From Calditrichia bacterium (GTDB lineage: Bacteria > Calditrichota > Calditrichia > JAJRVZ01): a stretch of 64,000 nucleotides of DNA. The first letter of the stretch is position 1. Each line of letters opens with the position of its first letter. The notes below the pieces were generated by a model. That model worked only from the letters and a program-made list of their open reading frames with translations. It was not told the origin of the DNA and made no database searches. The DNA lies in the NCBI GenBank assembly GCA_963777955.1, contig CAVZSQ010000013.1, positions 384,001-448,000 of the forward strand, written 5' to 3'. This document shows, one piece after another, positions 1 through 64,000 of this stretch. Made by a program: the position numbers and the translations under genes.

Positions 1-16
1 TGTAGATCAGTGTGGA

Positions 17-766
17 TTATATATCTGCAATTATATGATCAGGACTATGTTGCCTGACTTTTTGCTGGGAAGGGGGATATCCTTTTCGTTTTTTGAATGA
101 ACGACTGAAACTGGATAGTTCGCTATAACCCAGCAATTGCGCGGCTGCCTTTGCCGATAATTTTAACTGGCTGAAGATGATCCGTTCATAATGATCCAGA
201 AGTTTTTGCATGAATTCCCGGAAAGACAGGCCGGTTTCGCGCTTAAATTCCTGGCTTAAATAGCCCTGACTGATCTCGAGTTGCCGGGCAATCTTGGCCG
301 TGACACAATTCTTTAATTCATGAGCCTCGACGTAATTCATTACCTTTTTGATCCGGACTGACAGGTGATCATAAGCAAATCCCAGTTTCTCGTATGGAAT
401 TTTTTTCCAAAAATTCCTGACCAGATCAAGCAGGATGGTCTGCAGATGCAATTCCCTTTTCTCACCGACAATGATATGGCTGAAATTTCCTAACTCGCCA
501 AATTTTAAAGCATTGGATTGCAGAAAGGGATAGTAATAAACAAAATATGTCTGCGGAAAATTTGTATAGAGCTTACGTATATTTCCGGCCGCAGCGCTAA
601 AATTATCCGCCACTATGATCAGGAACGGTACAGAACCGGGCAGCGATTTATCCAATTCATCGTATGCCGAAAAATATTCGACCTGAATAGCCGGCATCCC
701 CTCAAATACCCGCACAATCTCGCTCTTCAAATTCTTATCGGTGCAATAGATCAGACTTCTAAACAT
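17..766 (-). CDS. AraC-family transcriptional regulator (N-terminal receiver-like region, C-terminal HTH)
   Basis: C-terminal AraC double HTH: IARQLEISQGYLSQEFKRETG ... AAQLLGYSELSSFSRSFKKRKGYPP. Confidence 0.85.
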   Translation of the reverse strand: MFRSLIYCTDKNLKSEIVRVFEGMPAIQVEYFSAYDELDKSLPGSVPFLIIVADNFSAAAGNIRKLYTNFPQTYFVYYYPFLQSNALKFGELGNFSHIIVGEKRELHLQTILLDLVRNFWKKIPYEKLGFAYDHLSVRIKKVMNYVEAHELKNCVTAKIARQLEISQGYLSQEFKRETGLSFREFMQKLLDHYERIIFSQLKLSAKAAAQLLGYSELSSFSRSFKKRKGYPPSQQKVRQHSPDHIIADI

Positions 767-884
767 ATCTTGTTCATTATTAATTTTAGTTAAACATAGA
801 ATTTATTTAAATTTAGATTGTGCCTGAAGTCACAGCCGGGTAATTAAAAATAAAGTTGGTTTTTTAACCAAAAAGGACCATCAA

Positions 885-1358
885 ATGCAATTGGCAACAT
901 TATGTTACCTTCAGTGTAACGCCAAAACACTGATGCTGTATCGCAACAAAAAAAAGAATGATATTCATGCCGGAAAATGGAACGGTCTGGGCGGAAAATT
1001 CATTGCCGGCGAGACTCCTGAAGAATGCGTAATCAGAGAGGTAACTGAGGAAAGCGGTTTATCGATAAAAAATCCTCGCTTACGTGGTATCATGACTTTC
1101 CCCAATTTTAGCTGCGGAGAAGACTGGTATGTTTTCATTTTTACCGCAAGTGAATTTGATGGTCAAATGTCTGATTCCAGTGAAGGACAACTGGAATGGA
1201 TCGATGACGACAGGCTATTATCGCTGGATCTATGGGAGGGTGATAAAATATTTTTAAAGTGGTTGCAGCAGGATCGATTCTTCTCGGCCAAATTCATCTA
1301 TAAAAACAAAAGTCTGATCGAACACCGGGTAATTTTTTATGATTCCGTCAGAAATTAG
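885..1358 (+). CDS. mutT: Nudix hydrolase, 8-oxo-dGTP diphosphatase (MutT/MutX type)
   Basis: Nudix box GGKFIAGETPEECVIREVTEESGL; KWNGLGGK and SSEGQLEW/LWEGD motifs of the MutX/MTH1-like group; SD AAGGA upstream. Confidence 0.85.
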   Translation: MQLATLCYLQCNAKTLMLYRNKKKNDIHAGKWNGLGGKFIAGETPEECVIREVTEESGLSIKNPRLRGIMTFPNFSCGEDWYVFIFTASEFDGQMSDSSEGQLEWIDDDRLLSLDLWEGDKIFLKWLQQDRFFSAKFIYKNKSLIEHRVIFYDSVRN

Positions 1359-2076
1359 ATTTTGGCCGGCGAGCGCCGAAGATTACTTCGCAGGGTGAAT
1401 TTTTGGTCACTAATTTCTGCAACTGCTTGCACCACAAGGCAATGAAGGTCCGGCACGATCCGGATCCGTCCGCCGCTGTCCCTATGTTACTTTGTGCCTC
1501 TGCCCTTTGTGCCTTATTTATTTCGCTATATCTGAAACAATCCACCAGGTGATCGTTCACCATCCCAACGGCCTGCATGAAAGCATAACAGATAGTCGAA
1601 CCCACAAATGTAAAATCCCGTTTTCGAAGATCTTTACTCATGGCATCAGACTCGCCGGTATGGGCCGGTAGTTCTTTCAGGCTGTGCCAGGCATTGATGA
1701 TAGGTTTCCCCCCGCTGAACTTCCAGATATATTGATCAAAACTGCCAAACTCCTGCTGGACTTTCAGATAAGCCCGGGCGTTTTTCACAGCGCTTTCAAT
1801 CTTCAGGCGGTTGCGGACGATACCGGGATTGGTGATAAGTTTTTCTATCTGGCGCTGGTTGAATCCGGCTACTTTTTGCGGATCAAATTGCGCGAAAGCC
1901 ATGCGATAATTTTCCCGTTTTTTCAGTATTGTCGACCAACTCAATCCCGCCTGTGCTCCTTCCAGGATTAACATTTCAAACAGCCTGCGCTCATCGTGCA
2001 GCGGCAGCCCCCATTCCCGGTCATGATAATTTAAATAAAGTTCGTCTGTTCCTGCCCAGTTACAGCGTTTAAGCAT
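1348..2076 (-). CDS. tag: DNA-3-methyladenine glycosylase I
   Basis: RCNWA, YHDREWG, LEGAQAGLSW, IVRNRLKI, FVGSTICYAFMQAVGMVNDHLVDC motifs; start placed at the ATG at 2076 (MLKRC); about 50 aa C-terminal extension is atypical. Confidence 0.93.
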   Translation of the reverse strand: MLKRCNWAGTDELYLNYHDREWGLPLHDERRLFEMLILEGAQAGLSWSTILKKRENYRMAFAQFDPQKVAGFNQRQIEKLITNPGIVRNRLKIESAVKNARAYLKVQQEFGSFDQYIWKFSGGKPIINAWHSLKELPAHTGESDAMSKDLRKRDFTFVGSTICYAFMQAVGMVNDHLVDCFRYSEINKAQRAEAQSNIGTAADGSGSCRTFIALWCKQLQKLVTKNSPCEVIFGARRPKSNF

Positions 2077-2175
2077 GAGCTTTACTCCTGTTAACCGGCC
2101 TAATTTACGATATTTCAATGAACGGCAGTATCTAATTTGTTAGTCAGCAATCCGGCATTTTCTGCTTTTTTTAAA

Positions 2176-2202
2176 TATATAATTTCGAAATCGTGCCGAT
2201 AG
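2176..2202 (+). promoter_or_regulatory. Possible sigma28 (FliA)-type promoter upstream of the ATPase-MscS-glgP operon
   Basis: TATA-N15-GCCGATAG versus consensus TAAA-N15-GCCGATAA. Confidence 0.35.
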
Positions 2203-2295
2203 TAATAATGAATAATGATTTATCTGAATCAGCAGTTATTAATGACGATAGTTTTGATCATTTTTGATGGTATACGCCAGGAATAAAGGTCGCTA

Positions 2296-5200
2296 ATGCA
2301 GATTGAACCTAAACAAATATTAGTTCAGTTTGAAGGTATAACCAAGACTGCGCTGCAAACCACTTTTGTCAGCTGGTACCAGTACCATCAGGAAAAAATA
2401 AGTGAACTACAGGCCATATTGGATCCTCTAAAAATACATCTGGTGCAACCGGAAGAGTGGACTCACACTCCGGAAGAATTGTGGCACGAGGTTGAGGAAA
2501 TCAACCGGCGGGTAATCAAGTGGACCACGTCCCTGCATTATCTTTCTTCCGATCTTGAACTGGAACAATTGAGCAAAACCTGGTCTGATCAATTCGATTT
2601 AATCGAAAAAAATCTGCCCGATGAAATCCGCATCCTGATCGGTAATACCTTCTGGCAGGGACAACCGGATGATTCCTTTTCCACGCGCCTGCGCAAACGC
2701 TATTACAAATCGAAGCGCTGGTTGCATCTTAAATTCCTGACCCTGCATAATCTGGGACGGCGTGTGGCCCGAAAAGCACCGTTAAAATCCGAAGACCTGA
2801 GCCATCACATTCCACTGCATAATTTTTTGTATTACTATCTCGGCCTTCCTTTTAAACAATTTATACTGGCCGAATGGCAACGTTTCTTACAGGCTGTTTC
2901 AGGGCAATATTTTGTGCTGCAGATGAAAAGTGCCGAATTAAACAATAAGATCCTGTTAGTGGACCGTTTCCCGGTAATTTATAAGCTGGTCGAAAATATC
3001 AATATTTTTGATGAATTATATGAGCTGGCAGAAATCCTGAAAAGCGTTGACGAAACTTTGCAGGTTCTGATCGGCTATGACAAGCAATTCCGTGTACGGC
3101 TGGAGAAAATACTGGTCGAGGTTTCCTCCCGCTTCCAATCTGCCTGGAACGATGCCAGGACTTTCCAGATAAATGATAAAAAATATGCAGACAAAAAAAT
3201 CAAAAGAATAAATCAGCAGTTAAAAATTCAGTTCCAGAAATCTGTCTTAAACTGGTATAACCATTTCCGCGGCCTGCGTCAGGATTGGCAAAAAAGCCTG
3301 CAACTGGCTTTATTGCAGTTTCAGGCTGCTCATACCTTAAGAAAAATCGCCCGGACCACTGAAGATAAGATCAGAAATATTGTCGATCCCCTGTTCAGTG
3401 AAATTACCACACTGATACATAACGCTGAGGCCAGATTCACCCCGATTGCTTCATCCAGAGATCTGGAAAAACAAATTAAAACCGAGACCGAACTCACCTT
3501 AAAGACCGGGATCCAGCCTAAACTGGCCGGATTGATCGATACAATCCATCACGTACAACTGATTGCCGATCTGCAATCATTTTCCAGTCAAATCTCAACA
3601 GACCTGGAGGCCCTGGGAACCAATTATAGCATTTTCCTCAGACGCGATACTGAGAATTCCCCGCCCCATTCCCGCTTAGTTGAAATACCGCTGAAAGAAA
3701 TTATCCATAAATATATTTTAAGTGAGTTGGTAGCCGCCAATCAACCGACTATTTCCCAGACCAGCGACCGGTTGGAGAAGACCATCCGTTCGATATCCGA
3801 AATTGACCAGATACTTGACCATGCCTTCGATACCGCTTCGAATCTGATTTATCAACATGGATCTGAACTTGAAATCCAGGAGCCGCAATCGATCATCCAG
3901 GATGCTTTTCAGCGGATCAAGAAAATATTAACCATGCTGAACCAGGAGATCAATGCTATGCCCCAGCAGGCGACCATGGCCATGGTCAATGATCTGCTGA
4001 AATTCGAGAATCAGTTGCAGGACCTGTCTGAAATCAAAAGAGTCATGGATTTAAAGAAACGGTTAATCCGTGAACAAAAACCATCCTGGTTGAAACGGCC
4101 GGTTACTGTCGTACAACCCGCTGCCTGGCACAGTAAAAAGGAAGTTCCGGCTGTGACGCAAACCAGACCGGGTAAAGAATCCGAAATGCTTAAACAACCG
4201 ACTCCACTGCCCATCGCTGCCATTGGTTCCTTCATAAAACAAATCCATTTGCAGATTGCGCGTTTACCTTTTGTATATCAGCGTTTATTCCTGTTGGAAC
4301 CGTTGACCAACCTGCGCTTTTTTAATGGGCGGGAGCAGGAAATCGCCGCTATCCGCCAGGATTATATTGACTGGAAAAACGGCAGTCCTACCTGCCTGGT
4401 CATCGTCGGTGAAACCGGCAGTGGGAAAACATCCCTGCTAAATCAGCTCGAAAACAAGTTATTCGACTCGCCTTCCCTGATTAAACTGGAACTGCAGGAG
4501 AAATTATACAGTGAATCCAAATTAACCGATTTCTTAAAAATTAAATTAGGTTATCCCGCTGCCTCTTCGCTGACCGAGATCGAGATCCGGATCAGGCATG
4601 AAAGAGAAAACCGGATCTGCATCCTGGAAAATTTACATCACTCCTTCCTGCGTATTGTCAACGGGCTTGATGCCCTGGAGAAATTATTACTGCTGATCAC
4701 CAGAACCCAGCAAAAAATATTCTGGATCGTGACCTGCGATCAGCAGGCCTGGCATTATCTCGATAAAGTGATGAACATCTCCAGGAACTTCTGTAAAGTT
4801 TTGACCCTGGGCAGTATCTCCGCAGAAGAAATGAAATCTATCCTGCTTAAACGTCATCAGGTCAGCGGTTATGAGCTTGACTTTGAAATTCCAAAATCCT
4901 GGCCGCAGAATGGAAAACTGAACAAATATTTCAATGGCCGGCCCGGTACGCAAAGATTATTGCAGGAATTTTTCTTCACGGAACTCAACGAATTGTCAGC
5001 CGGTAATATTACCATCGCTATCCTGCACTGGCTGCGGGCTATCGACAAATTCGCCGCAGATAAATTAATTCTGACTCCATATGTTGGTTTCGATTATTCC
5101 TGCCTGACCGAATTACAGGAAGAAGATTTATTCACCCTGGCTTCTATATTGAATCATGAAATACTCAACGCCGGCGATCATGCTTTGATCTTCAGGCAAA

Positions 5201-5337
5201 TTCCCGAAAACAGTATGATGCAAATGGTCCGGTTACAGAATTATGGATTACTCCTGTCAGCCCAGTCAGGATTCCAGGTTAATCCCCTGCTTTACCGCCC
5301 TGTGATAAAACTGTTGTCCGCAAGAAATGTATTGTGA
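2296..5337 (+). CDS. Large P-loop ATPase (long helical N-terminus, C-terminal AAA+/STAND-like domain with probable winged helix)
   Basis: FNGREQE upstream of Walker A GETGSGKTS; Walker B-like ICILENLH; overlaps next gene by 4 nt (GTGA). Confidence 0.7.
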   Translation: MQIEPKQILVQFEGITKTALQTTFVSWYQYHQEKISELQAILDPLKIHLVQPEEWTHTPEELWHEVEEINRRVIKWTTSLHYLSSDLELEQLSKTWSDQFDLIEKNLPDEIRILIGNTFWQGQPDDSFSTRLRKRYYKSKRWLHLKFLTLHNLGRRVARKAPLKSEDLSHHIPLHNFLYYYLGLPFKQFILAEWQRFLQAVSGQYFVLQMKSAELNNKILLVDRFPVIYKLVENINIFDELYELAEILKSVDETLQVLIGYDKQFRVRLEKILVEVSSRFQSAWNDARTFQINDKKYADKKIKRINQQLKIQFQKSVLNWYNHFRGLRQDWQKSLQLALLQFQAAHTLRKIARTTEDKIRNIVDPLFSEITTLIHNAEARFTPIASSRDLEKQIKTETELTLKTGIQPKLAGLIDTIHHVQLIADLQSFSSQISTDLEALGTNYSIFLRRDTENSPPHSRLVEIPLKEIIHKYILSELVAANQPTISQTSDRLEKTIRSISEIDQILDHAFDTASNLIYQHGSELEIQEPQSIIQDAFQRIKKILTMLNQEINAMPQQATMAMVNDLLKFENQLQDLSEIKRVMDLKKRLIREQKPSWLKRPVTVVQPAAWHSKKEVPAVTQTRPGKESEMLKQPTPLPIAAIGSFIKQIHLQIARLPFVYQRLFLLEPLTNLRFFNGREQEIAAIRQDYIDWKNGSPTCLVIVGETGSGKTSLLNQLENKLFDSPSLIKLELQEKLYSESKLTDFLKIKLGYPAASSLTEIEIRIRHERENRICILENLHHSFLRIVNGLDALEKLLLLITRTQQKIFWIVTCDQQAWHYLDKVMNISRNFCKVLTLGSISAEEMKSILLKRHQVSGYELDFEIPKSWPQNGKLNKYFNGRPGTQRLLQEFFFTELNELSAGNITIAILHWLRAIDKFAADKLILTPYVGFDYSCLTELQEEDLFTLASILNHEILNAGDHALIFRQIPENSMMQMVRLQNYGLLLSAQSGFQVNPLLYRPVIKLLSARNVL

Positions 5338-6332
5338 TAGGAGCTAAAATGTCCCGTCGAACTATCTTTGGTCTGATCCCGGTATTTCTTTCGGTTCTGT
5401 TGATTTGCAGTAATAACCTGTCTGCCCAGACTTCTTCAAAAAAACCGCTGAAAGCCCAACCGGTAAAAACTGCTCAGGCACCGGCAAAAACCGCTCAGGC
5501 GCCGGCAGCTATCCCGGCCACGGAACCAATAACGGTAACAAAACCGGTCGATACGGGTTCAAGCCCGCTGCCGTGGCTGGAGTATTTGCAAAAGATCGGT
5601 CTGGCTCTGGCCACACTTATCCTGGCCTTTCTCTTAATAAAATACATCAGCCGTGTGGTGATCCTGATTTCAGAAAAAACACATATTTTAAAAATTACCA
5701 CAAAGCGGCTGGTACTGATTGCCAATATTATATGGTGGACCGTGGTTTTCTACCTGATCATTGAATTGATACTGTCCCCGCCCATTCAAACCAGCATTAT
5801 CATACTGGCATCGATGGGACTTGCTATCAGTTTAGCCCTGCAGGATATTCTGAAAAATGTATTCAACGGAATGTCGATCCTGCTCGACCGTTCTTTCCAG
5901 GTAGGCGATAAAATACGTGTCGGAAAAGATTATGGCCAGGTCTACAGCATCAGTTTACGCCGGATTCAGTTACTGACTCCCGAGGAAACAATTATTACTA
6001 TTCCCAGCAGCGAGGTTGTCCGTCAAACTGTGGTCCATTTCAATGCCGATGCTTCCCATTCGGTTGTCGATATGGAAATATTTTTGCCGCCGGATATAGA
6101 TATGGTGGAAGTCAAGAAAGTCGCCCTGCGGGCGGCTGAGGTTTCCCGTTACATCTATCTGCCCAAACCGCTGCAGATCTATTTCAGCAATACAATACAG
6201 CAGGGTCAACTGATACTTAAACTGCACATACACGCCTTTGTTCTGGATATCGGTTCTGAGCGGCTGTTCAGCAGTGAAGTTACTGAAGTAGTCATCCAGG
6301 AATTAATAAACCGCAAGTTATTAAAAGTGTAA
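5334..6332 (+). CDS. Small-conductance mechanosensitive channel (MscS family) with signal peptide and Pro/Ala-rich linker
   Basis: GLAISLALQDILKNVFNG...DRSFQVGDKIRVG...GQVYSISLR...ITIPSS MscS signature; three predicted TM segments; start may be ATG at 5349. Confidence 0.85.
   Translation: MIGAKMSRRTIFGLIPVFLSVLLICSNNLSAQTSSKKPLKAQPVKTAQAPAKTAQAPAAIPATEPITVTKPVDTGSSPLPWLEYLQKIGLALATLILAFLLIKYISRVVILISEKTHILKITTKRLVLIANIIWWTVVFYLIIELILSPPIQTSIIILASMGLAISLALQDILKNVFNGMSILLDRSFQVGDKIRVGKDYGQVYSISLRRIQLLTPEETIITIPSSEVVRQTVVHFNADASHSVVDMEIFLPPDIDMVEVKKVALRAAEVSRYIYLPKPLQIYFSNTIQQGQLILKLHIHAFVLDIGSERLFSSEVTEVVIQELINRKLLKV
5460..5507 (+). repeat. 21-nt tandem repeat in the MscS N-terminal linker (PVKTAQA/PAKTAQA)
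   Basis: ccggtaaaaactgctcaggca ccggcaaaaaccgctcaggcg ccggca. Confidence 0.8.
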
Positions 6333-6348
6333 CCGCCGGAGTGTCCCC

Positions 6349-8892
6349 ATGCCGAAAAAACAAATACCCGCACAGAAATCACTTACAGGCAAACAGGTTT
6401 TTCTGCGAAAGCCAGCTCCAATTACCAACCATTTTCAGGGCACCGATACCGATACACTGGCCAGATCGTTCATCAATCACCTGGAATTTACCCTGGCCAA
6501 AGATGAATATTCTGCTACACAGCGTGATTTATTTAAGAGCCTGGCCCTGACTATCAAAGATCGCCTGGTGGAGCGTTGGATTGAAACCCAGCAATCTTAT
6601 TATCGTCATGATGCCAAGCGTATTTATTATCTGTCCATGGAATTCCTGATCGGCCGGCTGCTGGGAGATAATCTGATCAATCTTGGCCTGTACGAAAATG
6701 CACATAATGCTTTAAAAGCCCTGGGCCTGGACTTGCAGAAATTACGGGATCTGGAAGAGGATGCAGGTTTAGGTAATGGCGGGCTGGGTCGCCTGGCCGC
6801 TTGCTTTCTGGATTCCATGGCTACCCTGGAACTGCCGGCTTATGGTTATGGTATTCGCTATGAATACGGCATATTTTCACAGCGGATTAGAAACGGTTTT
6901 CAACTCGAAACTCCCGACAGCTGGTTGCGCTACGGCAATCCCTGGGAAATTGAGCGCCCGGAATATATCTATGTAATCAAATTCTATGGTAAAGTTAATC
7001 AGACCAGGGATGAGCAGGGCCAGCCATGCAGCGAATGGGTCGAAAGTGAAGATATTATCGCCATGGCTTATGATACCCCTATCCCCGGTTATCAGAATAA
7101 TACCGTCAATAATCTGCGTTTGTGGGCAGCTAAATCGACCCGTGAATTCAACCTGGAATATTTTAATCATGGAAATTATGAACAGGCCGTAAGTGATAAA
7201 ATCGAATCGGAAACCATTTCCAAAGTGCTGTATCCCCGGGATGATTTTATTGAAGGACGCGAACTCCGCCTGAAGCAGGAATATTTCCTGGTTTCCGCCA
7301 CTCTGCAGGATATTGTCCGCCGCTACAAAAAAGCACATAATGATCAATTTAAAAGTTTTGCCGACAAGGTGGCCATCCAGTTAAATGATACACATCCGGT
7401 GCTGGCCATCCCGGAACTTATGCGCATCCTGGTCGACCTGGAAAAAATACCCTGGGACAAAGCCTGGGATATAACGGTGAGGACTTTTGGTTATACCAAT
7501 CATACCGTCCTGCCGGAAGCCCTGGAGGTATGGCGGGTTAAATTATTGGAACAGGTTCTGCCCCGGCATCTGCAAATAATATATGAAATCAATCTGCGTT
7601 TTCTGGAAAGTGTCAACAAGTTGTTTCCCAACGAAAACGAGCGGATGCGTCACATGTCCCTGATCGAAGAAGGCATGGATCGCAAGGTTCGCATGGCCAA
7701 TTTGGGCATAGTCGGCAGCCATTCGGTGAACGGTGTGGCCGCACTGCATACCGAAATTCTGAAAAAACGGGTATTCAAGGATTTTTATGATCTGTGGCCC
7801 GAAAAGTTCAATAATAAAACCAACGGCATATCCCAGCGCACCTGGCTGCGCTTATGCAATCCACAACTGTCCCGTTTAATTTCGGACTCCATCGGTGAAG
7901 AATGGGTTACGAATTTAGCCGAACTGACCAGGATCAGCTCGTTAAGTGAAAATATGGAATTTCAGCAGAAATGGACCGAGATCAAACACCATAACAAAAT
8001 CCAGCTGGCAAATTATGTCAGGGATAAACTATGTATCGAAGTGAATCCGAATTCCATTTTTGACTGCCAGATCAAACGCTTCCATGAATATAAACGCCAG
8101 TTACTCAATTTACTGCACGTGATTACCCTGTACCAGCGTCTTAAAAATTCAAAAAAGACGTCACAGTTGCCACGTACGGTTTTCTTTTCCGGAAAAGCAG
8201 CGCCGGGGTACGACATGGCCAAACTAATCATTAAACTGATCAATTCGGTAGCTGAGAAAGTAAACATGGATCCCGAAATAAATAAGCGCTTAAAAGTTAT
8301 TTTCTTACCCAACTATTCGGTATCCCTGGCTCAGATCATCATTCCTGCCGCAGAACTTTCCGAACAGATTTCCACGGCAGGGATGGAAGCCTCCGGCACG
8401 GGTAATATGAAATTTTCTCTGAATGGCGCGTTGACGATCGGTACTCTTGATGGGGCCAACATTGAGATTCAGGAAGAAGTGGGCAAGGAAAATATTTTCA
8501 TTTTCGGCCTTACAGCCGAAGAGGTAACCCATTTACGGCAAGGCGGATACAATCCCTGGAACTTCTATAATTCCGATCCGGAATTAAAACAGGTTTTAGA
8601 TATGATCAGCGAAGGTTATTTCTCCAAAGATGAACCGCAACTGTTCCGGCCGATCGTAGAAGCATTACTGCACAAGGGAGATTACTTTATGCTGCTGGCC
8701 GATTACCGTGCCTATCTCGATTGCCAGTCCCGGGTGGAAGAAACCTATCGCAACCGGCAGATCTGGAACAAAATGTCCATACTCAATGTGGCCAATATGG
8801 GTAAATTTTCAAGTGACCGTACCATTGCTGAGTATGCCGGAGAAATTTGGAAGGTAAAACCGGTAAAAATACAGTTAGGTACGAAACAATAG
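6349..8892 (+). CDS. glgP: Glycogen/starch phosphorylase
   Basis: GLGNGGLGRLAACF, QLNDTHP, PLP-site EASGTGNMKF, FSSDRTIAEY. Confidence 0.97.
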   Translation: MPKKQIPAQKSLTGKQVFLRKPAPITNHFQGTDTDTLARSFINHLEFTLAKDEYSATQRDLFKSLALTIKDRLVERWIETQQSYYRHDAKRIYYLSMEFLIGRLLGDNLINLGLYENAHNALKALGLDLQKLRDLEEDAGLGNGGLGRLAACFLDSMATLELPAYGYGIRYEYGIFSQRIRNGFQLETPDSWLRYGNPWEIERPEYIYVIKFYGKVNQTRDEQGQPCSEWVESEDIIAMAYDTPIPGYQNNTVNNLRLWAAKSTREFNLEYFNHGNYEQAVSDKIESETISKVLYPRDDFIEGRELRLKQEYFLVSATLQDIVRRYKKAHNDQFKSFADKVAIQLNDTHPVLAIPELMRILVDLEKIPWDKAWDITVRTFGYTNHTVLPEALEVWRVKLLEQVLPRHLQIIYEINLRFLESVNKLFPNENERMRHMSLIEEGMDRKVRMANLGIVGSHSVNGVAALHTEILKKRVFKDFYDLWPEKFNNKTNGISQRTWLRLCNPQLSRLISDSIGEEWVTNLAELTRISSLSENMEFQQKWTEIKHHNKIQLANYVRDKLCIEVNPNSIFDCQIKRFHEYKRQLLNLLHVITLYQRLKNSKKTSQLPRTVFFSGKAAPGYDMAKLIIKLINSVAEKVNMDPEINKRLKVIFLPNYSVSLAQIIIPAAELSEQISTAGMEASGTGNMKFSLNGALTIGTLDGANIEIQEEVGKENIFIFGLTAEEVTHLRQGGYNPWNFYNSDPELKQVLDMISEGYFSKDEPQLFRPIVEALLHKGDYFMLLADYRAYLDCQSRVEETYRNRQIWNKMSILNVANMGKFSSDRTIAEYAGEIWKVKPVKIQLGTKQ

Positions 8893-8896
8893 AATA

Positions 8897-9586
8897 TCAA
8901 CTGAAATCCGTTTTACTCACCCTTGCTCTCTGATCGGCCATTTTACAGGTAATGCAAATCCGGGTTGTGGGTACCGCTTCCAGCCGGGCCTGGTCGATGG
9001 ATTTTCCGCAAACGCGACAGGTACCGTATTCACCGGATTCAATCGCTTCCAGCGAGCGCTCTATTTCCAGCAGGTATTTTTCTTCACGTGAGATAAAAAG
9101 GAAATATTGTTCGCGATCCATAGTATCGGTGCCATATTCGGCAGGATGGTCATAGTACTTGGAGATGTTCTCTGATTCTGTCCCCTTGGCACTTTCCCGC
9201 AGTTTTTCTATCCCTTCCATCACCTGGCGGCGTTTTTCAATCAGAATTTTCTTATACCGCTGCAGCATTTTTTGTTTGGCCAGACTTAGATGCGGTTTAA
9301 GAGGTAATTTTTTTTCAATTTTAAGCAGTACTTTTTTAGCGGCTTTTATAACTTTTCTTTTTATTATCTTGCCCTTCGATTTTTTCACCGATTTATGTAC
9401 AGCTTTTTTCGCCGGTTTCCTGATGAGTTTCATTGGCATTTTACCCGGACGTCTTTGACCTGTTTTCCGCACTGCTTTATGAACAACTTTCTTCTTCGCT
9501 GTACCGGTTTTTTTAACTGCCCTGGGAGCGATTTTCTTTTTCGCTGAGCTGGTCTTAATTTTCTTTTTAGCCATAGTACTTACCAT
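8897..9586 (-). CDS. dksA: DksA/TraR C4 zinc-finger protein with lysine-rich N-terminal extension
   Basis: YGTCRVCGKSIDQARLEAVPTTRICITC zinc finger; coiled-coil tip HPAEYGTD; start may be ATG at 9574. Confidence 0.8.
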   Translation of the reverse strand: MVSTMAKKKIKTSSAKKKIAPRAVKKTGTAKKKVVHKAVRKTGQRRPGKMPMKLIRKPAKKAVHKSVKKSKGKIIKRKVIKAAKKVLLKIEKKLPLKPHLSLAKQKMLQRYKKILIEKRRQVMEGIEKLRESAKGTESENISKYYDHPAEYGTDTMDREQYFLFISREEKYLLEIERSLEAIESGEYGTCRVCGKSIDQARLEAVPTTRICITCKMADQRARVSKTDFS

Positions 9587-9829
9587 AAACCCTTAATTAA
9601 TTTCATGTTTTGTGCCTATAGTCGGACAATTTTAGCGCTAAATTTACTATATATTTTTAAAAAAAGTAGTATATAATGTTACTCATCTATTAATTTTTTT
9701 ATCATTTTTTATTCTGCTGACTTCATAATTTAATTATTTTCAATGAGTTATATTGAATCTTTGAATCGTTATTAAATTAGGAGTATTAATTCCGAATGGG
9801 ATTAAAATCAAAGTTTAAAGGCAGTACTT

Positions 9830-11518
9830 CTATATATTCAGCAACTGATGACTTTTCCCTAACATATTTTTGTACAGGGAAATATATTCGGCAGAAGAAT
9901 TCTTCCAGTCAAATCTTTGCTGCATGGCTTGTTCTTGCATGATCTGCCATCTCTTGCGATGATGAGCATAATATATGAGAGCCAGATCCAGAGTTTTAAG
10001 CAAATTTGTTCTGGCGTCTTTACGATCCCTGCCCCGGTATTTAAAACCGGTCTGCAGGTGCTTAACCGTATCATGCAAACCACCTATATCATGTACCAGG
10101 GGTAAACATCCATAGCGCATCGCAATCATTTGGCTTATACCACATGGTTCAAAATCTGAAGGCATTAGGAAAATATCCCCGCTGATATACAACAGATTAG
10201 CAAATCCGGGATCAAAGGCGGATATGAAATAAGCGTTCGGTTCCAGATTAATGTCATCCAGGTCTTCGTCAAGAACTCCATTACCGATTATAATCAGATT
10301 GATATCGCGTTTTAAAACACTTTGTACCAGTTTTTCCTTGCGGCTCTGCTTTTCCAGCAGGATGCCGATTTTCTGTTCTACCGCCCGGGTCACTGCCACC
10401 ACCAGCGGACGATCGATCCAATCCTGAGGATTAAAATAATCCAATTTTGACAATACCAGCGGACTGTTACTGAATTTACGTTTTAAACGTTTTTCCAGGT
10501 CCTGAATATGTTTCTTAAAATTTTTCAGCAAAGCTTCTTTATGTCTTTGGCGTGCCTGAGGCCAGTTTTTTAAATGTACATCGAAGGGCGGATCTAACTT
10601 TGCCGGGTCAAAGTGCTCATAAAATAAACCGTTCAGAATTCCACTCAATTCCTTTTTGCGGCTGCGTATGCGCAGATCGGATTCCAGCCCGCGGCCGCCG
10701 ATAAAATTTCTGGACAGGTCGTCAGGCCGGGTGATCTCCCGGGCATAAGTTGGACTGACGGTGTTCACCCGGTCGGCCAGATTAATTCCGCTGCGGATGG
10801 GATTGTATAAAAAGTTTTCGTCGCCGGGTTGAAGTATCTTCCTGATCACCGCATTTTTAAGCAGATCGCCGTAAAGACCAGGAAACCAGTCGCGGAATGA
10901 CAGGTGTATATTATTCTTGAATATCTCAAAAGGACGGATGCCCTGGTAATCCAGGTTATGAATGGTGAATAATGTTTTCAATTTCCGGCGTAATTTCCGG
11001 AATTGCTGATCGTAATTCAGCAGCAGTAACAGGGTGCCGGTATGCCAGTCATGACAGTGAATTACATCGATTGGTTGTTCAGCAGATTCCTGCTCAATTA
11101 ATTTCAGGGCGGCCATGGAGAAAAAGGCAAAACGCTTGGCATCGTCTTCAAAAGGACCACGGCCCCGTTTATTACTGTCAATGTAAACTTTGCCATATTC
11201 ACCGTCAAAAAAGAAAGCATTATGGATCAGATACACGGGTACTGTATCCAACTGATGAAAATACACCTGCACGGGCCATTCTTTAGCACCAAATTCTATT
11301 TTTAAATCCGACATGAAGTAGGCCGGTTTATCGATGATCTCATAATAGGGTAAGATGATCCTCACCTTGACACCCAGAGTAATCAGCGCCTGCGCCAGAT
11401 CACGCACCACATCAGCCAGACCTCCGATTTTAATCAGATCCCGGCATTCAGTTGCTACCATGAATACAGTCAGCGACCTGCGGGTATTAAATGAAGATGT
11501 TTTTTCTTTTTTCATCAA
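9830..11518 (-). CDS. glgA: Glycogen synthase (GT5)
   Basis: KIGGLADV, IHCHDWHTG, FTIHNLDYQG, TVSPTYAREI, MPSDFEPCGISQMIAMRYG. Confidence 0.93.
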   Translation of the reverse strand: MMKKEKTSSFNTRRSLTVFMVATECRDLIKIGGLADVVRDLAQALITLGVKVRIILPYYEIIDKPAYFMSDLKIEFGAKEWPVQVYFHQLDTVPVYLIHNAFFFDGEYGKVYIDSNKRGRGPFEDDAKRFAFFSMAALKLIEQESAEQPIDVIHCHDWHTGTLLLLLNYDQQFRKLRRKLKTLFTIHNLDYQGIRPFEIFKNNIHLSFRDWFPGLYGDLLKNAVIRKILQPGDENFLYNPIRSGINLADRVNTVSPTYAREITRPDDLSRNFIGGRGLESDLRIRSRKKELSGILNGLFYEHFDPAKLDPPFDVHLKNWPQARQRHKEALLKNFKKHIQDLEKRLKRKFSNSPLVLSKLDYFNPQDWIDRPLVVAVTRAVEQKIGILLEKQSRKEKLVQSVLKRDINLIIIGNGVLDEDLDDINLEPNAYFISAFDPGFANLLYISGDIFLMPSDFEPCGISQMIAMRYGCLPLVHDIGGLHDTVKHLQTGFKYRGRDRKDARTNLLKTLDLALIYYAHHRKRWQIMQEQAMQQRFDWKNSSAEYISLYKNMLGKSHQLLNI

Positions 11519-11584
11519 TGACGGAAATTCTGTAAATATTTCAATAAATATAGCGTTTAAAAGAGTTAGTTAAAATTAAATTTA

Positions 11585-11619
11585 ACCACCTCCGAGGTTC
11601 AAAGAACCTCGGAGGTGGT
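11585..11619. repeat. REP-like palindrome, family A (ACCACCTCCGAGGTT arms)
   Basis: accacctccgaggttc-aaa-gaacctcggaggtggt perfect hairpin; same arms at 18951-18986. Confidence 0.9.
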
Positions 11620-11626
11620 AGAGGCA

Positions 11627-13447
11627 TTATGATATAATCGTGGTCAACAGAGATTCCTTCTTCAATATCTTGCGGAACTCTGCCAGATCGACAGGTTTAC
11701 TGAATAAAAAGCCCTGATATTTAAAACATTTATGAGTATCCAATAAATACAAATCCTCCACCCGTTCCACCCCTTCAGCCACGACATCCTTATGCATATT
11801 CTTGCCCAGCATAATAATTGTTTTGACCAGTTCTTTATGACGGGGACTGGTACTCAGGTAGCGGATGAAAGAACGATCAATCTTTATCGTTGAGGCCGGG
11901 ACTTTATGTAAATAAGAAAGCGATGCAAATCCGACACCGAAGTCATCCAGGGCAATGCGGATTCCCATATCCCCGATGGCCTGAATATTGGCCACCAGTT
12001 CAGGATGTTCATCCAGATAACTGGTTTCGGTTAATTCTAATTGTAACTGGTCCGGGTCAAAATTGGTGGATTTTAAAATTTCCTCTATCCTTTTAATAAC
12101 CTTGGGCGATCTTAACTGTTTGGCAGAAAAATTAATCGAAAGAATTAAAGGCGGTTCAGAGGCATGATTTAAATCCTTATATTCGGTACAAGTTTTATGA
12201 AAGATCCATTCGCCAATCTTCGAGATTAAATCGGCCTCTTCGGCAATGGGTATGAAAGAATCGGGCATAACCTGCCCCAGCTCATGATTCTGCCAGCGCA
12301 ACAGGGCTTCGGCGCCGATAACTTTATATTCACCATGGTTTTTCTTTTCAACAATAGGCTGATACAAAATCTGAAATTGTTTTTCATAGTCACTCTTATT
12401 GACCAGTTCGATCAAATGTTTCTCTATCTTTAAGCGTTTGACTGAATACTCTGTCAATGCTTTTGAAAAATATTGAAAATTATTTTTCCCATTTTTTTTG
12501 GCCGAATACATAGCCGTATCGGCATTTTTCAGCAGTATTTCTATATTTTTGCCATCTTTGGGAAACATGGCAATACCGATACTGCTGCTAAGCGCAGTGA
12601 TCCGCTGATTCCTGATCAGATAAGGTTTGGAGAGATACTTGGTGATCCTTTCCGCCGTCCGGCCGGCATCATAATCCTGATTGATATTCCGCAGGACAAT
12701 GATGAATTCATCGCTGCCGTAACGGTAAATATGATCCGATTTTTCCACGCATATGTTCAGGCGCGAAGCCACTTCCTGTAATAACAGATCCGCTATAGTG
12801 TGTCCCAGGGATTCGTTAAGAAACTTAAAATTATCCAGATCAATGTAAAGCAGGGCCTGCAGCTGGGGATGAGGATTCTTCTCTGTTTCCATCTCCATCT
12901 GTTTCATAAACTCATTTAAAGCTTCCCGGTTTTTTAATCCGGTGAGTTTATCATGATAAGCCAGATAACGCAATTCTTTTTGCCCCAGTACCGTGGCACT
13001 GAGATTACTGCCGAACAAAAAAATATGGGACACGTCCTTTGAGCCATCTTTGAAAAATACCGGGCGGTAGTACCGTTTATAGTATAAGGTTTTATCTTCG
13101 TTTTCGAAATGAAGTTTCTCGGTGAATTTGATCAGCCGTTTTTCTTTAATGGCCCGTTGGAAAAATACCCGGCGGATTAAAATCGCCTCGCGGCGGATCC
13201 CTTTCAATCTAAAATAGTAATCATCATCCCGCCCGATCATGTCCTTGCGGATATCTTCGTCGCTCTCAAACCAGCGATTGACAAACCGGATCCGCCCCTG
13301 TAAATCATACATGATAACTTCCAGCGGGAGATCATGAAACAGTTCGCTGATCTCGGTAAAGTTCAGTTGCAGCTGCGCAGCATCGTTATTCTCGTCACCG
13401 ATCCGGGCATAATCCAGAATGTCGGTCTGAAATACTTTTAAACTCAA
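11627..13447 (-). CDS. PAS-GGDEF-EAL protein, probable c-di-GMP phosphodiesterase (degenerate GGDEF)
   Basis: AYHDKLTGLKNR, IDLDNFK, GSDEF in place of GGDEF; EALLRW, LELTET, DDFGVGFASL, IKIDRSF, AEGVE intact. Confidence 0.9.
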   Translation of the reverse strand: MSLKVFQTDILDYARIGDENNDAAQLQLNFTEISELFHDLPLEVIMYDLQGRIRFVNRWFESDEDIRKDMIGRDDDYYFRLKGIRREAILIRRVFFQRAIKEKRLIKFTEKLHFENEDKTLYYKRYYRPVFFKDGSKDVSHIFLFGSNLSATVLGQKELRYLAYHDKLTGLKNREALNEFMKQMEMETEKNPHPQLQALLYIDLDNFKFLNESLGHTIADLLLQEVASRLNICVEKSDHIYRYGSDEFIIVLRNINQDYDAGRTAERITKYLSKPYLIRNQRITALSSSIGIAMFPKDGKNIEILLKNADTAMYSAKKNGKNNFQYFSKALTEYSVKRLKIEKHLIELVNKSDYEKQFQILYQPIVEKKNHGEYKVIGAEALLRWQNHELGQVMPDSFIPIAEEADLISKIGEWIFHKTCTEYKDLNHASEPPLILSINFSAKQLRSPKVIKRIEEILKSTNFDPDQLQLELTETSYLDEHPELVANIQAIGDMGIRIALDDFGVGFASLSYLHKVPASTIKIDRSFIRYLSTSPRHKELVKTIIMLGKNMHKDVVAEGVERVEDLYLLDTHKCFKYQGFLFSKPVDLAEFRKILKKESLLTTIIS

Positions 13448-13514
13448 TTCGTGGTCTACTCCAAATATTTACCTAACTATCAGCAATTCCAGGTATTTAG
13501 TCAACTATCTGGTA

Positions 13515-13541
13515 TAATCGACACAGCCGCAGGTATGTTTA
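13515..13541 (-). promoter_or_regulatory. Possible sigma28 (FliA)-type promoter for the GGDEF-EAL gene
   Basis: Minus strand reads TAAA-catacctgcggctgt(15)-GTCGATTA. Confidence 0.45.
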
Positions 13542-13684
13542 AAAGAACAGAATCAGGTGGTCAATTTATTCCTATAATAATTTCACTATTCTTGCAGTTC
13601 AATTTGTGACAAACCTCACTTTTTTTTATTTTAATCTCTAAATCTTATTTCCTTTGATCTGACCGTTTAATATCAGGTAGATGT

Positions 13685-15166
13685 ATGGAAAACAGACCCC
13701 GCATAGATTTTTTAAGTAAAAAATTAATTGAACAAATCATTGAACAGGCCCGTGATGTTTTATGTTCCCTGGGCGTACAGATTTTCAACCCGGATTTAGT
13801 TTCCCTGCTGGCCGATCATGGTGCCAGGATACTTAAAGAAGACACACGGGTATATTTCAGCCAGCAGATGATTGACCTGGCGTTGTCCCGGGCTCCCCGC
13901 TCATTTCAATTATTCAATGTACAGGGTATTCAGACCCATGATTTCCGCGGGGATCAGGTATATTTCACTCCGGGTTCTTCAGCTCTGGAAATCCTGGATA
14001 TAAATTCAAAAAAATCCAGAAGGGCCGGTACTGTCGATTATATACGCTATGCAAAGATTGTTCAGCAATTATCCCTGATCCATTCACAAAGTACCGCGTT
14101 CGTCCCGGCAGATGTGCCTGAAAGAATATCCGACAGTTACCGGCTGTTTTTAAGTTTATTATTCTGCGAAAAACCGGTTGTGACCGGTACTTTTTCCGTC
14201 GATTCTTTTGAGGTAATGAAAAATTTTCAGGTTGCCGTCCGCGGCGATGAAGCTGCCTTGCGTCAGAAACCACTGACAATATTTTCCTGCTGTCCGACTT
14301 CACCTCTGAAATGGAGCCATACTACTTCGGAAAATATCAGGCAATGCGGTCAATTCGGCATACCTGTTGAATTTATCGCTATGCCGCTGGCAGGATTTGT
14401 TGCTCCGGTTACTCTGGTCGGTACCCTGATTCAGCACACTGCTGAAACATTAAGCGGCATCATTATCAGTCAGATGTGTTCCCCCGGAACTCCGTTTCTC
14501 TACGGCGGCTCTCCGGCAATTTTCGATTTTCGTCATGAGACAGCACCTATGGGTGCCATAGAAACCATGATGATGGATTGTGCTTATAGTGAAATCGGCA
14601 AATATCTGGGATTCCCTACTCAGGCTTACATCGGCCTGAGTGATGCTAAATTGGTCGACAGCCAGGCCGGATTAGAAAGCGGTATCGGGGCGACCCTGGC
14701 AGCATTGGCCGGTATCAATAATATCTGCGGACCAGGTATGATGGATTTCGAAAACTGTTTCAGCCTGGAAAAGTTGATCATCGATCATGAAATATGCCGG
14801 ATGATCTATCGTCTGCTGGAGGGGATTCAACCCCGGGACGATTTTCCTGCTCTGCCCCGTTTCCAGGAATTAATCGCCGAGAAAACGCTGCTGCTCTCGG
14901 AACATACGGTATTACATCTGCGGACTGAACACAGCATACCCGGCGCAGTGATCAACCGCCAGAAGCGTTCCCGCTGGGAATCGGAAGGATCGCGATCGCC
15001 GGAGCAGGAAGCACACCAGCAGGTTTATAAATTACTGGCTGACTACCAACCGTCCCGGCTGCCCGCAGAAATTAAACAGAGTTTACTGACTTTAATGAAA
15101 AATGAGGCAAAAAAATATGGTCAGGATACATTGCCGGAAGAAAAATATCTGCGATCCCAGATATGA
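13685..15166 (+). CDS. Trimethylamine methyltransferase (MttB) superfamily protein, non-pyrrolysine type
   Basis: TSPLKW, APVTLVGTLIQHTAETLSG, PGTPFLYGG, MGAIET, LSDAKLVDSQAGLE, GMMDFENCFSLEKLIIDHEI; no in-frame amber codon. Confidence 0.9.
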   Translation: MENRPRIDFLSKKLIEQIIEQARDVLCSLGVQIFNPDLVSLLADHGARILKEDTRVYFSQQMIDLALSRAPRSFQLFNVQGIQTHDFRGDQVYFTPGSSALEILDINSKKSRRAGTVDYIRYAKIVQQLSLIHSQSTAFVPADVPERISDSYRLFLSLLFCEKPVVTGTFSVDSFEVMKNFQVAVRGDEAALRQKPLTIFSCCPTSPLKWSHTTSENIRQCGQFGIPVEFIAMPLAGFVAPVTLVGTLIQHTAETLSGIIISQMCSPGTPFLYGGSPAIFDFRHETAPMGAIETMMMDCAYSEIGKYLGFPTQAYIGLSDAKLVDSQAGLESGIGATLAALAGINNICGPGMMDFENCFSLEKLIIDHEICRMIYRLLEGIQPRDDFPALPRFQELIAEKTLLLSEHTVLHLRTEHSIPGAVINRQKRSRWESEGSRSPEQEAHQQVYKLLADYQPSRLPAEIKQSLLTLMKNEAKKYGQDTLPEEKYLRSQI

Positions 15167-16140
15167 TGAATAACCGTGACCGGTTCAGGAAGACTCTGTT
15201 GTATGGAATTCCTGACCGGATCCTATATTTCGAAAATGAAATTCACCGGAACGTGATAGCACGCTGGCGTCAGCAGGGGCTTGCCTCAACCAGGCAACTC
15301 CGGGAGACATTCCCGGTCGATGTCTATGAAGAAATCGAACCACAGCTGAATCCTTTACCCCCTATTTATCCCTGGTCCGCTGAGCAATCCATTTTAAGCA
15401 AACTGCAGAAGAGCTTAAATATAAACAACCCGCTGCATTTACCGGCAAACTGGTTTAAGTTGAAAAAATTGGGAGCACAGTTGCAGCAGGTTCTGATCCT
15501 GGTCGTACATCAGGGATTTTTTCTTTCCCTTGGTGTGGGTGATTGGCAAAGTTTTGATCTGTTGATCGGGCAGTTGCGTGAGAACAGGCCATTGATACGG
15601 CGCTGGATGGAAATCTACGGAGAATTTGCTGCGCAGCTGGCTGACAAAATTTTAAACAGAGTAAAAGTCGATGCCGCCTTATTCAATGAACCAATCGGGG
15701 GATTAACTGGTTCGTTGATTTCACCCGCCATGTATCGTGAATTGGTATTGCCGGGTTATCAACCCATTTTGGATGTTCTGGCCAGATACCGCATACCGTT
15801 AATAATTTTCAGAACCTATGCCAATGCCCGTTTACTGCTGCCGGAGGTGCTCAAAGCAGGTATGAATTGTCTGTGGGCCTATGAGTGTAATGATCAGCAA
15901 ATGAATTATGTGGAACTGCGCCGGGAATTTGGGCGCGATCTAAGCCTGATCGGCGGGATCGATCTGGATGCGCTGCGCCGGAACAAGACGGCTATTTACA
16001 ACGAAATTGAAGAAAAAGTCCCGGCATTACTCGCGGCCGAGGGGTATCTTCCGGCCGCAGACGGCCGGATCCGTGAGGATGTATCATTTGAAAATTATGT
16101 TTTTTACCGGGAATTGCTGAAGAAATATATTAAGATTTGA
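15163..16140 (+). CDS. Uroporphyrinogen decarboxylase-superfamily (MtaA/CmuA-like) protein
   Basis: NNRDRF start, LISPAMYRELVLPGY, LRREFGRDLSLIGGID, GYLPAADGRIREDVSFENY; ATGA overlap with mttB-like gene. Confidence 0.75.
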   Translation: MMNNRDRFRKTLLYGIPDRILYFENEIHRNVIARWRQQGLASTRQLRETFPVDVYEEIEPQLNPLPPIYPWSAEQSILSKLQKSLNINNPLHLPANWFKLKKLGAQLQQVLILVVHQGFFLSLGVGDWQSFDLLIGQLRENRPLIRRWMEIYGEFAAQLADKILNRVKVDAALFNEPIGGLTGSLISPAMYRELVLPGYQPILDVLARYRIPLIIFRTYANARLLLPEVLKAGMNCLWAYECNDQQMNYVELRREFGRDLSLIGGIDLDALRRNKTAIYNEIEEKVPALLAAEGYLPAADGRIREDVSFENYVFYRELLKKYIKI

Positions 16141-16146
16141 AAAGAG

Positions 16147-16662
16147 GTGAATATGGAAGCGTATGAAGCTATCATGACCAGAAGGAGTATACGCAAGTAC
16201 ACCAATCAACAGGTCAACGATGAATTAATTCATAAAATTTTACTGGCTGGTATGCTGGCGCCATCAGCCCACGACCACCGTCCCTGGCAATTCATTGTTA
16301 TTACCGCCAGAGAAAAATTACTGGCCATCCCGCGTTTTCATCCTTACGCCGAAATGCTGAAACAGGCGCCCCTGGCTATTGTGATCTGTGGTGATAAAAA
16401 ATTTGAGAAAAGTCTGGACTATATCCTGCTGGACTGTGCGGCTGCGACCGAGAATATGCTGGTAGCAGCTCATGCCCTTGGACTGGGGTCAGTGTGGTTG
16501 GCTGTATATCCACGCCGGGAACGGATCAGGGGGATTACCGACCTTTTACAATTACCCGATTCGATCGTACCGGTCGCCATGATCGCACTGGGCTATCCTG
16601 CCGAACAAAAGACTAGGTCTGATCGCTTCGATCCTGAGCGCCTTCATTTCAACCAATGGTGA
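16147..16662 (+). CDS. Nitroreductase-family flavoprotein
   Basis: IMTRRSIRKY, APSAHDHRPWQFIV, ENMLVAAHALGLGSVW, IALGYP. Confidence 0.92.
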   Translation: MNMEAYEAIMTRRSIRKYTNQQVNDELIHKILLAGMLAPSAHDHRPWQFIVITAREKLLAIPRFHPYAEMLKQAPLAIVICGDKKFEKSLDYILLDCAAATENMLVAAHALGLGSVWLAVYPRRERIRGITDLLQLPDSIVPVAMIALGYPAEQKTRSDRFDPERLHFNQW

Positions 16663-16701
16663 TTATGAATAAAAAAAAATATAAATAAATAACAATAAAT
16701 A

Positions 16702-16730
16702 TTGCGAATTTGTCAATGAATGATTACTTT
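16702..16730 (+). promoter_or_regulatory. Candidate sigma70 promoter for the lipoprotein gene
   Basis: TTGCGA-N17-TACTTT preceded by an A-rich UP-like tract. Confidence 0.4.
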
Positions 16731-16843
16731 CTTACACTTATTTCTATCTTGTTTTCTCAATTTCAGAATATACTGCAAGGTTTTTAAGATGTACATATTT
16801 TGATCTATTTCACGTATTTAACCCAAAACAAGGAGAATCAAAC

Positions 16844-17416
16844 ATGAGGAATTTCCTAATCTTAAGTTTTACTATTATTCTGGCTGTGTTGTTGGTCGGT
16901 TGCGCCAAATACCCGCAAGAAGCGATCGACGCTGCCCAGGCTGCTCTGAATGCCGCCAAGCAAGCTGAAGCAGATCGCTATGTGCCGGATTTATTCAATG
17001 CGGCGCAAAAAACATTGAATGATGCTTTAGCCTTAGCTGATAAGGAAAAAGAAGCAACGTTCAGCAATTACGATGAAGCCCTGAAACTGGTGGCTTCGGC
17101 GACTGAAGCAGCAAACAATGCAGCGAATGCAGTAGCCGCTAAGAAAGAAGAAGTAAAGGCAGCAGCCGAAGCTTTACTGGCTCAAATCCCCGACGCAGTG
17201 AAGAATGCCAAAAAAGCATGGACGAAGGCTCCCCGCGGCAAGGGTACCCGTGAAGCATTGGCAGCGATAAAGGCAGATATCGAAGGACAGGAAAAAGCGG
17301 TCGAAGAAGTTAATGCCGCTCTGACCAGTGGAGACGTTCTTACCGCCCAGCAAAAAGCTCAGGCGATCCTCGATAAATTAGCATCATTAGTGGCAGAATT
17401 ACAACCTAAGAAATAA
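16844..17416 (+). CDS. Alanine-rich helical lipoprotein (DUF4398-like), ends in Lys-Lys
   Basis: Lipobox LVGC; AQAALNAAKQAEADRYVP pattern; strong SD AAGGAG; C-terminus ELQPKK. Confidence 0.8.
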   Translation: MRNFLILSFTIILAVLLVGCAKYPQEAIDAAQAALNAAKQAEADRYVPDLFNAAQKTLNDALALADKEKEATFSNYDEALKLVASATEAANNAANAVAAKKEEVKAAAEALLAQIPDAVKNAKKAWTKAPRGKGTREALAAIKADIEGQEKAVEEVNAALTSGDVLTAQQKAQAILDKLASLVAELQPKK

Positions 17417-17431
17417 AAGTCGTAGACTTAC

Positions 17432-17473
17432 CTTTCCGGTGATCAGTATAGCTGATCACCGGAAAGATTTTTT
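17432..17473 (+). terminator. Rho-independent terminator after the lipoprotein gene
   Basis: ctttccggtgatcag-tatag-ctgatcaccggaaag 15-bp stem followed by a T-run. Confidence 0.85.
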
Positions 17474-17526
17474 ATCCTGCTGGAATTATGTTAATCTTAC
17501 GGTGAATTCATACATTCATATTATTA

Positions 17527-18183
17527 ATGCGCCCGTTTAACCGCTTCATACAATTCATATTGCTGCTTTCAATAACCGGTTTTAGCCCATATTCTTCCGA
17601 AATTAAATCCGACCATGCTGCCGGAGCGATTTCTGATACTGTCGGGCAGAAAAGAGCTGATCTGCTTGGCTCACAAATTGAGCAATTACGGGCACGAATC
17701 GGTCAACTCAAACAGGAATATGAAAAATTTCTGCCTAAAAAAGCATATTTGATTATCAGTACATCGGATAATCAGGTTGTAATAATGGACAAAGATGAAG
17801 TATTGCGCCGCGGACGATGTTCTACAGGCAGTTATGTCCTGCTCAAAGCACCGGAATCTGACGGCCGGCAATGGTTTTTCAGAACTCCGCGTGGCCAGTT
17901 TCAAATTCACATGAAATTGAAAGATCCGTATTGGTACAAACCTGACTGGGCCTATATAGAAGAAGGCGTTCCCATTCCATCTATCTATTCCCGGGCGCGC
18001 TGGCAAGAGGGAGTCTTGGGAAAATATGCACTCAGTTTTGGCCCTGCCTTTATGATTCATGGAACAATCTACAAACGCTTTCTGGGATTACCGGCCACAC
18101 ACGGTTGCGTACGTTTAGATGACGATGATATCCAATTTGTTTTTAAAAAACTTACCCATGGTTCTAAAGTTTATATATACTAG
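17527..18183 (+). CDS. L,D-transpeptidase (YkuD family), exported
   Basis: CSTG, TPRGQF, PYWYKPDW, LGKYAL and catalytic motif IHGT...ATHGCVRL; N-terminal signal peptide and short coiled coil. Confidence 0.92.
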   Translation: MRPFNRFIQFILLLSITGFSPYSSEIKSDHAAGAISDTVGQKRADLLGSQIEQLRARIGQLKQEYEKFLPKKAYLIISTSDNQVVIMDKDEVLRRGRCSTGSYVLLKAPESDGRQWFFRTPRGQFQIHMKLKDPYWYKPDWAYIEEGVPIPSIYSRARWQEGVLGKYALSFGPAFMIHGTIYKRFLGLPATHGCVRLDDDDIQFVFKKLTHGSKVYIY

Positions 18184-18967
18184 GCAGGCGTTCTTGTTTA
18201 CAGAACCCCGGTGTGCTGAAAGATCCGTATCTTCCCGATTATTTGACATCGTTAGAAAAAAAATAAGCTCTGGTCGAAAACTCCCGCCTGTTTTTTTATT
18301 ACTTATATTTTTTCTAAGTTTTTGTCAATCGGAACGGCAGGACCGAAATTCAAATGATACGAGTTTACCGGTAATTGCTGTATCCCAGGTTCCTGAACAC
18401 ATCGATTCGTTGCAGCAGACCTGTATCGAGCTGGAAATTGAAGAATTATTCTGGCGAAACCGCGTGAGCATGTCCCGCGATCCTTCTATTGATCTCGCTA
18501 TTGATTTAATAGACAGTACCGTTTGTCTGGATATCAAAGGAGTTACACTGCGCAAGACCAGGATAAGTAAATATCAGATCAGTCGTTCAATGGGATACCT
18601 GAAATGGTATTTGGCTTACAAGAGCTGGTTAGCCGGACCTTTCAATTTAAAACAGGATTCTGTATCCTCCATACCCAAAGAACCCGTTTTCATCAAGGAT
18701 CTGGCCACATATCCACTGGAATATTTTGATGATTGGACCTATTTCACCCGCCTGGAGAAGGAAGGCCCGGTGCATTATTTACTGGAATATGACCGCGGCT
18801 TGCTGGTTCAGGTTGACCAGGACAGCGACACCGTTCAGGTCAATGATCTGCCGGAACATTGGTGCAGAATATCGATTCCCGCAACTGATGCCAAAGCCAT
18901 TTACCGTGCTCTGGCTTTACCTTCGGAAATGACTGGTATTGAAGCAACTAACCACCTCCGAGGTTAG
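18119..18967 (+). CDS. Exported protein with degenerate L,D-transpeptidase-like domain (start uncertain)
   Basis: Hydrophobic segment ending FLSFC, coiled coil, LAIDLIDSTVCLDIKGVTLR YkuD-like start, and EHWCRISIPATDAKAIYRAL aligning by eye with THGCVRLDDDDIQFVFKKL. Confidence 0.5.
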   Translation: MTMISNLFLKNLPMVLKFIYTRQAFLFTEPRCAERSVSSRLFDIVRKKISSGRKLPPVFLLLIFFLSFCQSERQDRNSNDTSLPVIAVSQVPEHIDSLQQTCIELEIEELFWRNRVSMSRDPSIDLAIDLIDSTVCLDIKGVTLRKTRISKYQISRSMGYLKWYLAYKSWLAGPFNLKQDSVSSIPKEPVFIKDLATYPLEYFDDWTYFTRLEKEGPVHYLLEYDRGLLVQVDQDSDTVQVNDLPEHWCRISIPATDAKAIYRALALPSEMTGIEATNHLRG

Positions 18968-18986
18968 CCAGAACCTCGGAGGTGGT
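18951..18986. repeat. REP-like palindrome, family A; supplies the stop codon of the upstream gene
   Basis: accacctccgaggtt-agccag-aacctcggaggtggt between convergent genes. Confidence 0.9.
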
Positions 18987-18993
18987 AAGACAA

Positions 18994-20052
18994 TCAATGA
19001 TAAATCTCGTACATGGGCAATAAATCTGCTACACCCTGTGTAGCCCAGCGACCATAGACTTCCACAGCATTTCTATCCCTGGGATAGCCAGAAGAATCCA
19101 GGATTACCATTGAATAGTTTAATCTCAACCATGAAACCCTGCCATGCAGATCCTTGATGTATAAATATTTATCGAAACTCAAACGCCATTCAGCGGCCGA
19201 TTCTCCCTGAGTGAGCACATGATAGCAGTCGTCGCTGATAAATTTAAAAGATTCATCCGTGAACGTCTTCCCTAGATCATCTACAAAATGAACCATATAC
19301 CCTTCTTCATATAATTTTTGCTGAATTAACGCCTTTAAAAAATGAAAAAGGGAGCCCTGGTTTGCACTCCTGCGGTTTTGTTTCCATCGGTTGGCCTCGG
19401 CTGAATCGGCCGGCAATAAATGGGAAAATTTTGGTTTTATCGACCAGCTCCATTTCCCATAGTTTTTGTCCCATGAAAAATTGACCAGGATACAATCAAT
19501 TTTAAGACCAAGAGCCCGGTTGGTTATGCGTAACGGTTCTGCTGCTTTGGCCGCGAAATAACGTGACGAAGTCCAGGCGAAATCGAGCACTTCCGGATTT
19601 TCAATATCACATTGATCGGCGAAATCCGATTGACCTAAAAAATAGTATTTGAACTTTTTCAGATTGTCCAGCCATTCCCTGGGGATTTCTCCCATGACCA
19701 CGGTTGGAGTTGTTTCGTAGGCCAGGGGAATCAGACGAAAGTTTTCCTGCAGATGAGAATCATTCTTTATTAAAACCGATTTACTGATATATTGATAACC
19801 GGCCATTGACACCACTAACTCATGTATACCGGCCGGCAGATTACTGATTATATAATATCCATCCCGGCTGGTGGATATTCCCCAGGTAGTATTGGCAATA
19901 TATACATTTACGTTTTCTACCGGTTTACCGGTGGCCTGGTCATAGACATGCCCGGAAATATCATTGCCGGGATTCTGAGCAATCAGCAGATTAGCGGGAT
20001 TGCTGCAGCAGATAAAAAAAATAAGAAGCCACTTTTTCATCACTTTATCCAT
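18994..20052 (-). CDS. Exported protein with carboxypeptidase-regulatory-like (CarbopepD_reg_2) domain
   Basis: Signal peptide; ISGHVYDQATGKPVENVNVYIANTTWGISTSRDGYY...LVVSMAGYQ; FLGQS...IENPEVL and C-terminal VADLLP typical of this FCB protein group. Confidence 0.75.
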   Translation of the reverse strand: MDKVMKKWLLIFFICCSNPANLLIAQNPGNDISGHVYDQATGKPVENVNVYIANTTWGISTSRDGYYIISNLPAGIHELVVSMAGYQYISKSVLIKNDSHLQENFRLIPLAYETTPTVVMGEIPREWLDNLKKFKYYFLGQSDFADQCDIENPEVLDFAWTSSRYFAAKAAEPLRITNRALGLKIDCILVNFSWDKNYGKWSWSIKPKFSHLLPADSAEANRWKQNRRSANQGSLFHFLKALIQQKLYEEGYMVHFVDDLGKTFTDESFKFISDDCYHVLTQGESAAEWRLSFDKYLYIKDLHGRVSWLRLNYSMVILDSSGYPRDRNAVEVYGRWATQGVADLLPMYEIYH

Positions 20053-20200
20053 ATTCCATTATACGAGTGAAAATATACAATGGTTACTTTCAAAATCCGA
20101 GTTAAATATGACTTTGCCAACAGGAACAAGTCCCCCAGGCCGAGCGTATATTTCTGTTTGAAGAGTACGGGAGTGTGCGGCATTTTTAGTATTCTTTTAG

Positions 20201-20229
20201 TTGCCCTTTATTGCGAATCATATTATAAT
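20201..20229 (+). promoter_or_regulatory. Candidate sigma70 promoter for DUF362/polyferredoxin genes
   Basis: TTGCCC-N17-TATAAT. Confidence 0.5.
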
Positions 20230-20303
20230 TGTTTTCGGCTAAGTAAAAAAAGTAAGGACTGTTCAGATCTTTTTGCACGATCATAGAAATTCAGGAGATC
20301 ATC

Positions 20304-21211
20304 ATGATAAATCGTCGTGAATTCATTAAACGGAGTAGTAAAGCCGCACTGGCCCTGTCCGCCTTATCTGCGTCAAAAGCAGTTTCTGTATTCGCGCAGC
20401 AAACTGTTCCCGCAGCTGTGTGGGTAGAAAATGGCGAACCGGCAGATTTGTTAAAAGCAGCTTTAAAGGAATACGGCGGAATGAACCATTTCATATCACG
20501 GGTGACATTGTTGTGGTCAAACCGAATATTGGCTGGGACCGTGCTCCGCAGTACGCTGCTAATTCGAATCCCGATCTGGTGGCTGAGATTATCAAAGCCT
20601 GTTATTCGGCCGGCGCCAAAACAGTAAAAGTATTCGACAATACCTGTAACAATCCGCGGCGTTGTTATAAAAATTCGCAGATAGAAGAAAAGGCCACGGC
20701 AGCGGATGCAGAAGTATCCCAGATCCGGAATGAAAAATTTGTTAATACGACTATTAAAAACGGTAAAATACTCAAAGAATGGTCTTTATATAAGGACTAT
20801 CTGGAAGCGGATAAAGTTATTAATGTCCCCATTGCCAAACATCATTCCATGAGCAGGGTAACTCTGGGTTTGAAGAACCTGATGGGGGTAATGGGCGATA
20901 ACCGCGGTTCACTGCATTCAGACTTTGACATTAAATTAAATGATATCGATAGCAATATTCTGCCCACCCTGACTATTATGGATGCCTATCGTATCTTAAC
21001 GGCCAATGGCCCGGTGGGGGGCAACCTGGCTCATGTAAAATTAACCAAAACTCTGATCATGAGCCCCTGTGTGGTGACCGCCGATTATCTGGCACTTGAT
21101 CTTTTTGGTCTCACTTTAACAGAAGTAGGCCACGTTAAAGAAGCAGTCAATCGCGGAATGAATAAATACGATCTGAAAAAATTGAATGTGAAGAAGATTT
21201 CATTAGCCTGA
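20304..21211 (+). CDS. Tat-exported DUF362 protein (one frameshift near 20500)
   Basis: NRREFIK Tat motif; adding one G to the run at 20500-20502 gives FISRGDIVVVKPNIGWDR; INVPIAKHH, TLGLKNLMG. Confidence 0.85.
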
Positions 21212-21260
21212 GTGGAAATCCTGATAGGAAGGGACAAAGGGACAAAGATAAAAAATACCG

Positions 21261-21340
21261 ACCCACCCCTCTTTCCCCTCGCCTATCAGATCCGACAGCA
21301 CTGCCGGACTAGATAGGGAGGGGATGACAAGGGGTGGGTT
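21261..21340. repeat. Long hairpin repeat, family C (ACCCACCCCT...CCCCTC...GGGAGGGGA...GGGG.GGGT)
   Basis: Same arms at 33070-33135 and 36790-36855; this copy carries an extra inner hairpin tccgacag-ca-ctgccgga. Confidence 0.8.
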
Positions 21341-21392
21341 AGGATAAGCCCGGCACCGATGATATTTATAAATACTAATTTTATTTAACTCA

Positions 21393-22994
21393 ATGTCAAA
21401 AACCAGAAAAATATTTCAAATCCTCTTCCTGCTCTTTTTCATTTTCTTATTCATGAAAGCACGGTATCCTTACAACGACGCACTTACCTCGGATATTTTT
21501 CTGCGTTTCAGTCCGCTGATACCGTTATTTGATTTTATTCAGCATTTCAGGATATCCTGGCTATTCTGGCCGGCGTTGATCATCCTGCTGGCCACACCAT
21601 TTTTGGGCCGATTCTTTTGCGGCTGGATCTGTCCGTTGGGTACAGCCATCGATGTCTCCAGTAAAATTGTAAAATCCCCTTCCAATAAAATCTCCGCCAA
21701 ATTCGAAAACTGGCGCTATGTGAAATTTGCGCTCCTGGTGGGCTTGATTATCCTGGCAATTTTTTCGGTCAATCTGTGGGGTTATCTTGATCCGCTTTCA
21801 ATCTTTAACCGGGCTTTGACCGCCATTCTTTATCCACTTTCGACCCTGTTCGTTGAGAAATCTTTACTGGCGTTAGCCAGTATATCATTTTTAGCTGATC
21901 CTGTTTATTACATATATGATCATTTTAAAAATTTGATTATGCCCGAAGATCAGATTTTCCTGCAACAGTTATTCTGGATATCCATCTTTTTTATTATCAT
22001 TCTTGGTCTGGAAAAATTATCGCGGCGATTCTGGTGCCGCAATTTATGTCCCGCCGGTGCCTGGCTGGGATTCCTGTCCCAGTTCCGTCTTTACGAACGC
22101 ATTGTCGGAGATCAGTGCCCGGTATGCAACAAGTGCCAGGTTGAATGTAAGATGAATGCCATACCGGCCGGGAATGTTAAACTGACTAATAAAGTAGAAT
22201 GTATAGAGTGCTTCAACTGCGGAGCCGTCTGTCCGCCCAAAGCCAAATCGATCACTTACCGCTGGCGCTGGAAACCGTATCATTCAGAGGTTGATTATAA
22301 CCGCCGCCAGTTTATCACCACCTCTGCTACCAGTGTGGCAGTGCTCGGTTTATTATCTCTCGGTTTTAAAAATCGCCAGGAGCGCAAAGGGATTATACGT
22401 CCACCTGGTTCATTACCTGAAGATGAATTCCTGGATCGCTGTATCCGCTGTCTGGAATGTGTGCGTATCTGTTCGACCAACGGCCGCTGTCTGCAGCCGG
22501 ATCATATTCATAATACGGTTCTGGAACTGTGGGCTCCCACAGCCATCATGCGCGAGGGGTATTGCGAGTATAACTGCAATTTGTGCGGACTGGTATGTCC
22601 TACTGAAGCCATACTCCCGCTCGGGCTGGAACAGAAAAAAGTTACCCCCATGGGTCTGGCCTATTTTGATAAAAATCTTTGTATCCCTTTTGCCCAGAAT
22701 AAAGATTGTATTGTCTGTGAAGAACATTGTCCCACGCCGGAAAAAGCCATCAAGTTTGAAATTAAGGACGCGATCTTACCCGATGGTACCTCACGAAAGG
22801 TTAAGTATCCATATGTAGTGCGGGAGTTATGCATCGGCTGCGGGATATGTGAAACCAAGTGTCCTTTGCCCACTGCATCTGCTATAATTGTTACCAATGA
22901 GAATGAAAAACGGCTGACGAAGGCGAATGCAGCTGTTTCAAGAACATATAAATTAGTGAAAAATGTTTTTTATTTTAATCCTTACGAATTTTAA
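21393..22994 (+). CDS. Membrane polyferredoxin (NapH/MauN-like membrane domain fused to NapG/MauM-like 4Fe-4S domain)
   Basis: GRFFCGWICPLG and RFWCRNLCPAG motifs; multiple CxxCxxCxxxCP; IRPPGS; internal RRQF twin-arginine motif. Confidence 0.88.
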   Translation: MSKTRKIFQILFLLFFIFLFMKARYPYNDALTSDIFLRFSPLIPLFDFIQHFRISWLFWPALIILLATPFLGRFFCGWICPLGTAIDVSSKIVKSPSNKISAKFENWRYVKFALLVGLIILAIFSVNLWGYLDPLSIFNRALTAILYPLSTLFVEKSLLALASISFLADPVYYIYDHFKNLIMPEDQIFLQQLFWISIFFIIILGLEKLSRRFWCRNLCPAGAWLGFLSQFRLYERIVGDQCPVCNKCQVECKMNAIPAGNVKLTNKVECIECFNCGAVCPPKAKSITYRWRWKPYHSEVDYNRRQFITTSATSVAVLGLLSLGFKNRQERKGIIRPPGSLPEDEFLDRCIRCLECVRICSTNGRCLQPDHIHNTVLELWAPTAIMREGYCEYNCNLCGLVCPTEAILPLGLEQKKVTPMGLAYFDKNLCIPFAQNKDCIVCEEHCPTPEKAIKFEIKDAILPDGTSRKVKYPYVVRELCIGCGICETKCPLPTASAIIVTNENEKRLTKANAAVSRTYKLVKNVFYFNPYEF

Positions 22995-23235
22995 TTATAT
23001 TTTAGATGAATTATCAGTTTAGAGTCTATCAAAAATATCTATTTTAGATAAATAATTTATTCATCATTTGTTTCTGAATTTATTTCAAAATAGACTATTT
23101 TTACTTTATTGTTTTAGATGAACCTCCTTTGCTAAACCAATTGTAAATAACATATTTATCACGCTGATGGGAAAATTTGAATGAACTAGGTAATTTTGTT
23201 TATGGTGAGATTTAATTCCTGGCAGGATTGGAGTT

Positions 23236-25914
23236 ATGATTAAAGTTGATCAATTTGCAATTGTAAGTGGCTGTTTATTAGTAGCCACATCTTCATCGCA
23301 GGCCCAGGAAAGTATTACGAGCAGCAACTTAGAAGGTTGGGTCATAGACTCGACTGGAATATCAATAGCTGCAGCAAACGTAGTCGTCAATTCATCCAGT
23401 TTACAAGGAACTCGTGGCACCACCAGCGACAATAACGGTTTATTTCGTATACTATATTTACCCCCCGGTGATTACACAATCAGAATTTCTCATGTATCTT
23501 TCAGACCTCAGGTATTTGTAAATGTTCGAATTCTATTGGGGAGAACGACCGGACTTGGTGACATCCGATTGACAGAGATGACTTATGATATGAAAGAAAT
23601 TGTTATTCAGGCTGAGCAGCCGTTTATTGATTCAACATCTGTAACAACCGGCGCTAATCTTTTACGCAGAGATTTTGAACTACTACCTATAGAACGTAAT
23701 TATCTAAGTGCAGTTTCCATTCTGCCGCATACTAACCAGAGTTATTTCGGCGACGAGGTCAATACGGGAGGCGCTTCAGGGGCTGAAAACAGATACTTTC
23801 TTGATGGTAATGACGTTACCGATCCCTTCCGTGGGATCGCGGTACCAACTTACCCTACAATTTTGTCCAGGAAATCCAGGTAAAAAGTTTTGGCTATGAA
23901 CCCGAGTACCGGAGCGCACTTGGAGGCATTATAAATGCCATCACCTACTCGGGGAGCAATAAGTTTTCTGGCCAGATCTTTGGATTCTTTACTAATAATA
24001 ATTTCTCTTCGGAACCACGTTTAGCCGAAACAGAACCTCCAAAAGGTTCCTATTCTCAATATGATTTTGGGCTTTTATTGGGGGGACCTATTATCAGGGA
24101 CAGACTCTGGTTCTCTGCTGCCTATAGCCCCTTTTTCCGCAATGAAGATATAAAACTACCTGGACTTGGGATACTATCCGGACAACATTGTTGCACACCC
24201 TTTGTGCAGGAAAACTCAATTGGAAAGCCTCGGAGTCTGTAAGACTTAAGACTAACTGTACTTGGAGATCCAACCCGTGATAATGCAGTAGGGAAGAAGT
24301 TTTGGTACCACCCAACTATTCTAAATTCAGAAAACCCCGACTTTTTTTCTATCAAAAAATATTTCAGGCGGATATGGATCAATTATCGATGGGCAGTACT
24401 TTCTATCAACGTAAAACGCATTTTCAGGGCACCGTTTCATGGAAAACTTTTGATCACAAATATTTACCGCGTACTGAAAAAGGTGCTAAAGACCCGACTT
24501 TCTTGGATACCGAAACTGCTACAGTATCAGGTGGGACTGGAGAAAGGGTGGATATTCGTAGTACAGTAATTGCCGTTTCCATGTCTTTATCACTGAACCT
24601 AAATCAACAGCTGTTAAAAGCAGGTATAGAGTATAAGGATATAGGACTGGAAAGTAATAATATCTTGGAACAACTTTGGCGATATAACGACTCTAGTTTG
24701 ACAATCTATCAAGGTAATCCGAGTGGAACCATTCGAAACCGTATTCCGTCTTTATATGTGCAGGATAGTTGGTCTTCAAGAATCGGATTACGATAACAGG
24801 TGGTATGCGATGGGACGGACTCTTTGTAATCGGGGGGGATGGAAAAGTAGCTCAACGAATTTTCAAACAATTCCAGCCACGGTTAGGTGGATCATTCTTG
24901 TTTAACAGGAAAAAGACTATGAAGATCTATGTAACTGTTGGACGGTATGCTGAAGATTTGTTAACATTCGGCTCGACATATTATCATATTTGTGGAACAC
25001 AAATTATCAAATATTATGATCATGACCCACGTATAGACCCGACAATTAATAATATGTTTTTACTCGGCGGTAAAATTGCGCCTGAAGTGAAAGGTCTACG
25101 AGGACAATACTATGATGAACTCGTTATCGGATATGAACAACTGATAATCTCATCGTTGAAACTCACAGTTCGAGGTATATACCGAAGACTAAAAGAGATA
25201 TTAGAGGACGGGGAAGGGATCGCAGGTTCTGGTATATTCTATTTTGGCAATCCGGGGCACTATCCATTAGATGAATTCCCAAAACCTGAACGTGTTTATA
25301 CTGCACTTGATTTAACTATCGAGAGATCTTTCGATAGGTCATCGAAAATATTTATTTCATACATATTATCCCGCAACTATGGAAATTATGCAGGTATGTA
25401 CTGGCAGGACCATGGTGTGGCCATGCCATCCGTATCTGGGCAATTCGACTATCTGGACATTATGAAAAATTCATCAGGATTGCTACCCAATGATCGGACA
25501 CACGTACTGAAATTCAACGGGTCATTTAATTTAACTTTAAGACTCTCCTGCGGAGTATTATTTATCTGGCAATCAGGCACGCCCCTTAGTGAAATCGGTG
25601 GATCCGCCCACGGGCAGGATTGGCCAATTTTTCTTAAACCGCGTGGTTCTACTGGCAGGCTTCCATCAATATGGGATTTGAATCTACGTTTTGCATACGA
25701 TATAACATTTTTGTCAGATTGGAGAGCAAGACCGCGATTGATTCTGGATGTTTTCCATGTAGGTAGTCAATTGACGGTGGTCCAGCAGGATCAACGACAT
25801 TACTTTAATCAAGATGATCAGGGTGATCAGATCAATCCCAATCCCGCTTATGGTTTACCTCAAAAATTTCAACCACCAATGTCCGTAAGATTAGGGATGG
25901 AAGTGAATTTCTGA
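23236..25914 (+). CDS. TonB-dependent receptor, Oar-like with N-terminal carboxypeptidase-regulatory domain; split by several frameshifts
   Basis: Fragments in changing frames: LPPGDYTI, ENRYFLDGNDVTDP, PYNFVQEIQVKSFGYEPEY...GGIINAITYSGSN (plug), YVQDSW, GMRWD, LPNDRTH, C-terminal VRLGMEVNF. Confidence 0.8.
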
Positions 25915-26085
25915 TTACGATTAATTGTAAATTTCCAAATTCTTTTCAGATTAAATTTTTTAATAAAATTCTTTTCTATCTGTATTTATTTTTATAATTT
26001 TTTATGTTTTCTCCCATCTGGCATTTAGTGATAACATATTAGATTTATTGTACCGGTTTCTTTATAAAACAAGAAAAGACAATCT

Positions 26086-29000
26086 ATGAAACGTAATCTG
26101 GCGTGTTGGTTTCTTTTATTCAATTGTCAGATTTTGATTCCACAAATTCTTAGCGCACAGGAGGATCAAAACCGTTTTGAACGTATTTCCATCCAGGAAG
26201 GCTTGGCCCAGTCAACTGTCAATTGTATTTTAATGGATCGGCAAGGATTTATGTGGTTTGGTACTGCCAATGGATTGAATAGGTATGATGGATATTCTAT
26301 AAAAAGATATCAAACAAGCCTTGATGATGTAAATAGTCTTTCTCATTTTTATGTGCAGGATTTATATGAAGTTCCTTCCGATTCCGTCCATTTAATGTGG
26401 GTCGCTACTTCCGGGGGTGGACTTAATCTATTTAATATGGAAACAGAGAAATTCAAACGCTATCAGCATAAACCAGATAATCTTAATGGTTTATCTCATG
26501 ATCTATTACATTCGATCTGCCCTGGTGATAGTGGTTATTTATGGATTGGAACCTGGGGTGGTGGAATTGATATTTTAAATCCCAAAAATGATACTTTCAG
26601 CCATCTTCGCCACACAGTCAGAAGATACGAATTCTTTATCAAGCAATTATGTCATGGTAATAATTCGTGATCGCTGGGGCTTATTCTGGATTGGAACGGA
26701 AGGGGGCGGACTTGATTGTTATGACAATGAAAAAAAGATATTTTTACATATCAAGAATAATCCCGCTGATTTAAATAGCCTGAGTAACAATTTTGTCTGG
26801 TCGCTGAAACAGGATTCGAGGGGAAATTTATGGATCGGTACCAAAGAGGGATTGAATCTGCTTACGTTGTCCAATTTCTCTGATAAAGAAGAGTTGTTTT
26901 CTGCCCAAAAATTAAGATTTGAGCGGTTTAATAGATATGCATCTGATACTATCCATATCAACGCAGCTTGGATTGTCGGAATAAGTGAGGATAGCAATGG
27001 CAACATGTGGATCGGCACCTATGGAAATGGTTTACATAAGTTTGACATTCTATCAGGCAAATTTTATAACTATAAAAATGATCCTTTCGATAAGAATAGT
27101 ATCGGTATCAATGATATAAAACCGGTTTACTGTGATCCACGCGGGCAAGCCTTATGGGTTGGAACGGATGGTGCAGGTGTCTTTAAACATGCCAGGAATC
27201 AAAAACCGTTTAATTGGATAGGCAATAAGCCGGGTGACATTAACAGTTTGGCTGCCAATACGGTTTACGGCATGACGGAAGATTCCCGGGGTAATATATG
27301 GATAGGTACTCAGACCAGGGGCGTGGAAAAATATGATCCTGTTCAAAAAAAATTCATGCATTTCCCCTTTGATCCTCAAAATCAGTATAGCCCGCCCAGT
27401 AAAAAGGTTAATGTGATCTATGAAGATTTTTTAAATAAGATTTGGATTGGAACTGCACATGGCTTGGCCAGATTTGATTATACGACAAATAGATTTATCA
27501 GATATAATTCTTCATATAATCGTGAAGTTTCTCGATTGCCTGAATGGGTTTATGGAATATTCGTGGATTCATTGCATAATCCACCCATTATGTGGTTGGG
27601 AGGATATGACGGATTATATAAGATTGACCCTAGGGAGGATACGAGTACCCACTTTAAACATAATGCACTTGATTCTAACAGTCTGATAAATGACAATATT
27701 ACGCTCATATACGGTGAGTATTTAAATAACAATTTGTATTTATGGATCGGTACTGAGAACGGACTTGATAAATTTGACGTTTACCAGAATAAGTTTCATC
27801 ATTTCCTTCATGATCCGGGTAATCCTGAAAGTATCAGTAATAATTCTATATATTGCATTTATCGTGACACCTCGGGTAAACTGTGGATCGGTACATATGG
27901 TGGAGGATTGAATCTACTAAATGAGGAAAATAATACATTCACATACTTTACTGAAAAGAATGGTTTGAGTAATAATATAGTCATCGGGATACTTGAGGAT
28001 GATACCGGTAATCTATGGTTAAGTACGTTATCTGGATTGTCTAAATTTAATCCAGATTCTAAGCAATTCACTAACTATAATGAAGAAGACGGTATGAATT
28101 GCTCTGAATTCTGGATTGGATCATTTTTTAAAAGCCACACGGGTGCATTGTATTTCGGCGGTAATAACGGTATTGTTTATTTTAATCCCGACAGTATAAA
28201 AGAGAACACGGCTGTCCCACCTGTCGTTTTGACCGATTTTCAAGTTTTCAATAAATCGGTCCTGCCAGGAGAAAAATCTCCCTTGCGCAAGCCTGTATCT
28301 GAAGCAAATGAAATTATCCTGCTCTATGATCAGGATATCTTCACAATCGAATTTTCAGCTCTGGACTATACCGCCCCGATGAAAAATCAGTACGCCTATA
28401 AATTGAGCGACGTTAATGCAGATTGGGTCTATACCGATGCCAAACGACGTTTTGCCACCTATACCAAACTGAATCCGGGAGAATTTATCTTCCGGGTTAA
28501 AGGTTCCAATAACGACGGAGTTTGGAACGAAACAGGAACATCAATTAAGATTATCATCCTGCCCCCCTGGTACAGCAGTAAAATTGCTTATGCTTTATAT
28601 CTTCTGGCCCTGATTAGTCTGGTGGTGGGTACCTGGAAATTGCAGGTGAATCGTCTGCACCAGAAACACCAGCGTGAACTGGAACATCTGGAAGCGGAAA
28701 AGTTGAAGGAAGTGGATCAGGCTCAAATCCCGATTTCTTTGCCAATATTTCCCATGAATTCCGTACCCCTTTAACCCTGATTGAAGGACCAGTCAAACAG
28801 GTGCTCAGACGGTGAATTCACTGGAGATATCAAAGAGCACTGCCAGATGATTCTTCGCAATACGAAACGATTATTAGATCTGGTCAATCAACTGTTGGAT
28901 CTGTCTAAACTGGAATCGGGCAGGATGAAATTAAAGGTGAAGCAACAGGACATTATAACCTTAATCCGGGGATTGGCACAATCCTTTGAATCGCTGGCAA

Positions 29001-30443
29001 AAAGAAAAAATATTGAATTTATATTTAAATCTCCAATCGACGCAGGGGCAATTCATGAATTGCCCCTACTGAGGCATATATCGACGAGGAAAAATTGGAA
29101 CGGATCATCAACAATTTATTATCAAATGCCTTCAAATTTACGCCCGATGGCGGCCACGTGGGGGTGGTGGTGACGTGATAATGGGAATGCGGATATCGGT
29201 AGAGACGCGATATATCGCGTCTCTACAAGGCCGGATGCACCCCCATCGGTCATTATCACCATCACCAACACCGGTCCCGGTATACCTCGCCGACAAAATC
29301 GATCACATTTTCGACCGGTTTTACCAGGTGGATGATTCCCAGACCCGGCATCATGAAGGTACCGGCATAGGTCTGGCCCTGGTGCAGGAACTGGTGGAAT
29401 TACACCATGGCCAGATCACGGTCACCAGCGAACCGGGTAAGATGACCACCTTCACCGTAATGATTCCGGTTGATCAGGAATCATATGATGAATCGGAAAT
29501 ATGCCGGGATGAAACGTTGGAACCGATGGTGGTTTATGCGAATGGTGGTTCGGTAATTGAAACCCCGGTAATATACACGAATGATGTCGCCCCCATCGAA
29601 AAACCACCGGTAGATTATGAAACCGTAGAGACGCGATATATCGCGTCTCTACGAAAACCGGATTCCCATCCCCCCAAACGCCCCGCCAAAACCGCACCGG
29701 TTATTTTAATCGTCGATGACAATGCCGATGTGCGGCAATATATCGGCGGTTTATTGAACCCGGATTGTCGTATTCTGGAAGCGGAAAATGGCGAACAGGG
29801 AATCTCGGTAGCAAAACAGAGTACGCCTGATCTGGTCATCAGCGATGTGATGATGCCGGGGATGGACGGATATGAACTGTGCCGAAAGATTAAAACCGAT
29901 CTGGAGATCAGTCACATTCCGGTCATATTATTAACCGCCCGGGCGGAGGAAAGCGATAAACTCGAGGGTTTGGAAACTGGTGCTGATGATTATCTTACTA
30001 AACCGTTTGAAGCCCGTGAATTACAGTTACGGGTAAAAAATATTATCCACTATCGTAAGCAATTGCAGGAAAAATTCAATCAAGATCTTTATATCAAACC
30101 CAAAGATATCACCGTAACCTCGCTTGATGAAAAATTCCTGGAAAAAATAATACAGATGATTAATGAGCAAATATCAGATTCCGATTTGAATGTTGAAAAA
30201 TTATCTAACGTCTTGAATATGAGCAGAATCCAATTATGGCGTAAAGTAAAGGCCTTGTTAGGATTGACTCCTGTTGCTTTGGTAAGAAGAATGCGCGTAC
30301 AAAGGGCAAAAGAACTGCTGGAACACCATTTCGGGAATGTCTCACAGGTCGCCTATGAAGCAGGTTTTAACAATATATCATATTTTTCCAGGTGTTTTCA
30401 GAAACAATTCGGAATTCATCCCTCAATGTTTATACTTAAATAA
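26086..30443 (+). CDS. Hybrid two-component sensor/regulator (beta-propeller, Y_Y_Y, HisKA, HATPase, receiver, AraC); split by multiple frameshifts
   Basis: Repeated LWIGT propeller blades; YAYKL...[21 protein letters not shown] at about 28744; [10 protein letters not shown] at about 29115; [41 protein letters not shown]. Confidence 0.9.
29042..29069. repeat. GTAG-type REP palindrome inside the sensor kinase (reads AGAIHELPL)
   Basis: gcaggggcaattcatgaattgcccctac; 27/28 identical to the intergenic copy at 54056-54083. Confidence 0.9.
29199..29226. repeat. GTAG-type REP palindrome inside the sensor kinase (VETRYIASL copy 1)
   Basis: gtagagacgcgatatatcgcgtctctac, perfect 28-bp palindrome. Confidence 0.95.
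29625..29652. repeat. GTAG-type REP palindrome inside the sensor kinase (VETRYIASL copy 2)
   Basis: Identical to 29199-29226; in frame in the HATPase-receiver linker. Confidence 0.95.
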
Positions 30444-30495
30444 ATTCAATTATTTTCTTTCTTAATTTCTATCTTGGAGCTCACTTTACTAAAAA

Positions 30496-30561
30496 ATGTA
30501 ACATTTGTGCTAAGTAATGTTACATATCTGTTAGACATTTTAACCCCTTTTTCGCTATAGT
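30496..30561 (+). promoter_or_regulatory. Probable AraC/HTCS binding direct repeats and -10 element
   Basis: atgtaacatttgtgcta (30496) and atgttacatatctgtta (30517) at 21-bp period; TATAGT at 30556. Confidence 0.55.
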
Positions 30562-30649
30562 TAGAACGGTATATAGGTCAGACAGTTAAAGAGCATTTTA
30601 AATCTATATGACATATTTTCTATCAAAAATCTAATCCCAGGAGGTCTTT

Positions 30650-31189
30650 ATGTTAAGTTCAAAAAATTTAATTTTTATTACCGCCCTTGTTTTCATCGGG
30701 ATCAGTGGATGTCAGGATGGTAGTAATCCCATTGAAAATCTTACTTTCACAACCACTGCACCCGCAGAAAATCCCATCAATGGATTAGCAAAAGCAACCA
30801 CGGTTATGACCAAAGACACGATTAATGAATACTGGCAGTTGTCAGGTGAGTGTTTGAATGAATTACTCGATATCTATTACAGTGATGAACTCATTTTGCA
30901 TACAACGATCGATAATCAAGGTGGATTTCATACGGTTATGCATTGGCGTCCGATTAACACGATCGCTTATGGGGTAGAATCCGGTAACATCTGGATCCCG
31001 GTAGGGGCCGTACCCATTATTGAACATTCTGGCAAAGTCGGGGAGATTTTTACAGAGGCGGGTTGTTATAACTGGAAGGCGCAGCAGGAAGGACCCAGTC
31101 TGACCGAACCCTGGATTTTACATTGTACGGTTAATGCCAATGGCGTCATGACTGTCAACAGGGAAGTTTACAGGTTCATCTGTAAATAA
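30650..31189 (+). CDS. Hypothetical lipoprotein
   Basis: SD AGGAGG; lipobox ISGC; followed by a hairpin. Confidence 0.7.
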   Translation: MLSSKNLIFITALVFIGISGCQDGSNPIENLTFTTTAPAENPINGLAKATTVMTKDTINEYWQLSGECLNELLDIYYSDELILHTTIDNQGGFHTVMHWRPINTIAYGVESGNIWIPVGAVPIIEHSGKVGEIFTEAGCYNWKAQQEGPSLTEPWILHCTVNANGVMTVNREVYRFICK

Positions 31190-31198
31190 TCCTTTAAT

Positions 31199-31230
31199 CC
31201 ACCTTAAGGGTACTCTACTCCTTAAGGTGG
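31199..31230. repeat. REP-like palindrome, family B (CCACCTTAAGGGT arms)
   Basis: ccaccttaagggt-actct-actccttaaggtgg; also at 33271 and 33732. Confidence 0.85.
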
Positions 31231-31389
31231 CTTACATGTTAAATTTTTACAAAAAAATGGTAAAAATGGGATAGAAATCCATCCTTCATTATGTGTATTA
31301 TAACACCAAATTTACATTCGCAGGTCTTTTTAGAACTAGTTAAACCATTCTATCATTATTGAGATCACAAAATCCAGAGGAGGCGTTTC

Positions 31390-33034
31390 ATGAAATTATT
31401 AACCTTATCTTTCTTTATCCTTTTGCCTTTGGCCTTTAGCCTGGCAGATATTATCCACATCCCCGCCGACGCCCTCACCATCCAGCAAGGCATCGACCAG
31501 GCCCTGACCGGTGATACAGTTTTGGTGGCCGAAGGGACATATTATGAGAACATTAGTTTCAAAGGTAAAGCCATCACGGTAGCTAGTGCTTTTCTGATGG
31601 ATGCCGATACCAGTCATATTTCTAAAACAATTATCGACGGCAGCCAGCATACGAATCCGGATAGTGGCTCAGTGGTCTATTTTGTAAATGGCGAAACTAA
31701 GAATTCGATTTTATACGGTTTCACAATTACTGGCGGATCGGGAACATATTATCAATGGCCCGAGGATAACAGCCAACAATATACAGGTGGAGGAATAAAG
31801 ATATGGGCAGGTGGAAGAATTGAGTGGAATCGAATTATTAATAATTTTATTAATCGCGGAACCAGTATTTATTGTCATGGCGGTGGTATTGATGCCATGG
31901 GTTGGAACGTCGCTGATACAATAATAATAAGAAATAATGAGATTATTAATAACAAGATAAATGCCTGGTGGGGTGGCGGTGCAGCAATAATTATGATTTC
32001 TAAAGGATATATACTATTTGAAAATAATATTGTAGCAGCAAATGTTTACAATTCCAATGGAGGAGTAGTGTTGGAGGGATATGTATTTCGGGAGGTATAG
32101 ACTGGCCAGGTGAAATAATCATAAATAGAAACCTGATAAAAAGGAATTTTTCAAATGCAAATCCAGAATATCAGGGCTCAGGTGGAGGCATGTATATTGA
32201 AAACTGCAGCCCAATAGTTTCTAATAATATGATCATAGAAAATACCTCAATATATGTCGGAGGCGGAATTTATATAAGGTGGGAGAGTAATTATTCGGGT
32301 GGATTCACTAATCCGATTTTAATAAATAATACAATTATATTTAACACAGCCCAATATGGCGGGGGATTATCTTTGTATACTGAAGAAGCAGGCAAGAGCT
32401 AATCCTGTTGTTATTAATACAATAGTTTGGGGAAATTCTGCCGACACCGATCCGGGAATAAATGCGACTATGGCATCATTTCAATTATACTATTGCCTGG
32501 TACAAGATTCTGATTATATTAATTTTGACAATAGTGTCTTCCGTTCCGATCCCCTGTTTGCCGATACGCTCGGTCATCTTTCGGAACAGAGCCCTGCAAT
32601 CGGAAACGGAGTGGCCAGTCTTGAACTTAATGATACAACCTATTTCGCACCGTCTACCGATTTTGAAGGTAATCCCAGACCTTCACCAGCCGATGCCCTG
32701 GTGGATATCGGCGCCTTTGAATCACCGTATCTAGCGGTCGGTGTTAATCGATCTGCCACCTATGTTACTTATGGCCTATAATTTAAAACAGAACTATCCC
32801 AATCCATTTAATCCGACGACCTATATCCAATTCTTAATTCCCAAACCTGAATCTGTTACTCTGGAAATCTATAACCTGCTTGGTCAGAAAATAGTTACGC
32901 TAATTAACGAAAAGTTTAATGCCGGTTCGCATACAATAGTCTGGAACGCAGAGAACCTGGCCAGTGGAGTGTATCTATATCGCCTGCAGGCGGGTAGTTT
33001 TGAACAGGTGAGGAAGATGGTGTTGTTGAGGTAG
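31390..33034 (+). CDS. Secreted right-handed beta-helix protein with C-terminal T9SS/FlgD-type sorting domain; about 3 frameshifts
   Basis: TIQQGIDQALTGDTVLVAEGTYYENI, GGGI repeats, SPAIGNG...DIGAFE, QNYPNPFNPTT...LASGVYLYRL...RKMVLLR; SD GGAGG. Confidence 0.8.
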
Positions 33035-33303
33035 GGGCGAATCATAATTTGCCCGTTATGCGAGGAATAACCCACCCCTCTCATCCCCTCCCTGTCAGCC
33101 CTGGGCTGACAGGGAGGGGATTATAGGGGAGGGTCAATTAACCGGTCGTCTCGATACGATCCCGACCTGTCTGCCGCCAGGCAGGTAAATCGGGGTCTAC
33201 TCGACGACCAACACTCTCTCCCGCATAAACAGCAAAACAGTCATTCCCGCAAAACGTGCACCAATAACTACCACCTTAAGGGTGCCATGCACCCTTAAGG
33301 TGG
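33031..33303. repeat. Stack of different palindromic repeat families
   Basis: gtaggggcgaatcataatttgccc (33031), family C hairpin (33070-33135), ggtcgtctcga...tcgacgacc nested hairpin (33144-33209), gtcattcccgc half-site (33240), family B hairpin (33271-33303). Confidence 0.85.
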
Positions 33304-33310
33304 CTAGTAG

Positions 33311-33595
33311 TTAAACCTCCCCCATAATCTTATCAAACTTTTCAACCGGAATCGCCTCAGAAGTGGCGAAAGCGATACCGGTTAATTTGCTCAGGGCGAT
33401 TGATGCCTTCAAAGCCGCTTCCATACCGGGAAAATCGATTACAAACAACAGGTCTTTTTCTCCCAGTAAAGCGTACATCGATTTAACCTCACCGCCCAAT
33501 TTCTTTACCAGATCCAGGGACTTCCTGGTGCGATCGCCGCTGATGTCTTTTATTGCACCGGCAGAATATTTCCCCATTAGTACATAGGTAGCCAT
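33311..33595 (-). CDS. GYD domain protein
   Basis: 94 aa, MATYVLMGKYS...KLGGEVKSMYALLGEKDLLFVIDFP pattern; SD AAGGAAGG. Confidence 0.75.
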   Translation of the reverse strand: MATYVLMGKYSAGAIKDISGDRTRKSLDLVKKLGGEVKSMYALLGEKDLLFVIDFPGMEAALKASIALSKLTGIAFATSEAIPVEKFDKIMGEV

Positions 33596-33731
33596 ATAAT
33601 TTCCTTCCTTTTAAGATAAGTTAATTTGTTCTAAAACATAATATTAAAGAAGAAATCATTCAGATTCTGAATAGGATTATAGTGAGGTTAATATACTTAT
33701 TTCACCCATGATTGCAACAAAATTCTAAAAA

Positions 33732-33766
33732 GCCACCTTAAGGGTGCTTCACACCCTTAAGGTGGC
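33732..33766. repeat. REP-like palindrome, family B
   Basis: gccaccttaagggtg-cttca-cacccttaaggtggc. Confidence 0.9.
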
Positions 33767-33771
33767 CTATC

Positions 33772-33877
33772 TTAACCACCCGCTTTAACCGTTTAGTTAA
33801 TTTAATCCTTGACATTTGATCATTTTCCTTTTATCTTAACCAAACAATTTAACCAACCGGATAAATTAAACGGTTAA
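33772..33877 (+). promoter_or_regulatory. sigma70 promoter of the efflux operon with multiple TTAACC-N4-GGTTAA-like operators
   Basis: TTGACA (33809)-N17-TATCTT (33832); operator-like 16-mers at 33772, 33785, 33836, 33849, 33862. Confidence 0.7.
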
Positions 33878-33888
33878 AAGAGGAAAGA

Positions 33889-34530
33889 ATGGAAATTTCG
33901 ACAGACACCGAACAGAAGATCCTGCTGGCGGCCCGGGAAATCTTCCTGGAAAAAGGTAAAGATGGCGCCCGCATGCAGGAAATCGCCGACTGCGCTGGAA
34001 TAAATAAAGCCCTGCTCCATTACTATTTCCGCTCCAAGGACCGCCTGTTCAGCCAGATTTTCCTGACTGAATTCAAATCCGTATTCAGCACCCTCTTTGA
34101 GTCCGTCTCCAGCGAAACCGATTTCCATAAATTCTTGGAAAAATTCATAACCACCTATCTTACTCTGATCAGCCCCCGGCGAAATTTGTTGCGGTTTATT
34201 CTATGGGAGAGCGAAAAAACTAAAATAGAATTTGCCAGGTTTATAATCGAAGAGAGCAGGAAAAAAGGATTCAAAGAAAATCCGTTGATCGATTCAACGC
34301 TCGCAGCGATCGCTAATAAACAAATCAAGGATATCGATGCCGTCAACCTCATCCTCAGTTTGCTGGGTATGTGTATTTTCCCACTGATTGCGGCGCCGAT
34401 CATCGAAAAAATGTTTCATAATCTTAAGATCAATACCCCCGCTTTCCTGGATAAACGCGCTGCTGAAATTCTTAACCTGATCTGGAACGGTATCGGTCCT
34501 GAAAAGAAAATATCAACCGTCCATAAATAG
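33889..34530 (+). CDS. TetR/AcrR family transcriptional regulator
   Basis: ILLAAREIFLEKGKDGARMQEIADCAGINKALLHYYFRSKDRLF. Confidence 0.95.
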   Translation: MEISTDTEQKILLAAREIFLEKGKDGARMQEIADCAGINKALLHYYFRSKDRLFSQIFLTEFKSVFSTLFESVSSETDFHKFLEKFITTYLTLISPRRNLLRFILWESEKTKIEFARFIIEESRKKGFKENPLIDSTLAAIANKQIKDIDAVNLILSLLGMCIFPLIAAPIIEKMFHNLKINTPAFLDKRAAEILNLIWNGIGPEKKISTVHK

Positions 34531-34542
34531 GAGATAAATCCT

Positions 34543-35907
34543 ATGTTTGTCAAAATATTTGCGCTGCTCGGAAATAGATTATGCAATATAAAATATGAAG
34601 ATTACTTCGCCGTGTTTGTTGTTGCCTGGTTATTAATTTTCCCCGCTGTGCTGCCGGCACAGGAGTTACTAACTCTGGATAAAGTTTGGGACCTGGCCCT
34701 GCATAATAACCTGGCCCTGCAACAACAAGTCCACTCCATCGAGCAGGCCAATAAAGAAATCTGGATCCAGCAAACCGGATTATTGCCGGCCCTGAGTTTG
34801 ACCTCCTACTATCAGTATCAATCGGAACTGGCCCGCATCGAATTGCCCTTCATGGGCTTTGCAGGCATCGAAGCTGGAGTCCATAATCAATATGATCTCC
34901 ATGCTCTCATTCAGCAACCTGTCTTCAGAGGATTTCGTACCTACTACTCTGTCCGGGCTGCTAAAAAAAAGTATGAATTGCAGATTGCCCAAAAGACAGT
35001 GCAACAGAATGTGCTGTTGCTGCAAGCCGGACAACTATTTTTCGATCTGCAGTTGAATTTTTTACAACAGGAGGTTTTGCAGAAAAGCATCGGGCGCACC
35101 GCCCTGCAGTTGGAAAGACTGGACAATTTACTGGCCGCCCGGCAAATCAGTCCCTTCGATACCCTGGAGATCGCCAATCATAAACTGGACCAGTTGAACC
35201 GTTTGCAATTGATCCGGGACCAGCAGAAGATACTGCACTCGAAACTTGAATATTTACTCGACATACCTGAACTGCCCGCAGTACAGCATCAATCCGCAAC
35301 CGAGATCACTTTCACTCTGAAACCCCTGAACGAATACCAGACCCTGGCCATGGAAAAACGTCCGGAGTTAAAACAGACAGCAATATCATACCAGTTACAA
35401 CAAGATGCCACCAGCATGATCAGAGCCGCTTATTATCCACAGATTAGTGCACAGTTGGCTTATCATTATGCCCGGCCCGGGGTGAACTACTTCAAAGATG
35501 AATGGATGAAGTATTATAATTTCGGTATCAATCTGCAATGGGAACTATGGAACTGGAGCAGGGATGCCGCTAAAGTCCAGCAGGCAAAACTGGAACAACA
35601 CAAACTGGATCTGGAAAACCAGAAACTGGTCAATGATATTAAACAACAGGTGAAGGAAGTCTATCTATATCTGCAAAGTCTGATTCAGCAAAGTCAATTA
35701 CTAAAACAGCTGATCGAACAGGAAAACGAACGCTACCGGATTACCCAGGAAAAATTTCAACAGGGGCTGATGACCTCCCTGGACCTGAATACTGCCGAAC
35801 ATGCCCTGACCGAAGCGCAACTGCGTCTGCAGGAAAATAATATCTCCTGGCAAAAATACAAAATACAACTAGAGTTCGTTTGTGGCACTATCGGCACAAC
35901 CGAGTAG
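34543..35907 (+). CDS. TolC-family outer membrane efflux protein
   Basis: LALHNNLAL, LLPALSL, YYPQIS, FQQGLMTSLDL motifs; operon context. Confidence 0.88.
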   Translation: MFVKIFALLGNRLCNIKYEDYFAVFVVAWLLIFPAVLPAQELLTLDKVWDLALHNNLALQQQVHSIEQANKEIWIQQTGLLPALSLTSYYQYQSELARIELPFMGFAGIEAGVHNQYDLHALIQQPVFRGFRTYYSVRAAKKKYELQIAQKTVQQNVLLLQAGQLFFDLQLNFLQQEVLQKSIGRTALQLERLDNLLAARQISPFDTLEIANHKLDQLNRLQLIRDQQKILHSKLEYLLDIPELPAVQHQSATEITFTLKPLNEYQTLAMEKRPELKQTAISYQLQQDATSMIRAAYYPQISAQLAYHYARPGVNYFKDEWMKYYNFGINLQWELWNWSRDAAKVQQAKLEQHKLDLENQKLVNDIKQQVKEVYLYLQSLIQQSQLLKQLIEQENERYRITQEKFQQGLMTSLDLNTAEHALTEAQLRLQENNISWQKYKIQLEFVCGTIGTTE

Positions 35908-35915
35908 GAGGAAAG

Positions 35916-36786
35916 ATGAAATTATACCCAGTTGTACTAATCATACTGATTTTCTTTTTTGGGTGTAAAAATGATGCCCGTCATCAATATACCGGCGTAC
36001 TGGAAGGTACGGCCGTAAAGGTACCGGCTTTGGCCGGAGGACAAATCCTGGCGCTGTATGTTGATAGCGGTGATCAGGTTGTTAAAGATCAAAAAATTGC
36101 AGTCATCGATTCAACCGAACTGGTCTTCCAGCGGCAGCAATTGCAGGCCAGCGTTGCTGGAGATACAGATCCAGCAGGAAATTGCACGCACTACTTTCGA
36201 TAAAATCACATCCGATCTGGCTTATGTCCAGGAAAAATACGACCGTATTGCCCAACTATATCAGAAAAATTCAGCACCAAGGCAAAATCTTGATGATGCC
36301 CAAAACCAGTTGCAGACAGTAACCTCCTCGCATCGTTCGGCCCGCCAGAATTTGCAAAGCCTGGCTGCCCGGCAGCAACAGGTACAGGCTCAACTTAATC
36401 TGGCCAACAAAAAAATTCGCGATACAGTTATTCTCTCACCCCGTGCCGGTATAATCACCACCAAATATTACGAAGCAGGAGAAGCGGTTATGCCGCTCAG
36501 TCCGGTAGTGGAAATTATCGATATCCGTACCATCGAAATAAAAATCTATATCAGTGAAACACAATTATCACAGGTTAAATACGGACAAACCGTGCGGGTA
36601 ATTATCGATGGCCTGGAAAAAAATATGACCGGCCAGGTCAGCTGGATCAGCCCGAAAGCTGAATTTACACCCAAATCAATCTTAACACCCGAAACCAGGA
36701 CCTCGCTGGTTTATGCAGTTAAAATTTCCATAGACAATCCCGAGGGTCTGCTTAAACATGGTATGCCGGTGGTGATAGAGTTGTAA
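35916..36786 (+). CDS. HlyD-family periplasmic adaptor (one frameshift near 36150)
   Basis: SD AGGAGG; lipoprotein-like signal FFGC; ILSPRAGII, WISPKAEFTPKSILT...LVYAVKI...LKHGMP (YbhG-like). Confidence 0.88.
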
Positions 36787-36789
36787 ATG

Positions 36790-36855
36790 ACCCACCCCTC
36801 TGTCCCCTCCCTTTCAGCCTGTTGGCTGAAAGGGAGGGGATGAAAGGGGAGGGTT
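36790..36855. repeat. Long hairpin repeat, family C, inside the efflux operon
   Basis: acccacccctctgtcccctccctttcagcc-tgtt-ggctgaaagggaggggatgaaaggggagggtt. Confidence 0.88.
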
Positions 36856-36869
36856 AGTGAGAGAAATCT

Positions 36870-37790
36870 ATGTACGACATCGAAATAAAAAACTTCGTTA
36901 AAAAATACGATCAACTGACCGCAGTCAATGATATTACCCTGTCGGTTTCCAGACATGAACTATTCGGTTTGATTGGTCCCGATGGCGCCGGAAAAACGAC
37001 TTTAATGCGTTCTATCTGTACTCTGTTGGTACCCACCTCCGGCGCCATTCTGGTAAAAGGTCTGGAAGTGACCCGGAATATTACTGTCATCCGTGCGCTG
37101 CTGGGCTATATGCCGCAGCGTTTTTCATTGTACCTGGATTTAACCGTCGAGCAGAATCTGCGTTTTTTTGCTGATCTGTTTCAAGTCGCGCCGCACGAAT
37201 ATAAAGATCGTCTGCAACAACTTTATCAATTCTCGCGTCTGGAACCCTTCAAAAAACGATTAGCCGGTGCCCTGTCAGGCGGCATGAAACAAAAACTGGC
37301 TCTGTCCTGCGCCCTGATCCATACTCCTGAAATCCTGATTCTGGACGAACCTACTTTCGGCGTAGACCCGGTGTCACGGCAGGAATTCTGGAATATTCTC
37401 CGTTCCATCCAGCTGCAGGGCACAACCATAATGGTATCGACCGCATATATGGACGAGGCCAATCAATGCGACCGGGTAGCCCTGCTGTTTAATGGACAAC
37501 TGCGCGGGCTGGGCACTCCCTCAGAATTGCGGGCCACTTACCAGTATCCGCTATACCGCTTAGAGGGTTCCAATTTACCGGAACTGGAAAATTACTTTCG
37601 TCGCCAGAAACAGGTCCATATCACGCAAAAATTCGGCGATGCTTTGCATGTCAGTTTTTATCAAAAGCCCGATGAAACTTTCTGGCAAGCATGTCAGGGA
37701 GCTACCGCCGGGAACCTGCGGCAATGGGCAGTACAAGCACCATCTATTGAAGATATCTTTTTAGAACTGATGGGATCTGACAATGAATAA
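36870..37790 (+). CDS. ABC transporter ATP-binding protein (YbhF N-half-like)
   Basis: GPDGAGKTT, LSGGMKQK, LILDEPT. Confidence 0.93.
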   Translation: MYDIEIKNFVKKYDQLTAVNDITLSVSRHELFGLIGPDGAGKTTLMRSICTLLVPTSGAILVKGLEVTRNITVIRALLGYMPQRFSLYLDLTVEQNLRFFADLFQVAPHEYKDRLQQLYQFSRLEPFKKRLAGALSGGMKQKLALSCALIHTPEILILDEPTFGVDPVSRQEFWNILRSIQLQGTTIMVSTAYMDEANQCDRVALLFNGQLRGLGTPSELRATYQYPLYRLEGSNLPELENYFRRQKQVHITQKFGDALHVSFYQKPDETFWQACQGATAGNLRQWAVQAPSIEDIFLELMGSDNE

Positions 37791-38568
37791 GCAGATCGTG
37801 GTGAGCACTGAAAATCTGACCCGCCGTTTCGGCAAGTTTGTCGCTGTGGATTCAGTGAATATCCAGGTCAGGCCGGGGGAAATATTTGGTTTTCTGGGCG
37901 CCAATGGCGCCGGCAAAACCACGATGATCCGCATGCTCTGCGGCCTGTTGAAACCATCGTCCGGAAAGGGCACGGTGGCCGGATTCGATATTTATAAACA
38001 AAGCGAACAGATCAAACAGAATATCGGTTACATGAGTCAACGTTTTTCATTATATGACGACCTTACCATTCGCGAAAACATAGACTTTTATGGCGGCATT
38101 TACGGTTTATCAAACCGGGTCATCGAAACACGGCGGGAACAAATGTTACAGCAGGTGGGCCTGACCGATATAGCAGACAGTATGACCCATGAACTACCGG
38201 TCGGTTTTAAACAGCGTCTGGCCCTGGGCTGTGCTCTGCTGCATGATCCGCCGATTATTTTTCTGGATGAACCGACTTCCGGGGTGGATCCCAAAGCCAG
38301 ACGCAGTTTCTGGGATCTGATATATCAAACTTCTGAACAGGGTAAAACGGTTTTTGTCACCACCCATTTCATGGATGAGGCAGAATATTGCCACCGCCTG
38401 GCGATCATGCGTGACGGAAGAATCATCGCACTGGATCAACCGGGATTACTCAAGGAAAAGTATCACAAGGTCAGCATGCAGGAAGTTTTTATCGAAATTG
38501 CTACTGCCGGATCTACCGGGGACAATACCGCCGGGCAGACCGAATACCAAACCGGGAATTTATCATGA
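37783..38568 (+). CDS. ABC transporter ATP-binding protein (YbhF C-half-like)
   Basis: GANGAGKTT, degenerate signature LPVGFKQR, IFLDEPTSGVDP, TTHFMDEAE. Confidence 0.93.
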   Translation: MNKQIVVSTENLTRRFGKFVAVDSVNIQVRPGEIFGFLGANGAGKTTMIRMLCGLLKPSSGKGTVAGFDIYKQSEQIKQNIGYMSQRFSLYDDLTIRENIDFYGGIYGLSNRVIETRREQMLQQVGLTDIADSMTHELPVGFKQRLALGCALLHDPPIIFLDEPTSGVDPKARRSFWDLIYQTSEQGKTVFVTTHFMDEAEYCHRLAIMRDGRIIALDQPGLLKEKYHKVSMQEVFIEIATAGSTGDNTAGQTEYQTGNLS

Positions 38569-39680
38569 ATAAAAAAGTCAACCGGGTCTGGGCTATCTCC
38601 CGGAAAGAATTTATTCATATCATCCATGATCCGCGCAGTTTAATGATCATTTTTGTCATGCCGGTAATTCAACTTACCATGTTCGGGTATGCGCTCAATA
38701 TGGAAATTCAGGATGTCAGCCTGGCCGTAATTGATCAGGCTGATTCCCCGCTCTCCCATGACCTGATTCAGCAGTTTATCGCCAGTCCATTTTTCACGGT
38801 TTTTAATTATGACGGTAAATACAGTCAAATTGAGCAACTTTTTCTCCATCATAAGGCCCGGGCAGTCCTGATCATTGAACAGGATTTTGACCGGCAGCTC
38901 CGGCAACAATTATTTACCCCTGTGCAAATCCTGCTGGATGGTTCGGATCCTAATGCTGCCACCCTGATCAAAAATTATTGTAATACAGTTATTCTGGAGT
39001 TCAACCAGAGATCCGGACAGCAATTACCGCTGCCCATCGAGGTCAAACCGCGCATCTGGTACAATCCGGATTTTAAAAGTGCATATTTCTTTGTACCCGG
39101 CTTGATCGCCTTATTGCTGGTGATGGTTTCTGCCCTGTTAACCAGCATTACCATAACCCGCGAGAAAGAAATGGGCACCATGGAACAAATCCTGGTCTCA
39201 CCCATACGACCGCTGGAAATTATTATCGGCAAGGTGCTGCCCTATATCCTGATCGCTTTTCTGGAAGCTGTGATAATTTTAGTACTGGGTATGCTGATGT
39301 TCAAGGTTCCCTTCATGGGCAGTGTGTCACTGCTGCTGCTGCTGTCCCTGCTCTACATCATATCGGCTTTGAGTCTGGGTCTGATGATTTCCACCCTGGT
39401 CAGTACACAGCAGGTCGCTATGATGTTTGCCATGGTGGCAACATTATTACCGACTATCATGCTATCCGGTTTTATTTTTCCGCTCAACTCCATGCCGGTT
39501 ATCCTGCAGTATATTTCATATCTCGTTCCGGCAAAATATTTTCTGGTCGTCATTCGCGGAATCATGCTGAAGGGCAATACCGCCGGCCAACTGGTGTCCC
39601 AGATCCTGTTTTTACTGATTATGTCGATGCTGCTATTGAGCGTGGCCCTGCGCAAATTCCGCCTGAATCTGGAGAAATAA
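38565..39680 (+). CDS. ABC-2 type permease (YbhS-like)
   Basis: RKEFIHIIHDPR, WYNP, REKEMGTMEQILVSP, LSGFIFP. Confidence 0.92.
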   Translation: MNKKVNRVWAISRKEFIHIIHDPRSLMIIFVMPVIQLTMFGYALNMEIQDVSLAVIDQADSPLSHDLIQQFIASPFFTVFNYDGKYSQIEQLFLHHKARAVLIIEQDFDRQLRQQLFTPVQILLDGSDPNAATLIKNYCNTVILEFNQRSGQQLPLPIEVKPRIWYNPDFKSAYFFVPGLIALLLVMVSALLTSITITREKEMGTMEQILVSPIRPLEIIIGKVLPYILIAFLEAVIILVLGMLMFKVPFMGSVSLLLLLSLLYIISALSLGLMISTLVSTQQVAMMFAMVATLLPTIMLSGFIFPLNSMPVILQYISYLVPAKYFLVVIRGIMLKGNTAGQLVSQILFLLIMSMLLLSVALRKFRLNLEK

Positions 39681-39681
39681 A

Positions 39682-40803
39682 ATGCAACCTATCCTGTCCA
39701 TGCTTATAAAAGAATTCAAACAAATTTTCCGCACCCGGGAAATGATTGCTATTATTTTTGGCGTACCGCTGGTACAGATGGTTGTATTGGGTTATGTGAT
39801 CACAACCGAGGTCAAGAATATTTCACTGCTGATTGCTGATCGTGATCTCAGCACAACCAGCCGCGAAATCGTCCAACTATTCGAACACACCGATCGTTTC
39901 CGGATTACCGGTTATGAAACCGGCCAGCGTAATATCGAGGAATCTATCCAGAACTGGCAGGCTCAATTGGTGATAATCATTCCCCCTGATTTTGGCCGGG
40001 ATCTCCAGCGAAATTCCAGACCGGAACTGCAATTGCTGGTTGATGGTCTGGATGGAAATTCAGCCGGAGTTGCTCTGGGTTATGCCCAGGGGATCTTATA
40101 CCAGTGGGCCCAGTCCTACATGCAGTACTTCCTGATCAGGCCGGTCGGATTGAATGCACATCAGATTGTAATGCAGGACCGTGTCTGGTATAATCTTAAC
40201 CTGGATAATTCCCAGTACATGATCCCGGGAATCGTGGTGGTGTTGATTACGATCATTTCACTGATGCTGGCCGGAGTAAATCTGGTGCGGGAAAAAGAAT
40301 TGGGCACACTGGAACAATTGATGGTCACACCGCTGAAACGGTACCAGTTATTGCTGGGCAAGATCATACCATTTCTGATACTGACTTTTATCGAAATGAC
40401 GGTGGTGATGATTGTGGCCCAATTAATATTTGCAGTTAAAGTCGAGGGCAGTTATATGCTACTGGGTTTCCTCGCCTTTCTATTTTTATTTACCACCCTG
40501 GGAATCGGCATTTTTGTTTCGACTATCACTACCACGCAACAACAAGCTATGTTTGTGGCCTGGTTTTTGATGGTCTTCATGCTGCTGATGGGCGGATTTT
40601 TCATTCCCATTGAAAACATGCCGCCGCTGTTACAAAAGGTTACCTATTTAAATCCCATGCGCTATTTTCTATCCATTCTGCGCGATATTTTTCAAAAAGG
40701 TTCCAGTTTGCGCTATATGCTGCCGGATGTAATCCCGATGACACTTTATGGTTTATTTATTTTTGTGGTCAGTGTAATGAAATTTCATAAACGGATTGCC
40801 TAA
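39682..40803 (+). CDS. ABC-2 type permease (YbhR-like)
   Basis: KEFKQIFR, VREKELGTLEQLMVTP, GFFIPIENMP...LNPMRYF. Confidence 0.92.
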   Translation: MQPILSMLIKEFKQIFRTREMIAIIFGVPLVQMVVLGYVITTEVKNISLLIADRDLSTTSREIVQLFEHTDRFRITGYETGQRNIEESIQNWQAQLVIIIPPDFGRDLQRNSRPELQLLVDGLDGNSAGVALGYAQGILYQWAQSYMQYFLIRPVGLNAHQIVMQDRVWYNLNLDNSQYMIPGIVVVLITIISLMLAGVNLVREKELGTLEQLMVTPLKRYQLLLGKIIPFLILTFIEMTVVMIVAQLIFAVKVEGSYMLLGFLAFLFLFTTLGIGIFVSTITTTQQQAMFVAWFLMVFMLLMGGFFIPIENMPPLLQKVTYLNPMRYFLSILRDIFQKGSSLRYMLPDVIPMTLYGLFIFVVSVMKFHKRIA

Positions 40804-40833
40804 ACGCATATCGCACCTCGGCTGCCCTAAAAG

Positions 40834-40934
40834 TGTCATTCTGACGAGTCCGGCAGTTGCCGGACGAGGAAGAATCTATGTTTTTTGATAGAATATAGAT
40901 TCCTCATCCCGACCCGTCGGGATGAGGAATGACA
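40834..40934. repeat. Composite palindromic element (TGTCATT...AATGACA ends) after the efflux operon
   Basis: tgtcattctgacgag-[tccggcagttgccgga]-cgaggaagaatct...agattcctc-[atcccgacccgtcgggat]-gaggaatgaca. Confidence 0.8.
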
Positions 40935-41061
40935 GATCGACGCTTTTAAGACTCCCCTTACCATCTTTTTACCGTTTAGCTTTTTTTTGTCTGCCAAGAA
41001 CATTAATATATATGCGATATTTTTAAATATTTATTCATCCAGGTAGAAAAAAAACAGAAGC

Positions 41062-41247
41062 ATGATGTCTAGTATACTTCCGGAGGGCGAAGCGCTGCGC
41101 CGGGCGGTTAAATGGATATCCACCCAACTCCAGCAAGACTCGAATGCCAATAAACTGCAATTGGTTGAGCAGGCAGTATTTCGTTTTAATTTATCGCCAA
41201 AGGATGCTGAATTTCTATATCAGTTGTACAGTAAAAAACCCGGATAA
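41062..41247 (+). CDS. Small hypothetical helical protein (61 aa)
   Basis: Coding-like ORF in AT-rich flanks; PEGEALRRAVKWIS...FNLSPKDAEFL resembles a small uncharacterised family (from recall, not searched). Confidence 0.65.
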   Translation: MMSSILPEGEALRRAVKWISTQLQQDSNANKLQLVEQAVFRFNLSPKDAEFLYQLYSKKPG

Positions 41248-41474
41248 AATTTAATTTCCGGCCCTGCCGACTAAATATCCTAAGTTTTTATTTATTAATT
41301 CATTATCTCTGCATTAATCCGTCTAAATTTATTTAATTTTTAAGTAAAGTTTTTGCGCTTTCGGTGCGAAAATAACTATACAGATTATCTTATACTGATT
41401 AATCTTCCTGTCGGCAGTAATACTGGCCGGGGCGTGTTACTATCACAAAAAATGGTGCAACTATTATCTGATCT

Positions 41475-43589
41475 ATGGCAAAAGTTATAATCGGTTCCAT
41501 AATTGACCACTACCAGATTCTGGAACAAATCGGCAAAGGTGGCATGGGGGTTGTCTACAAAGCCCTCAATGTCAATCTGGAAAAATTTGTGGCTATTAAA
41601 ACCATTGCCCTGGGTCTGACCAGTGAAGATATTTTTACCAGCCGTTTTCGCACCGAGGCCCGTGCCCTGGCCAGGTTAGAGAATCCGCACATTGTGCATA
41701 TTTATGATATGCGCGCCGATGATAACCAGTGGTTTATCGTAATGGAGTACGTGGAAGGGATCACTCTGGCCGAAAAAATAAAGCGGGATAGAATAATTCC
41801 CTGGCCTGAGGCTTTAAAGATCTTTCAACAAATGCTCACCGCTATCGGCCATGCCCACCGCCTGGGGGTCATTCACCGGGATATTAAGCCTAACAACATC
41901 ATGATCACTAATGAAGGCATAGTTAAAATCACCGACTTCGGCCTGGCTAAAGACCGCTATACCCGCAGTTTGACTCAACCGGTATCTACCGGAGGAACCC
42001 TTTACTACATGTCACCGGAGCAGGTCAAGGGATTATTGTTTACGGATCATCGCAGCGACATTTATTCCCTGGGATTGACTTTGTATGAAATGCTGGCCGG
42101 CAAGATACCGTTCCGTAAGGGTGACACCGATTTCACCATTCGCGAAGCTATTGTTAAACGCCAATTTCCACCCCCCTCCTTTTTCAATCCGCATTTATCC
42201 GACTGGTTCGATGCCTTGGTGATGAAACTGATTGCCAAAGATCCCAATGACCGTTATCAGAATATTGATGAAATACAAAAAACCCTGGCCCAGTTCACGA
42301 AATCCGCCGGTCAATCGCAAAGTATTTCCAAAGCAGCCGAAGCTAAAACTGTTCATAATAATTACGATTCGATGTTTTCTGATGATCTGACAGGCATTCT
42401 GCCCAGTCAATTCAACGACCGCAGACAAAGTAAACGCCTGCTGGCAGGCCACTGGGCTAAATATAGCAAATCATTTTTATTGACCATGCTCTGTCTTATA
42501 GCAGTTATTATCGGTTTTAATAATTATCCAGAAATAATTTCCCGGTTTTCACCGCTATCAGCAGAAAAAAAATATGTAACCAGTCTGAATATTATCAGCG
42601 AACCTCCGGCCGCCAGGATTTTTATCAATGGCAAGGAAGCCGGCCGAAGTCCCCTTTTACTGGATTCAGTCGCCAACAATTATATTTTCATTTCTCTGCA
42701 AAAAGACAAATATTTGCAGATTGATACCTTGCTCAATCTGAAGGTACTTGCCGGCAATACCTTTACAGCAGCCTTACCGCCCGTTATCCAGTTGTCAGGC
42801 AGTGCGGATACGGTTGACCTTAACCGGTTAGCCGCTAAACAGTCTCTGACCTTCCCTGAATCTCACCGGCAGAATATGAGTACTGCCGGACCCGTGATAA
42901 AAAGTCCTGATCCTGTTTCATCTTCAGCCGGATTGCTGGAGATTACCTCCACACCTGCCGGTGCGGAGATCTGGCTGGATAATATACAAATTCAGGAGGC
43001 GCGCACACCCTGGATATTAAGGTCATGTCCACCCGGCAAGCATCAATTGACAATAAAAAAACCGGGTTATACGGATTATACGGCAGAAACCACAGTGCAA
43101 TCCGATATGCGCAATGCCTTTGCTGCCGAATTAATCGTCAGATCCGGACTGCTCAGCATTCAGGTTTCTCCCTGGGGATCCATTTTCATTGACGATATGT
43201 TAAAAATGGAAAATACAAATATCAGATACAGAGAGAATCTGCCGGTGGGGCAGCATCAATTACGGATTGTCCATCCCGTGCTGGGTAAACTCGAGAAAAC
43301 TGTTCAGATTGAAGCGGATCGCAGCGAAGAAGTATTGATCAATTTTAATACGATTGTCAACATCCGTGTAACTGCTTTTGATCCTCAGGGAAAACCGGTC
43401 TGGGCAGAAATTATTGTCGACGATAAGAATACCGGTGAAATGACCCCGAAAGAGATTGGTCTGCATATTGGCTACCATACCGTCGCCGCTCAGAAAGACG
43501 GCTATATCCTGGTCAATGGTGAAAAAGAAATTATGGTCGAGAATTCCCTTGAGGAACCGTTGAAATTTATTCTCAGAAAAATAATGTGA
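41475..43589 (+). CDS. Hanks-type Ser/Thr protein kinase with TM helix and extracytoplasmic PEGA domains
   Basis: IGKGGMGVVY, VAIK, HRDIKPNN, DFG, YMSPE, SDIYSLG; SEPPAARIFING and STPAGAEIWLDN PEGA repeats. Confidence 0.93.
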   Translation: MAKVIIGSIIDHYQILEQIGKGGMGVVYKALNVNLEKFVAIKTIALGLTSEDIFTSRFRTEARALARLENPHIVHIYDMRADDNQWFIVMEYVEGITLAEKIKRDRIIPWPEALKIFQQMLTAIGHAHRLGVIHRDIKPNNIMITNEGIVKITDFGLAKDRYTRSLTQPVSTGGTLYYMSPEQVKGLLFTDHRSDIYSLGLTLYEMLAGKIPFRKGDTDFTIREAIVKRQFPPPSFFNPHLSDWFDALVMKLIAKDPNDRYQNIDEIQKTLAQFTKSAGQSQSISKAAEAKTVHNNYDSMFSDDLTGILPSQFNDRRQSKRLLAGHWAKYSKSFLLTMLCLIAVIIGFNNYPEIISRFSPLSAEKKYVTSLNIISEPPAARIFINGKEAGRSPLLLDSVANNYIFISLQKDKYLQIDTLLNLKVLAGNTFTAALPPVIQLSGSADTVDLNRLAAKQSLTFPESHRQNMSTAGPVIKSPDPVSSSAGLLEITSTPAGAEIWLDNIQIQEARTPWILRSCPPGKHQLTIKKPGYTDYTAETTVQSDMRNAFAAELIVRSGLLSIQVSPWGSIFIDDMLKMENTNIRYRENLPVGQHQLRIVHPVLGKLEKTVQIEADRSEEVLINFNTIVNIRVTAFDPQGKPVWAEIIVDDKNTGEMTPKEIGLHIGYHTVAAQKDGYILVNGEKEIMVENSLEEPLKFILRKIM

Positions 43590-43765
43590 TATCGGTACAA
43601 GTATTATTACTCTGCATTAATTGAAACTGGAAACAAACTGGTTTAACTATAAATACTACAAAGATATATGTTGAAAAATCTGTTAATTTTTATTAATTAT
43701 GAGGTTCGGCTATATGAAAATTAATTGTGGCGATTCAGGAACCGAGGGAAATAGATTAACTTGTA

Positions 43766-43848
43766 GGTCGTCTCGACTACGCTCGACGACCGGTTTTTCG
43801 TTCCCCGAGCGGCCTGTCCCGAGCCAGGTCGAGGGAAGTCGAGGGGAA
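43766..43848. repeat. Paired imperfect palindromes (TCGACTACGCTCG family), second copy carrying a nested insert
   Basis: ggtcgtctcgactacgctcgacgacc (43766-43791) and ttccccgagcg-[gcctgtcccgagccaggtcgaggga]-agtcgaggggaa (43801-43848). Confidence 0.75.
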
Positions 43849-43903
43849 TAATAGTGATAAAGATATTATTTTTTTTTAATCGATAATCACAGGTGCAGAT
43901 GAA

Positions 43904-44485
43904 TTGAAAACATTTTTACGCTCACTCTGCCTGATCATTTTTACCAGTTACCAGTTATTGATTTCCGGTTTGGGTCAAGAGACAAATTTATTTGCCCAGA
44001 GTTCCCGGGGAATTGATCTGCATCAAAAGATCAACCTGGCGCAGAAATTATATTTTGAAGGCAACTTCGATTCAGCCATTGATCTGATCAAACAATGTTT
44101 GCAGCAGGGCTTCGCCGCGGATAATGAAAAAGTTCGGGCCTATAAGATACTGGCCCAGGCTTATCTGGCCAAAGGCTTTGAACAGCCGGCCCAGGAGGTG
44201 GTAAAAAAATTACTGGAGATTGTGCCCGAGTATACACCGATGCTGGAAGAAGATCCGCCGCAATTTGTCGAACTGGTCAACAAAATCAAAAACGCTCCTG
44301 CCGCCGAAACAGACAAACCAAAGTCAACCAATAACACGAATCATAAAAAAACTTACTGGTTATGGGTCGGATCAGCCGGTGTGGTTTTACTGGGGGCAAC
44401 GGCAATACTGGTATTGAATGGACCTGGATCACATGATACCGATCAGAATGAACCATTACCGCTGCCGCCCGCCTGGCCGGAGTAA
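43904..44485 (+). CDS. Exported TPR-like protein with C-terminal hydrophobic segment and Pro-rich tail
   Basis: Signal peptide; AQKLYFEGNFDSAI and AYKILAQAYLAKG helices; YWLWVGSAGVVLLGATAILVL...PLPLPPAWPE. Confidence 0.7.
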   Translation: MKTFLRSLCLIIFTSYQLLISGLGQETNLFAQSSRGIDLHQKINLAQKLYFEGNFDSAIDLIKQCLQQGFAADNEKVRAYKILAQAYLAKGFEQPAQEVVKKLLEIVPEYTPMLEEDPPQFVELVNKIKNAPAAETDKPKSTNNTNHKKTYWLWVGSAGVVLLGATAILVLNGPGSHDTDQNEPLPLPPAWPE

Positions 44486-44515
44486 GACGACATTTCTCCT
44501 TATCTGATAGGATAC

Positions 44516-47500
44516 ATGACGACAAACAAAATAAATATCTTCCGATTATCGCTGTGCCTGCTGGGTTATGTTTTAATATGCATTCCCTTTTCACAAACAT
44601 CGGCTCAAACCCAGGTCAGCGGAACAATTACCAATGCCACCTGGTCCAGAGAGAATTCACCATACCAGGTGACCGGGGATATTACCGTCCAAAGTCTGAC
44701 TATCGAAGCGGGGGTGGAAGTTCAATTCCAGAATAATTACCAGTTTAACGTCTCAGGCCGGTTAACCGCCGTCGGCAGCAAACAGGATTCCATCCGTTTT
44801 GTCAGTTCCCCTGCCAATGTATCCGGCTGGCGGGGAATCTTATTTGCCGCTGGCTCATCCGCTGCGAGCTATGGCTTACTGTATTATCGAGGATGCCAAT
44901 TTATATGGTGTACGATTTGAGAACCCTATAATTCGATTTGAAAAATGCCGGATTTCCCACAGTGCTGCCAGCGGGATTGAAATCGTTTCAAGTACGGTGG
45001 AAATAAAAAGATGTGTGATTACAGCCAATTCCGCTCATGGTATTTCAGTTTCAGCCGCTGGCAGAGCGAATATATTGAATTGCATTTTGAGCAGTAATAC
45101 CAATAATGGAATTAATATTGATGGTGGTTGTGTTCAGCTCACTAATTCATTAGTCAAGAACAACGGCCAGGGAGGAATTTTTCTGCTGCAGGCAACCGAT
45201 ACTCTGACCATGACCAATTCGAATGTCGTTTACAATATTTCTGTACCGGGAATATTTGCAGTCGGCAATAAATTAGATTTAAAAAATTCGATCGTTTACT
45301 TTAACGGCTCAGGCATTTCACCTGCCAGCGGTACCGTAACCTACAGCGATATACAGGGTAGCTACACGGGGACCGGGAATATCGCCAGTGATCCGCTTTT
45401 TACAAATAATATTTCGTATGAGTTATTAAGCAATTCATTATGTATCGATGGCGGCAATCCAGGTGCTGCATACAACGATATTTGTTTTCCACCATCCAAA
45501 GGCACCAGCACAAATGATCTGGGGATTTACGGCGGGCCTGCCGCTTGTGGTTGGTATGATCCACTGTTTGTAACCCCTCTCGCGCTTAACTTTGGCCAGG
45601 TTACTTTAGGTGATACAGCACAGTTACCAATAAGTATTAAAAACTATTCTGATTCCCTGCTGACAATTACCCGGATACAAATTTTAGGAACTGATGCAGC
45701 ACAATACATCTTTACTCAATCAACACCTCTGAACATATTGCCGTTGGATAGTATTCAACTGGCCGTACAATTCTTTCCCGATCAAGCTCGTGAATATTCT
45801 GCTGCACTGGATGTTATAACTCTCCAGGACTCGCTGCAGGTTTCACTCAGTGGATCGGGTGTCACCCCGGATATTTTTGTTACTCCTGCTTCTTCTAACT
45901 TCAGCTCAGTTCATGTGAGTGATTCACTTTTGAATTTCGTTCGTATATATAATGTAGGTCAGGGAGTTTTAAAAATTCATGATCTGACCAGCAGTGCTGC
46001 GACCTTCGCAACCAGGTTTTTCAGTATTCCGGCTAATATCCTGCCAGGACAACAGGATACACTTTATATTCTTTTTAAACCCGACACCGCTCAGGTATAC
46101 TCTGAACATATTATAATTCATTCTAACGATCCGGATGAAGCCCAATTTAGTATTGATGTCAACGGAACCGGTTTGGCTCCTGTGCTGACTTCTTCTACCG
46201 ATTCTTTGAATTTCGCTGCGGTTTTGCTCAATCAGGATTCAACCATTTCGATTGTTCTGAAAAACACCGGAAATGATACCCTGCAGATAAACTCAAAAAA
46301 TATCTCCGGGGCCGATAGTCTTTCCTTTCAAATTACCAGCAGCCAGGATGTGGTAATCTTGCCCCCTGCCGCTGAGGATACAGTACAAATCTTATTTCAA
46401 CCTGCAGTTACCCGCTTATACTCGGCCTTACTCCGGATAGATAGCAACGACCCGTTTATTAATCCACGGTATGTTGTTTTACAAGGCAGGGGTGTAATAC
46501 CCGAGCTGGCCCTCAGTTCCGAAACATTAGACTTCGGTCAGGTGCAGGTTAATTCGGATTCTGTACTGAATCTGGTCATTACCAACAACGGATCGGCGAT
46601 ACTGAAAGTATGGGATATTGTTATCCTGCCCGATAGCAGCGCGTTTACAATAGTTAATGGTGGCCAGAATTTTAATTTAACTCCCGACGGATCTGCCGAC
46701 AGTATTTTGATATCATTTTTGCCAATGAGCGCAGGTTATGCCTCCGCCGTGCTGCAAATGCTGACCAACGATCCCGCCCATGATACCCTGCAAATTCCAC
46801 TCAGCGGCCGGGGAGTCAATTTCGAGATTACAGTTACACCGGATGATTCTCTGGATTTCAACCAGATACCGGTTGGCCAGGATAGTACTTTGACACTGCT
46901 GCTGGAAAATCTCGGCAGCGGCGATCTGCAGGTCAGAGCACATATTGCCGGTGCTGACTCGGTTCAATTTAGACTGGCTGATGGCGATTCATTCTTTGTA
47001 ATCCCTGAAAACTCACCTCAGCATTTGCTGCAAATTTTTTTCGTTCCCGTTAACCGCGGTTCAAAAAAAGCGGTACTGGAGATATTCAGTAACGATACCA
47101 ACCATCCTTCTATTCTGATCAATCTCTGCGGGTATGCCCTGGCGGCAGAAATTTTTAGCGCTCAAAACAATATCTCCTTTGATAATACTTATATCTGGGA
47201 GAACAGTACCCGATCCATCAGTATTTTCAACCTGGGCGAACTCGCTTTAATCGTCGATTCGCTGCGGATCAGCGGGCCGGATTCAAACGAATTCCTGATT
47301 CCTGACCAAACCTTTCCGTTAAGTATCCCGGCCGGCCCGGATAGCCAGCCGCTGCAAGTGCGCTTCAACCCTTTAAGTGCAGGTGCTAAAAATGATCTCC
47401 TGCTTATCTACAGCAATGATCCCCTCTCCCCGGCGAGTCTCAATTTGAACGCCCTTGGCCTGCTGGACCTGACCCCGGCTGCCATAACCATCGATACTTC

Positions 47501-49050
47501 TTCCCTCAGTTTCACAACCGGCAGCAACAGCCCCATAGAGGTTATTACAAAAGATGATGAAAGTATCATTCAGAACGTTTCTGTATTCGTGAGATCCGGC
47601 GGCCGGCAGGTCTATCGACAAATAAATTTTACTCAGACTGACGATACATTGTGGAGTGCGGTTATTCCCGGCCAGCAAGTAACGGAACGCGGACTGGAAT
47701 ATTACCTGGAAGTATGTCATGGCGGAGCGATAACATGCTATCCACAGAATGGTGCCGCTGAACCGGAAATCGGGTTTGTGCAGGTGCCAACTTTAAGTTT
47801 TCCAGACGCTACGCTGAATAGCAGATATCAGATGATCTCGGTACCTGTACAGACAGGAGCACAGAATTTAAGCGATCTCTTCCAGGATGATCTGGGCACA
47901 TACGATAATATCAACTATCGCTTTTTTGACTGGAATAGTGACAGTTCAGAATACATGGAATTGTCAGCTCTGGATATACCGTTACCTCCGGGTAAAGCAC
48001 TCTGGTTAATCACCAGGGAGGCAACCGTGCTTGACCTGGAAAATGCTCAATCCAATCTTGACAGTGCCGATTTCACAGTACAACTGAAAGCAGGCTGGAA
48101 TATGATCGCTGATCCTTTCGCCTTTACGGTTTCCTGGGATCAAATCGATCACGATTATATCCAGGGGCAAACCCTCTGGTATTACAACGGTGATGCCTGG
48201 ATCATCGATTCAGCACTGGTACCCTACCGTGGTTATGCAGTACAGGTCATAAGCGATACAGCAATTTACATTCCTGCACAGGAAACGGAAAATCCGGTTA
48301 TTCCCAAACCGGTGCCGGCCACTGAATGGCACCTGCAGATAACTGCTGATAACGGCACTCAATACGATCATTATAATTATGCCGGGATACGTCTGGCCGC
48401 CAGCGATGACTGGGATATCTGCGATATCAGCGAACCACCGGGAATTGGTAATTTTGTATCCATCTATTTTCAGAAAGATACCGCTGTTTCCTTCCCCGGA
48501 CGTCTGGCCGGTGATTTCCGTGAACCGGACCATGAACAGTACACTTATAATCTGATGCTGAACAATAGTATATCAGGAAAAACCAGGATACAAGTTATAG
48601 CGCACAACCTTCCGGATAATTTCGATTGGCTGGTGCTTTCTACCCATAATAAAATCCGATATCCTAAAGAAAGCTGGACTACCGATAAGTCGCAGGAATC
48701 TTTTCAACTGGTAGTAGGAACAAAAAGTGCTCTGCAATCCGTTCTTGACGAATATAAGGAAATCCCCGGCAGTTTCCAGCTCACGCAGAATTTTCCAAAT
48801 CCATTCAATCCCACCACGACAATAGTTTATCAATTGCCTCAGTCAGCGTCGATCAGTATAGACTATTTTCGATATCCTGGGTAAAAAAATAAGAACTTTA
48901 CTGCCTGAAACCAGACAGGAAGCCGGTTATTATCAACTCCACTGGGACGGCAGAAATGATCATCATCAACCTGTAGCCAGCGCCGTATATATATTATTTT
49001 TACGCTCGGATAAATATCAGCAGGCCATAAAAATGATTTTACAGCGGTAG
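44516..49050 (+). CDS. Large secreted surface protein: beta-helix, six ASH/choice-of-anchor-D Ig-like repeats, C-terminal FlgD/T9SS-type domain; frameshifts near 44870 and 48865
   Basis: SPYQVTGDITV start; six LxFxxV...N.G...SNDP...L.G.G repeats; QNFPNPFNPTT then, in a shifted frame, IFDILGKKIRTL...WDGRND...KMILQR stop 49050. Confidence 0.82.
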
Positions 49051-49064
49051 ATTCGGTAAGATCC

Positions 49065-51128
49065 CTATACCTGTATTTTCTTTTCTTCCAGCACCGCCAG
49101 CATCTTTTTAACAGGGATGCCGGTTTTCTGGGACATCACAGTGGTAATCGACATTACATTCAGGGTTTTATTTGACAGGCCAATTTCGGATTCATGTGCT
49201 GTTTCCTGATCTTTACTTTCAACAATTTTCAGATCGGGTATCTGAATCTGGGCGCCGGCTTCATCCAGGAGATCAATGGCCTTGGAGGGGAGTGAATGAT
49301 CCGGGTCGAATTGCCGGGATAGCACGATTGCTGCTTCCAGGGCGTTATCGGTTATCCAGATATGATGATATTCTTCCAATTTTTTTCTGAATATCGAAAG
49401 CATCTCCAGTATTTCTTTATCATTCGGTTCGTTAATCAAAATCTTCTGAAAACCACGTTCGAGCGATGCTTCGGTCTTTATATACTTTTTGTACTCTTCG
49501 GGATTAGTGGTACCGATGCATTGAATCTTGTTGCCAATGATGGCAGGATTCAGCAGATGGGCGATGGTAGCATATAGATCTTTTTTACCACTCCCGGCAA
49601 AATTATGGATCTCGTCAATGTACAGGATTAAATCGTTTTTTTGTTCGACTTCCTGCAACAGATTATGCCAGCGTTGCTCATATTCATTTTTATCTTTAAT
49701 ACCCGCTATCAGCAGATTCATATTTAGTTCAATCAGTCTTTTCCGGGGTAACAAATTATCACACTGGCTCAATTTTATAGCCAGCGCCTCAACCAGGGCA
49801 CTTTTCCCCACTCCGGCTTTTCCGATTAACAGCGGATTATGGCAGTAGCGTTGGGCCAGGGTTTGAATGATCTGCAAAATTTCATTCCGCCGTTCGGCAA
49901 AAGGACCTAACTTACCCTGCGCAGCTTTGCTGGTAAGATCTTTGCCAAAACGGTCAAGCAGGGAATGATTTTCTCCACAGCCCACCGCAATCTCGCGGGA
50001 TTCAGTGTTGATCTCCGCCGGTAACATTTTCATGGGATTTTTATTGATATGCGGATTGTATACCTCGTACACCTCGATGGTTGGTTCACCTGGTTTAAAC
50101 CTCCGGAAGCCCAGATATTTCCAGGATAAACTTGAATTGCTTTTCTCCTGCTGTGCTTCTTCATATACAGCACGGCTGGTCAGGATATGGCCCCCTTCGG
50201 CAGCGCACATGATACGATTGGCGCTGGAAACCCTGATACCGAAAATATCACGTGATCTTTCATCGCCGATCTGTTTTACCTCCCCCATGTCCATGCCGAT
50301 ACGAATATCCAGCAGATTGTTGGTCAGGAATTCTTTCTGGATAGCCACAGCGCATTTCACGGCAATATCAGGACTGGAGAAAACCATTAACAATCCATCT
50401 CCCGTCGACTTGATAATTTCACCTTTGCCAATTCTTTTGATCACTTTCTTAATCGTATCGTCGTGGTACTTGATCAGTTTTAAAAATTCATCATCCCCTA
50501 ACTGATTGTATAAAACCATCGAACCGACGATGTCATCGAACATGATAGTCAGCAATGAACTCTGACTGTTTTTAGTAAAAGACTGGATGCTGACAAAATC
50601 GTTGGAACTTATTCCTTCCTGCGGGCAAGGTTCCGGCTGCGCCGACCTGCCCAGTGTTTTGATCCAGATGGATCTGCTGGACACACCCAGTTCGGCACAC
50701 GCCCCCTCGATCAAACGTCCGGGTCGGCTCATAATAGCGGCCAGGAGCAGCAGGGCATCCACTTCAGTAGAATTATTAGCCAAATCTTCAGCATGTTTGA
50801 AGCAGCCGCGGGCATCTTCACTGCGGTGAATTATTTTTCCTTTGAAGACAAAACGCCGCCGCGGAAGTTTGGCTCTCAGGCGACGCCGGAAATGTACGGC
50901 CTGAATATTCAATTCCTGCAAGAAGGCCGATATCTGGACCTGTTCAGTATTCAGTCGCTGCTGATCAGGCTCTGTTAAAGTTTTGAAGGTTTGGGAATGA
51001 ATAATTTTATCCAGACTGAATAAACCAATCAATAAATGTTCTTGTTCGATGAAGGAACTTTTTAACAAAGAGGCTTCCCAGGAAGCAATCTGCCAGGCGC
51101 AGCGTATACCTATTGAATATTTTTTCAA
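49065..51128 (-). CDS. Fusion of Clp N-terminal domain, class III nucleotide cyclase and ClpA/B/C-type AAA+ NBD1
   Basis: EQEHLLIGL and ALLLLAAI Clp-N repeats; TIMFDDIVGS, IIKSTGDG, IRIGMDMG, DIFG cyclase; NPLLIGKAGVGKS, LYIDEIH, LPSKAIDLLDEA, KTGIPV. Confidence 0.85.
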   Translation of the reverse strand: MKKYSIGIRCAWQIASWEASLLKSSFIEQEHLLIGLFSLDKIIHSQTFKTLTEPDQQRLNTEQVQISAFLQELNIQAVHFRRRLRAKLPRRRFVFKGKIIHRSEDARGCFKHAEDLANNSTEVDALLLLAAIMSRPGRLIEGACAELGVSSRSIWIKTLGRSAQPEPCPQEGISSNDFVSIQSFTKNSQSSLLTIMFDDIVGSMVLYNQLGDDEFLKLIKYHDDTIKKVIKRIGKGEIIKSTGDGLLMVFSSPDIAVKCAVAIQKEFLTNNLLDIRIGMDMGEVKQIGDERSRDIFGIRVSSANRIMCAAEGGHILTSRAVYEEAQQEKSNSSLSWKYLGFRRFKPGEPTIEVYEVYNPHINKNPMKMLPAEINTESREIAVGCGENHSLLDRFGKDLTSKAAQGKLGPFAERRNEILQIIQTLAQRYCHNPLLIGKAGVGKSALVEALAIKLSQCDNLLPRKRLIELNMNLLIAGIKDKNEYEQRWHNLLQEVEQKNDLILYIDEIHNFAGSGKKDLYATIAHLLNPAIIGNKIQCIGTTNPEEYKKYIKTEASLERGFQKILINEPNDKEILEMLSIFRKKLEEYHHIWITDNALEAAIVLSRQFDPDHSLPSKAIDLLDEAGAQIQIPDLKIVESKDQETAHESEIGLSNKTLNVMSITTVMSQKTGIPVKKMLAVLEEKKIQV

Positions 51129-51304
51129 GTGATTTAACTCCTGAACAGGCTAAAATAATGAGATCTGATCCAAAGACTGCTCTACTAAATATATACGGCT
51201 TATTTTAAAATATTTTGAGCGGTTTTTTCAATTCTTTTGACCTTTAGCTGCTTAGTTTTACAGGATGATAGATCGCTGCCGGGTGCGGCCGGATGACAAA
51301 AAAA

Positions 51305-51333
51305 TTGCATCCTAACACGGAACTATTTAGATT
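51305..51333 (+). promoter_or_regulatory. Candidate sigma70 promoter for tnaA
   Basis: TTGCAT-N17-TAGATT. Confidence 0.35.
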
Positions 51334-51369
51334 GCTTTTGATCTTAGGGCCAATCGTACGGAACATGTT

Positions 51370-52716
51370 ATGAAAACGATTATCGAACCCTTCCGCATCA
51401 AAGCCGTTGAACCAATCTCCATGACTACCCGGGAACAGCGGGAAAACTTCATACGCGCCGCTCATTATAACTTGTTCAACCTGCGCAGCAATACCGTCAT
51501 AATCGACCTGCTGACCGATAGTGGGACCAGCGCCATGTCTGCCGGGCAATGGGCGGCCATGTGCCGGGGGGATGAAAGTTATGCCGGCAGTGAAAGTTTT
51601 TATAACTTTTACCAGGCGGTATCTGAAATCATGCCTTTCCGGCATATTATTCCCACCCATCAGGGCCGTGCTGCTGAAAAAATATTATTTTCAGTAATTG
51701 GGGGAAAAGGCAGAAAGATCCCCAATAACACTCACTTTGACACTACCAGGGCCAATATTGAATTCAGCGGAGCAGAAGCGATTGACCTGGTGATTGGCGA
51801 AGCCAGGGATCCGGCTTTGTTATATCCATTCAAAGGAAATATGGATATTGATAAATTGCGAAATTTTATCAATAAAACCGGAGCGAAAAATATTCCCTGT
51901 GTAATGCTGACTCTGACCAATAATTCCGGTGGCGGACAACCTGTTTCCATGCAGAATATCCGGGAAGTGAGCACAATCTGTAAAAATTACGGCCTGCCTC
52001 TGATCATCGATGCCTGCCGGTTTGCTGAGAACGCCTATTTTATTAAAATCCGGGAGCAAGGATTTGCTGAGCGTACTGTCAAAGAAATCTGCCAGGAAAT
52101 TTTTTCATACGCCGACGGTTGCACCATGAGTGCTAAAAAAGATGGTTTGGCCAATATCGGAGGTTTCCTGTGTCTGAATAATGACGACTGGGCTGCCCAG
52201 GCCCGCAACTTGCTGATTTTAACCGAAGGTTTTTTGACCTATGGCGGACTCGCCGGTCGTGATCTGGAAGCCATTGCCACGGGATTGCATGAAGTTTTAC
52301 ATGAGGATTATTTGCATTATCGCATTCGTTCTACAGCATACCTGGGCGAGAAGATTTCAGCTGCCGGAGTGCCCATTGTTCAACCGGTGGGCGGGCATGC
52401 TGTTTACATTGATGCCAGATCTATGCTGCCACACATACCTGTGCAGCAATTTCCGGGACAATCGCTGGCGGTGGAATTATATCTGGCCGGCGGAATCCGC
52501 GGCTGCGAAATCGGCTCGGTCATGTTCGGTAAAAATGCACAATTGGAATTGGTACGTTTGGCCATTCCCAGAAGAGTATATACTCAGAGCCACATTGACT
52601 ATGTGGTCGAAGTTATATTAAATGTATTTGAAATGCGTTCACAATTACGTGGAATGAAAATAACCTGGCAGCCGGAAGTTTTGCGTCATTTTACCGCCCA
52701 TTTTGATTATGTCTGA
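51370..52716 (+). CDS. tnaA: Tryptophanase (PLP-dependent beta-eliminating lyase)
   Basis: DLLTDSGT, GDESYAGS, HQGRAAE, MSAKKD; HFDTT and LRHFTA favour tryptophanase over tyrosine phenol-lyase (YFTTT, LRFFTA). Confidence 0.88.
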   Translation: MKTIIEPFRIKAVEPISMTTREQRENFIRAAHYNLFNLRSNTVIIDLLTDSGTSAMSAGQWAAMCRGDESYAGSESFYNFYQAVSEIMPFRHIIPTHQGRAAEKILFSVIGGKGRKIPNNTHFDTTRANIEFSGAEAIDLVIGEARDPALLYPFKGNMDIDKLRNFINKTGAKNIPCVMLTLTNNSGGGQPVSMQNIREVSTICKNYGLPLIIDACRFAENAYFIKIREQGFAERTVKEICQEIFSYADGCTMSAKKDGLANIGGFLCLNNDDWAAQARNLLILTEGFLTYGGLAGRDLEAIATGLHEVLHEDYLHYRIRSTAYLGEKISAAGVPIVQPVGGHAVYIDARSMLPHIPVQQFPGQSLAVELYLAGGIRGCEIGSVMFGKNAQLELVRLAIPRRVYTQSHIDYVVEVILNVFEMRSQLRGMKITWQPEVLRHFTAHFDYV

Positions 52717-52808
52717 TTAACATCATTTGGACCATTTTAAATTAATTTTACTAATTATTATGTCGAAATATACTGATAGAGACCAGTATCACTGCTAAGG
52801 AAGACTTT

Positions 52809-54044
52809 ATGGCCGAGCGCAAAGAAAAATTACAACGGATTATCCAAATAGGAATTGAGGTTGCTCAAATCAAGGATCTGGATATATTGTTGGAAAAAAT
52901 CCTGAGTGAAGCACGGTCTTTGGTTAATGCAGACGCCGGATCTATTTATATTAAAGAAGATAATACGTTAAAATTCAGTTATACACAGAATGAAACCCTG
53001 CGCCAAAAAATAGGACCAGGGAAAAAATTGATCTATACAACCTTCTCCATGCCTATTACCAACAGGTCAATAGCCGGGTCAGTAGCTTTAAGCGGGGAGT
53101 TATTGAACATTGCCGATGCCTACAAAATACCCAAGACCTCTTCTTTCGGATTTGACAGCAGCTACGACAAGAAAGCCGGTTATGAGACCCATTCCATGCT
53201 GACCGTACCGTTGAAAAATAACCGCGGTGACATTATTGGTGTACTGCAGTTGATTAATGCCCAGAACGAGAATAAAAAAATCATACCCTTTAACGCCGAA
53301 GATGAATTATTAATAAAACCTTTTGCCATGTATGCCGCGGTGGCTATTGAACGTGCCCAGTTAACCCGTACCACGATTTTACGCATGATCAGTATGGCAG
53401 AATTACGGGATCCCAAAGAGACTGGTGCTCATGTAAACCGCGTTGCTTCGTACGCACTTGAAATATACGAATACTGGGCACACAAGCGGGGAATTCTCCA
53501 GGACGAGATCGATAAATACCGCGACTCCTTCCGTATGGCCGCCATGTTGCACGATGTGGGCAAGGTGGCAATATCCGATACGATCCTGAAGAAACCCGGA
53601 CGGTTTACCGAGGAAGAACATGACATTATTAAGCAGCACACCATTGAAGGGGCTAAATTATTCAGCGGCGCCCGTTCTGATTTTGACGAGATTGCTGCCG
53701 ATGTGGCTTTGAATCATCATGAAAAATGGGATGGTACCGGGTATCCCGGTTTCATAGATATCCAAACGTGTAAAGCCTTAACCGGATATGAAACCAAGGA
53801 GGGGAAACCGCGTCCGAAGAAAGGTGAAGAGATCCCGCTGTATGGCCGGATTGTTGCCCTGGCCGATGTCTATGATGCCCTGTCCTCCAAACGTTCCTAC
53901 AAGGAAGCCTGGAATGAAGATCAGGTGCTGCAGACGATAAAAAATGATCGCGGTAAACATTTTGATCCTGTACTGGTAGATTGTTTTTTTGAAATCCTCG
54001 ATGTAATCCATTCCATTGCCAATCGCTATCCGGATAAAGCCTAG
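52809..54044 (+). CDS. GAF + HD-GYP cyclic dinucleotide phosphodiesterase
   Basis: SMLTVPL...IGVLQLIN GAF; RDPKETGAHVNRV, LHDVGK, HHEKWDGTGYP, RIVALADVYDAL, RSYK, HFDP. Confidence 0.92.
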   Translation: MAERKEKLQRIIQIGIEVAQIKDLDILLEKILSEARSLVNADAGSIYIKEDNTLKFSYTQNETLRQKIGPGKKLIYTTFSMPITNRSIAGSVALSGELLNIADAYKIPKTSSFGFDSSYDKKAGYETHSMLTVPLKNNRGDIIGVLQLINAQNENKKIIPFNAEDELLIKPFAMYAAVAIERAQLTRTTILRMISMAELRDPKETGAHVNRVASYALEIYEYWAHKRGILQDEIDKYRDSFRMAAMLHDVGKVAISDTILKKPGRFTEEEHDIIKQHTIEGAKLFSGARSDFDEIAADVALNHHEKWDGTGYPGFIDIQTCKALTGYETKEGKPRPKKGEEIPLYGRIVALADVYDALSSKRSYKEAWNEDQVLQTIKNDRGKHFDPVLVDCFFEILDVIHSIANRYPDKA

Positions 54045-54055
54045 GGGCCGATTCA

Positions 54056-54130
54056 GTAGGGGCAATTCATGAATTGCCCCTACATAAATTGTCCCTGCAG
54101 GAATTGCCCTTACCTGAATTACCTCTGTTA
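54056..54130. repeat. GTAG-type REP palindrome followed by decaying 15-nt tandem copies of its right arm
   Basis: gtaggggcaattcatgaattgcccctac; units gaattgcccctacat/aaattgtccctgcag/gaattgcccttacct/gaattacctctgtta. Confidence 0.88.
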
Positions 54131-54139
54131 TATATATGC

Positions 54140-54418
54140 TCATTTTATGTTAATCGGATTATTCTCATCATCTAGCCACTGTCGCGGATTATTTTTAATA
54201 TATCTTCTAATTTGAATTAATTCGCTTTCATCACGGATCATATGCTCATAATAATTTCGTTGCCATAATTTGATACCCGGAGTATTCTGCAATTGATTTA
54301 CAAATTTGGTGGATTGATATTTAAAATATGCAATTATTTTCCCCAATGTTGGGTAAAATTTATCCAATTTTTTAGACATTTGTAGTAGGGGCGCGGTAAC
54401 CGCGCCCCTACGACACAC
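54140..54418 (-). mobile_element. Truncated REP-associated tyrosine transposase (RAYT, IS200/IS605 Y1 superfamily), C-terminal half only
   Basis: TLGKIIAYFKYQSTK, LWQRNYYEHMIRD, YIKNNP; no HUH motif upstream; bracketed by GTAG palindromes. Confidence 0.85.
54385..54411. repeat. GTAG-type REP palindrome at the 5' end of the RAYT remnant
   Basis: gtaggggcgcggtaaccgcgcccctac. Confidence 0.92.
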
Positions 54419-54551
54419 CGAAATCGAACCCCCACACCGAATCCCAATCCCACTCCATATATATCTCTCCAGGCATTTATATCTACATATTTCATGCCAC
54501 GGGCATATTTATCCATTTATTAAAAAAACATAAAAAATCCCTTATTTTTTC

Positions 54552-54605
54552 TTGATTTAAGCCGAAAAATCTATTAGAATTGTGGAACGATTTTCCTTAA
54601 AGTGG
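54552..54605 (+). promoter_or_regulatory. dcw (mraZ) promoter with GTGG boxes
   Basis: TTGATT-N17-TAGAAT (54552-54580); GTGGA at 54582 and 54602. Confidence 0.6.
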
Positions 54606-54621
54606 AGAGAATTCCCTGAAT

Positions 54622-55092
54622 ATGGCAGTAAATGATTTTTCCGGCGAGTTTCATTTCAGTTTAGATTCTAAAAAGCGGATCAGCATACCTTCGGCGATGC
54701 GTAAAATGCTGGCCCCGGAAGCAGAAGGGGTTCTGGTATTTACCCGCGGTTTCGAAGGTTGCGTCTATGTCTACCCTAACGATGAATGGAAACGCCTCAC
54801 TAAAAAACTGAATTCACTGGATAGTTTTAATGTTAAAGTACGTGATTTCATCCGCCTGTTCGTTGGCCCGGCTTTCAAGACCGTCATGGATAATCAGGGC
54901 CGGGTTTTATTACCTGATACGATCCTGCAAATGGCTAAAATTGATAAAGATATTCTGTTGCTCGGTTCACTGAATAAATGGGAATTGTGGAATCCTCTTC
55001 TGTATACGAAATATATGCAAGATAACAATCCATCTATGGAGAATCTGGCGCAAGATATTAATTTTAGCGCAATATTTAAAAATGACGATTAA
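54622..55092 (+). CDS. mraZ: Division/cell wall cluster transcriptional regulator MraZ
   Basis: LDSKKRISIP and MDNQGRVLLP duplicated motifs; first gene of dcw. Confidence 0.93.
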   Translation: MAVNDFSGEFHFSLDSKKRISIPSAMRKMLAPEAEGVLVFTRGFEGCVYVYPNDEWKRLTKKLNSLDSFNVKVRDFIRLFVGPAFKTVMDNQGRVLLPDTILQMAKIDKDILLLGSLNKWELWNPLLYTKYMQDNNPSMENLAQDINFSAIFKNDD

Positions 55093-56029
55093 TACCTATT
55101 CCACTTATCACATTCCCGTACTGCAGAAGGAGGTTGCATCTTATTTAATTACCAATCCTGAAGGCATATACGTTGATGGAACGGTCGGTGGAGGTGGTCA
55201 TGCTGAATATATACTTAAGAATTTTAAAGAAATAGACCGGTATGTGGCAATCGACCAGGATCAACATGCCCTGCACTTTTCAACTAAACGGTTGCAGCCC
55301 TTCGACCACCGGAAAATAAGTTTCCATCAAACCAATTTCAGCCAGATTGACCAGGTTCTGGCCGAACTGAAATTGCCGACTGTCGATGGGATCCTGCTCG
55401 ATCTGGGCGTGGCCAGTGCCCAGATCGAACAACCTGAACGGGGGTTCAGTTATATGCAGGCCTGTCCACTGGACATGCGTATGAATCAACAGAATAAACT
55501 GACTGCTACGGATATTGTTAACTATTGGACGGAACAGGATTTGACGCGGATTTTTACAGAATACGGCGAAGAACATAAAGCCAGGCAAATTGCCCGGCAG
55601 ATTGTCCGGCACCGTAGCACTACCGGGCAATTAACGACCAGCGAACAATTGAAAAAAATTATTGATCAGGTAAGTACACGGCAACAGGCCATTAAAAGTT
55701 ATGCCAGAATTTTCCAGGCTTTACGCATTGCTGTCAATGATGAGTTGAATCAGCTTGAATCGTTCCTGCAAAAATCATTGAACTTTTTAAAATCCGGAGG
55801 CCGGCTGGTTATCATTGCTTATCATTCCCTGGAAGACCGCCTGGTGAAAAATTTTTTTGTTACCCAGATGCGGCCCTGTACCTGTCCGCCGGAATTTCCG
55901 GTCTGTATCTGCGGGAAAAAAGCAACATTGAAAATTATTACCAAAAAACCGGTCCGCGCCGGTCAGCAGGAGATTGCCGCTAATATTCGCGCACGCAGTG
56001 CTCATCTCCGGGTTGGAGAAAAACTGTGA
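55082..56029 (+). CDS. rsmH: 16S rRNA m4C1402 methyltransferase
   Basis: HIPVL, VDGTVGGGGH, DLGVAS, LDMRM, FQALRIAVNDEL, YHSLEDR, RARSA. Confidence 0.97.
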   Translation: MTINTYSTYHIPVLQKEVASYLITNPEGIYVDGTVGGGGHAEYILKNFKEIDRYVAIDQDQHALHFSTKRLQPFDHRKISFHQTNFSQIDQVLAELKLPTVDGILLDLGVASAQIEQPERGFSYMQACPLDMRMNQQNKLTATDIVNYWTEQDLTRIFTEYGEEHKARQIARQIVRHRSTTGQLTTSEQLKKIIDQVSTRQQAIKSYARIFQALRIAVNDELNQLESFLQKSLNFLKSGGRLVIIAYHSLEDRLVKNFFVTQMRPCTCPPEFPVCICGKKATLKIITKKPVRAGQQEIAANIRARSAHLRVGEKL

Positions 56030-56409
56030 GACATACTGCTAAGAAACAAAAAAAAGATAAACTGCTTAATCTGCTCATCCACCCGTTTAAATTCTATCTG
56101 CGGATTCTGCTGGTGGTTATAACCGTGGGCATCTATCAATACCAGTCCATTCGTATTGACATCCTGGCCAGAGAAATCCGCAGCCTGGAATTCAAACGCG
56201 ACCAGTTGATTAATGATAAGGCGACCATTCAAATCCAGATAGATCAACTCACTCATCTCAGCCGGATTGAAAAAATAGCCAGGGAAAAATTCGGCCTGGT
56301 CAGTCCGGGACAGGAAATAGAGCGCATCGTAATAAAAAAATATGATTCCGGAAACAAATACAATTCCAGTAAGAACGGCCCAAAATTAAAATTAGCCGGG
56401 GTGCAATAA
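56026..56409 (+). CDS. ftsL: Cell division protein FtsL
   Basis: Basic N-terminus, TM, coiled coil, SRIEKIAREKFGL; position between rsmH and ftsI. Confidence 0.85.
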   Translation: MRHTAKKQKKDKLLNLLIHPFKFYLRILLVVITVGIYQYQSIRIDILAREIRSLEFKRDQLINDKATIQIQIDQLTHLSRIEKIAREKFGLVSPGQEIERIVIKKYDSGNKYNSSKNGPKLKLAGVQ

Positions 56410-56410
56410 G

Positions 56411-58468
56411 GTGAATCAGTTCGCCGATATCAAATTCAAACGCATTTACTATATTGCTGCGGGATTGGTACTGCTGTGGGTGCTATTGGAGATTCGTTTA
56501 TTTAAAATCCAAATCCTGCAACATAATTTTTATGTTGAACACAGCCAGCAGCAGTCGGCCAAAAAAATACAATTGATAGCAAAACGCGGCGAAATCTTTG
56601 ACCGTAACGGGGCCTGCCTGGCTGCCAATTTAATTCATTATGATTTCGGCGTAGACCTGAGCCGGGTTGAGAATCGTGAATTGATTGCCCGAAACTTCGC
56701 CGATATCTTCGACAAACCAAAATCATCGTATTTGAAAAAAATGCGTTCAGAACGGGATTTTGTTTACCTGGAACGTAAAGTAACCGAAGCACTGGCCCTC
56801 AAAATCGACCGGATAAAGGATCCGGGATTGGTAAAGTTCGAAGGATACCGGCGCTATTATCCGTTCGGCAGATGCGCCAGTCAGGTAATCGGTTTCACCG
56901 ATGTGGATGATAAAGGGGCAAATGGCCTGGAAATGCAATATCAGGATCAATTGGCCGGGAAAAATGGCTGGACCTATTTAACCGCCGATGCCCTCAGAAG
57001 ATTCTTCCAAAATGTCGATTTACCTCATGAAGATCCCCAGGCCGGTATCAGCCTGCAGCTGACCATTGATAAAGATTTTCAGACTATTGTCGAAGAAGAA
57101 CTCGACCGCAGTGTACGCAACCTGAACGCCCATTCAGGACTTGCCGTTCTGCTGAATCCCAACAGCGGTGAAATACTGGCCATGTATTCCAGTCCCGGCT
57201 ATAATCCCAACGATCCCGGTGAATCCACATCAGAGCAACGTAAAAATCGGGCTATTATGGATATTTTTGAGCCCGGTTCCACTTTTAAAATCTTTCCGGC
57301 TGCGGCTCTCTTACAGGAGGGATTGAAGAAACCCGGCGATATGGTCTTTTGTGAGAACGGCAATTACCGGGTATATAAACATAATATCAACGATCATCAG
57401 AGATATGGCTGGTTATCGTTCAGAAAAGTAATCCAAAATTCCTCGAATATCGGTATGGCCAAATTGACCATCGACCTGCCCAAAAATCAATTTTATAAGT
57501 ACCTGAAAAATTTCGGCTTTGATTCACCTACCGGTATCGATATAGCTGGAGAAGCCGGTGGAATATTAACCCGCCCGGAAAAATTTTCAGGGCTTTCCAA
57601 AGCAGTCATCTCTTTCGGCCAGGAAGTCGGCGTGACTGCAATTCAAATTGTTACCGCCTATGCGGCGGTGATTAATGGCGGTCATTTACCCCGTCCATTC
57701 ATCATACAAAAGACAGTGGATGAAGACGGTGATGTGCTTAATGAGAATGAATCCCGGATCGTCCGCCAGGTGCTTAATGAAAAAATCAGCCGGACTCTGA
57801 AAGAATTCATGCTGGATGTGGTACAGAATGGCACCGGACAGAAAGCAGCCATACCCGGAATACGAATCGGAGGTAAAACCGGCACCGCACAAAAATATGA
57901 TTACCAGGCTAAACGTTATGTTCCGAATAATTACCTGTCTTCATTTATCGGATTCGCTCCTTATGATCACCCGGAATATGTTCTGGGCATTTTTATAGAC
58001 GCGCCCAGACTGAAATATTACGGCGGTGATGTTGCCGCTCCGGTTTTCGCTGCAATCCTGGGGCGCATACTGGGTTTTACCCCGACTGAGAGTACTGCAC
58101 CGGAAGCCGAGCTTAAGATTGCCAAAGCCAATCAGTCGATTCCTAATTTGCAGGGATTCCCTTTTTCAGCAATCGAAGAATACCTGGAAATCAAAGATGT
58201 GGATTATGTTGTCCAGGGTGAAGGGACTCATGTTTTATCCCAGACAAATAATGAAAATGAAGTTAAACTTGTTTTAGGTGTCCCTGAAATAAAAGAAAAA
58301 GTTATCCCCAATCTGCGCGGCCTGACCGTTCGTGAATCTTTTAAGCATATTGATTTTTCCAGAGTAAGGGTGCGGATTGTCGGCCACGGCAGAGTAGTTG
58401 AACAATCGATTAAACCGGGAACCGCCGTGGCTAAAGGGAGTGAGTTGATCCTCACCTGCAGCCGCTGA
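56411..58468 (+). CDS. ftsI: Division transpeptidase PBP3 with PASTA domain(s)
   Basis: RGEIFDRNG, RYYP, EPGSTFK (SxxK), SSN, KTGTAQK. Confidence 0.93.
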   Translation: MNQFADIKFKRIYYIAAGLVLLWVLLEIRLFKIQILQHNFYVEHSQQQSAKKIQLIAKRGEIFDRNGACLAANLIHYDFGVDLSRVENRELIARNFADIFDKPKSSYLKKMRSERDFVYLERKVTEALALKIDRIKDPGLVKFEGYRRYYPFGRCASQVIGFTDVDDKGANGLEMQYQDQLAGKNGWTYLTADALRRFFQNVDLPHEDPQAGISLQLTIDKDFQTIVEEELDRSVRNLNAHSGLAVLLNPNSGEILAMYSSPGYNPNDPGESTSEQRKNRAIMDIFEPGSTFKIFPAAALLQEGLKKPGDMVFCENGNYRVYKHNINDHQRYGWLSFRKVIQNSSNIGMAKLTIDLPKNQFYKYLKNFGFDSPTGIDIAGEAGGILTRPEKFSGLSKAVISFGQEVGVTAIQIVTAYAAVINGGHLPRPFIIQKTVDEDGDVLNENESRIVRQVLNEKISRTLKEFMLDVVQNGTGQKAAIPGIRIGGKTGTAQKYDYQAKRYVPNNYLSSFIGFAPYDHPEYVLGIFIDAPRLKYYGGDVAAPVFAAILGRILGFTPTESTAPEAELKIAKANQSIPNLQGFPFSAIEEYLEIKDVDYVVQGEGTHVLSQTNNENEVKLVLGVPEIKEKVIPNLRGLTVRESFKHIDFSRVRVRIVGHGRVVEQSIKPGTAVAKGSELILTCSR

Positions 58469-58482
58469 GTATCAGGATACCT

Positions 58483-59937
58483 ATGAAAACAAAAAATCTG
58501 AAAGAAATACTGGACGGAATTGAATTTACGGAAAAGACCAGGATCAGGGACTGTCCGATTAATCAGATTGTCTATGATTCCCGTAAAGTAAATCCACAAA
58601 GTCTATTTATTGCCATTAAAGGATTTAAGTCCGATGGACACAATTTTTTAAAACAAATCGCCGCTCAGGGTGTGGCCGCGGCAATTGTTGAACATAAAGA
58701 TCCCCAGGTACAGATCGATCAATATCCGGTTAAAGATACCCGCCTGGAAATGGCCCGCATTGCTGCTAACTTTTTTAATCCGGAGTTGGCAAAAGTCAAA
58801 CTGGTAGGTATCACCGGTACCAACGGTAAAACAACCACCTCTTACCTGGTCCGTTCGATCATGGAAAATGCCGGTCTTAAAAGCGGCTTGATCGGAACCA
58901 TCAGTTACCAGGTATCCGAACAAGCCATTAAAGCCTGGAACACCACACCGGAATCAGTGGATCTGTGCAAAATGATCTACGAAATGTACGCAAAAAATCA
59001 GCGCGGCTGTGTACTGGAAGTCTCATCCCATGCCCTGGCCCTTAAACGGGTGGAATACCTGAAATTTGCCGTTGGCGTTTTTACCAATCTTACCCAGGAT
59101 CATCTTGATTTTCATGTTGACATGGAAGACTATTATACTGCCAAGAAACATCTCTTCACCCTGCTGGATCCAAAAGGCCAGGCCGTGATCAACAGCGATG
59201 ATCCTTACGGTAAACGGCTTTGTCAGGAGTTACCGCCGGATGATCTGCTCGATTTTGGTTTCACAACTGAGGCTAAAGTACATCCCCTGAACTGGGAGAA
59301 TACAATCTCCGGCCTTCATCTCAGCGTGCAGACTCCGGTCGGAGATATTGAAATTAATTCGACTTTAATCGGGAAATTCAACATCGAAAATATACTGGCT
59401 GCAATAGCTGCCGGTCTGGCTCTGAATTATGATCTTAAAACCATCCAGGCCGGCATAGAAAAAATTAAAGCCGTACCGGGCCGGTTGGAAATTATCAGAA
59501 CTCCCCAGGCTAAATCGATTGTGGTTGATTATGCCCATACCCCCGATGCCCTGGAGAAAGCCTTGCTGGTATTGAGTCAATTGACCCGTAACGAATTGTG
59601 GGTCGTTTTCGGGTGCGGCGGAAACAGGGATAAAACCAAAAGACCGATTATGGGATCTATTGCAGAGAAAATTGCCGACCGGGTGGTGGTTACCTCGGAC
59701 AATCCCAGGTTTGAATCACCTCAGGATATTGTCAATGAAATCCTGATCGGTTTTTCAACGCTGCAAAATGTATATGTAGAAATAAACCGCCGGGCTGCAA
59801 TCGCCTACGCCCTGGAAAATTCCAAACCCGGTGATACCATTTTGATAGCCGGCAAGGGTCACGAAGATTATCAGGAAATCCAGGGAGTGAAATATCCATT
59901 TGATGACCGGAACATTATTAAAGAGTTGATCCAATGA
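58483..59937 (+). CDS. murE: UDP-MurNAc-tripeptide synthetase (meso-DAP adding)
   Basis: GITGTNGKTT, EVSSH, DHLDFH, VDYAHTPD, DNPR (DAP specificity), AGKGHE. Confidence 0.96.
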   Translation: MKTKNLKEILDGIEFTEKTRIRDCPINQIVYDSRKVNPQSLFIAIKGFKSDGHNFLKQIAAQGVAAAIVEHKDPQVQIDQYPVKDTRLEMARIAANFFNPELAKVKLVGITGTNGKTTTSYLVRSIMENAGLKSGLIGTISYQVSEQAIKAWNTTPESVDLCKMIYEMYAKNQRGCVLEVSSHALALKRVEYLKFAVGVFTNLTQDHLDFHVDMEDYYTAKKHLFTLLDPKGQAVINSDDPYGKRLCQELPPDDLLDFGFTTEAKVHPLNWENTISGLHLSVQTPVGDIEINSTLIGKFNIENILAAIAAGLALNYDLKTIQAGIEKIKAVPGRLEIIRTPQAKSIVVDYAHTPDALEKALLVLSQLTRNELWVVFGCGGNRDKTKRPIMGSIAEKIADRVVVTSDNPRFESPQDIVNEILIGFSTLQNVYVEINRRAAIAYALENSKPGDTILIAGKGHEDYQEIQGVKYPFDDRNIIKELIQ

Positions 59938-61316
59938 ATTATCTCTGTTTAGCGGATTTCCGGCAATTGACCGAGGCGCAGATCCTGAACCAGCCTGCTG
60001 AACAGGAATTTAGCAGGCCGAGCCGGGGTATCTCCATCGATAGTCGTTCTCTGAAGGCAAATCAGATATTCTGGGCGCTCAAGGGAGAAAAGTTTGACGC
60101 TCACGACTTCATTATCGATGCAGTGAAAAACGGAGCAGCAGCTGTGGTTATCGACCGTAAACATGCCAATGCCGCCGGCAATATGGGCGTACCTGCCATA
60201 GTTGTACCGGACACACTGCTGGCCCTGCAGAAAATGGCCAGTCTGCATCGTAAAAAATTTGACATCCCCATTGTAGCCATTACCGGTACAAACGGTAAAA
60301 CTACTACCAAAGAGATGCTGGCCTGGATCCTGCAATCAAAATACAATGTGCATAAGACCTGGGGTAACCTCAATAACCATATCGGAGTACCCTTAACCCT
60401 ATTGCATTTGACCACTGCGCATCAGATCTCTGTCATAGAAATGGGCACCAACCATCCCGGAGAAATCGCTTTGCTCGGCTCTCTGGTTGAACCGACCGTT
60501 GGTTTGATTACCAATATCGGGCGTGGTCATTTAGAATTTTTTGAAACTATTGAAGGAGTGGCCAGAGAAAAACTGGATCTATTCAAATGCACCAGATCTG
60601 CTGGCCTCCTTATCGTAAATAAAGACGATAATTATCTCGGTGCATATTCATCCTCCGGCCACTCCTTTTTTACTTATTCCTTTCAGGAAAAAGTAACAGC
60701 CGACGTGCATGGAAAATTCATCAACCTGACTGATGAGGGTAGCGGAATCTGGGAACTTAACCGTAAAGCGATCATCACCATGCAGGTTACCGGCCGGCAT
60801 AATGTACAGAATGCTCTGGCCGCCAGCACTGTTGCCCTTTATCTCGGTATCGGTGAAACAGAGATCAAAGCGGCGCTGGAAAAATATCATCCCTACGATA
60901 AACGGATGCAGCTTATCAGAAATGGGAACTGGACTATCATTAACGACAGTTATAATGCGAATCCTGATTCGTTTATACCGGCGTTAGAAACTCTGCTGCA
61001 TATGGCCGAAAAACAAACCTGCCGGAAAATCCTCGTGCTGGGCGATATGCTGGAATTGGGGAAAAACAGCCGGCATTTGCATCTGGAAATACTGCAACAG
61101 GCTCATTCTGCCGGAGTTAATGGTATATTTACCCTTGGTGAATCATTCCGCCAGGCCGCCAAAAATATCAAGCTAAAAGCACCCGGTAAGATTTATTCCT
61201 TCTTATCCCATCAGGAACTCAGCTGGGCTTTAAAAAAATTCATTGAACCCGGTGATATTATCCTGCTAAAAGGGTCACGAGGAATGCAAATGGAAAAAAT
61301 TTTATCATTCCTCTAA
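59934..61316 (+). CDS. murF: UDP-MurNAc-pentapeptide synthetase
   Basis: ITGTNGKTTTKE, NLNNHIGVP, EMGTNHPGEI, NDSYNANP, LGDMLELG, LKGSRG. Confidence 0.96.
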   Translation: MNYLCLADFRQLTEAQILNQPAEQEFSRPSRGISIDSRSLKANQIFWALKGEKFDAHDFIIDAVKNGAAAVVIDRKHANAAGNMGVPAIVVPDTLLALQKMASLHRKKFDIPIVAITGTNGKTTTKEMLAWILQSKYNVHKTWGNLNNHIGVPLTLLHLTTAHQISVIEMGTNHPGEIALLGSLVEPTVGLITNIGRGHLEFFETIEGVAREKLDLFKCTRSAGLLIVNKDDNYLGAYSSSGHSFFTYSFQEKVTADVHGKFINLTDEGSGIWELNRKAIITMQVTGRHNVQNALAASTVALYLGIGETEIKAALEKYHPYDKRMQLIRNGNWTIINDSYNANPDSFIPALETLLHMAEKQTCRKILVLGDMLELGKNSRHLHLEILQQAHSAGVNGIFTLGESFRQAAKNIKLKAPGKIYSFLSHQELSWALKKFIEPGDIILLKGSRGMQMEKILSFL

Positions 61317-61363
61317 AAAATAACAGGGCCTGATCAGCAATCAACAGGTCCGGGAGAGAAGCA

Positions 61364-61423
61364 ATGAACCTGAAATTAAAAATGAAGATTAAAATCAAGA
61401 TATTTCAGAAGACACCCAAATAA
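61364..61423 (+). CDS. Candidate 19-aa small ORF MNLKLKMKIKIKIFQKTPK
   Basis: ATG at 61364 with GGGAG(AG) upstream, TAA at 61421; not in the ORF track because of size. Confidence 0.3.
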   Translation: MNLKLKMKIKIKIFQKTPK

Positions 61424-61444
61424 TAGCCATAGACTGGGAAAAAG

Positions 61445-62548
61445 ATGCTGGCAGAATTTCTCTATCATTTAAAATCATATTTTTTTGGATTTAATATATT
61501 TCGTTATATAACCGTAAAAGCAGCCCTGGCAGCCGTTACAGCCCTGCTGTTCAGTTTACTGATCGGACCCAAAATAATCCGGCTGCTGCGCCGGTACCAA
61601 TTGGGTGAAGAAATCCGCGCTGATGGACCGGCCAGCCATCTGGCTAAAAAAGGCACTCCTACTATGGGTGGACTGATTATTATCATTTCTATCATTCTGG
61701 CTGTGCTGCTGTGGTCTGATATTTTTGATATCTATGTTTTTTTAATATTTATAGCTACCCTGGTCATGGCCGGAGTTGGATTTATTGACGATTACCTTAA
61801 GACTGTAAAAAAAATGAAACGGGGTTTGATCAGCCGGTATAAATTAATCGGTCAGATCAGCCTGGGATTATTTCTCGGCGCTGTTATATATTTTCATCCC
61901 TTTTTCGCCGGCATACATTCCAACACCAGTGTACCGTTTTTTAAAAATCTGGAAATCGATTTCGGGATGTTATACATCGTCTTCATCGCTTTTATTGTGA
62001 CCGGTACCTCTAATGCTGTTAATCTTACCGATGGACTGGATGGTCTGGCTGCCGGACTGAGCGCTATCGCTTTCCTGGCTTTCGCCGGAATGTCTTATAT
62101 AACCGGACATGTGCGCTTAAGCGATTATTTGAATATCATTTACCTGCCCGGTGCACAGGAATTAACCGTATTCTGTATGGCGGTTCTGGGTGCTGCCGTG
62201 GGATTTCTATGGTACAATACTCATCCTGCCGAAATTTTCATGGGGGATACCGGTTCCCTGGCACTGGGCGGCGCTCTGGGCACCGTGGCCATTCTTATAA
62301 AAAAAGAATTATTGCTGGTCATTATCGGGGGTGTATTCATCGCAGAAGTACTCTCCGTCATCATTCAGACAACTTATTTTAAATACACCCGCCGTAAATC
62401 TGGTGCGGGAAAACGTGTTTTTAAAATGACACCTATTCATCACCACTTCGAACTGCTGGGTTGGCATGAATCCAAGGTAGTCGTACGTTTTTGGATTATT
62501 GGTATTTTACTGGCCTTATTGACCTTAACTACATTCAAAACTCAGTAA
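61445..62548 (+). CDS. mraY: Phospho-N-acetylmuramoyl-pentapeptide transferase
   Basis: KKGTPTMGG, GFIDDY, NAVNLTDGLDGL, FMGDTGSL, PIHHHFE. Confidence 0.97.
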   Translation: MLAEFLYHLKSYFFGFNIFRYITVKAALAAVTALLFSLLIGPKIIRLLRRYQLGEEIRADGPASHLAKKGTPTMGGLIIIISIILAVLLWSDIFDIYVFLIFIATLVMAGVGFIDDYLKTVKKMKRGLISRYKLIGQISLGLFLGAVIYFHPFFAGIHSNTSVPFFKNLEIDFGMLYIVFIAFIVTGTSNAVNLTDGLDGLAAGLSAIAFLAFAGMSYITGHVRLSDYLNIIYLPGAQELTVFCMAVLGAAVGFLWYNTHPAEIFMGDTGSLALGGALGTVAILIKKELLLVIIGGVFIAEVLSVIIQTTYFKYTRRKSGAGKRVFKMTPIHHHFELLGWHESKVVVRFWIIGILLALLTLTTFKTQ

Positions 62549-62568
62549 AAAAAATAGCGGATGCAAAA

Positions 62569-63927
62569 ATGAATATCCGGCAGTTGAAACAGAAGAAGGT
62601 CACCATACTGGGGGCAGCACGCAGTGGAATTGCTGCCGCCAAATTGCTTACAAAACACGCTGCCCGTGTGTTTGTGAGTGATCTGGCCAAACCAGAAAAT
62701 AAAACCGCTGAAAAACAAATACTTGAGGGGCTGGGGATACCCTTTGAATTTGGCAGGCATTCCGATCAGATCTATGACGCCGACTTTATCATACTGAGTC
62801 CGGGCATCTCACCGGCGACGGCGCTGGTGCAATCCTTCGGCCAAAAAGGTATCCCCGTTTTTTCTGAAGTAGAGCTGGCCTCCTGGTTTTATTCCGGACC
62901 AATAATCGCTGTCACCGGATCAAACGGCAAGACCACAACCACCGCCATTACCGGCCAGATTCTGCGTCAACAATTTCCGGATACTATCATCGCCGGCAAC
63001 ATCGGCACACCGTTCTCCGGTGAAGTGCATGATAAACCAGGTGCCGCTTGCGCCGTGGTTGAGATTTCCAGTTTCCAGCTGGAGACAATCGATTCGTTTC
63101 ATCCTCGCGTGGTGGTGATTATTAACCTGGCCCCTAACCATCTGGACTGGTATAAATCTTTTGAAGAATATGTCAGCGCCAAGTTGCGCATTATGATGAA
63201 TCTTAATCAGAGTGATACTTTGATCTATAACGGGGACGATGAGTTGCTGGCGGCAAAAGTACAGGCCTGCCCTGCCCAAAAATTACGATTCAGTGCATAC
63301 GACCAGAAAACCGATGCTTATTTTAAAGACCAGGCCCTGTATATGCTCAATTCCAGACTGGCAGCGGTACAGGATATCAAACTGCGCGGTATGCACAATT
63401 ATATGAATGCCCTGGCCGCAGGTCTGGCCGCCCGCTGCCTGGGTCTTAATAACGATCCGGTTATCAAGGTACTTTCAACATTTCCCGGTGTAGAACATCG
63501 CCTGGAATTTGTAGCAAATATTAAAGGAGTCTCTTTTATAAATGATTCCAAAGCAACAACTATTGAATCGCTGGCTGTCGCCCTGGCCAGTTTTAATACG
63601 CCGATCATCCTGATTGCGGGCGGAAAAGACAAAGGCAGCGACTTCAGTAAATTGAAAGCAGCACTGAAAAGAAACGTACGACAGGCTATACTGATTGGCG
63701 CAGCTCGCGAGAAGATTATGGCCAGCTGGCAGGGTGTGATTCCAATATCTTCGGCGGGAAATCTTGCCGAAGCAATCACCGCTGCCTATCAGCTGGCACA
63801 ACCGGGCGATACCGTGCTGCTTTCACCGGCTTGCGCCAGTTTCGATATGTTTAAGGACTTCGAAGACCGGGGCAGACTATTTAAACAGGAAGTGCATAAT
63901 CTGAAGGAAAAAATGAAAAATGTCTAA
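62569..63927 (+). CDS. murD: UDP-MurNAc-L-Ala:D-Glu ligase
   Basis: GAARSG, SPGI, TGSNGKTTT, EISSFQL, EHRLE, NDSKAT, LSPACASFD; start moved to ATG 62569. Confidence 0.96.
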   Translation: MNIRQLKQKKVTILGAARSGIAAAKLLTKHAARVFVSDLAKPENKTAEKQILEGLGIPFEFGRHSDQIYDADFIILSPGISPATALVQSFGQKGIPVFSEVELASWFYSGPIIAVTGSNGKTTTTAITGQILRQQFPDTIIAGNIGTPFSGEVHDKPGAACAVVEISSFQLETIDSFHPRVVVIINLAPNHLDWYKSFEEYVSAKLRIMMNLNQSDTLIYNGDDELLAAKVQACPAQKLRFSAYDQKTDAYFKDQALYMLNSRLAAVQDIKLRGMHNYMNALAAGLAARCLGLNNDPVIKVLSTFPGVEHRLEFVANIKGVSFINDSKATTIESLAVALASFNTPIILIAGGKDKGSDFSKLKAALKRNVRQAILIGAAREKIMASWQGVIPISSAGNLAEAITAAYQLAQPGDTVLLSPACASFDMFKDFEDRGRLFKQEVHNLKEKMKNV

Positions 63928-64000
63928 ATCAAAAACCGATATATGGCTGATCATTGCCGTGACCTTGCTGCTGATAACAGGCATTATCATGGTGTTCAGT
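63920..64000 (+). CDS. ftsW: Cell division protein FtsW, 5' fragment (runs off window)
   Basis: MSKSKTDIWLIIAVTLLLITGIIMVFS; overlaps murD stop; canonical dcw order. Confidence 0.8.
   Translation, partial: MSKSKTDIWLIIAVTLLLITGIIMVFS

Follow-up and report, generated by a model that had tools for sequence, protein, structure and literature searches.

A conserved operon of a helical lipoprotein, a YkuD transpeptidase and a YkuD pseudo-enzyme as a candidate covalent envelope tether unrelated to Lpp

Covalent fixing of a membrane to the cell wall is, to our knowledge, known for only a few cases in diderm bacteria other than those that carry the lipoprotein Lpp. Lpp is restricted to a subclade of the Gammaproteobacteria (10.1101/2021.05.31.446380), and its system in Escherichia coli comprises the helical lipoprotein itself, the YkuD transpeptidases LdtA/B/C (ErfK, YbiS and YcfS), which carry an active-site Arg, and the YkuD hydrolase DpaA (LdtF/YafK), which lacks it (PMC8263019, PMC12274547). 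Two further cases are described in PMC12274547. LimB of Coxiella burnetii, a lipoprotein other than Lpp, is joined to peptidoglycan by way of an internal lysine (PMC12274547, citing its ref. 27), and its enzyme is given as unknown in PMC11841132. OutB of Dickeya is a non-Lpp membrane protein that is joined to peptidoglycan by YkuD enzymes, using a C-terminal Lpp box and the enzymes of Lpp (PMC12274547).

We compared with these systems a locus from a Calditrichia bacterium. The window, that is, the whole stretch of DNA analyzed, is 64,000 nucleotides long and holds the three-gene core, A, C and D, of a conserved operon whose fourth gene, B, is absent here. The features are as follows.

16830..16835, + strand: Shine-Dalgarno sequence AAGGAG, 8 nt 5' of the ATG of A, read from the sequence
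16844..17416, + strand: A, lipoprotein of 190 aa; Cys20; one 52-residue helix carries two tandem three-helix bundles, of which the first is DUF4398-like
17228..17242, + strand: A-P-R-G-K loop of A, with the Lys133 codon at 17240-17242; candidate acceptor of the peptidoglycan stem, a putative role
17432..17466, + strand: terminator-like hairpin of 16 pairs with a T tail, immediately 3' of A; kept by relatives
17527..18183, + strand: C, YkuD L,D-transpeptidase; N-terminal export/anchor segment, helical stalk, His178 (18058-18060), His192, Cys194 (18106-18108) and Arg196
18119..18967, + strand: D, membrane-anchored YkuD-fold protein without the catalytic His and Cys, by structure matches and alignment
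58483..59937, + strand: murE with a DNPR motif; context, a DAP-type stem peptide being likely

For D an alternative start at the ATG at 18158 is possible, which is the start used in a close relative (L001). An earlier note, made from the letters of this DNA, had described most of these elements, and in this it was right. The lipoprotein reading frame runs from a basic-hydrophobic signal to LLVG-C20, has Ala at +2 and ends ...ELQPKK; the strong Shine-Dalgarno site and the terminator belonging to A are both present, and the hairpin of the latter is also conserved in relatives; the exported L,D-transpeptidase has an intact motif (Pfam YkuD, E 5e-20; HGT at 178-180 and HGCVR at 192-196); A, predicted to be all helical, is all helical in its AlphaFold model (mean pLDDT 92); and murE carries DNPR, which we take to be the mark of DAP-type MurE ligases. 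D, the conserved third member of the operon, lies within the coordinates that the earlier note covered and was left unmentioned there.

The operon is preceded by an MttB-family methyltransferase, a URO-D-like gene and a nitroreductase (13685-16662) and followed by a DUF362-like/4Fe-4S pair (20304-22994), in which the gene at 20304-21211 lies in two overlapping frames. Similar neighbors flank the three-gene operon in several genomes of the same family. An outer-membrane receptor-like gene at 23236-25914, with a carboxypeptidase-regulatory N-terminus and a barrel-like C-terminus, is seemingly split over several frames. A promoter scan of the stretch gave 10 sites against 9.0 expected, and none is claimed.

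Among 45 genome loci found with A, C lies downstream in 42, an intervening B is present in 42 and D in 40. C is missing from three loci: L032 is cut by a contig end, L042 has a 78-residue remnant, and L006 is a real exception. In the last, the A copy at 1142-1744 is accompanied by an unrelated downstream gene, and this is the sole clear exception to the linkage among the 45. The carriers belong to Calditrichota, KSB1/Zhuqueibacterota, Bacteroidales, Nitrospinota and Deltaproteobacteria. C also led to 566 metagenome loci; among the best 80 of these, A was present in 39/39 that had at least 2.2 kb upstream, and D in 63/63 that had at least 400 bp downstream. Across 86 genomes of the window's phylum, A occurs in 20 and C in 19, and the genomes are identical except for G047, in which A lies 430 bp from a contig end. 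These linkage counts include kin and are not independent samples; the linkage nonetheless holds across phyla, in genome and metagenome loci alike, and supports the dedicated lipoprotein-transpeptidase pairing that the earlier note had proposed. Chance adjacency of A and C was rejected on the 42/45 genome loci, the 39/39 metagenome loci and the co-occurrence in the phylum. The A-C system is missing from 66 of the 86 genomes and so is not essential.

The nearest named relative of the window is a Calditrichota MAG, 94% identical, and a cluster look-up with 10 representatives named no cultured isolate. In literature searches whose coverage largely left out subscription papers and supplements, we found no description of this operon, nor any paper linking Calditrichota with a peptidoglycan transpeptidase and a lipoprotein, or a YkuD transpeptidase with a pseudoenzyme.

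Most relatives carry B and so have a four-gene form of the operon. The genome of the window itself has a second, four-gene copy (G000:C22:164250-167796, minus strand), in which B lies in two ORFs (166616-167026 and 165877-166641); because B is whole in a genome of the same genus (G043, locus L093), this split may reflect either faulty assembly or a recent break. No YkuD hit of the genome falls outside these two operons, which have three between them. B consists of a transmembrane anchor, a full copy of the rod of A (hhalign 99.3%) and a YkuD domain, for which the closest relatives of known structure are 7o21 (Bd1075), DpaA (8ikr), Pgp2 and Csd6. An Arg after the catalytic Cys separates transpeptidases from DpaA and carboxypeptidases, which lack it, and the Arg-less motif is shared by amidase (detaching) and carboxypeptidase activities (PMC8263019). 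In B, Arg two places past the catalytic Cys was found in 0/111 copies bearing the motif, 4/115 being without the motif. By its sequence, B is a DpaA/Csd6-like hydrolase of predicted activity.

A quick tree built from 56 C rows selected among the loci, in which the starred branches force two changes, indicated that the B-less form arose at least twice. We found no full B ortholog elsewhere in five B-less genomes (85-95% complete), G045 giving one weak hit to the catalytic part, and the idea that B is supplied from elsewhere in every three-gene genome was rejected on the five genomes searched. The repeated B-less form and the lack of a full B elsewhere in these five suggest that A-C-D is the core of the operon. 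In both lineages that lost B, the basic tail of A is shortened or neutral, and the APKDT motif and helical insert are degraded in D or gone from it. It is only a lead, drawn from two events, that the tail of A might serve B and Lys133 might serve C and D.

The AlphaFold model of A has five helices (25-40, 48-69, 77-128, 136-162 and 165-186), and helix 77-128 is shared by both three-helix bundles. The model suggests a rod about 8 nm long, one end of which would bear the lipid and the opposite end the loop 129-135 and the C-terminus; rod length and loop position are estimates from topology and secondary structure (the 52-residue central helix). The lipobox, LVG-C20, follows a signal peptide, the Cys is present in 148/149 representatives (below 50% identity; 150 were listed and the near-identical P0001 was omitted), and lipidation is predicted. 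The loop between helices 2 and 3 of A (17048-17074), at the anchor end of the rod, is aromatic and basic, is KF-x-LFRNY-like in relatives and is common to A and B; it could dip into the membrane and hold the rod upright.

The first bundle of A (residues 21-103) superposes on 4fm3 with a Z of 12.3 and an rmsd of 1.9 over 76 aligned residues (25% identity). PF14346 (DUF4398) is annotated, in precomputed form, on many homologs of A, and A itself had no match to it over the cut-off in a Pfam scan. Residues 4-69 gave a weak match to LipL71 (E 2.8e-5, far below the cut-off). A thus resembles DUF4398 proteins (PF14346; P. aeruginosa PA2901, 4fm3) and Leptospira LipL71 in its first bundle, and differs from them in having a second bundle with the Lys133 loop and in having no OmpA or LysM wall-binding domain. 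Structure comparison showed that the whole rod is only loosely like spectrin-like rods. EzrA (Z 11.6, rmsd 10.4) and Borrelia BB0323 (Z 9.7, rmsd 8.1) share the tandem three-helix bundles with scores in the range common for helical bundles, the likeness shown being one of fold. A Foldseek search with A gave no match at E 0.001.

A did not match the Pfam LPP family (PF04728), and no Lpp was found in the genome (92% complete) by a search that detected the E. coli control. The single chain of A folds back in its model as two three-helix bundles and is not one helix for a homotrimeric coiled coil, as in Lpp. The fold thus differs, and the lack of an Lpp hit in the genome is in keeping with the earlier note, which had suggested that the lipoprotein may be unrelated to Lpp.

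C matches PF03734 (YkuD) over the cut-off and has the motif His...His-Gly-Cys-x-Arg, of which His178, His192, Cys194 and Arg196 are kept in 84/84 copies. Besides His/His/Cys it therefore has the Arg that DpaA lacks, which agrees with the transpeptidase-type active site claimed for it. Scores against NF007612 (40 bits, cut-off 583) and NF007563 (34 bits, cut-off 517), which are presumably models of the ErfK/YbiS/YcfS subfamilies that attach Lpp, were low, and the best NCBIfam matches, LdtE among them, are all far below cut-off. At the level of sequence, C does not separate protein-attaching from 3-3 cross-linking enzymes. In one genome (G044) C is the only YkuD hit, suggesting that it may do general cross-linking. 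A second cysteine, Cys98 (CSTGS; 17818-17820), is kept in 82/84 copies in addition to the catalytic Cys194. The C of the window has a weak N-terminal hydrophobic stretch (17527-17610, mean 1.38), like a cleavable signal, and in 130/133 relatives this stretch is stronger and anchor-like.

D gave no Pfam hit. Its fold is nevertheless that of YkuD: the 19 best VIA-align rows are all YkuD-family enzymes (Z 8.5 to 5.0; rmsd 3.7 over 101 aligned residues for the best), the Foldseek rows are likewise YkuD, none reaching E 0.001, and hhalign of D with C gave E 1.3e-4 and a probability of 54%. The catalytic His and Cys are absent, and opposite Cys194 most copies have Lys, Arg or Glu. That D is an unrelated ORF was rejected by the structural matches, and that it is an active cysteine enzyme by the missing His and Cys; Cys249 of the window's D is one place off the catalytic column and was found in 1/84. 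The D proteins of four-gene loci (L002-L045) have two features that the D of the window lacks, an amphipathic insert of about 35 residues and, in the lid region, a conserved K-x-APKDT motif. This motif resembles the APKGK loop of A.

Only three columns, Cys20, Pro24 and Lys133, are invariant among 84 operon-verified copies of A. Lys133 is Lys in 148/149 representatives, the one exception (P0193) having Arg there and Lys at 131, and in 355/358 distinct sequences, where the misses are two fragments and one Arg (355/356 of those covering the position), in homolog sets that were ranked by profiles already containing this lysine. A profile search retrieved 464 clusters at E 1e-30. The neighboring position 131 varies between Lys (78) and Arg (48), and Lys133 persists where the adjoining Pro or Gly of the A-P-[RK]-G-K loop changes. 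From the homologous rod of B precisely this loop is deleted. The next-best lysine, Lys101, is kept in 138/149, and other lysine-rich columns take Arg or other residues. A lysine that lies in an exposed loop and does not give way to Arg has the features expected of an amine acceptor, which makes Lys133 a candidate; a docking residue is also possible, and the invariance can equally be that of a binding or helix-capping residue. LimB, joined to peptidoglycan at an internal lysine, provides a precedent (PMC12274547).

A hairpin of -10 kcal/mol or below with a T-rich tail follows A in 100/109 loci, whereas the same criterion, with 130 nt scanned 3' of each stop, was satisfied after B in 8/94, after C in 18/105 and after D in 8/90. 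A terminator scan of the window gave 6 sites against 4.7 expected, so that the weight of the terminator of A comes from its conservation. This conservation suggests an excess of A, such as would suit a substrate and not a subunit in 1:1 ratio, in keeping with the earlier proposal that the intervening terminator would give a substrate excess; A is probably abundant. Public-run expression was not usable: five runs contained 6-8% of the words, and the four that were mapped, over all contigs, had been selected by the stretch itself and cannot rank genes. Codon bias (A at the 78th percentile, C at the 5th, D at the 25th) was not used as a sign of abundance, bias being weak in this genome and the reference set having been picked by motifs, one of them probably wrong.

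The gene set, its order and linkage, the folds, the active-site residues and the conservation of Lys133 and of the terminator are what the sequences show; the covalent bond and the membrane involved, like the abundance of A, the place of its loop and the roles of D and B, are our proposal. We give an even chance to the reading that abundant A is joined to peptidoglycan at Lys133 by C with the help of D. C would be acylated at Cys194 by a tetrapeptide stem and would then transfer the tripeptide onto the side-chain amine of Lys133. With the Lys133 loop at the end of the rod away from the lipid anchor, a membrane, probably the outer one, would be tied covalently to peptidoglycan. D, as a dead YkuD copy, may bind A and bring it before C, and where B is present this DpaA-like hydrolase, carried on a copy of the rod anchored in the inner membrane, may cut the link again.

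A complex model of A, C and D scored 0.48, against 0.16 for the best control, in which D was replaced; the tool grades this as weak support. The mark is reached by 116/157 solved complexes and 2/215 mismatches, and at 0.60 or below by 18/157 and by both mismatches. Contact agreement between runs was at least 84% and the pLDDT of the partners at least 83. The model hints that D matters for binding A.

The drop from 0.48 to 0.16 on replacing D, weak as it is, would also be expected if A served, with no covalent bond, to scaffold or activate a peptidoglycan-remodeling complex of C and D (and B) that makes 3-3 cross-links, with the PRGK loop docking D or C. Lipoprotein activators of penicillin-binding proteins offer a comparison. 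The homology of A with the stalk of B points to a multi-protein assembly, the motifs of D and the basic tail of A erode where B is lost, and C is the sole YkuD hit in G044. Nevertheless, the terminator conserved after A only implies that A is made far above its partners, a docking lysine would often accept Arg, which is found here in 1/356, and the type of B, DpaA/carboxypeptidase, is one suited to taking an attached protein off again. We consider a scaffold possible but rather unlikely. Some observations weigh against the tether itself: the Arg at 133 in P0193 and the well-kept Lys101, seven OmpA-domain proteins in the genome, which are non-covalent tethers, a subfamily of C that is not diagnostic and the many genomes of the phylum without the system.

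The covalent link could also be real and differ in its details, A being an inner-membrane tether, as is OutB of Dickeya, or Lys101 or another cargo being the acceptor. B, C and D all have N-terminal hydrophobic anchors (97/98, 130/133 and 114/115), and the catalytic domain of B follows a rod of the length of A, which would place it level with the loop of A if both sat in the same membrane. The earlier note had also stressed the lack of Asp at +2. This is true of the A of the window, which has Ala, and is not conserved, the +2 residue varying and being Asp in 31/92 homologs, so that A may lie in either membrane. Searches for LolA gave no hit with PF03548 or PF16584 and one sub-threshold hit with PF17131. 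However, the +2 sorting rule is enterobacterial, and beyond model taxa LolA is poorly detected by such searches. Lys101 is more variable than Lys133 and is placed within a helix, where the two bundles meet, and tethering of the inner membrane to the wall by Lpp is toxic in E. coli (PMC13712963). These variants seem to us improbable.

Attachment through the C-terminal lysine in the manner of Lpp, the version put forward in the earlier note, is very improbable: the protein of the window and its nearest relatives do end in PKK, Lys lies within the last 10 residues in 132/149 representatives, four-gene homologs having basic tails, terminal Lys in 53/149 distant representatives exceeds the genome background of 400/2824 long ORFs, and the Lpp box tolerates substitutions (PMC12274547), but terminal Lys is found in only 15/92 close homologs (102 hits minus five truncated or frameshifted and the five weakest), 17/44 copies at genome loci, 6/15 three-gene and 36/100 four-gene loci, Arg is about as common (51/149), and more than 20% of the periplasmic proteins and lipoproteins of E. 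coli end in Lys anyway (PMC12274547). The PKK end is restricted to the four-row clade of the window in the quick tree of C, and most homologs of the three-gene type end ELQ, ELQR, ELE or AGY; many proteins ending ELQ, ELE, RIRF or AGY have C and D intact. Thus, of the two features that homologs had been expected to share, linkage to the transpeptidase is conserved and the terminal lysine is not, an outcome named in advance as refuting, and the terminal KK is not supported as the anchor.

If Lys133 of A is indeed joined to peptidoglycan by C with the help of D, the operon would work like Lpp, LdtA-C and DpaA without being a member of that system. It would share with it a helical lipoprotein, a YkuD transpeptidase with Arg and, in the four-gene form, a YkuD hydrolase without Arg. 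Unlike Lpp, A has no LPP match and no conserved terminal Lys, it is a single-chain pair of three-helix bundles instead of a trimeric coiled coil, and it shares an operon with its enzymes and an inactive YkuD partner, the hydrolase being mounted on a copy of its rod. LimB is like the proposal for A in its mode of attachment and differs in that a dedicated enzyme adjoins A. OutB is like it as a non-Lpp protein and differs in relying on an Lpp box and the Lpp enzymes.

The operon is a complete and testable kit, with a substrate, an enzyme, a putative adaptor, a putative detacher, a named candidate acceptor residue and an expected muropeptide adduct. In its widest form the proposal is a tentative one, possible rather than probable: a widespread, self-contained covalent envelope tether unrelated to Lpp in Calditrichota, KSB1, Bacteroidales, Nitrospinota and deltaproteobacterial lineages, in which a spectrin-like lipoprotein ruler would be joined via an internal loop lysine by a transpeptidase whose substrate recognition depends on a pseudo-transpeptidase, with an optional detacher on a copy of the ruler. 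If true, this would give both a YkuD pseudo-enzyme and a DUF4398-type protein a first role, and it would show how an L,D-transpeptidase picks its protein substrate.
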